Shown: one piece after another, positions 1 through 64,000 of the stretch | Position numbering within the stretch: position 1 is the stretch's first letter | How the letters are laid out: the number at the start of each line of letters is the position of its first letter | Source of the DNA: Styela clava | Lineage: Eukaryota | Length of the DNA: 64,000 bases | Direction: 5' to 3' | Assembly (NCBI RefSeq): GCF_964204865.1 | Contig: NC_135250.1 | Span: 7,688,001-7,752,000 of the forward strand | Translations under genes and position numbers: made by a program | Notes under the pieces: generated by a model | Seen by the model: the letters and a program-made list of their open reading frames with translations, nothing else | Told to the model about the DNA's origin: nothing | The model's database searches: none

Positions 1-3000
1 CAAGACAATTTATCATCGATCATTACACCCAGAAAGCGAGTCTGATTAACTCTTTCTATATTTATTCCATTTAATTCCAAATTTTGTTGCAGAGTTGGAC
101 ACTTTTGCTTCGGCGTGCTAAATATCATATATTTAGTTTTATCGACATTAATAGTGAGTTTGTTCGCAGACAACCAAGCTTGAATATTTTCTAAGTCGGT
201 ATTTGCTTTAGTCAAAAGTTCAGGCAAGTTTTTGCCTCGAAGATATGGCGTTGAGTCATCAGCAAAAAGTATGATATCAGAGTGAAGAAGAGAATTTGGA
301 AAGTCGTTAATAATGATTGAAAAACATAATGGAGCCAAAATAGAACCTTGTAAAGTACCTACAGTCAAATTACAGTATATGCTAGATGCTACATCATTGT
401 ATATAACTACTTGTTTCCTTCCTGATAAGTAGCTTTTAAACCAATTATAACTCTGACCTCTAACGCCAATATGGTGCAATTTGGCTAGTAATATGTCATG
501 GTCAATACTATCAAATGCCTTGGAAAGGTCCAAGAACATACTGAGAGTATACTCATTCTTATCAAATCCTTCTAGAATTTTACTGACAAGCAGGGATGTT
601 GCATGAGATGTTAATGGATTTTGACGAAAGCCAAATTGTTGTGAATAGAAAAAATTTTTTTGGTCTAGGAAATGGTTGAGTCGTTTGTACATAATTTTTT
701 CTAGAATTTTTGAAAATGCGGGAAGTAAGCTGATCGGTCGGTAGTTTTTTACATTTTTTGCATTTCCTTTTTTGAACAATGGCATAACTTTGGATAATTT
801 GAACTGGTCTATGTATTTACCAGATTGTAATGAGCAGTTAAAGATATGTGCGAGAGCACAAATACCATTCCAGGGCATCATTCGTATAACTTTAAAGGGA
901 ATTCCATCTATTCCACAACTGGTTTTGGGTCGAAAAGATTTCAGAATATTTTGGACTTCGAAAGCTGTTGTCGCGGCAAGAAACATGGAGGTTTTACTGG
1001 GATGCCCCATATATTGCTTAAAGTCATCCCTTCTAGTATGAGTAAACCGTTCGACCATTTTATAAAATGCGAGTTAAAATGATCTGCTATTTCGACAGGA
1101 TCCGAGGTTTCCTGGCCATTAATAGGAAATACTTTTGTTAGATTTGGTTTAGAACGCCCAAGCAGATCGTTCATAGTACGCCAAGTTTTCTTAAGATCAT
1201 TACGATGTCTACCTAGTAATGACTTGTAATAATTTTGTTTCTTAGCAGTTATCAATTTCTCATATTTTTTCTTGCATTCTGAATATTTAAATTTGGTCTG
1301 CTCTGATTTTTCAGTAAGATAGTTTTTGTATAGTTTATGCTTTTTTTTCTGCATTTTTAAGAGTTCCTTGTCAAACCATTTATTAATATTTTTAATATTT
1401 CTTTTCTTCAGAGGGAAGCAAGTTTTAAAAGATTCAGAAAAATACTCATTAAAAATTCTGAAGGCTATATCAGGATCTGTTTTGCTGAACACAGCAGAAA
1501 AGTCACTTTGTTCTAACATGAGTTTAAAATTATCTAAATTTGAGATATTATATTGCCTAAAGCAGTGGTTCTTAAACTTTTTGAGCCGCTCCCCTTTGAA
1601 AATATTTACAAACTTCGCGCCCCCCCTATTTTTGCTTTGAAAAAATGCTTTTGTGATGGGCAGGTTGCTATTTAATGAGATGGCACTACAAGAGTGTTGG
1701 TCTCATATCGTCATTGCTCAGATTGTTTAGGCATAAAACGCTTCGGAGTACAACTTTGCCATTCACTGTCGTATGTATAAAGCCAAATAATGGTTGGTCA
1801 TCATACATTCTCGTATTTCCCCTCAGTTTGTAATACCTGGTAAAGACAAACTAAGTTTTAAGTAAAACTAAACACGCAATGAACCTATGCTTTAATGTAT
1901 TTTCTGCTTAAACGTTTACATAAGAACTTAAAATTTCAATCAATTGTTTACTTCATCACTATTGAGAGATGCCAAAATTATTTACTGTGTGTTAAAAATA
2001 AGCAACAATTACAGACTTCTTGGCTTGCGTAACGTTTCAAACAAAATGGAGAAGTACAAATGAATTTATGTAAATTTAAAAGCAGTTCATTTTTTAATAG
2101 TTTTTATGAATGTGGACGTTTCCTCGGCCCTTGACCACTGAAAAATAAAGTCGCTAAGGCGTTTGCTATTGCATTTTGTTTAAATCGCGATTGTTTTCGT
2201 AAGCGTGGCCCGCTATGCCGTAAAAATCTTGATTTTGGTGTTTTTTCTCCCTAAATCAGAAATTTCCCTCAACATATTCTTGTGTCGCGAAGACGATTAT
2301 AATTACTTTTTTTATTTTCGAATAGAACCATGACATCTTTGAGAAAAACGAGTTAGTTTTTATTATATAATCATCAGCGACGAGATGCTAAAGATAGAAT
2401 AAAGTAGTGAATCTGCAACCAAATATTTCTTTATTGTAAAAGCGAGATTATAAAATACTAAAAATAAAACGGAAAACACCATGAGTTTTGTTTTTGGGTG
2501 GACCGCGACAGATTAAAAACACTTTCTTAGACATTGCAAATCTCATGAATTCCTTGTGCCTGCGGCACACCAGTAGTGTTCTAAAACTACCGACTTGAAA
2601 TAAATTTTACTCCGTGGGATTTTATCGTAGACTAAGGAATTAATCGAGCATTACGATAAAGCGGAGTAAGAGTTGCAGGGACAGCTCATAATGGTGACAT
2701 TGGCAAGAATACAAATCAAAACAAAATGTAATCGGGCACTTTGCCACACATTTTTATGGTTGCGGATTACCGTGGTATTTTGGAGTAGTGGTGCTTTTAT
2801 TTTATCGACGCAATCGCAGATTTAATTTATCACAATCAAATGAATAAAGCAACCATTTTAAATGAATATTTTATTCAACACGAAAACCATTACATATCCG
2901 TTGACAAAGTGGGCTCTTATAAGGACTGGCGTAATGTCGAGGACAGACTCAGGATTCGTACCGCGGGGATTTCGAGTCGATGAATATGTATTTTAATTGT

Positions 3001-3695
3001 ACTAAATTAAGTATACTTTCTGGGATATTATACCAGATTTTTCTAATGAAGTCAACGAATTCGCATCAGTGCAATATATATCAAAACGAAATATAATCGG
3101 GCAGTTGATCACACTTTGATATGTCCGCGGATTGGCGTGGTATTTTAGATCGGTAATGAGTTTATTTTGACATGAGTCGCCGCAACCGCGAGTTACCTTG
3201 AACACAAATGAATTAAAATAGAGAGACATTTTGAATTTTTTTAGTTATTACGAGACAGAAAAAATTATCATACCACGAAAAAGCCGGTATTTTCAATGAA
3301 CGCGGAGACCGTTTTAGGAGCCGTTACATGTAAATTTCCGATTCCATCTTGTGACCTCTTGCGCCCCCCCTGTGAGCATCTCGCGCCCCCCTAGGGGGGC
3401 GCGCCCCCCAGTTTAAGAACCACTGGCCTGAAGTATTCGTTTTCTGCCTTGCGAAGTTTTTTTCTTAATGGAATGCAAACCAGGACTGGCAGGTGGTCTG
3501 AAATAGGATCCACTATTATTGCACTGCGGGGTTTACAATCAAAGATGTTTGTCCAAACATGGTCAATGATTGTAGAGCTGCTTTGAGTGATTCGAGTTGG
3601 CTTTGACACCACAGGGTAAAATGAAGCCGAATTCATCAGCTCACAAAATTCATCTACAGTCTTATTTGTTTCCAGAAGATTATAATTGACTTGAT
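1..3695 (-). mobile_element. 5'-truncated non-LTR retrotransposon (CR1/L2 group) ORF2, endonuclease C-terminus plus reverse transcriptase, interrupted by a hAT element and running off the left edge
   Basis: Minus-strand translation gives the APE tail (KPTRITQSSSTIIDHVWTN...ISDHLPV) and RT motifs SCGIDGIP, NYRPISLLPAFSKILEK, QFGFR, LDLSKAFDSIDHDILL, GTLQGSILAP, LFADD and RFLGVMIDDKLS. There is a frameshift near 1060. The frame reads through (AENEYFR|QYNISNL) once 1563-3433 is removed. Confidence 0.92.
1563..3425. mobile_element. Non-autonomous hAT (Buster/Charlie-type) DNA transposon inserted in the LINE
   Basis: 15-bp TIRs CAGTGGTTCTTAAAC / GTTTAAGAACCACTG. 8-bp TSD GCCTAAAG (1555-1562) / GCCTGAAG (3426-3433). 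A decayed BED-finger-like transposase N-terminus lies on the - strand at about 1650-1830 (FGFIHTTVNG...VLCLNNLSNDDMRP, with stops). Confidence 0.88.
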
Positions 3696-4364
3696 TTGAA
3701 GACGATGAAGACAAATTAAAACATTCTCGAATAAATAATTGGCCTGCAAGAGTTAGACGAAGATTTCCAGATAGTGAGTCTCTGTAAAACACCGGGCATA
3801 GTTGTGCGACTAAGACAGGACAGTATTTTTTTCAATGTCCATCGGTATCGATCGCTTTTGAGGAGAGAAAGTTCATTATCAAATCCAGAGCTAAAGTGAG
3901 TAAGCGTTCGAATCGTTACATTTTCAGGCCAATCGCGTGACTAATAAGTGCAAACGAGGACTTGTACCAACAGTTATGACCCAGTTTGTACAGTTTCTTT
4001 GTAAACCACTATTACTATGTCAATTGCCGCCACAATAAACCGGTGGCGACAGTATTTTAGACACGCTACGTAAAATAGCACTGAATAATGCACAAATATC
4101 TATTCAACCTGATAAATCGAAATATTCTGAAATCGCTCTCAGGATTATCAGGAAATATTTTATTTATAAGTATGATCTTCTGTCGTAGAAGTAGTCAGAC
4201 AAACATAATGATAATTCTAACAAAGTTCAAGACGATCTACTTCGGTATTGGTTTAACTTCCTCGGGTAGTATGAAAATAATCACTGAATGACCGAGAAGA
4301 TAAATGACTTTCAGCCTATATGACATAGGCGTACATTAAAATAAGATTACATGAGTTACTGATC

Positions 4365-4372
4365 TGACGTCA
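4365..4372. promoter_or_regulatory. Full CRE palindrome TGACGTCA in the likely GRB2-A promoter region
   Basis: Exact octamer, with an inverted CCAAT (ATTGG at about 4411) nearby, in CpG-retaining DNA about 1.4 kb upstream of the ATG. Function is inferred only. Confidence 0.35.
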
Positions 4373-5822
4373 CTGGGTGAGCGCACATCTTTTGGTACTT
4401 TTCTTTATTTATTGGTTGAATTTTGTACCGTTACGATGTTTTAAATCTTACATGAGGTTTTGTTTGCCCATCTGATTCGTTTCTGAGATACATCTGACAA
4501 CGTCATCTTGCGGATATGGAAGTAATTTCTGGACTGCGGTTCATCACCGGCGGTCTGTATGGGGCAGGCTAACAATATCAGAATATAGCGCAATTTTATT
4601 CCGCAGACTATCGCCGTAGTCTATGCCGGATTCGACGATGCTTTCATATTTTTTTAATAAAAGGTTATTATTATTAATTAATAGGAACGGAAATGGAGCA
4701 TTTCTATAATGAAATGAATAGCTGCATGGGCTACGTACATGTACGGTACGGTAACAGTGTATATATACGAGGGGATATGACGGTTACCGGTACCTAGTCT
4801 CACTTCAGCACTTAGTAATCAAATTATGCCATTTGCTCTTACAGTCTTAAGTAAAACAGTTACGGTAACCGAATACAGAATACCGTAGCGTTAGCATTTG
4901 ATGAACAGATGAATGAGACACCGTACCTAGCTTGCACGCATAGTTCGGTTAACTTAAAATGTCATTTTTGCGTCTCAGTTGTATGTTTTCAGTCCCTCAG
5001 TCAAAAATTCGCCAATTGTCAGATTGTGGGCTCTTGTATAATATAACCGTAGTACCTTAAATACTTAGGGGGCGTAGCATAACTATTTTTGCACATGGCA
5101 ATCCTGACCCCCACCCCCCTACGCCATCTAAATATTACGACGCAGTATAGGATTGAACCCGACTTCAATCTGGTCCAAACAATGGGTAAAATAAACTTTT
5201 TTTAACTTGTTCAGAATGGCTCAGTTCTCCGATTCCAAGATGTTTCGACATTTGATTCAATAAAACTAAAACTTAGTTATACTCTGAAATGAGGGTGTCT
5301 GGCATGATGGCGGATGCATCATATTGCGCCATGCTTGTCTTGATAAAAAATTTTAAATTAATCGCGACTCGCATGACCAAAATTGCGTTTTTTTTACTAA
5401 AAATTGTAGAATGCTAAAGTCGATTTTTTTTCTATTGGTAAATCAGAATATTTTTCCTATGAATCCAATGTTGACGTCTTTAGATTGCGCTTACTTCTAG
5501 TTATTTTTTGGGGGGTTGATTGCGTAGTGCCGATTTGCTAATATGGAGACCCAGATGGTCTTGTAAATGAGGGGTTCGCACACACTGTTATTATTGGCGT
5601 CTTTAAAATGGGGTCTATTCTTGGAATCGAAGAACTGTGCATACTTTTAACATGCCTATTTCTTTTCCATTTAAACTTACTACACTGAATGTTTCATTAT
5701 ATGCTCAGGTGTATCAAGTTGGAATAGATTAATTCTGTACGTGTGGTCAAAGTTTTTACTTGTTGTATGGTTAAAGTCTCATTGGATTTAGTGGTTTGGT
5801 TGTCGATTCTCGGAATATCATA

Positions 5823-23394
<17,572 letters not shown>

Positions 23395-24449
23395 TAATCC
23401 TAAAAATCGCAGACAAGAAAAAAAAATCAGGGTGGACTATAATAATCCATGCTTTTTTTACACTTGTTAGGATTTGTTGGTTCGTGAAAGCATGTGCATG
23501 GATGAGTCGTGCCTCACAGGTACGAATCATCCATGCACCATGCTTGAACGAACATAAACTGGATATGAAAATTCAAATATTATCTCAAAATAATTTTCTG
23601 AAATTGACCTGACAGTTAGTATTTCACCCTGAGTGATCCATTTTTAGCTCTTTAGGTTTTTGAATGTCCAATTCCAGCAGACGAAGAAGCAATTCAAACA
23701 ATTGTATGCAATATACTTTGGTGTAAGTAGGCACCATAATTTTTAGAAAGCTTTCTCTATTTCCAGAGTGTTTCGGCATAGTTGATAGCATAATTTCAGC
23801 ATGTACAACATTCTAATTGCCATTTTTATATTAAAAAGTCGGCAGTCACAACAGCCTGCCAAATAATATAACTCTGTCTGTACTAGAATTTTTTTTGAAA
23901 GGAAGAGAGTTTTAATGGTTTTTGAGTTTTTTCATCGAGAAATATATTGGGTAGATCTACGTATCTTCTTTCTTAACCATACCAATCAACTTTGTGAATG
24001 ACTTTTGAGTTTTGGTATTCCTATGTTATACTACAAAAAAAATTGTAAAATTGATGCTAGATTTTCTTTTTTACTGTTAGGATTTCTTGTTCTCTCAAAT
24101 TGATTCATTAATATTATTCTCTCATTCATAATCTCGTGTACAGTTCTCATCTAATTAATTGTTATTATGTCTGTTCTTGTTTCTCTTTTCCTCATTTATC
24201 AAATTATGAATGATAATAATGATATATTGTAATTTAGAATACTTATCACCGTTACATATGTCGATTCTATTCTTGAATTTTTTATTTCTCTCACTCATTT
24301 CAACTCATGTAAAATGACTCGAAAGTTTGTTAACGACAAAATCTCAAAATGAGGCAGTTTTTATGTCTCAAATCTATCGGTTTCATTCCCTTCATCTGGA
24401 AAACATCAACTTGAACGGATATTATAAAATGTTTCGAATAAGCTGAAAA

Positions 24450-24680
24450 CAGTGGCGTATCTAGGGTGTGGCAGCCATGGCCGGTGCCAAGGACGCCGTT
24501 CGAACAAGGAATAAACTATTTCAAATTGGAAATAACCGAAACTAGTATTTTTACTCAAATGGTAACTCACAAGTATCTCATTTCAATAACAGTCATTATA
24601 AATTGTCAACCAACTATCAAGAGGGTGGGGCGCCTTTTTGAACTTTACAATGGGCGCCAATTTGAGTAGATATGTTACTG
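24450..24680. mobile_element. hAT-type MITE downstream of the GRB2-A stop codon
   Basis: Ends CAGTGGCGTATCTA ... TAGATATGTTACTG (imperfect TIR). TSD GCTGAAAA / GCTGCAAA. Confidence 0.7.
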
Positions 24681-26470
24681 GCTGCAAAATGCGGTAAAAA
24701 ATTAATAAAAAATGCTTAAAGAATTTGGTTTATTAAAATCACTGTTTGATTTCACAAATTTACTTAAAATTCAACATAAATTATGATAATTCTGCAAAAT
24801 AATTTATTTAGGACTCTGGACACGAATATGTATGTATTGGTAAGCCTATACGTTAATCATTGAAAATGTGCTAGTTGGAAGAAGTTATCAAAATCATATC
24901 TCCCTGTTTTGAGGAGTTTCACTTACCTCCAAACTGCACTGTTTTAAAATAAAATATCACTCTATATAATTTGCTGTATTTCTTGACTTTTTGTGAACGA
25001 ATCAGTTTTTAATATAAGAATTTTCAACGCCTTGCCAATAATGACCATGAAAATCAAAGCATATTCTATATGAACATCCTTATTTCCATGTGTTTCATAT
25101 TTATCAATAGGTGTATGCTTGTCACCATCAAATTGGTATGAGATATGGATCCTGAGTGTATTTTTATATATGCATATCCAGCCTCTTAATAATTCTTAGT
25201 GATCTACTTATATTTTCATTTGCATATTCCGAAAAATCTATCATGTTTTAATTTGGTTATGTATTCCAATAATTTCTGCCGGCAAACTAGGTGATTGTAT
25301 GTAACTCAGTCAAAGGTTGAATTGTATAAGCTATTGTTGAATTTGAATACTAGATACTTTAAATATTTTTCAAACATGTTTCATGTATTGTTTGTCGATC
25401 ATGAATTTGATACGGATAATTTTTTATGTGGGACTGGTGAAGTAAAAATAAGTTTTTTCAGGTTACACGTTACAGTGTCCAAATACAGCAATATGTCAAT
25501 GGGGTGATTTCAACAATTTTAATTTCACAGTACACTGTCAAGGATTCTTTTTGAGATTTGGTTTTCAGTTAGGACATTTTTAAAGCTGCCGCTTGGAGAT
25601 GGTCGAATCTTGTTTACAAATGACTTTATTGCCTTCTATTATAAACTGCTATGGTTATAGTTGCCACAAAAGTTGTCTCAATAATACCATGTATAGTGAT
25701 AATTGTAAATATAATATTTGTGTATTATTGTACATTGAGCTTATGATATATAGAGTGAGTTGGTGGCAGTGTCCTGATAACTAATGAAAAAGGTGGTTAT
25801 GAAATTGCTCTGTTTAAATCATGGTTACACGCTCTCCCTAGATAGAGAAATGTTATTTGTATGAGAGTTTTTGTTGTAATGTGCCTGGTCATGGTGAATT
25901 AAGACGAGATTTAACGCTTTTTGGGAGATCCCGGTGCATTTTAGGTGAATGTATAAGTGTGATGTGGTCGTTACTTCTCGCTTTTTCTATTAAAATCGGG
26001 TAGGAGTATACATATTTGATACACGAATAATTTTTGTTTGTGTATTTTATACAAGCTATGAAAATCGCAAGCGCTAAAACAGCCACAAGGCGATAAGAAA
26101 GATAATTTTATATTTATCCCAGGAATATCAGCCTCCGACCGCCTTCGTACGGCGAACAAGGCCTTTCGGCAGATTCCGATCAAATCAGGGTGTGAAAATG
26201 CTAGTCTATCAATTATTCGATTCTTCACATCCCTTTAAATCCCTCAACAAGCATAAAGTACACATTAACGATCAACGAAATAAAGTTTTTTTTAAACGCA
26301 CGAACAAAAAGTTTGGGAACCGCTTGTTTACGTGAGAACTGCGTCATGTGTCTGTCTGATTACAAAAGTTAGGGGAAAATATTGGAGCTGTGTAGTGTCA
26401 TTTTTACATATATATTTACATTTATTAAAATGGGCTTTATGCAGCATCTTTTTAGATCGTTTAAATGGTT

Positions 26471-29748
<3,278 letters not shown>

Positions 29749-32329
29749 TTTAGTACTCGTATTGGATGTATTTAAATATATATAAATTTTATATATATAT
29801 ATATATATAAAGACAAACTGTAAAATATATGCAAATTCATTAACATGTCGAAAGTTATTGTATACGCGCAGATAGCTTTTTTCTTAACTCTTATGTAATT
29901 TCAAGCGAATTCTGAAAAAAATAACAAGTTGTACATGGGAAGGTACAAAAATGTATGGAAGCCAGAGAGCGAAAGTATCATTACTTATGAACACACAGAT
30001 CATTTCCATACGTACCCGAATTAAGCCGAGTTTCAAATTCCCCAGATTCCGAAAAAAATCCAAGTCATTTCATTGTCCCAGTTGTTTTTCAGTAAAAAAG
30101 ATCGGTGAGTTATTATTATCGACAAAACGTAGTGCAACATCATTATACGAAATACCAGCAAAATTACAATAATTCATAATGCAGTAGTAACAACCTCAAA
30201 AAATCATAATTATGAATCATATGATATTTCTGATTGTATGACTTCGTAACACTATATTCATATATGTTCAAAAAACCTTCACAAACTTAAACGTACTCGC
30301 AAGAATGAGAGTCAATTGAATACATTGATGCAAAACTACATAAGCAAAATGAAGAATTATTTCTTTTCGACATTTTTAATAGAGACGGGAGTTTGCTGCT
30401 TCACTTATGAGTGTGTATACACAACCAAAATGTTTTATGAATGAAACACTAATATATATTCTTTATGGGTCGTTTCACATAGTCGCTGCAAATAAAGACG
30501 TAGGCTACAATCAATCACTGATGAGCAATATTACAATATTAGCAATTTGTAGAATGACAAAAGTGTTTCCGATTTGTAATAGCTCTGCACATTACATTTA
30601 ATAAGAGGTGAGAAGTGTAGAATTTAAATGTGAGATTTTTAACTTACGATATTCGACATAATTGAGATCATCGAGTTTATCACCTAGGTCTCCAATAAAT
30701 TAACTTTGTCTTGAAAATAGTCAATCAAGTTCTTATTAACCAAATAAAAACTTCATATCAGTCGCAGTCAACTTTTCTCGCAAGCCATCTCTTTTCTAGA
30801 GTATATATATATATAAACTGGTATATCCAACTATCGTCAAACCCACATATATCCAGTTTTTCATCTATATAGCCCATTATACTCAAATGCCCTAATTACT
30901 GTTTAATTACAGTGGACTAGCTTTTAATACCCAGAACAGAATAAATAAATAATAGTGTCATTGTTTGCTACGGGGGAATATATATTATTCACCATCCATT
31001 AGAATATTGCGACGCCCTTCGGCATATTGCATCCGAATTCAATTTGCGGTCCACTACATCTAATCACCCTAATGAAATTAAATCATAATGATGTTATGCT
31101 GAATACCCGATTCTGGATAAAATTATATATATTTGTGTGTGTGTGTGTTATTGCCTGCCTGCTATTTTTTGTCATATAACCCTAAGAACATCGAATATAA
31201 TCTCGTTGCTACGCTTTGGAGCACTTCGCCTTGCGTGTCATGCTCATGCTTATAACAGAATATACATCCTACATTTCGACACATAATATGAGAGTAATTT
31301 AGACTACACACAAATATATTAGAAGCAGATCAGTACACTACAAATAATTAAAATTATAACGAAGCAATTCGCTATGTGCATTTTATTGGGGACGTCAATT
31401 TCTACTTTACCTTCCACAATAAAATTATGGTCTTTTACAGTGTAGCCTACACGTGAGTTAATTGCATGAGTTTTCCGTCCGCAATCATGATTGTATCCGA
31501 AACAAACGACCATTTGAAAACCAAAATTAGGTATGAAATCGTTTGTCGTAAGTGTTATTAACATCATAAACGTAACGAGCATTGTTAGTTTGAGAACACA
31601 AAAGCGAAAATTGCTAATTTCTATTTTGAATCCTGGTACAGCTAAATTCTTCATTTTCCATTAGGCTATACTATAAAGTCACATTATTGAATATTTTTCC
31701 GTATGAATATCCAAAACTAAATTCTAATTCGAAAATCTTTTTTATAGACTATCTTTTATATAGATTATTGTGTGTTGCACGAGTTAGCAGCGCCCTTGTA
31801 TATATTTGATATAATGTTGCTGCCTATTATCTAATAACACCCCTTCAAAATAAATTTATTTGATTTATTATTTTTTCGCTTTTCTATTTCTCTTTCATCG
31901 TCACAAAGTTGTCAGTCAAATCTATCCTTTTTATTAGTGCGTCGTTACGAAAGTGTCAATCGATTCTACTTTTGGCTAATTTGTTAGGATAGAATGACAT
32001 GTAATATTAATCCAATAATGATATTTGAATAAATGTATTTATAACTAACACTATTCATTTTCCCACGACGCAAATGCTAATCTATACATCTTTTCCATAA
32101 CGTGAGTCATTTTGCTCCTATCTTAATCAAATGTTTCGTCAATCAAATCAGATTAGACTTTCCTAATATTACAGGGTTGTGAGGTTATTTTTTTAGTTCG
32201 TCGTTAGGTTAGGCTATCGCTGCAACTTCTAACTTATAAATAAATATGAATATAATGCAAAATAAATATGAATAAATGCCAAGCATTTTGCCTAAATCTA
32301 ATGGTAATTGCCAGAACTTTCCTATGCAA

Positions 32330-33250
32330 AATCAAGGGTTTCAGTGGAACCCAAGAAATTTTAAAATGTTGGGTATTTCTATATGTGAAAATGATGCTGA
32401 CTTTTATACTGTTAACCTTTTGCCAAAACTTCAAAAAATAAATGTGGTTGCACAAATGTGGTCCAAAAGAAATCTTGATTTTCTTGGAAAAATCACTGTT
32501 ATCAAGTCCTTAGTGTTGAGCTTACTGGTCTATGTAATATCTGTCTTACCAGTAAGACTGCCCAACAATTTTATACCAGAAGTGAATAAGATATGCTATG
32601 AATTTTTATGGGGTTCAAAGTGGGAGAGAATTAAACGCAATACATTACGTGCATCCATAAAGGAAGTTTGGAATGATGTGGAATCATTTTTTATCAGTCA
32701 AAAACTAAGATGGGTTAAACTTTATTTTATGGAAATGTATATCCAGATGGAATGTTTGTTAAAAACATTACTTCAAGATGTTTGAGAGATACCCTTTACT
32801 ATTGGTATGTTTTCAAAACCAAAGTTATTAGTGATGTGAATCATTTGCATGAACCACTGTGGTTTAATAGGAAGATATCCTATCGAGGAAAACTTTTTTA
32901 TTTGGATAATTGGATTAGAAAAAAATACATATTTTATTGTAGACATCTGTGATTCTAAACAGCAAATTGCAATGTTTCCAATTTTTTTCATCATTATTGC
33001 TTTTCTGATTTTTTATAATAACATACAATCGTATTTAAAAATTTTAGCATGTATACTCCAAGCATGGAAAGAAAATTTATTGAAAACACCTCAAGCCAAT
33101 CCTCATCGTAATCTAATCGAAGCTATTAAAAGCATTGATAAATCTTCCCGATATATATACTGTATGATAAGCTTCGTAATGTAAAAATTTTGATTCCTAA
33201 TGAAAAAATAGAAAAATGGTTAAAAGAATTGTGCAAGAACTTAAGATAAT
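32330..33250 (+). mobile_element. Decayed Tx1/L1-clade LINE ORF2 fragment (post-RT region)
   Basis: ORF 32276-32785 contains KMLGI...WSKRNLDFLGKITVIKSLVLSLLVY...FLWGSKWERIKRNTL. It continues after frameshifts as EPLWFNRKI...DNWIRK, which is typical of Tx1/L1 ORF2. Confidence 0.8.
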
Positions 33251-34621
33251 TGGTTGACGCAGTATAAAAAAGTTTTTGAATAGCCACTTGAAGAATGCCA
33301 GCCACTTGAAAGACTTAGTTAAGTTAGTATGCTATACCGTGGCAAAGAAGAGTTATTGCTTTAAAATTTCTCGTGTTGCTTCTTAACAAAATTGACAATC
33401 AGTACTACGGTACGTTTGAGGGAGTTTATATGATGACATATGTATATAATATAATATCTTCACGGACATATTACTCAAATGTGTTTAGTTGGATACGGGG
33501 TCGGTTGGGTTTACCAATAAGCATGGCAGGCTGAAGCTTTAAAACATTGGCTAATCAGTAAGATATCGATGGTGACGTAGTAGTATATATTTACGGTACC
33601 GGTACAATAGGTATTTTAGCAGCCGTTCAGGCACATTGACCACTTGGTCATATTTTCTGGTATGGTATGGTAATAAGAATGAATGTTTCTCCGAGCATCG
33701 ATTTTTTTTGTTCATTGCCGTAACAATGACCAATCAGCAATATGTCAACAATGACGTAACAATTGCTATTTGTGGGACCGCTCAGCCCCAGATACCAACT
33801 TGTGACAACAGTCAAAAAGAAGCATCAGAGGAAGAATTTGTTTAGGGTCAAGGGTCGGAGAAGCACTGATTAGTGATTACCCAAAGTGACTTTGTGAAAC
33901 GGCAATGGCATTAAATGCCTATCATGTTGTTTAATGTCATTGGTGAAACTGATTACTGTACCGAACAACTTCAGCACTTTCTGCGTCAAAAATTTTTCAA
34001 CAGCGAAGTCGCGAACGGTCGTTTTTAGTTAAGATAAGTTTTGTTTCGACTCCATAATCAGCATAAAAGGCGATAAAATGATTGATAAAACCTGATTATG
34101 AAATCAGGAGTGCAAACAATTGACAAAAAAAAAACAAGCACAGGGCTATAATATACCGGTACCGTAGTTAGAAAAAAGAGAGAAGCTTAGATAAATTATA
34201 CCGGTATGGTAAACAAAAAATAAATGGATACGTAAAAAAATAAATGATTAAAAATGTACCGGTACCGGTACCGTAATAAAAAGAAGAATTGTTTGCCACA
34301 CCATTTTAATTAAAATTTAACTGATTAAAATTGGTGTCAAATGCCAAATTGCTGAATTGCCCAACAAAAGTTGAGTGAATGAAGAGGTGGGCTAAACCGC
34401 TTCATTCACCAATGAAATGCCAAAATATTGCCAAATTGTAGTCCAGATTACATCAATTACAACATTGCTGCATTGCAGCAATTAACCATCGTTATGAAAT
34501 TACAGAATTAACGTTTTGTTGTTGTGTTCTCACATCTGGACATTGTTGACCAGTTAATGCAGTGACAATATGATCAATATTATTTAGATTTTAATATAAC
34601 ATTCAATCACATTAGTTCAAT

Positions 34622-37600
34622 ATGGAATCAATGTTTCTTGTGAAGGATTCTTCAATTGTTGAAGAGAGAACTTTTTCAAAAGAAGAAAGTTTGCAATCAC
34701 TACCACTTCCCCAGCTGTATGAAACACTGAATAGATATTTAGACTCTTGCAAAGCAGGCAAGGTTTTTAAGTTTACCTTTCAAATTCAGTGATCAGTAAT
34801 TGCACTATTAAAAAATGCAACATTAAGTTTTGATCAGTATCAAGGGTCAGAGGGCGGTATAATATCACCAAATGTTTAGAGTATCTTAGCCCATTTTTGT
34901 ATGACTTTACCGCAACCTAATACCAGAAACCATAATTACTGTTGGAGATTCTGATTTCGGTTATCGCCATTCAAACTCTGAAAATTTTGACTCCAACAGA
35001 TTTGGAGTACAAAGTGATGATTCTGACTTCAAATCTTCATTATTAATGGGTCTTCTTTTTTTTGCAGTACTGACTGAGGAAGAGTTTGATAGAACAAAAC
35101 AAATTGTGGAAAAATTTCAACAAAATGAAGGACCAAAACTCCAAGAAATTCTCTCACAAAAAGCCAGTGGTAAATTTCTGCTCTGAATTAAATGATGAAC
35201 AATTTATCTATCACTATTTTGAAATAGATATACATGTTATAATTATACTTATTTTCACTTCATATAAGCTTATAGCCTGGAACGTTCATAGGTACATTCT
35301 AGAATTATATTTCTAATCAGATTGGAAAATCTGGTACAATTTCAACGTTCTTGAGCCAAGCTAAAGCCAAATGTACTGAAGGAGTGATTTAAATAGATTG
35401 TTCTGAAAACATGGGATTCAAGAAATACTGTTAAAATCGAATTCGATGTTGTGGAATCAGCAATGATATATTTCTTGATTTAATAATAATAAAACAAAAT
35501 TGGCATCTTGCAAAAAAAAAACGTTTCATCTATCATTATTGGTAATTGTTCATATTCAATTAATAGTTTTTAATTGATCAAATTTGTGGAATTCTGTTTT
35601 GAAAGTATGTGTTTATATTGTGATTTTACGTTGTTATGGCATCTTCAATTTTTAGAATTTTTCATATGATTTATCATTAATTAAGCAATTTCTTATTCCT
35701 CTTTCAAGTGGAGAAAAATTGGCTTGAAGACTGGTGGCTAAATGGCTATTTAGATTATCGAGGACCACTTGGTGTCTTGAATTTTGGAGCTTCTGCAACT
35801 TTGGATTTTCTTCCCTCTGTTGAGGACTCGCAGGTCTCTTGTTCTGTATTATATGATATCGTATTGATATAGTCGTACAGTCACATATTTGAGAAATGTC
35901 CTTGATTTTTATGAAATATTGGATTTGTTCAAATATCAAAATCAGATCAGTTTTTTATTTACGGTTTTATAGCATTTCTCTCAATATGCCAAGGTTGGCT
36001 ATTTCGAAAGTGAATGAAGTGTTTTTGAATATTGAAATATATGTTTAGCAGAGAATTTCATACAAATCATTGTGATTTGCGAGTTCGCAAAACTTGAATT
36101 TGCTAATACAGATAAACGTTACAGAATATTTTCACAGTGTAGTAAGCCATGCCTATAAAATTTTTTAAAGATTTATTTTTTAATAGATTGCTTGGGCCTT
36201 GGGCCTACATATATCTATATTTATCTCATTATTAAAGTTGTTATTTATTTTAATCAGCTCCACCGTGGTGCAATGATGCTTCATTCCATCATGAACTTTT
36301 GGAAGCATTTACGAAATGAGACTGTCCGTCAACTAAAGGATAGAAAAGGAAACACACTTTCAATGAACCAGTTCAGGTAGATTCATAAAATTGTTCGCCC
36401 AATTCTTGTGAACTTGTTTCTGTGGTAGCATGCCTACTGGGTATGTCAGTTCAAGTAAGTCACCAGCATATGTTATCATGTATGACTTCTTGCTGTCACA
36501 CTGTTGTTTTTTTAATTGCTCGATGGTTGCGACTTCCTGCATTAAGTAAGACTTCCTACGTTAATTAAGTCTATGCATATGGAACATAACATAATTAGTA
36601 AAATATTATAATACCTGACCTATACTCTTATTAGGATGTGAGTATGTAGATAGGCATGTGATTAGAATGTCTTAATGACCCTCTTTCCAGGAAATTTTAA
36701 GAAAAAATTACTTGGGAAAAGATTGATGTAACCGCATTGTTTCAAAAAAGAATACAAGCGTTTTTTCTGTTTCTCATGTCTTGTAAATGATATACTTTTA
36801 TTAACAATTCTTAAATGGCTTTCAACATTTGAATCCTTCGAATAAGTGAAATGTCATAATCCTTACTGATCCAATGTATGGTATGGCTATCTTATACTAT
36901 AGATGTTCTTTTTGTATCATTTGATATTAGTAAATACTTGTTTGCATTTAAATATATATATTTTTTTGGGTAGGCCTATTTTAAATTAAACAAAATTTAG
37001 TATTATTGGATATGTAAATCCTTAAATACAACTAGCCTATTTTAGGTGTCATTTTGATTTTTGAAAACATGTTTCTTGTCCATTTCTTTGAAACAACAAC
37101 TTTTCTGGTTTATATTTATCTCCCATATTTAATTACTTTAGGTACATCTTCAACACTTCAAGGATAGCTCTGAAAGGTCGAGACAAGCTTGCTAATTATT
37201 TCAAAACTAAGTCTGAAGGAGATTGCCCTTCTCATATGATTATTTTTCATCACCAACATGCCTATAAACTGAAAATAATTTCAGAAAATGGTAAGTTTTG
37301 TTTATGTATTGTATAGTGCAGTGTTTCCCAACCTATGAGTCGCGAACCAAAACTGGGCCGCCTGAAAATTTTCTAGGGTCGCTCGTTTTTTTCAACAAAA
37401 ACCTGAAAATTTTTTTTTATTTTGTATTAAAGTGTTGCTCATTAGTAATTATATCACGGAAGTATCACAGCTTAAAAACTTGGTAGCATTTTATTTTGCT
37501 AAAGTAAAGCCACGCCATGATTTCAAAACCTCACTGTGGGCGAACGAGCACAGATTTTTCACTTTGACGTCATTTCTGGGGAAGTTAATGTAAATTTGTA

Positions 37601-40600
37601 AATATGATTATTTTATATTAGTTATTTCATTTTGTGGACATAAAAATACTACATGCCATTTAATATTTGAGCATATCCTTGGGTCGCGAGATTTTACAAA
37701 ATTTATTATTAGAAAATTTAAAGTTGGTTGAAAAAAAGATTGGTAACCACTGTATAGTGTACCGCGGGTATCTACATATTGTTTGATAATTGGTTTGAAA
37801 TTTTATAGACTTCTCAAATGAATACAACACAAGTGTGTAAAGTCTACTGATAATTAAGTCAATACTAGGGCTGGGCATTTCCAAATACCTGATGATTTCA
37901 GAATCGAATCGAATATCAGTACTTTTTTTATAATGGTACTACATGGGTAATTTTAACTATTCATCTATTTTAACTCTATTAAAATAATGATATATACTTT
38001 TTCTTGTAGATGTCATTTTGTAAAAATGCAGATTTTACCTTGAAGAGAATGTTTATTTTCATTTCTGCATATTATATAAGTCCTACAAAGATTGATATCA
38101 AGAGTTTTCACAAAGTTATATGAAATTGCTAAGAATAACACAAATTAGGAAATTATTTTGCAAATAGCAATCAAGCAAATGGTAAAATAACATCATACAG
38201 TTTGGTTTAGTCGATTTTTTTCGATTATCCTTCGTGGCTGTGTTCAATAAACTAATCACATTACTTACACAGACTGTGAGAAGATAGATCTTCCTTCCAC
38301 TGATATCTTGTCTTAGTTTTTATCATGGGTTTAACTTTTAGGTGAGATCTATACTCCTGGCCAAATATACAAATTATTTTTGGCCATCAAAGAACAAAGT
38401 GGTGCTAAAGAGGGTGACGGTGTATCTGCTATGTCTGAGCTTGACAGAGATTCATGGGCTGAAGCCAGAGAATATTTAAGCCAACTTTCTCCAAGAAATG
38501 CAAAAACTTTAGAAGATATTGAAAGTGCTATCATGACTATCGCTTTGGTGGATGATAAAGTAAAGGTAAATAAGTTGATGAAATTTCAAAGCACGGTTTG
38601 AGATGGGAAAAATGTGGGACGATATTGGACAAATTTTGAATATTATTTTACTGATTTGGGCAAAGAATGTTTCATGAGGGTATTGTTTCAAATCACTTAT
38701 GAAGGGCACAACTATGCAAATACTTGCTCATAAATCTTGATGTTATTTGAATCATAAACCCTCTTGTTTTTTATAGATGGAATTTTTTATAGTATTGCCA
38801 CCAACTTTCTGACACATGATTTGAACATCTCTGCATTTGTTTATATTCAAGTTCAAATGAAGTTTTAGCACATATTTATAAGTGATGACCTCAATAAACT
38901 GTCCAAATTTACCACAAAGTTTATCATAAGCATAAATATATTTTTTAAGTAATTCTGTGGGGTTTTCCCTTTTGCTCTGAACTAGTCTCTATAACTCATT
39001 CAACCTGTGCCAGGTTTAGTAAGATTGAAATCTTTTTTAATCAATTTTTTTTAGCCTATTTTCGCAGTATGGGTTTAATAATGCTCGAATACTGGCCTGT
39101 TTGACTGTAGCATTTCTCAAGCAAACTCTAGTGTCAAATTTGTTTCAGGATGATTCAGCCTTAATGACCTTGGGCACCACAAAAGTAGCGGGTAATCGAT
39201 GGGCTGACAAGTATTTTATGGCAATTAGTTCAGATGGTAGATTCACATGCAGTACTGATCATACTCCTTCCGAAGGAATGACATTCGTTACTCTCATGAT
39301 GTATAATGAAGTCCTTCTTAGGGAAAGATGGAATAACGGACAGTGGGAAGAAAGTTGGAATAATGGTATGTCCAGAGATATGCTTCGTATTTCTTCTCCA
39401 AGGCTCTATGCTAGAACAGCAAATATGTAGCTAATGTTCTTCTAGAACGGCTCAAATGAGAGTAATGACATTTTTTTCACTTGTCCTAATAGCCATGCTA
39501 TTGTGAATAATAATAAAAATTTTATTAAATCATATTGTGAAATTTTTTTTTTTTTAAATTTTCAGAAAGTCTACCTTCCAATTCTATCACCAAGCTAGAG
39601 TTTGATTTGGATGAAAAACTTCACAACTGGATAGAGAAAGGAAGAAAAACATTGGAAAATTTCGGAAAAGAATCAACATTCCATATTTTTGATTTCAATG
39701 ATTTTGGAAAGGATGAACTCAAGCAATTACGTGTAATGTTTTTATATATTGCTTATCTACATATTTCAAGAAGCATACAATATAGAAGGATAGGCAATTC
39801 ATAACATGAACCACGACTATTTGTCCAATTTCAATGTTTTAAAGAAAATCGTTTTCATGTGATGATTATGATGTGGCATATTGAACGGAAATATTCAATT
39901 TATTACAGATTCATCCATGTGCTTTTAATCAAATGTGTTTCCAACTGGCGTACATGAGAAAACATAGAAAACCTGGACCAACTTATGAAACTGCATCAAC
40001 TAGATCGTAAGTGTTTTAAAACGTTTCTGAGAAGTTGAACATTTTTATGTGATTACCCTAGATGCCTAGAGCAACGTTAATGTTGTTCAAATGACTTTTC
40101 TTTACCTTATACTATTGCATATCATACTCAGATTCTATCATGGTCGAACTGAAACACTGAGGTCTTGCACACCAGAAATTGTTGAGTTTTGTAACGCAGT
40201 TATCAATGGTAAGTATATCAGAATTGAAAAACTGTTAAAATCAGTACAATTCACTGACTTGAACTTGTAGCCAGATAAGATGCCATGGGTCTGCATATGA
40301 GAAGCCATTTTAATGTCTTTTCGCTCCCCTGAAATTTTGAATAATTTTTACCTTTATAATTGATTGTATTTGTGTCACTTGTTGAGGTTAAAACCACCAG
40401 AGATGAATAACTGATTTTTGTTGTGCATTTCAGATTTGCCAAACAAGCAGAAGCTCCTAATGAAAGCCTGTGAGAAATATATGAAGTTAATGTCAGAATG
40501 TTCAGCTGGACGAGGTGTTGATCGTCATATGCTTGGATTAGCTGCAATAGCAATGGTAAGTTTTGATTTTGTTCATGCTTTAAATCAGAGGTGTGCAATA

Positions 40601-42581
40601 AGTGGCCCATGGGCCACAACCCGGCCCGCCAAGCCATTTAATGTGGCCCTTGTCAACGCACAGATTTTCCCCCATCAAACATAAAATCCTAATCTGGCAA
40701 TGTATGTTTGGAAAGGCGCTCACATGGGTAAAGATACATATTGATTTTTTTGCTCTTGTTGCTGCGTTAAATCTTTCGCCGATTTGCTCGGTGCTTTTAT
40801 TACTGTGAGGCTAAGCGATAGCTGCATGCCACATATTTAGGCCAGCTAGATGTCTGAAGTTGGTTTTATGGCCCGGCGACAAAAAATGTTGCACAAACAG
40901 GGCTGTCTGAAGTCTATCGAAATTGATTCAATTCGGAATTATACATATTTTTATAAATATTTTGAATAGTTTAGAATAGTTTATTCGAAAATTTGTCTTG
41001 GGGGCAAATATATTATCTTAATAAAATGGACAAATTTCTAAGACTGTATAACATATGATCATTGTTTATTTTATCTTAGCATCATTATCCAATTTGAACT
41101 TGATGAATTTATTTTGAACTTCACCTATTTTCTGTTGAATAGGGCATAATTTAGAATAGAGAATAACTTTCAGTATGCAATTGTCAATTATTGGTTTTCG
41201 ACATTCTCTAACTTTGTTGATTTTTATTTTTGATTACCTGTATATATCAAATGATTTTGAACGATAATTATATTTATGGACTGATTTTGATAACGTTAAT
41301 TTGGGAAAAACTATTTTTCATTTTTATTTCTGAATTTTCTGTGCCTTATTCTATATTTTTGATAATTCAATATCATAAAAGCGACAACTCACCATTTCCG
41401 CAGAGTAAACTTATCTACGTTGTCAGATTGATATCATGTCATTATAATCATACTTACCGTACATTCTTGCATCAAGGATTATACTGTTTATTGAGATAAC
41501 GTATTTAAACATTAATTTTATGTCACGCTTTATAACTGGTTAGTTAGTCATTAAATGACCTTTGATATGCAGACAGCTTCGAATAATAGGGAGATTTCAA
41601 CATATGTTTGTTGAGAATTTTGTTACAATTAATGTAATTGATCACTTCTGTTTGAATGGACTTTGTATTTATACTATTGATCTTTTATAGGAAAAAGGTA
41701 CTCAACTTCCAGAGATATTCACAGACTCTGCATTTAAGAAAAGTGGAGGAAATAATAACTTTGTGTTATCTACTAGTCTAGCTGGATACAGCGGTGTAAG
41801 TATTTTAATCACATAGGATTTTTATATTTATTCCAGGGAGAGGAAAGCCATAAGAAGGCTTATCTGATTACCAGCCCATGTCTAGTATAAAAAGAGTTAA
41901 CCAGCTCTTTGTTTGACGGTGGCGGAAGCTGTAACTGGCCTACAGGTGTGGAAACCACTCTATGACAATGGTCCAGCAATTCCTAGTTTATACCTTGTTG
42001 GCATGTTATCAAATCTCCCATGCAGAGATGTTCCAAAAGCTTCCAAACCAGAATTCAGGGGTTTCAAATTTTCTTCTTAAACTTATTCCTAAGCTCTCAT
42101 CCCAAGATGCATTTCCTATAGGCAGGCTTGCCCAATTTTCAATTCTTGAGACCACTATTTTAGCGCTGATGAAACCGCCACCCAGAATATAGTAAGCGTG
42201 GATTAGATAGTTGGGATAATTCCAAACTCAAAATTTCATCCTATGCTATATCTGGTCAAGTTTTTACCATAATTGAATCATTTCTAGCTGATCGCCAATT
42301 CCGACTCAAGAGAGTCAACAGCCCTGAAAAATGTAAAGATAAATTCACTCTATTCAAATATATATTTTAATATTTTTTATTTCTAGAATATGGGAGCCAC
42401 TGTTCCTATGGTATCACACGGATATGGAATATTTTTCCGAGTACTGGACCACAGTATGCATTATGCAGTAACAACATACAATCCTACTCCTGATGTATGT
42501 GCTTCAGATATGGAAACCTATTTGAGAAAAGCATTCCAAGATGTTTGCAATATTGCTAAGGGACTTTCTTGTAAGTTGTAA
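34622..42581 (+). CDS. CROT: Peroxisomal carnitine O-octanoyltransferase-like protein (choline/carnitine acyltransferase family)
   Basis: Exons 34622-34757, 35068-35169, 35709-35833, 36258-36376, 37142-37290, 38342-38565, 39149-39365, 39566-39732, 39909-40006, 40132-40208, 40434-40555, 41691-41795 and 42387-42581. Motifs include EERTF..LPLP, NWLEDWWL, SMNQFR, NRWADK, catalytic DHTPSEG, YETASTRSFYHGRTETLRSCT, GRGVDRH, LSTS and GATVPMVSHGYG. The C-terminus is CKL (PTS1). Confidence 0.9.
37319..37752. mobile_element. hAT-type MITE in a CROT intron
   Basis: CAGTGTTTCCCAACCT ... AGATTGGTAACCACTG, flanked by GTATAGTG on both sides (the right copy shares one G with the terminus). Confidence 0.65.
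40586..40899. mobile_element. Degenerate hAT (Charlie-like) MITE in a CROT intron
   Basis: Starts CAGAGGTGTGCAA with GGCCC-rich subterminal repeats and ends ...GGCCCGGCGACAAAAAATGTTGCACA. No clear TSD. Confidence 0.5.
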
Positions 42582-43111
42582 CGAATACTTACATATTCAA
42601 CAAACTAGAGTTATTAATAATAAATCAGCCTTTTTTACTAATCCAACTTTTTTACTAATCGTGACTTTTGGGTTTTTGCAGTATCCAGTGTAATTAGTTA
42701 ATAAATACCCTTTTTACGTATTCAATTATATATATATTACTTCAGTAACCATTATACTCTCAACCACAGTGTTAAGTAATACCCTAAATGCGGTTATGGG
42801 ATTCAAAATTCTTGTATCAAACTCATTAACAACCGGTTCTCTTATTTCAATAAACCTGCCGAACTTATAGCTCTATGAATGTATGTCTTATTAGCTAATG
42901 CATGTTATTATGTAAGATGCATTAACATGTCAAGCTTTAAATAAATCTATTACATTTCGAGACAACATTCCTAAGTTCGTGCGAATTTCCAAAAACCCAT
43001 CACTGCGTAAATGAAATTGTAATAGATTTGTCTATGTTGAAGGAAATACTTCGAATATTGATTTCATATATCAGAGTAATCGTAAAAAAGATAATATTTG
43101 GGATATGGTTT

Positions 43112-43419
43112 AGCCTGGAGAGAGGAAAGTTGATAAGATGACTTAATCATATGGGAACCAAGGCCGTTCGTTCGTTTACCAGTTCAGGCCGGGTATGGAA
43201 TTAGTTAGCCAGTTATTTGTTTTCTATTGCATAGACTTAAGTGGACGAAGCAGTAACCAACCAGCGCTTACGTGAACCAGCCTACGGCTACGAGGAGTCC
43301 AGCGATCCTCTCGCACATAATTAACCTCGCATGGGATTCAAACTTCTGTACCCACGCATGGTATTCAGAGGTGCTGTGACGAGGTCGTTTCTAACGCTTA
43401 GCACGATGCGCCACACCGC
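43112..43419 (-). mobile_element. tRNA-derived SINE
   Basis: The minus strand starts GCGGTGTGGCGCATCGTG (A-box-like) and contains GTTTGAATCCC (B-box-like). Related 3'-part fragments occur at about 41835-41960, 48425-48530 and 54160-54270. Confidence 0.65.
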
Positions 43420-43998
43420 TGAGTCAAGTGTTAATAACATTAATACTGCTTGTTTTTGCCTTAGTATGAAAATTTGAATAGTTGCCAAATACTATAATTT
43501 TTTAATTCCCTTCTTTGTTACATTTTTTTTGTATCATGTCAAAATTTATGTATTTATGTTAAGAAGATTCTCTAAAGCTATATACCGACAACAGTTATAT
43601 TTGTTTCTATTCCTTCATTTGGTTTAGGAAAGACTTGCCTCTTGAAAGATCCCATGGCATCGGTATTTATGGATTATTTAGTGCAATTTCTAATTTTAAT
43701 ACTCTGTGTTACTGTTTTGTTCAATTGTCGTAGTAGTAGTATGCATTGTTTCCAATCGCAAAAAAGATTTTTTTGTTTTTTAATTCTTATTGCTTGCTGT
43801 GTAATAGATAAACTGATCTCTAATATATAAATCATATTTTTGCTAATGATTTTAATGATGCTGATTCTTTAGGATTAAATTATAATTTTGTATCGAGTAA
43901 TTCAGCTATTCAGTGTATTTGCTTTGCCTTATTGAGATTTGAGTGTACTTAATTGAAGATTAATGGCACATCAAAATTATAAAGATTGCAAGCGGCAG

Positions 43999-44178
43999 GG
44001 CGCTTCAGAAGTGTGTACCAATATGGAGGTAATTAATTTTGGGAATGAAACCTATGGGCCAGAGGGTATATCCACTCTGCTAACACAGACAGTCTCCGAA
44101 CTCGTAATAGAACTAAAATAGGGAAATCAGAATAAAATCATGGCCAACCCTAACCTGGTACACGCTACAGGAGTACCA
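43999..44178. repeat. Dispersed MITE-like repeat (second copy at about 47163-47380)
   Basis: The two copies share GGCGCTTCAGAAGTGTGT...CTAACACAGACAGTCTCC...GAACTAAAATA...CCCTAACCTGG and have loosely inverted ends. Confidence 0.7.
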
Positions 44179-44521
44179 GCGAAAGTGCTCAGGGCAATAA
44201 AGTTGGAAAATTTTTCATCTGATCGGAACTTCTGGACTAGGATTCTGGTTTTAGGAAAATTTTCTTTCAAATCTAAGAACACAAACTTGTAGCAAAATTT
44301 CAGCACAAAACTTAATGCAATTTTTGTCATTCAGTGAGTGAGAATGCTAGCCCATATAACTATCGGGGCGCTCATGGGTTTTTTCCCTCCCTTTTTTTTT
44401 TGAGTATTTCAAAGATTCCAAATGAAAGTTTCGGAATTGTTAAAACGTCCGCCGGGTGGCCAAGTTGCGTATTCAAATCGGTTCGCTGGGTGGAAAGCGG
44501 TGGCCTTCTCTATGTCTAAGG

Positions 44522-44700
44522 CAGTAGTTTCCAACCAGGGGCCCGTGGCCCACCAAGGGGGTGCACATAGCAGTTGGAGGGGGTCACCATGCCAGGCCCT
44601 AAACCGATTTTACTTCTCTTTTTACTAAAAAAACTGGGGGCCATAAATGCTAAAAGCCTCAGGAAGCGGGTCACAAGCCATAAAAAGTCGAAAACCACTG
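44522..44700. mobile_element. Degenerate hAT-type MITE
   Basis: Ends CAGTAGTTTCCAAC ... GTCGAAAACCACTG with GGGGCC-rich subtermini. TSD not clean. Confidence 0.5.
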
Positions 44701-47700
44701 GACTGGTCTTATGGTTCTTTCCGCCTGGGCATAAATATGCCAAGCTTTTTTAAATCAAGGTAGTTAACTCCAAACTACAAGTTGAAGAAACTCAAGTGAT
44801 TGGCTTCCGATCGCCAAATTTACATTTTTTTGCAATAAAGTCTAATCAACAACAACACTGATGCTTCATATGGATACAATGTTCTTCCAGTTGGGACCGT
44901 TTAAAAAAAGCACATCGTCTTCAGAAGGTGAATATCTGACAGAGACACGTATTTAGAAAGGGCATATCCTGCTTCAAATGGAAACAGTATTTTAGAATCG
45001 GCATATGCGTTTTATCTGAGAGTTATGTAGCAAGCATATGACGAGCTTCATTATTCTCAAAAGCGTACATCTTTTTTGTAAGTGGCACAGCTTTTTTTAA
45101 AGGTAAGAGGTATATGTAGATCAAAGGGCACAGGCCGTTTAAATGTTTATTAATGAAAAACCCCGAGTCACGTGTTCAAACACACCTGAAAAATCCCATT
45201 GCTTTCTATCGACGGTTGCTCACACTACCTTCATCCGGTGTGGAATCACCCCGCCTACGATTTAGTGAAGAGGAACTTTACACAACTACTCCATCAGTTC
45301 ATTTGTCAAGGTAATAAATTTAATTATACTGCTGTCAAAACATTTAAGAATTTTGGTTTCGTATCGCAAACAAATTTGAAATTTAGGTGGTAAAACTTTG
45401 TTTCGTCATTTTGCTCAGTTAGGATGATGCGATCTGTACGATAAGTCAAGCAAGGTTTTGTCGAATGGGAAATGCCTGATATTTCAATTATTCTGGTGCA
45501 ACGGATTTAAAATCGATATACATATATATATTACTAAACTGGATAAGAATATAATTATGTGTATTTTTTAATAACGAACCAACGAATTTTCATCAGAAAC
45601 AAAAATTCAAATGTTAAATATCAAAAAAAAAATTGCTCTTTCAATTTAAAGTACACAACACATAACTACGTTAATCGTCTGATGGAATTTCTAACGAAAA
45701 TTCATTGGAATCTCAGAGAAATCGCAAGTTGACCTTTTTATTTTTGTGTTGTTATGCATATGAGAGTGCGAGTTATATTAGCTGTACCCCATTTAAAACA
45801 CAAACAAAATATGCGTATTTCATTTTTGCCTTTCCGTTCAGCCTATTATACGCCAGATGTGAAAAAATTCCGAGTTATTATTCAAAACTACGAGTAGGCA
45901 AATCTGAAGCGATACGGTTCAGGTCTTTATGTACTTGTAATATTTTAATAGTCATCGTAAAGAATATCTTGTATAAAGGTTTTAGGTTGAACACATAATA
46001 CCCGATACTACAAGAAGTCAACATTTGTAGACCCATAACGTGTTAACATTTTTCTTAGTCGTTTTCATTGACTGACAGCGGCCCATTCTGAAAATAGTTG
46101 TTTATTTAGTGGCAGTCGATAAGGGGCGCCACCGTGGCGCATTCCACTTGGGGAATTATTTGAATTATTTCTTCTCTCACTTGGTTGACAGAAAAAATTT
46201 CATGGGTAGAATAACGGAATATTTGCTATTTCAATTGTTTTGGTGAATAAATTGAGGAGGGGCGACACCGAGACGCGTTCTACTCGGGGAATTCATCTCA
46301 ATTATTACTTCTCTCTTTAAGTTGCTAGAAATTTTTTTTATGAATAGAATACCGGAATTTTTGCTATTGTTTTGAGAAATGTTACAAAATGGCGGACACG
46401 CTAAATAACAGTATCAGGCATATATCTTGGTAGGGAGAATTTTTCATAGTGGCAGCTGTGGACTACCTGTGTGTCGTATTTGTTTTCAGTTCGTAATATT
46501 TACAACGTTAGCATGGTCAAATAGCGCACCTCGTTCAACGAATGTAGTATTGTAGAGCGAGACTAGAAAGATTAGTGGAAAACTACTAGGATGGATTGTG
46601 ATGTCATAATACGCTATGTCATTTTTCAATATGATGACATCATTTTAGTTATTGCATCAAAACAAATAGTTTGGTTGAAATTTAGTTGAAAATTACTTGT
46701 TAGGATAGGTTTGGCTGTGACCTAAACACGGAATGTAGATGATGAGGGAAGCCCTATGCCCTCATGCTGAATCGGAAATAAAAGTCTCCCAAATTGAGTA
46801 GGCTTCAGACTTACCAAGAATATCATGATCGCGAGGAACTAGAAATCATGATTGGTTTAAAAATACAAAATTTATTAGTAAATCATAGGGTTATGATACA
46901 TAAATAGGGACAATAAAAAATAACGAAGGAAAAATTATGTGTAATTTCATAACAATCGTTTGATGACGGTAGCAAATTATTAGACACAGTGGAACAAAAC
47001 AAAAATAAAACAAATGACAGTGTTTTTTAATTAAGAAAGATGAACTCAGATAACAAAAATCAGGAAAATACAAAATTTACATTGTAATTAAAATTAGTGC
47101 GCCATTCAATTGATATTTGTTTTGATAATAGATTTATTCATGCCTAGGTTGAGCTATAAATAGGCGCTTCAGAAGTGTGTGTGCCAATGTGGGTGGAGGT
47201 AACTAATTCTGTTCGCCTACTTTACATCAAGTTACGTAAAGGGACTGGAACATATGAACAGGGGGTATATTCACTTTGCTAACACAGACAGTCTCCAAAC
47301 TCGTAATAGAACTAAAATAAGAAAAATCGGAATAACATTATGGCCCGACCCTAACCTGGAACACACACTGCGGGATTCCCTTTTTTGTATTACTTGAAGA
47401 GATGCTACGCGTTGTATACTTACTTATATGTTCCAAGTAGTTTTAAATGCTTTCATGAGAAATAGAGTGGAAAACCTGAGTCATTTGTATAACCCATGTG
47501 GATGTATAGATTATTTAAAGATATCATCGACTTGAAAATAAATAATTTTGCGTTTAAATCTTTTAATTAAGAAAATTTACATAAAACGTGTTCAATATTG
47601 CCTGAATAATCTATGAAACTTTCAAATTTCTAGCATTTCAGAAAATAGATCCGAATATATAAAGATTGGAAAAATGGCATTTCACCTGTTTCATTCAAAT

Positions 47701-47967
47701 AATCTTGAAAAATACTAAGAGGAGGAACGGAATAGCAACTGATTTTCAGACTGTGTGTGAAATCTCCTAGAAGTGAAAGTTACACAACTAAGTGAACGAA
47801 ACACATGGAAAGCGAGGCGAGTGAGCACATACAAGAAGAAAGTGAATAAAATATAAATAACTAAATAAATAAATAATATTATTAATAAATAATTCCTACG
47901 TTCAGATTTCAGAGCAAAAGTTGATGAATATATATATATCACGGTCCAACTAGCGTTTTTTGTGGAA

Positions 47968-48679
47968 TCAACTTCTTAAAACACAACGGCATCCAATTGT
48001 GATGTTTCGCACCACAATCTCATGTCCATGATGAAAAAACTTTTCGTCAACATTGACTGGTTCTACTTCGTATTTTAAGCTTCGGTCTCGTATCACTGTT
48101 TCCGCCACTGGATCCCAGCATATTGGCAAACATATTGTAGTCGTGAAATTGAAGTTTTTACAAACGACAAGAACGCTAGGATGCTGAAGTTCAAATCCAT
48201 TGACATCGAGATCAAGAGGTTTGTCTAGCACGGGTTGACAACAATTTTCGATTGCCTCTGTCGAACTGGAAACATAATTTATATAATTTGTACTTAAAAT
48301 AATACTCTATCATTCACATAATTTGAAAGCCAAAAAAGTCATAAAACTTGGCTGGTGAGCGAGATCTTTTAAAACCTTCTGTACAAGCACCTAATACAGT
48401 ATCTAATGTAGTTAGATCATATTGAAAGGCGAGAAGTCGGCGTAATTACCACGTCCTTTCGTTCGGTTACCAGTTCATGTCGAAGACGGGGTCTTTTAAC
48501 CAGTTAATCGTTCAAGATTCCTGGACTTGGGTAATGAAAGAAGCTGTAAATTATCTATAAATATTATAATTCACAAATTAAAGAAAAGATAAAAAATATT
48601 TCTCGTAACTTTACCTGAAATCAAAAGTCGACGAAACTTGGAACAGGAAACTCGCGATAAAAAGGCTCGATAAAAACAT
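47968..48679 (-). CDS. Secreted cystine-knot protein, divergent IL-17-like, copy A (120 aa)
   Basis: Exon 1 48679-48615 encodes a signal-peptide-like MFLSSLFIASFLFQVSSTFDF. Exon 2 48265-47968 is in frame through a GT-AG intron. HPSVL...ICLPICWDP...D.SL...EPV...NITIGCRCV echoes the IL-17 pattern YPSVI..C....C...D...NS.PI...VGCTCV. The gene model is solid; the family assignment is tentative. Confidence 0.75.
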
Positions 48680-49341
48680 TTTGACGTTCTTCTCTGGTAA
48701 TTGTAGACTGATAGAAAATACTTAAATGTTCCATCCATTTATACGTTTTTCTCTTACGCAATTTTTTTTTCCCAACAATGAAATAAAGAATTTAAATTAT
48801 TTGGTAGAACAAATTGAACGCTTGTGATGTAATCTTGTTTCATCATCTCTATTAACAATATTTAATTTTGCTTCACGGATACCGCGATAAAAAATTGTAG
48901 GTGATTTTTATCGCCCTTGTTTCGTGACTATAGTTCTATATGACAATATTAACAATTATAACTACCTGGTGATATTGCTATATATTTTTCTCAAAATGGG
49001 GAAAGAGTAAAAAGCTATTTACGACGCAACAAGAGGCTGATATGAAAACATCGTCAATAAAAGTTTATGCGTACTCAATTTTCATTTATTATGAAATCAG
49101 TTTACTTAATATTTCAATTACGAATGTGAGTTGCCAGTAAAATAGCAGAAGAAATATACTTGAGGGTTTTTAAAACCACCGCTGTGGAATATTATTTGCT
49201 GACTTTCTATTTGTCCAATAAATATCAGTATTTGTGAAGAATGTTAGTTATTGTTACGATTTACTCCGTGAAATATAAACGGAATTACTATTAACTTTTA
49301 CAGTAACATGTATTTTATTTCACTCATCATAGAAAATAATT

Positions 49342-49441
49342 GGTACTCCTGAAGTAGTGAATCAAGATGGTGGGCACCCTAAACTGAACAACTACTGCGT
49401 TCCGGTGTCCGCCATCTTGGTTCAAATACTTTGGGAGTACC
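49342..49441. mobile_element. 100-bp palindromic MITE
   Basis: Long imperfect inverted repeat GGTACTCCTGAAGTAGTGAATCAAGATGGTGGGCACC / GGTGTCCGCCATCTTGGTTCAAATACTTTGGGAGTACC. Absent from the matching position in unit 2. Confidence 0.75.
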
Positions 49442-50352
49442 AAATATTTTAGAATAAATAAATAGTATAAAAATATCTCAATTGTTTTTTTCAACTTTTT
49501 TCAGATAATACCGATTCTTTGATTCATATATATTTCACAATGTTCTCATGGCGCAATATTCTATTATTCTATTATTTACTTATTCTATTATATTTCACGT
49601 ATTACGACACGGCTGATGAAACTTTTACTGATAGAAAATCCATCTTTGGTATTCGTGTCACAATATCAAGCTCGCAAACTTGGATCATTATTCATGATTT
49701 TGTCATTTTTACATGCAACGAACGAATCAAATTCCAATGTATGGTCCAAGCTTTATCAGTGGTTATGGAGTATTATAATTTTACTATTTAACGTGCTTGC
49801 ATATCGACCCAGACTGCGAATAGTATTTGTTTAATCTGATCTGAATTTGACCCGTTTTAACGCGCTCTAACACTGCATGGATAAAGTATGCCAATACAAT
49901 ATAGTCATCACAAAGCTTTTTTTTTTATGACACATGTTTATTCAAGGTGTAATCAAAATTTTTAAGCATCATATAAAAGAAAACAAACTTCTTATATAAA
50001 ATCATAGCTACAGCCTCGATTCAAGCACTTTGTAGGATAATGCAATGCTGAATAAGTTGCCAGTTTTAACGTAATACCAATCCCCGCACATCAAACTGAA
50101 TGAATTATCGGAAAGGCTTAAATTTGGGTCTCAAATTTGTGAACGTTGCACTTTTAATAATTTAGGGAATTTTTAATTGTGTGATATATATATATATATA
50201 ATTATATTAACGCTAAACCGTTAAATTAACGATTGAATTAAGAAAGTTCGATGTGCGAGGGTTCAACTGCCTCCTGACTGGAACTTTTTCCATAGTGGTA
50301 ACCAGTTATAAAAAAACATTGAGCTTTGAAAAATGAACCAAATCACACGTAC

Positions 50353-51325
50353 CGTTACTCCTTTGTCTCTCAGTGCTTTCGAAGGAGCTAATACATCAAC
50401 TCCTGCTTTTCCGTCAGTGATGACAAATACTACATCGTTGACGTCTGGTCGGTTTCCGTTTTCTGGAGTCAGACTTACCTCAAGAGCGTGCTGGAGAGCA
50501 TTTCATGTTAGGGATCCTATTGAAATAATATGAATAAAGTTTCTCTTTGTAAACGATACCATACATGGTCAATCCTCCAATTATTCGAGAATTATTTTGT
50601 TCATTTGCCAGGTCTTCGGCTGTTTGGTGTTAACGATTATAATAGCTAAGGTGAAAAAATTTCAACTTTGCGGTTACTAACGGTAAGCTAAGAGTTTCAT
50701 TTCAATAGAAAAATTCACAAAAACGCAAATAAATAAATAAATATAATGCTCGTCGTCCACACACCCCTGCCATTGTACTCAAACTCATTGGATGCCTGGA
50801 AAAATTTCTCAAAGTCGTCCGGGAAGCTGTTTAAAAATATTTGAGACTCCATATCTACTTCATTGTTGTACCAAAACATAGCAAAGTTGACAGCTGTTCT
50901 GTTGATTATGAAAGACCTGAAGCGAATAAATATAGACGATCCGTCACATTTCTTATAGTCCTAGTTAGTAATTTTTTCTTCGAATCTTTGTTTGAATCTA
51001 AGCTTTGGTGCCGTTTTGTATACTAAATACAGGCACTCTATTTTATTGTATATTCTCATTGCACAAAATGTGGCAACATAGAAATGAGGTTAAGGCCTTG
51101 GTCACGCATGAATAGTACTTTGCTAGAAGTTCGAGAATTTTCGCGCCAATTTCCGGCGTTTCGGCGATGTTAGTGTAAGGGCTTAGTGGACAGTATTTTC
51201 GACTGTTTATGCCTCGAAAGCAGAGTGCAGTTAGCACGAATGCAGTTAGCATGAACCAATTTTCAATACCAATTGACGAGGAAAAGTTCATAACATCGAC
51301 AACATCTACGAATGCATATGGAGGA
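50353..51325 (-). pseudogene. Orphan partial copy of the VWA exons of the CCP-VWA gene
   Basis: Paralogous to 57377-58741 but broken. It starts inside the exon (no acceptor), the MIDAS MDSSSS has become MNFSSS, the exon-1 donor is deleted, there is an in-frame TGA in exon 3 (GGA TCC CTA ACA TGA), and the last exon is missing. Confidence 0.85.
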
Positions 51326-53704
51326 AACTTGAAAAATCCTATTGAATCCTATTGTATATCGACGGTTGCTCACACTACCTTAATCCGGTGTAGAATCACC
51401 CCGCCTACGAGTAAGGGAAGAGAAACTTCATCAAATTTATATCACTACTCCATTAGTCTATTTTTCAAGGTGATAAATTTAATTATTCTGCTGTCAAAAC
51501 ATTTAAGAATTTTTGGTTTCGTATCGCAAACAAATTTGAAATTTAGGCGGTAAAACTTCGTTTTGTAATTCGCTCAGTTAGGATGATGCAATCTGTACGA
51601 CAAGTCAAGCAGCGTTTTGTCAAATGAGAAATGGCTAATATTATAATTATTCTGGCACAACGGATTTCAAATATATATATTAAGTAGACCGGATAAGAAT
51701 ATAATTATGTGCATTTTTTCATAACGAACCATCAAATTTTCATCGGATGCAGCAATTCAAATGTTAAATATCAAATAAATAAAAATTTGCTGCTTGCAGT
51801 TGCTTCATTGCTACGTCTCATGGAATTTCCAACAAAAACTTATCAGACTGTCCACTGACTTTTAGTGACGAAATCCCAGAGACATCTCGAGTTGACCTTC
51901 TTTAATTTTTGTGTTTTTATGCATACGAGGGCGCGAGTTTTATTGACTGTACTCAATGTAAAACACAATCAAAATTAAGCGTATTGTATTTTTGTCTTTC
52001 CGTTTAGCCTATCGGGTTGTCTATTATACGCCAGATGTAAATAAATCCCTAGCTATGATTTGAAACTACAAGTAGGCAAATCGGAAGCGATACGGTTCAG
52101 GTTGTAATATTTTGATAGCTATCGTAAAGAATATCTTGTATTAAGGTTTTAGATTGAACACATAATACCCGATACTACAAAAAGTCAACATTTGTAGACT
52201 CATAAGCTGTTAATATTTAAAGCGGTTTTTATTGATTTTTCTTAGTCGTTTTCATTGTGTGACAGCGACCCATTCAGAAAATGGTTTTTTTTATTAAGTG
52301 GCAATCGGTAAACTGAGAAGGGGCGCCATCGAGCCGCATTCCACTTGGGGAAGTTATCTCAATTGTTTCTTCTCTCACTTAGTTGACAGAAAAAAGATTT
52401 CATGGACGGAACAAAATGTTACAAAATGGCGGACACGCGAAATAACGTGACCAGGCAAATTTCTTGGTAGGGAGAAATTTTCATAGTGGCATCTGTAACT
52501 ACCTATGTCTCGTATTTGTTTTCAAGACGTAATATTCACAACCTTAGCATGGTCCAATAGCGCACCTCGTTCAACGGGCGTAGTATTGTAGAGCGAGACT
52601 AGAAAGATGAGTGAAAAACTACTCGAGTGGATCGTGATGTCAAAATATGCTATGTCATTTTTCAACGTGATGGTATCATTTTCTTCATTGCATCAAATCA
52701 AATAGTTTGATTAGAATTTTGTTGAAAATTAATTTTTAGAATAGATTTGGTAGTGAGCTAAACACGGAATTTGGTTGATGAAAGAAGCCTTATATACTCA
52801 TGCTGAATCGAATACAAAGTCTCGCAAATCGAGTTCAGACTTACCGAGAAAATACTGATCGTGAAAAAATAGAAATCATGATCGGTTCAAAAATATAAAA
52901 TCATCCGGTATGATACCTAAATAAGTACAATAAATAAACTAACGAAAAATAATGTGTAATTTCATAACAATCGTTTGATGACGGTAGAAAATTATTAGAC
53001 ACAGTGGAACAAAACAAAAATAAAACAAATGACATTGTTATTTGATTGAAAAGGAAGATGAACTTGGATAACAAATATCAGAAAAATACAAATTTACATT
53101 GTAATTGAAAGTAGTGCGCCATTCAATTGATAATTGTCTAGTAGAAACATATTTAATGATCACCCTTCTCCAAAGAGCTCTATATTTAGTCTATAAACGA
53201 CCAATATAAATTTACTGACTTTGTTTTGCAGTCTTGAAGAGACGCTACGTGTTGTATACTTATATGTTTGAGGTAGTTGTAAATGATTTCATAAGGGAAA
53301 GAGTGAAAAACCTGAGCCATTTGTATAACCCATGTGGACGTATAGATTATTTGAAGATATCATCGACTGGAAATTAAATAATTTTGCGGTTATATCATTT
53401 AATTGAGGAAATTTCGCCTGTTTCATTCAATATATCTTGAAAAGTACTGATGGGATAAACGGAATAGCAACTGATTTTTAGACGGTGTGTGAAATTTTTC
53501 AATACACATCTGCTAGAAATGAAGTCACGCAACGAAGTGAACGAAACACCCTCAGGAATAGTGAGGCGGGTGAGCACATACGAGAAAAAAAGTGAATAAA
53601 TATAAATAACTAAATAAATACTATTATTAATAAATAATTCCTGCGTTCAAATTTCAGAACAAAAGTTGATATATATATGTTGCAGTTCAAGTAGCGTATA
53701 GGAA

Positions 53705-54414
53705 TTAACGTCTCAAAACACAACGGCATCCAATTGTGATGTTTGACACCAGAATCCACTCCCCATCATGAAAAAACTGTTTGTCAACATTGACCGGTTC
53801 GACTTCATATTTTAGATTTCGGTCTCGTATCACTGTTTTTGTCACTGGATCCCAGCATATTGGCAAACATATTGTAGTCGTAAAATTGAAGTTGTTACAA
53901 AGGACAAGAACGCTAGGATGCTGAAGTTCAAATCCATTTACATCGAGATCAAGAGGTTTGTCTAGCACGGGTTGACAACAATTGTCGATTGCCTCTGTCG
54001 AACTGGAAACATAATTTGTACGTATAATATTAATCTATTATTCACATAATTTGAAAGCCAAAAGAAGCCATGGCTCTTGGCTGGTGAACCAGTTTTAAAA
54101 ACTTTTTGTAGTTTGAAAAGCATAAATAGGATTTAGGTTATGAACATTTTGAGTCAGTGTGAGGAAGAAAGGCGAGAAAGCTGCTTAATTACCACGCCCT
54201 TTCGTTCGGTTACCAGTTCATGTCGAAGACGGGGTCTTTTAACCAGGTAATCGTTCCAGATTCCTGGACTAAATTATCTACGAGTATAAATATTATATTT
54301 CACAAATTTAGAAAAAGATAAAAAATATTTCTCGTAACTTTACCTGAAATCAAAAGTCGACGAAACTTGGAACAGGACACTCGCGATAAAAAGGCTCACT
54401 ATTTTAAAAAACAT
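53705..54414 (-). CDS. Secreted cystine-knot protein, divergent IL-17-like, copy B (122 aa)
   Basis: Exon 1 54414-54344 (MFFKIVSLFIASVLFQVSSTFDF) and exon 2 54002-53705. All 7 Cys and both N-glycosylation sequons (NFT, NIT) are shared with copy A. Confidence 0.75.
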
Positions 54415-56927
54415 TTTGACGTTCTTCTTTTGTAATTGTAGACTAATAGAAAATACTTGACAAGCCCACTCAATTTATATATACATATTTCTCTTCCGCA
54501 AATTTTTTTTTCAACACTGAGAAAAACAAGAATCGTCCTTGTTTCGTGACTATAGTTCTATATGACAATATTAACGATTATAACTACCTGGTGGACGGTG
54601 GTATTGCTATATATATTTCTCAAAATTGGGAAAGAGTAGAAACTATCTACGACGCAACAAGAGGCTGATATGGAAACATCGTCAATAAAAGTTTATGTGT
54701 CTTTACTTTTAATTTATTATTAAATTAGTTTACTTAAGAAATATTTCAATTACGAATGTGAGTTGCCAGTAAAATAGCAGAAGAAATATACTTGAGGGTT
54801 TTTGAAACCACCGCTGTGGAATATTATTTGCTGACTTTCTATTTGTCCAATAAATATCAGTATTTGTGAAGAATGTTAGTTATTATTACAATCTACTCCG
54901 TGCAATATAAACGGAATTACTATCAAATTTATACAGTAACATGTATTTTATTTCACTCATTATAGAAAATAATTTAATAAAAATTGTAAGCAAAGTTGTT
55001 GCTGCTGTTATCTTCTTCGTTAGTTGTTGATTAGTTACTTCATTTAATTATATCTTAGACTTATACAATCTAGACTCCAATATAAAACAATTATATTAAT
55101 CAGAAGTTATACGTGTTCAAATTAGGAACTCTTGTTAATTTTATATAACAGATCAACACAGTTTCCATAATTTAATAATATTTTATCGCTCCGTTCAAAC
55201 AAATTACGATCATCAATAACAAGACTTTATAAAACACAACTTAAATCATAAAGTATAAACTGTACCTCAAACAGATTCGTCTATGAGATAACAACATAAT
55301 TAGCTAGAACAGCTAACCTTTCTCCCACCACTCTATTTTTCTTTGTCCTGATCAGTCTATTAAAAATGGAACTGGAGGTTTCTCGATTTTGTGGATAATT
55401 TATCTATCTTTATTTATTACTTTTTCGGGAAGAAGGTTTTTATAGACCAATCAAATTCTAGTTTGTCTCGTTTTCGATAAGAGGAATTTGGGATGCGCAC
55501 GATTAGGTCAAATATCTTGAAAAATTATGAAATGACCTATAGTTTATGTTAAAAATGGCGATGATTTCATTGTCCCGTGAGTATGAATCTTTGTTTTTTG
55601 CTCATGGAAATTTACAGGTGCTCCGTCGAAAGTCAAAGTTTTAGGATTAATTGGGGGTAATATCCGATGATTTAAAGTGACAAATTGGCAAAAATCTTCA
55701 ATCGGGTGTATAATACACCCCAGGGTGTACCATAAAGTTTGAAGGGTGTACCACATCGATAGGGTGTACCGTACCGAATGTTGTAGGGTACACACTAACA
55801 CATGATATGTTAATTGAATAGGTTAATATTGACAGTGGTATACTGGTATGTAATATCTAACGGTTTAACCTATACTCAAACTTAAGGCTAACGGGCTAAG
55901 GCTAAGTTATGAAAAAGCTCAGATAAGGAATTTGGATATTGTTCTCAGGGTTATCATAAAAGTTGTTCATTTTGTTCGGCCTCATTCCAAAAGCATAGAA
56001 TGTTTCCAGAAATTGGCGCATGGAGAGACATAGAAGCAAATAAATTGAGGTCCGAAACAAGGGGATTACCTCACTTTGCGCAACTGAATGATGGAATTCA
56101 ATTAATGAACTATTGCGTCGACATATTAAAAACGTAGGATTGGCGAGGTTTACCAGATTTTGAGAGAGTAGTATTTGTTCAAACTGATCTGAATTCAACC
56201 CGTTTTAACGCGCTCTAACACTACATGGATAAAAAAAATGCAAATACTATAGTCATCACAAAGCCGCCATCCCTTTACAACTATAGACACTTTTATGATA
56301 CATGTTTATTCAAGGTCTAATCACAATTTTTAAGCATCATATGAAAGCAAACAAACTTTTCGTATAAAATCATCGCTACAGCTCGATGCTAGATTTAAGC
56401 ACTTTGTAGGATAATGCAATGCTGAATACGTTGTCAGTTTTATCAAATACCAAACCCCGCACAAACTGAATGAATAATCGGAAAGGTTTAAAATTGGGTC
56501 TCAAATTTGTGAACGTTGTACTTTCAGTAATTTAGGGAATTTCTAATTGTGTGATATATATAATCCTATTAACGCTAAATTGACGTTCTCTATCTAGTGA
56601 TTGTTGCTTAAATAAATTAATTTTACACTTGAATTGTGGTAACAAAATATTTTAGTTTTGAGGAGCGCGAGACTACTTTCAATATCTGGCCGTGAAACAC
56701 ATGTAGATTTTAGGCAAACAGTAAAAATCTGTCTGATCGTGGTGGATCCGTGTGAAAACGTTTTATAAATATTCAGCGATAAATATAGCATTCTCGATGC
56801 CAAACATGTAAAGCATTTTGGGGTATATATATTGTCTGTTCATTTGTGGAATGTTACGGCTACACAAAAATGATAAATGTTCTATAAAAACTACTACGTT
56901 GTAACAATTCATTCAAAAATATAATTT

Positions 56928-59900
56928 TCAAGTGCATGGTTGTCCACAAATTGTTTTACTGAGTTTTAACCCAAATTCTGATGTCAGTCCAGCGAATCCA
57001 GCTTCAGCAATCACAAGATTATCCTGTTTACCCGCTATTTGTTGTAATTGCTTCAAATCGAGAAATCCTCTCAGTGGCTTAATTCCAAGTACAAGCACCT
57101 GAGTAAACAAATAAATTATAAAACATTCACAGTGAAGGTTTCATATTCAAGATGAAATCTGCGCGATTGAACAAAGTTCGATTTGCGAAGATTTTATTTT
57201 TATGCTCAAGTTGGATAAGATGAATAATATACCAGTATATGTTCACACTTTTGTCACAATTATAAAATCCTTTCACAAAAGTTTCATTCGCTTTAACTAC
57301 TTCCTGACTGGAACTTTTTTCATAGTGGTAACCAGTTATAAAACATTGAACTTGGAAAAATAACGAAAACACGTACCGTTACTCCTCTTTCTCTCAATGC
57401 TTGCGAAGGAGCTAATACATCATCTCCTGCTTTTCCGTCAGTGATAACAAATACTACATCTTTGATGTCTGGTCGGTTTCCGTTTTCTGGAGTCAAACTT
57501 ACCTCAAGAGCGTGCTGGAGAGCCTTTCCTGTTAGGGTTCCTGTTAAAATATGATTGAAGTTTCTCTTTGTAAACCAGGGGTTCTCAACCACTTTCCTGT
57601 TAATTGTACCCCCGAATCACGAAGCAATCAACCCGAACCCCCAGTAATCAGACACCAAAAAAAATTGTAATATATTGACCGACATGCCCATTTTTGTCAA
57701 TGGCAGTAAACCCATGCTGAATGTAGGATTCATCATACTTTCCTTCGCTGATGAGGACATAACTAAATTAGTTTTTGTTATTTTGCATTCTCCTCTGGTA
57801 GTAAAATATATTCAATAAATAGCAACAAATCAAAACGCAACTGCCATCAGAGTACCCCTGGGAATCTCCCCGTGAACCACTAGGGGTTCGCGAACCTCAG
57901 GTTAAAAAACCCTGTTGTAAATGATACCATTACATGATCAAAATTTCTCCAATTTTTGAGAATATTTCTGTTCATTTACCAGTACTTCGGCTGTTAGGTG
58001 TCAACGTTTATAATAGCTAGAGTCAAAAAGTTTCAACTTTGTCTGTTAGTAGCGCTCAGCTAAAAATCTTATTTCAATGAAAAAAAAAAAAACGCAACAA
58101 TAAAATAAATATAATGCTCTTCGTCCACTCACCCCTGCCATTGTACTCAAACTTATTGAATGCCTGGACAAGTTTCTCGACGTCATCCGGAAAGCTGTTT
58201 AAAAATATTTGAGACTCCGTATCTATTTCATTGTTGTACCGAAACATAGCAAAGTTGACAGCTGTTCTGTCGATTATGAAGGACCTGGAGCAAATAAATA
58301 TAGACGATCCGTCACATTTCTTTTTGTCAAAGTTAGTGATTTCTCTGAGTCTTTGTATAAATCTAAGCAATGGTGCCGTTTTGTATACTAAATATATTTT
58401 ATTGCATATTTCCATTCAACAAATTGTGGCAACACAGAAACAAAGTCATGGCATTGGTCACGCATGGTTAGTACTTTGCTGAACAGAAGTATGAGAATTT
58501 TCGCGCCAAATTTCTGGCGTTTCAGCGATGTTAGTGGAAAGGGTTGTCTCAATTTCCGACTGTTTTTATCCTCGAAAGTATAGGAAACAGAATAGGTATG
58601 TAGGGTATTAATATTTTTATCTCGTTACTAGTTCACCTGAGTATCCCTTCGACGAATGCAGTTAGCATGAACCAATTTTCAATACCAATTGACGAAGAAG
58701 AGTCCATGACAACGACAACATCTACCAGTGCATATGGAGGACACGATCCTAAAAAGTTTGTAGAATTTTGATAATTAGACATTTTGTACCTTAAAAATGA
58801 TTTACATAGAGTACCTTTTTACTAACTTGAACAGCATGGTTTAGGCAACGTCCATCGTTGGTTTATCTGGCAGACTGTTCGAAGTCTTTCAGCCGGGTAG
58901 ACATTGTATCCTTCATCAATACATTCAAATACGCAGGTGGATCTGACGGCAGTTCCGTCTGTACAAACAATTCTACCGTGTTCTAAATCCCCTTGGTCAT
59001 CACAGTATAATTCTGAAAAGAAAGGTAGCTATAAAATATAGCGGATATCAGGTAGGACGGATAAATAAAAATTCCAAATACTTTACTTTCACAAATGGGC
59101 AATGGCGCACTCCATTCCCCATTCCCAAGACATTCACTGAACTGTTCTCCAACTAATTTTGTTGTAAAGTGGCAGGTCACTCTAGAAAATAAACACATGG
59201 TTATATATAATGGGATGGTATTTCTTATGTAGTTTATCATGTATTTTGCGTTCAATTTTCTTTGTTTTAGAGTAAGCGCTTGATTTTTCAGTATTAGCAT
59301 TTTTTGATTACCTTACCTGAAACGACTGCATTGTAAAAACAGTTGCCAATATAGAGTCTGGGGCAAAAAATGGTTGATTTAAAAATTACTGCTCAATCTA
59401 CTACAACTCACGCGCATCGACTCGAGTAATTCACTCCATTTGTGCACTTTGTTGAACCATCTATAACTTCGCTTCTAGAAGGACAGTAAATAGCTGTAAA
59501 TTAAATTAGAGATAAAGCCAAAGTTTTTTTTTTAGTGTTTAAAAAGTATGTTTCAAATCTACGTAATATGATTACAACAAATCTATATGAACGATCAGAC
59601 TCATAATAAACCATTTTAATAAACTTTATATACTATGGATTGTAACCACATTTGTGGTACTCTTGTGTGCGCGCTGAACTTGTTCTTATTAGTACTTACA
59701 TATGTTTCCCCGAAATAGCAATATGGATATAACATGGGTGGCAATAAGTAATTGTACAATAAAAACCATTATCCCTACCTTCACACACAGGTAAATCGTC
59801 ACTCCATTCTCCAATTGGTAAACATTCGCTATCTGTCACACCCACCATTTTGAATCCAAGGTAACAGAAAGCTCTGTCATTAAAAATTAACTATGATATT

Positions 59901-62900
59901 TAGAATATATAAAGGATGAATAAAATAACAAAACAGTTTTGTGAATATAAAATTACAAAAAAGTTGAAAACGAGGCGGGTGCAGAAAATGGTACCATAAC
60001 TAGTTGAACACGACGCTTTTTGTTTGGATTATGGCAGCTATGCAAAAACAACTAGCATGTACTATATATATTACTTTTTGTCATTGTGTATGGACATGGC
60101 ACGAAATAAAAAAAAAAAGCATGATTATCACTTAATGTTAGTAAATGGATTAAATTATGTTAACAATACTTTTTATTCAGTTTTGTTATATGAATGCGAT
60201 CAACGCCAGAGTGTGATCATGTTTCCTATTATCACCTAGGTCTGGTCTAGAAATATTTAGCAACGCATTGGAGATGAACGTCGTTGCTATATTTATAAAC
60301 AGTACTATTTTCATTATATCATATATAGATAAAGCGTTGTGTTGAAAAACTTACTCACACACGCTGTTGATGTTATTTTCATTGGAACATGTGACTTGCC
60401 CATCTACCATTTTTTCTCGCTGAGGACACATTCTTTCTGAATTCATCAATCAATCATTTAGACATGAATTCACATATAGAATAAAGTATTAAAAAAAGAA
60501 AAAACACGTACTGTTGCAGATGGGCAGATCAACGCTCCAACTCCCAGATTCCATGCATTCGCTCGTTTCGTCTCCCACAATGTCATAAAATACTTCACAT
60601 GCAACTCTAAAAACATGTATTGCTATTAAACAAGTACACAAGAAAAAGACAATTTTCTTGATAAATTCTTACGTGCATTCGCTTTCGTAGAAAAATTCAT
60701 CTGTGCAGCTAATGATTCCATTATCTACAGATGTGCGAGGAGGACAGACAATTTCTACATAAAGAAATAATAATTTGACTTCAAAAGGGCCAAATGGTGA
60801 GCAATAACTTTTATTTACGTCCAACATTTATCATAGCAAAATATTATTTTGACATAAGGAAGGTTTTTTACTATTTGATATGAGTGGGTTGAACATTTTA
60901 TCCTTGGCATTGCCGGAGACGTACATAATTTTCTGTTTTGATAGATGACTTTTCCACATGATGGATGCATAGCCGCAAGATGGCGCTAGAGGGGTTTCAT
61001 ACTCCTTTTTCATTCGATACTTACTTTGACATGTAGGCAGGTCAAGACTCCACTCAGCTGAATTTAAACAGGTACTCGACGGAGTTCCGATCATAATTCT
61101 GCCAGTATGGCAGATTGTTCTGTGAAACCCAGGAAAAACATGGTATTTATTATAAAAAATAGGTTGTTAGTATTTTGCTCATTTCTCGGAACTGCGTTTC
61201 TTTTGAAGATGTTTAAATTTCTACACACCATAGAATAGAAGTTCTTTCTAACATTAGCATATTCAGTATTTTAGACAACGGAAATACTTACGTGCATATG
61301 CTACGAGCAATATTGCTGTTTGTGCATTCAACAGTTCCCCCTATTATGGCAGTTCGTGGTGAACACAAGATATCTGAAAAAATGTTCGCAGACTTTTGAG
61401 CATATAAAATCAGGTTTACTCGACATTGTATCAATTCGTTTCAGGTTTTAAAATTGAGCAAATATACCAAACAATAACAGGCTAACAGTTTTACGTATTA
61501 TAGTTTGTCGGTTTTCCAAAGTCTCCTCTAGGCAACAGCATTTCACCCATTGGCGAATCAAATCAAAAACTTTGCTTAAGAATGTTTTACCAGTGTTTGC
61601 CCGATTTCTAAAAATATGGCTATAACTAACGACTCAATACTGCTTGTGGTAAAAAAGTGTTATCTTAAACACTTTGGGTTCAGCCAATCACAGAACTTTC
61701 ATTGAAGTATTGCAACTCTATCTATTTTTAAAGAAATTCGTACCATCGCATGTAGCTAGCGGTTCGCTCCATTCACTTGAACGTAGACACGAACTGGTCG
61801 CTGTGCCTTTAACTTCTTTGCCATCATTGCATGATACTCTGTAAAATGGTGAACAGCATAGAAAAGGGTGTGCATTGTTGTCGTGAAGTTAGCTCGGTTA
61901 AATCCATAAAAATTTTATATTCGTGGAGCTTATAGGAACACACTTTTGAATATACGCTCACTATTTGAACGATAGCGAGCAGGAGAGATGCATGGTACTT
62001 TAAAATCACTTTTTCAAAGCTACAGAACTCAGTACGACACAATTTCCATTGGCTTAAATTACGTATTGGGCACGACACTAATGAAAAATATAATAAACAA
62101 ATCTATTACGTGCATAAACTCCGGGCGTAGCTTTCATCAGTGCAGGTCACCGTACCTCCAACTACTCGACCTCTATTTCTGCATTGCTGCCCTGTGATGG
62201 TTTAATAAAATATATAGATTTTCATATCAAACAATTTAGCATTATTAAAGAGGGTGGGTTATGTTAACTTATGTACGCCAACTTGTACCTTTCCAAAATG
62301 CGAAACTTGGCTAAATGTCAAAGTGTGGGTATATCTATATCACAAAAGTGTTCACTTGGAACGATTCATAAAATATAGGAATGCTTTCTGTCGCAATCTG
62401 ACCCTAAATTTCCTACCAGACCCACAGTAGCGACAGAAGTAAACAAGAGAGCAATCAACAGCAAATTTCTGCGTGAAATATCGGGTCGCTTCATGTCGAG
62501 TAAATGATTGGATGAAAAAAATTGAAAATACAAATTTTAAACGAATAAAACGACATTCACAATCTTACTCTGGCAAGCAGCAAGTGGTGCACTCCATTCT
62601 CCCGAGTCTAAACATATGCTAACTGGTGTGTTGATTATTGTCCTGAAAAGTTCACACTCGACCCTAATAAAAGAAAAGCGTATGACATGGAGTATATATT
62701 AATGTTTACCGGTTTAACCTTTCAGTTTTCACCAACATTTACTTAACACACTTACGTGCATATGCTTTTTGCTAAATTTCCATTCGTGCATTTTACTGTA
62801 CCACCTTCCACAGTTCCTCGAGGTTCACAAACTATTTCTGAAAACGGACAGTGAAAATGACAGTTACTGAATCATTAGCGACATAAAACCTGCCCTTTTC

Positions 62901-63386
62901 ATTGAAAGATTTTTTTGTAGTTATGGCCTAATATTGAAAAGAAATCGATGATGTATTTTAATAGTAGCCTTCCAGAAAATGTTCCACGTAATAGATACAC
63001 TTAGCCTGACACAATTGTCCATTGAGCATTGCAGAATAACACTATACGAAACCTCAAAAAAAAAATTAAATGCTAAAATTGTCAGATTTATCCTCGAAAC
63101 GAACAAGATTACTTACGTTCACATTCCGGCAGTGGATTGCTCCATTCCGTAGAATCTAAGCAAGTGCTTGACGATTCACCAGATAATCTTCGTCCTTTAT
63201 TGCATCTCGCTCTGCAGGAAATCCGCCAAATAAATATATTCGTACAATAAGTCTCCATTCGATTTACAAAGCTTTCTCACTATACTTAACATCACCTTAC
63301 TTACCTACAATTACTAGCAACAAAATTTCTGTTCGTGCACGTAACGTATCCATGTTCAAGTGGTCCCCGAGGTCGGCATTCTAATT
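56928..63386 (-). CDS. Multi-CCP (sushi) plus C-terminal VWA soluble protein, 5'-partial (at least 8 CCP domains)
   Basis: Split sushi exon pairs 63386-63305/63211-63117, 62837-62756/62663-62569, 62191-62110/61838-61744, 61373-61292/61119-61025, 60754-60673/60606-60512, 60436-60355/59873-59779 and 59493-59412/59181-59087, then a single sushi exon 59012-58827. VWA exons are 58748-58637 (DVVVVMDSSSSIG), 58284-58133, 57540-57377 (GTLTGKAL...VFVITDGKA) and 57098-56928 (stop). No transmembrane segment follows the VWA. Confidence 0.9.
57576..57914. mobile_element. 339-bp hAT MITE in a VWA intron
   Basis: Ends CAGGGGTTCTCAACC ... GGTTAAAAAACCCTG. TSD TTGTAAAC / TTGTAAAT. The empty site TTGTAAAC is present in the duplicate at 50547-50554. 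Confidence 0.88.
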
Positions 63387-63522
63387 CTGTTGAACGAATA
63401 AAAGCATGTGTATACGTAACAATATATGGGGATAATTTTGATCCACTTGGTTTTTGCACTCATTGTGCCGCATGTAGGTCATGTACGTTTTCTATTTTTT
63501 AACGCGACTCATTGGTTTACGC

Positions 63523-64000
63523 CAGTGGTCTACAACACGCGGGCCGCATGCGGCCCGCCAGGCATTTTTTTGCGGCCCGCGTCATCGTTGGGATTTTTCC
63601 ACAAAAACTATAGTAGTACAACTAATGTCAACTATTAGTAAGTTTTATCGTGATATTTCTCATCAAGAATCCGGTCCGACTGTGAAAAGTGAAGCAAAAA
63701 TTTCCCGCCCATTATCCATTTTCATGTTTTATTCTATGGTTATAATTCAATTATAAATTCAATAATTTCATTTCGCATGTTCATTGTGACGTAATAAACG
63801 AGTTTCGGTCAGTCCATTGTGCCCGAGAAAGGTTTACAAAGCCAATCGCACATTCACGTCGTATACATGCGATGTTTGGCAGTTCTTATATTAGCGAGCA
63901 GTTTTTTTTCCAAGTATGAAAGTTAGCCCTCCGCACTGGACTAACGGACGAGCATTTGCATGTTGTCTTAAGACTAGCAACCCAACGCAAAATAAGGCCA
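63523..64000 (+). mobile_element. Non-autonomous hAT element (GTF2IRD2-like transposase remnant), truncated by the window edge
   Basis: Starts CAGTGGTCTACAAC with GCGGCCCGC subterminal repeats after GTTTACGC. The remnant MFGSSYISEQFFS...RTGLTDEHLHVVLRLAT lies at about 63872-63982. Confidence 0.75.

What the first reader, a model, noticed from the sequence alone, without database searches (positions are those of the whole stretch)
47968..54414. Tandem pair of small secreted proteins resembling a divergent IL-17/cystine-knot cytokine family
Seen: two intact two-exon genes of 120 and 122 aa, each with a signal-peptide exon, 7 Cys (CC, C, CxxxC, CxC) and a terminal NITIGCRCV. The ORF track misses their N-termini. 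Known: IL-17s end in VGCTCV and have PSVI..CxxxxC, and the family is expanded in invertebrate deuterostomes. Here the spacing is CxxxC, there is an extra VCKNFNFTTT segment, and the second finger is shorter. The odd Cys count suggests disulfide-linked dimers, possibly A/B heterodimers. Inference: a possibly undescribed lineage-specific cytokine or hormone family.
Basis: partly seen in the sequence, partly recalled or inferred. Interest (0 to 1): 0.8.

Follow-up and report, generated by a model that had tools for sequence, protein, structure and literature searches.

The report
Two unannotated divergent IL-17-like genes
The sea squirt Styela clava carries two tandem, apparently intact but unannotated genes for small secreted proteins that belong to a very divergent branch of the interleukin-17 cytokine superfamily; their transcription and function remain untested.

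Summary
Two minus-strand, two-exon genes are present: A (48679-47968, 120 codons) and B (54414-53705, 122 codons). Each has a hydrophobic leader exon and a 98-residue exon with 7 Cys ending NITIGCRCV.

The genome is Styela clava. Four paralogues are identical or nearly identical over their second exons to NCBI "uncharacterized" S. clava proteins. A and B themselves are absent from the protein collections.

Pfam IL17 and PDB sequence searches do not recognise them. Three results still place them in the IL-17 superfamily:
- The AlphaFold models (pLDDT 77-80) match only cystine-knot growth factors, with IL-17A, F and 25 on top (Z 5.1-5.9).
- Profile-profile comparison with 20 canonical S. clava IL-17 exons gives 94% probability (E 1.7e-7). 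It aligns CxxxC with CxxxxC and GCRCV with GCTCV. Shuffled columns and a TGF-beta control score about 10 against 42.
- The Cys pattern is the olfactorean "T2" incomplete knot, plus an extra N-terminal Cys pair.

The family has about 35 loci in this genome and relatives in other, unnamed organisms. This scan had already found it on other DNA (s1-813323, s1-822883).

No spliced transcript of A or B was seen. Dimerisation and receptor binding are inferred. I class it as a new variant of a known kind, of moderate interest.

The parts
48615..48679 (-). Gene A exon 1: ATG at 48679-48677, 21 codons plus 2 bases of a split Ser codon. It encodes a hydrophobic leader and is followed by donor GT at 48614-48613.
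   Evidence: Sequence read directly. The mean Kyte-Doolittle hydropathy of the first 15 residues is 1.94. No SignalP tool was available.
48266..48614 (-). Gene A intron, 349 nt, GT...AG, phase 2.
   Evidence: The same intron phase and position occur in the paralogues and agree with the NCBI models P0001-P0004.
47968..48265 (-). Gene A exon 2: the whole mature domain (98 aa) plus the stop. Cys at positions 8, 9, 35, 45, 49, 92 and 94. Motifs CLPIC-x-DP and GCRCV.
   Evidence: AF2 models; fold matches; hhalign.
54344..54414 (-). Gene B exon 1: ATG at 54414-54412, 23 codons plus 2 bases. Hydrophobic leader, 2 codons longer than in gene A.
   Evidence: mean hydropathy 2.29.
54003..54343 (-). Gene B intron, 341 nt, GT...AG, phase 2.
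   Evidence: It is 89% identical to the gene A intron over aligned bases, with 68 gap columns.
53705..54002 (-). Gene B exon 2: mature domain of 98 aa plus the stop, 87% identical to gene A in protein and 90.8% in DNA, with no indels.
48737..48743 (-). TATAAAT about 60 nt upstream of the gene A ATG; a candidate core promoter.
   Evidence: Sequence only. The same motif lies at the same distance upstream of gene B. Its function is inferred, not tested.
54473..54479 (-). TATAAAT about 60 nt upstream of the gene B ATG; a candidate core promoter.
   Evidence: Sequence only.
45207..51340 (.). Tandem duplication unit 1. It carries gene A and a partial copy (about 49818-51325) of the 3' part of the neighbouring VWA gene.
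   Evidence: blastn of the window against itself: 79-92% identity to unit 2.
51357..58741 (.). Tandem duplication unit 2. It carries gene B and runs into the 3' part of the (CCP)n-VWA gene.

Best explanation
A and B are a recent tandem duplicate pair. They belong to a Styela clava (ascidian) gene family of small secreted proteins that is a highly divergent branch of the IL-17 cytokine superfamily.

Proposed anatomy:
- A short first exon supplies a signal peptide.
- The single second exon encodes the whole mature domain. It folds into two beta-hairpin "fingers" tied at their base by two disulfides.
- Those disulfides are inferred as C45-C92 and C49-C94. They correspond to Cys 2/5 and 3/6 of the knot.
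- A family-specific third pair, C9-C35, probably pins the N-terminal segment to finger 1.
- A and B alone carry a seventh Cys (C8). It may be free or may make an interchain bond.

Proposed function, by analogy with IL-17: the proteins act as extracellular dimeric ligands, most plausibly for one of the SEFIR-domain IL-17 receptors encoded in the same genome.

What is shown and what is inferred:
- Shown: the gene structure, the family, the predicted fold and the profile-level homology.
- Inferred: secretion, disulfide pairing, dimerisation, the receptor and any immune or hormonal role.
For: Gene models and frame conservation:
- The gene models were read directly from the sequence.
- Exon 2 has 0 indels against 68 gap columns in the intron. 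The exon-1 indel is in frame. dN/dS is 0.45, Fisher p = 0.05.

Family:
- There are 10 intact paralogous exons with six invariant Cys.
- An extended profile finds 35 loci in this genome.
- Four paralogues equal NCBI S. clava XP models that have signal peptides.

Fold:
- Model 1 has pLDDT 77.4 and pTM 0.62. Model 2 has pLDDT 79.6 and pTM 0.66, with all five models at 77-80.
- In an unbiased scan of 48,161 chains, only 40 reach Z >= 2 and the top 33 are all cystine-knot growth factors. The leaders are IL-17A (Z 5.3), IL-25 (Z 5.1, rmsd 2.6 A over 75 residues) and NGF (Z 5.0).
- With model 2, the 50 best re-aligned chains are all IL-17A/F/25, at Z 5.2-5.9. IL-17F 6hgo_B gives Z 5.9, rmsd 2.3 A over 70 residues.

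Homology:
- hhalign of the family (A3) against 20 canonical S. clava IL-17 last exons (A2) gives probability 93.8%, E 1.7e-7 and score 42.6 over 53 columns from C45 to C94.
- 200 column shuffles give a mean score of 10.2, sd 2.2, maximum 16.3. The reversed alignment scores 15.9.
- The S. clava TGF-beta alignment, which shares the CxxxC...CxC pattern, scores 9.4 at probability 0.1%.
- A2 is genuine IL-17. It matches PF06083 at 36-54 bits, and all 25 of its PDB hits are IL-17A/F/25 at E about 1e-11.

Other support:
- The Cys pattern agrees with the T2 type that PMC11087794 describes as the only type in tunicates and vertebrates.
- Seven SEFIR-domain exon matches show that candidate receptors or adaptors exist in this genome.
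Against: - Pfam IL17 (PF06083) does not match A or B even at E <= 10. None of the family loci appears in the genome-wide PF06083 scan. Only one of the 17 family members reaches E = 0.26.
- PDB sequence and profile searches find no IL-17.
- All Foldseek E-values are above 0.2.
- Z of 5-6 is middling, and NGF is tied within 1 Z unit in the wide search.
- The ring spacing is CxxxC, not the CxxxxC of IL-17.
- The gene structure differs. Here the mature domain sits in one exon, whereas canonical S. clava IL-17 domains have an intron before the R-F-P motif.
- No spliced transcript of A or B was seen in three probable RNA runs. The only contig there is unspliced and at depth 2.4.
- A and B are not in the public protein collections searched, so no gene predictor called them.
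- Substitution divergence in exon 2 (9.2%) is barely lower than in the intron (10.9%).
Confidence: 0.7

Rival explanations
1. The family belongs to another cystine-knot ligand lineage, such as neurotrophin/Spaetzle-like or Trunk/PTTH-like hormones. On this reading its likeness to IL-17 reflects the shared superfamily fold, not specific descent from IL-17.
For: - NGF (1sg1_A) scores Z 5.0 with 25% identity over 69 residues, tied with IL-17A and IL-25 in the wide scan.
- PTTH, Spaetzle, Norrin and TGF-beta follow at Z 3.4-4.5.
- NGF and Spaetzle head the Foldseek list.
- PMC11087794 states that IL-17, Trunk, PTTH and CFSH are hard to separate by phylogeny.
- Pfam IL17 fails to match.
Against: - hhalign links the family to canonical IL-17 exons at 94% probability, with both Cys pairs and the C-x-D-P-x-T motif in register.
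- The same comparison with a TGF-beta alignment is null.
- The PF00243 (NGF) genome scan hits none of the family loci.
- With the better model, all 50 top chains are IL-17s.
- The knot lacks Cys 1/4, like olfactorean IL-17s. NGF, Spaetzle and PTTH all keep that pair (general knowledge).
- According to PMC11087794, Trunk is conserved only up to amphioxus.
Confidence: 0.12
2. A and B are young duplicates that are silent or decaying: unexpressed gene copies whose reading frames are intact only because the duplication is recent.
For: - No spliced contig was found in runs X1, X6 or X7. The only contig is unspliced and at low depth.
- The two genes are absent from NCBI-derived and other protein collections, although their paralogues are annotated.
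- Exon-2 substitution divergence is close to that of the intron.
- The dN/dS of 0.45 is only marginally below 1 (p = 0.05).
Against: - At about 10% divergence, both copies keep the ATG, both splice sites, the open frame, all 7 Cys, the stop position and a TATAAAT at the same distance.
- Exon 2 has no indel, while the intron has 68 gap columns and the 3' flank has 38.
- Both indels seen in exon 1 (A versus B, and an allele of A in run X1) are 6 nt, so they keep the frame.
- The RNA evidence is weak. It rests on contigs only, from small runs of unknown tissue, and immune cytokines are often silent without a stimulus.
Confidence: 0.2
3. The proteins are CC-chemokine-like: a CC doublet, a third Cys and a fourth Cys followed by D-P, as in CCL2.
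For: The best PDB hit of the first family profile was CCL2 (4zk9_B). It aligns CC, C and the F-x-T...C-x-D-P stretch, at E = 0.56.
Against: - The hit is not significant, and it disappears with the broader profile A3.
- The CC doublet is not conserved. All other members have a single Cys there.
- Pfam IL8 matches neither the proteins nor the family loci.
- The models are all-beta with a long C-terminal hairpin and no C-terminal helix. No chemokine appears among the structural matches.
Confidence: 0.02
4. The proteins have an IL-17-derived fold but a function that is not cytokine signalling. Examples would be a secreted antimicrobial or toxin-like effector, a decoy that blocks canonical IL-17 signalling, or a reproductive or self-recognition factor.
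For: - The family is large, fast-evolving and tandemly expanded: 35 loci, with 25-46% identity between subfamilies.
- A/B differences cluster at the finger-2 tip and in the loop after C-x-D-P.
- Some distant members have lost the last Cys.
- Arthropod relatives of IL-17 (CFSH, PTTH) act as hormones.
Against: Nothing tested here discriminates. Every characterised protein with this fold and Cys pattern is a receptor ligand (general knowledge). SEFIR-domain genes are present in the genome.
Confidence: 0.15

Closest known systems
Canonical IL-17 family (Pfam PF06083; human IL-17A/F/IL-25; Ciona and Styela IL-17s), 'T2' knot type of PMC11087794
   Same: - Small secreted protein with a leader peptide.
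- Predicted four-strand, two-finger cystine-knot fold. The best structural matches are IL-17F, A and 25, at Z up to 5.9.
- Two strand-2 to strand-4 disulfide positions, with G-C-x-C-V near the C-terminus.
- A C-x-D-P-x-T motif after the second knot Cys, shared with several S. clava IL-17s.
- Cys 1/4 is absent.
- Tandemly expanded in the same genome.
   Different: - Not recognised by the Pfam model.
- One residue fewer between the first two knot Cys (CxxxC instead of CxxxxC or C-x-C-x-x-C).
- No R-(F/Y)-P motif.
- An additional conserved Cys pair (C9, C35) in the N-terminal part.
- No Cys in finger 2 for the interchain bond of IL-17A/F.
- The whole mature domain lies in one exon.
The same divergent family elsewhere in S. 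clava (NCBI LOC120338308, LOC120338090, LOC120329234, LOC120329322, all 'uncharacterized'; scan findings s1-813323 and s1-822883)
   Same: - Same exon structure, the same six invariant Cys, and the motifs F-E-P, F-x-F-T-T, C-L-P-x-C-x-D-P and G-C-R-C-V-L.
- A and B are 42-46% identical to the C13 8.0 Mb cluster and about 30% identical to the C1 8.9 Mb trio.
   Different: - A and B form their own subclade.
- They carry a seventh Cys (the CC doublet) and an N-I-T sequon before the last knot Cys.
- They lack the 6-residue insertion in the finger-1 loop.
- They are not annotated in the collections searched.
Neurotrophins / Spaetzle / PTTH-Trunk (other cystine-knot ligands)
   Same: Overall two-finger knot fold. 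NGF scores Z 5.0, PTTH 4.0 and Spaetzle 3.4.
   Different: - Those families keep the threading Cys 1/4 disulfide and have different ring sizes.
- There is no sequence or profile signal to them.
- hhalign links the family to IL-17 instead.

Membership tests
IL-17 (Pfam PF06083 / IL-17 superfamily) | Match to the Pfam IL17 model at or above the gathering score (24 bits) | tested here: not met
   A and B give 0 families at E <= 10. The genome-wide PF06083 scan lists 33 loci, 32 of them over the cut-off and none from this family. One of 17 family members reaches E = 0.26.
IL-17 (Pfam PF06083 / IL-17 superfamily) | Detectable homology to bona fide IL-17 domains at profile level | tested here: met
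   hhalign of A3 against A2 gives probability 93.8%, E 1.7e-7, over 53 columns. Column shuffles reach at most 16.3 against the observed score of 41.5-42.6. The TGF-beta control gives probability 0.1%. A2 is validated as IL-17.
IL-17 (Pfam PF06083 / IL-17 superfamily) | Cystine-knot growth-factor fold with two beta-hairpin fingers | tested here: met
   The AF2 models have pLDDT 77-80. The top 33 of 48,161 chains are knot growth factors. The top 50 re-aligned chains are all IL-17A/F/25, at Z 5.2-5.9. This is a predicted structure with moderate Z, not an experimental one.
IL-17 (Pfam PF06083 / IL-17 superfamily) | Olfactorean T2 Cys pattern: Cys 2/5 and 3/6 present (CxxxxC ... CxC), Cys 1/4 absent | tested here: inconclusive
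   C45, C49, C92 and C94 are invariant and align with the IL-17 knot Cys. No Cys lies between C49 and C92. However, the spacing is CxxxC, and the disulfide connectivity itself could not be read from the model. The pattern is defined in PMC11087794.
IL-17 (Pfam PF06083 / IL-17 superfamily) | Dimeric ligand that binds the double-FN3 ectodomain of a SEFIR-domain IL-17 receptor | not testable with these tools
   Only the presence of seven SEFIR exon matches in the genome was shown. No multimer prediction or binding assay was available.
CC chemokines (Pfam PF00048 IL8) | Match to the IL8 model; conserved CC...C...C tetrad; three-strand sheet plus a C-terminal helix | tested here: not met
   There is no Pfam hit. 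The CCL2 hit at E 0.56 was lost with the broader profile. The CC doublet is not conserved. The models have no helix and no chemokine appears in the fold searches.
TGF-beta/DAN/glycoprotein-hormone type knots (8-residue ring CxGxC + CxC with threading Cys 1/4) | Ring of CxxxC + CxC threaded by a third disulfide whose second Cys lies between the ring motifs; profile similarity | tested here: not met
   The ring spacing is the same. However, no Cys lies between C49 and C92, and hhalign against the S. clava TGF-beta alignment scores 9.4 at probability 0.1%. Structural Z is 3.5-4.5, below the IL-17 matches.
Neurotrophin (Pfam PF00243 NGF) | Match to the NGF model; three knot disulfides | tested here: not met
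   The PF00243 genome scan gives two weak hits elsewhere and none at the family loci. There is no Pfam hit for the proteins. The structural Z of 5.0 is tied with IL-17, so the fold alone does not exclude this family.

The most novel reading that the evidence does not exclude
The A/B type and its roughly 35 relatives could be an ascidian-specific ligand family that split from IL-17 and acquired its own biology. One version: covalent homo- or heterodimers through the extra Cys8 of A and B, signalling through a receptor other than the canonical IL-17Rs, or antagonising them. That would add a second, hidden IL-17-derived signalling system to the closest invertebrate relatives of vertebrates.
Probability: 0.15. 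Interest if true: 0.65.

Novelty: new variant of a known kind. Interest (0 to 1): 0.45.

Why it matters
Tunicates are the sister group of vertebrates, and IL-17 is one of the few cytokine systems shared across animals. The textbook count for ascidians is three IL-17 genes, in Ciona.

This genome holds at least 32 canonical IL-17 loci. It also holds a second family of about 35 loci that standard domain models miss. Automated immune-gene inventories of tunicates therefore undercount IL-17-type ligands.

A and B add two unannotated members with a distinctive odd cysteine. If expressed, they are convenient candidates for three tests:
- whether such divergent ligands still use IL-17 receptors;
- whether they form covalent dimers;
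- what drove the expansion.

The claim is limited. It extends a known superfamily, and the same family had already been noticed elsewhere in this genome by this scan.

Tried and rejected
- Pfam on each exon-2 product and on all 17 family members found nothing usable.
- A PDB sequence search with one protein and with two profiles gave only chance-level hits: SARS-CoV-2 spike S1 at E 0.15 and CCL2 at E 0.56.
- I followed the CCL2 lead as a chemokine hypothesis and rejected it. The CC doublet is not conserved, the fold is wrong, and the hit is lost with the broader profile.
- Foldseek against the PDB gave no hit at E <= 0.001. The VIA aligner was needed to obtain ranked Z-scores.
The species behind the seven non-Styela relatives (P0005-P0010, P0013) therefore could not be named.
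  - The ESM Atlas could not read new sequences.
- Transcript evidence was sought and not found. One run search and one read-laying run showed no spliced contig for A, and no coverage of B exon 2 in the probable RNA runs. Those runs are contigs only, so this is weak negative evidence.
- The joined 120- and 122-aa products were never assembled or submitted, so no whole-protein signal-peptide or whole-protein fold test was run.
- Literature searches found no description of this family. The queries were S. clava + IL-17; IL-17 + tunicate + cystine knot; and IL-17 + ascidian + expansion.

Full report
**What is in the sequence**

Both genes lie on the minus strand.

Gene A starts at ATG 48679. Its exon 1 ends at 48615 (donor GT at 48614-48613). 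A 349-nt intron ends in AG at 48267-48266. Exon 2 runs from 48265 to the stop at 47970-47968.

Gene B has the same layout: ATG at 54414, exon 1 to 54344, a 341-nt intron, and exon 2 from 54002 to 53705.

The intron splits a Ser codon after its second base (phase 2).

Exon 1 encodes a short hydrophobic leader. The mean Kyte-Doolittle hydropathy of the first 15 residues is 1.9 for A and 2.3 for B. Exon 2 encodes 98 residues with Cys at 8, 9, 35, 45, 49, 92 and 94, ending in NITIGCRCV plus three residues. A TATAAAT lies about 60 nt upstream of each ATG.

The mechanical ORF list begins at an internal GTG, so it misses the N-termini.

I never joined the exons, so no tool saw the full 120- or 122-aa products.

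**Whose genome, and how big the family is**

The window is G000:C1:7,688,001-7,752,000 of a 377-Mb assembly.

A six-frame search of that genome with exon 2 of A found ten intact paralogous exons:
- A and B;
- five in a cluster on C13 at 8.01-8.05 Mb, together with two broken copies;
- three on C1 at 8.88-8.90 Mb.

All ten have a phase-2 acceptor one codon before an S-x-E motif.

Their alignment (A1) has six invariant Cys: C9, C35, C45, C49, C92 and C94. It also conserves F-E-P, F-x-F-T-T, C-L-P-x-C-x-D-P and G-C-R-C-V-L. Only A and B have the extra C8.

A word-indexed search of 5.8 billion proteins with this alignment returned four proteins. All are "uncharacterized protein LOC..." of Styela clava. 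Their second-exon parts are identical or nearly identical to four of the paralogous exons. The genome is therefore S. clava, or something indistinguishable from it.

A and B themselves were not returned by that search. Nor were they returned by the exhaustive HMM search of 1.84 billion cluster representatives. They are unannotated.

The exhaustive search found only 11 proteins at E <= 0.001. Seven of them (P0005-P0010 and P0013, from ENA and Logan assemblies) are at most 47% identical to any S. clava locus I fetched. They therefore come from other organisms.

A broader profile (A3, 17 sequences) finds 35 loci in the S. clava genome. These include a large cluster on C13 at 8.96-9.18 Mb and copies on C6.

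**What family it is**

Sequence models do not recognise the proteins:
- Pfam gives no hit for A or B at E <= 10.
- PDB sequence and profile searches give only chance-level hits.
- A genome-wide scan with Pfam IL17 (PF06083) finds 32 loci over the cut-off, and none of them belongs to this family.

Three independent lines nevertheless place the family in the IL-17 superfamily.

(i) Predicted fold.
- AlphaFold2 with A1 gave pLDDT 77.4 and pTM 0.62.
- With A3 it gave pLDDT 79.6 and pTM 0.66, and all five models fell at 77-80.
- The model is all-beta, with a short hairpin at residues 30-43 and a long hairpin at 65-96.
- In a search of 48,161 representative chains that does not depend on Foldseek, only 40 reach Z >= 2, and the first 33 are all cystine-knot growth factors. 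The leaders are IL-17A (Z 5.3), IL-25 (Z 5.1, rmsd 2.6 A over 75 residues) and NGF (Z 5.0).
- With the second model, the 50 best re-aligned chains are all IL-17A, IL-17F or IL-25, at Z 5.2-5.9. IL-17F 6hgo_B gives Z 5.9, rmsd 2.3 A over 70 residues.
- These Z values are moderate and Foldseek E-values are poor. The fold class is well supported. The subfamily is not decided by structure alone.

(ii) Profile-profile homology.
- I cut the last exons of 20 canonical S. clava IL-17 loci and aligned them as A2.
- As a positive control, the A2 profile hits 25 PDB sequences. All are IL-17A, F or 25, at E about 1e-11.
- hhalign of A3 against A2 gives probability 93.8%, E 1.7e-7 and score 42.6 over 53 columns. 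C45 and C49 align with the first and last Cys of the IL-17 C-x-C-x-x-C motif (one residue deleted), D-P-x-T aligns with D-P-x-T, and G-C-R-C-V aligns with G-C-T-C-V.
- Controls: 200 column shuffles of A3 score 10.2 +/- 2.2 (maximum 16.3), and the reversed alignment scores 15.9. An alignment of seven S. clava TGF-beta domains, which share the CxxxC...CxC ring pattern, scores 9.4 at probability 0.1%.
- The signal is therefore specific to IL-17. It is not a by-product of cysteine spacing.

(iii) Cysteine pattern.
- PMC11087794 classifies IL-17 knots by their disulfides. [quoted passage not shown]
- The present family has exactly the 2/5 and 3/6 positions, with no Cys between C49 and C92.
- It also has a family-specific pair, C9 and C35, in the N-terminal segment and at the end of strand 1.

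**Rivals considered**

- Chemokine. The first profile's best PDB hit was CCL2 (E 0.56), aligning CC...C...C-x-D-P. This reading fails. The CC doublet is unique to A and B, the hit vanishes with the broader profile, Pfam IL8 does not match, and the models have no C-terminal helix.
- Neurotrophin, Spaetzle or PTTH. These are not excluded by fold, since NGF is tied in Z. They have no sequence signal, and they keep the Cys 1/4 bond that is missing here.
- TGF-beta-type knots. These are rejected by the hhalign control.

**Are A and B working genes?**

They sit in a tandem duplication. The units are about 45,207-51,340 and 51,357-58,741, at 79-92% identity. Each unit also copied the 3' part of the neighbouring (CCP)n-VWA gene.

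Comparing A with B:

| Region | Identity | Gap columns |
|---|---|---|
| Exon 2 | 90.8% | 0 in 295 nt |
| Intron | 89.1% | 68 |
| 3' flank | 86% | 38 |

dN/dS between A and B is 0.45 (10 synonymous and 17 non-synonymous differences; Fisher p = 0.05). The amino-acid differences cluster in the loop after C-x-D-P and at the tip of finger 2.

The exon-1 length difference between A and B is 6 nt. An allele of A seen in run X1 also carries a 6-nt insertion in exon 1. The reading frame is thus protected, although substitutions are only mildly constrained.

Transcription is not shown:
- Three probable RNA runs of the species contain no spliced contig.
- The single contig over exon 1 (48506-48703, depth 2.4) continues into the intron.
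- B exon 2 is not covered.

These are small, contig-only data sets of unknown tissue, so this is weak negative evidence. I put the chance that A and B are silent copies at about 0.2.

**Mechanism proposed**

- Shown: two intact leader-plus-domain genes, membership of a conserved multi-gene family, a predicted cystine-knot fold, and profile homology to IL-17.
- Inferred from established IL-17 biology: cleavage of the leader; secretion; disulfides C45-C92, C49-C94 and C9-C35; parallel dimerisation; and binding to a double-FN3/SEFIR receptor. The genome has seven SEFIR exon matches.
This could not be tested, because no multimer prediction was available.

**Novelty and standing**

No paper in the held library describes the family, and NCBI calls its annotated members "uncharacterized".

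This scan had already met the same family on other DNA of this genome:
- s1-813323 covers the C1 8.88-8.90 Mb trio, which I recovered independently as L008-L010.
- s1-822883 covers a ten-gene cluster on another contig.

The present finding therefore adds two unannotated members, forming a distinct subclade with an odd cysteine, to a divergent IL-17-like family. I rate it a new variant of a known kind, of moderate interest.

Noticed in passing
window 49333-49450: A 118-nt element with 24-nt terminal inverted repeats (88% complementary). It is present in duplication unit A but absent at the matching place of unit B. Its core, 49393-49446, occurs in a very large number of contigs in all four runs laid, on both strands, at summed word depths of 6,500-217,000. 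It looks like a MITE-type mobile element inserted after the duplication.
   Followed up: partly
window 49818-51325 (minus strand; VWA-like frame about 50330-50500): This is a partial copy, at 83-92% identity, of 56166-58741, the 3' part of the neighbouring (CCP)n-VWA gene. It was carried along by the tandem duplication. It translates into a recognisable VWA stretch but is cut off from the rest of the gene, so it is probably a pseudogene fragment.
   Followed up: partly
window 48669-48671 (gene A exon 1): Run X1 holds a low-depth contig that matches gene A at 48506-48703, with one mismatch and a 6-nt (in-frame) insertion in the signal-peptide exon. It appears to be an allele of A with two extra codons, similar to B.
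   Followed up: no
G000 C3 2.19-2.23 Mb and 14.84-14.87 Mb, C5 14.72-15.08 Mb, C2 18.35-18.38 Mb and others (L016-L035): S. clava has at least 32 loci that match Pfam IL17 over the cut-off, mostly in tandem clusters. That is far more than the three IL-17 genes usually cited for Ciona.
   Followed up: partly
G000 C13 9.06-9.13 Mb (L061-L065): Distant members of the family end in T-C-R-Y instead of C-R-C-V. They have lost the last knot cysteine, so their knot can have at most one of the two ring disulfides.
   Followed up: no
G000:C4:9435844-9435954: This is the only match to the chemokine model PF00048 in the genome (26.5 bits, over the cut-off). It has two TAA stops inside a 37-codon frame, so it is probably spurious or a relic. 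It was not examined.
   Followed up: no
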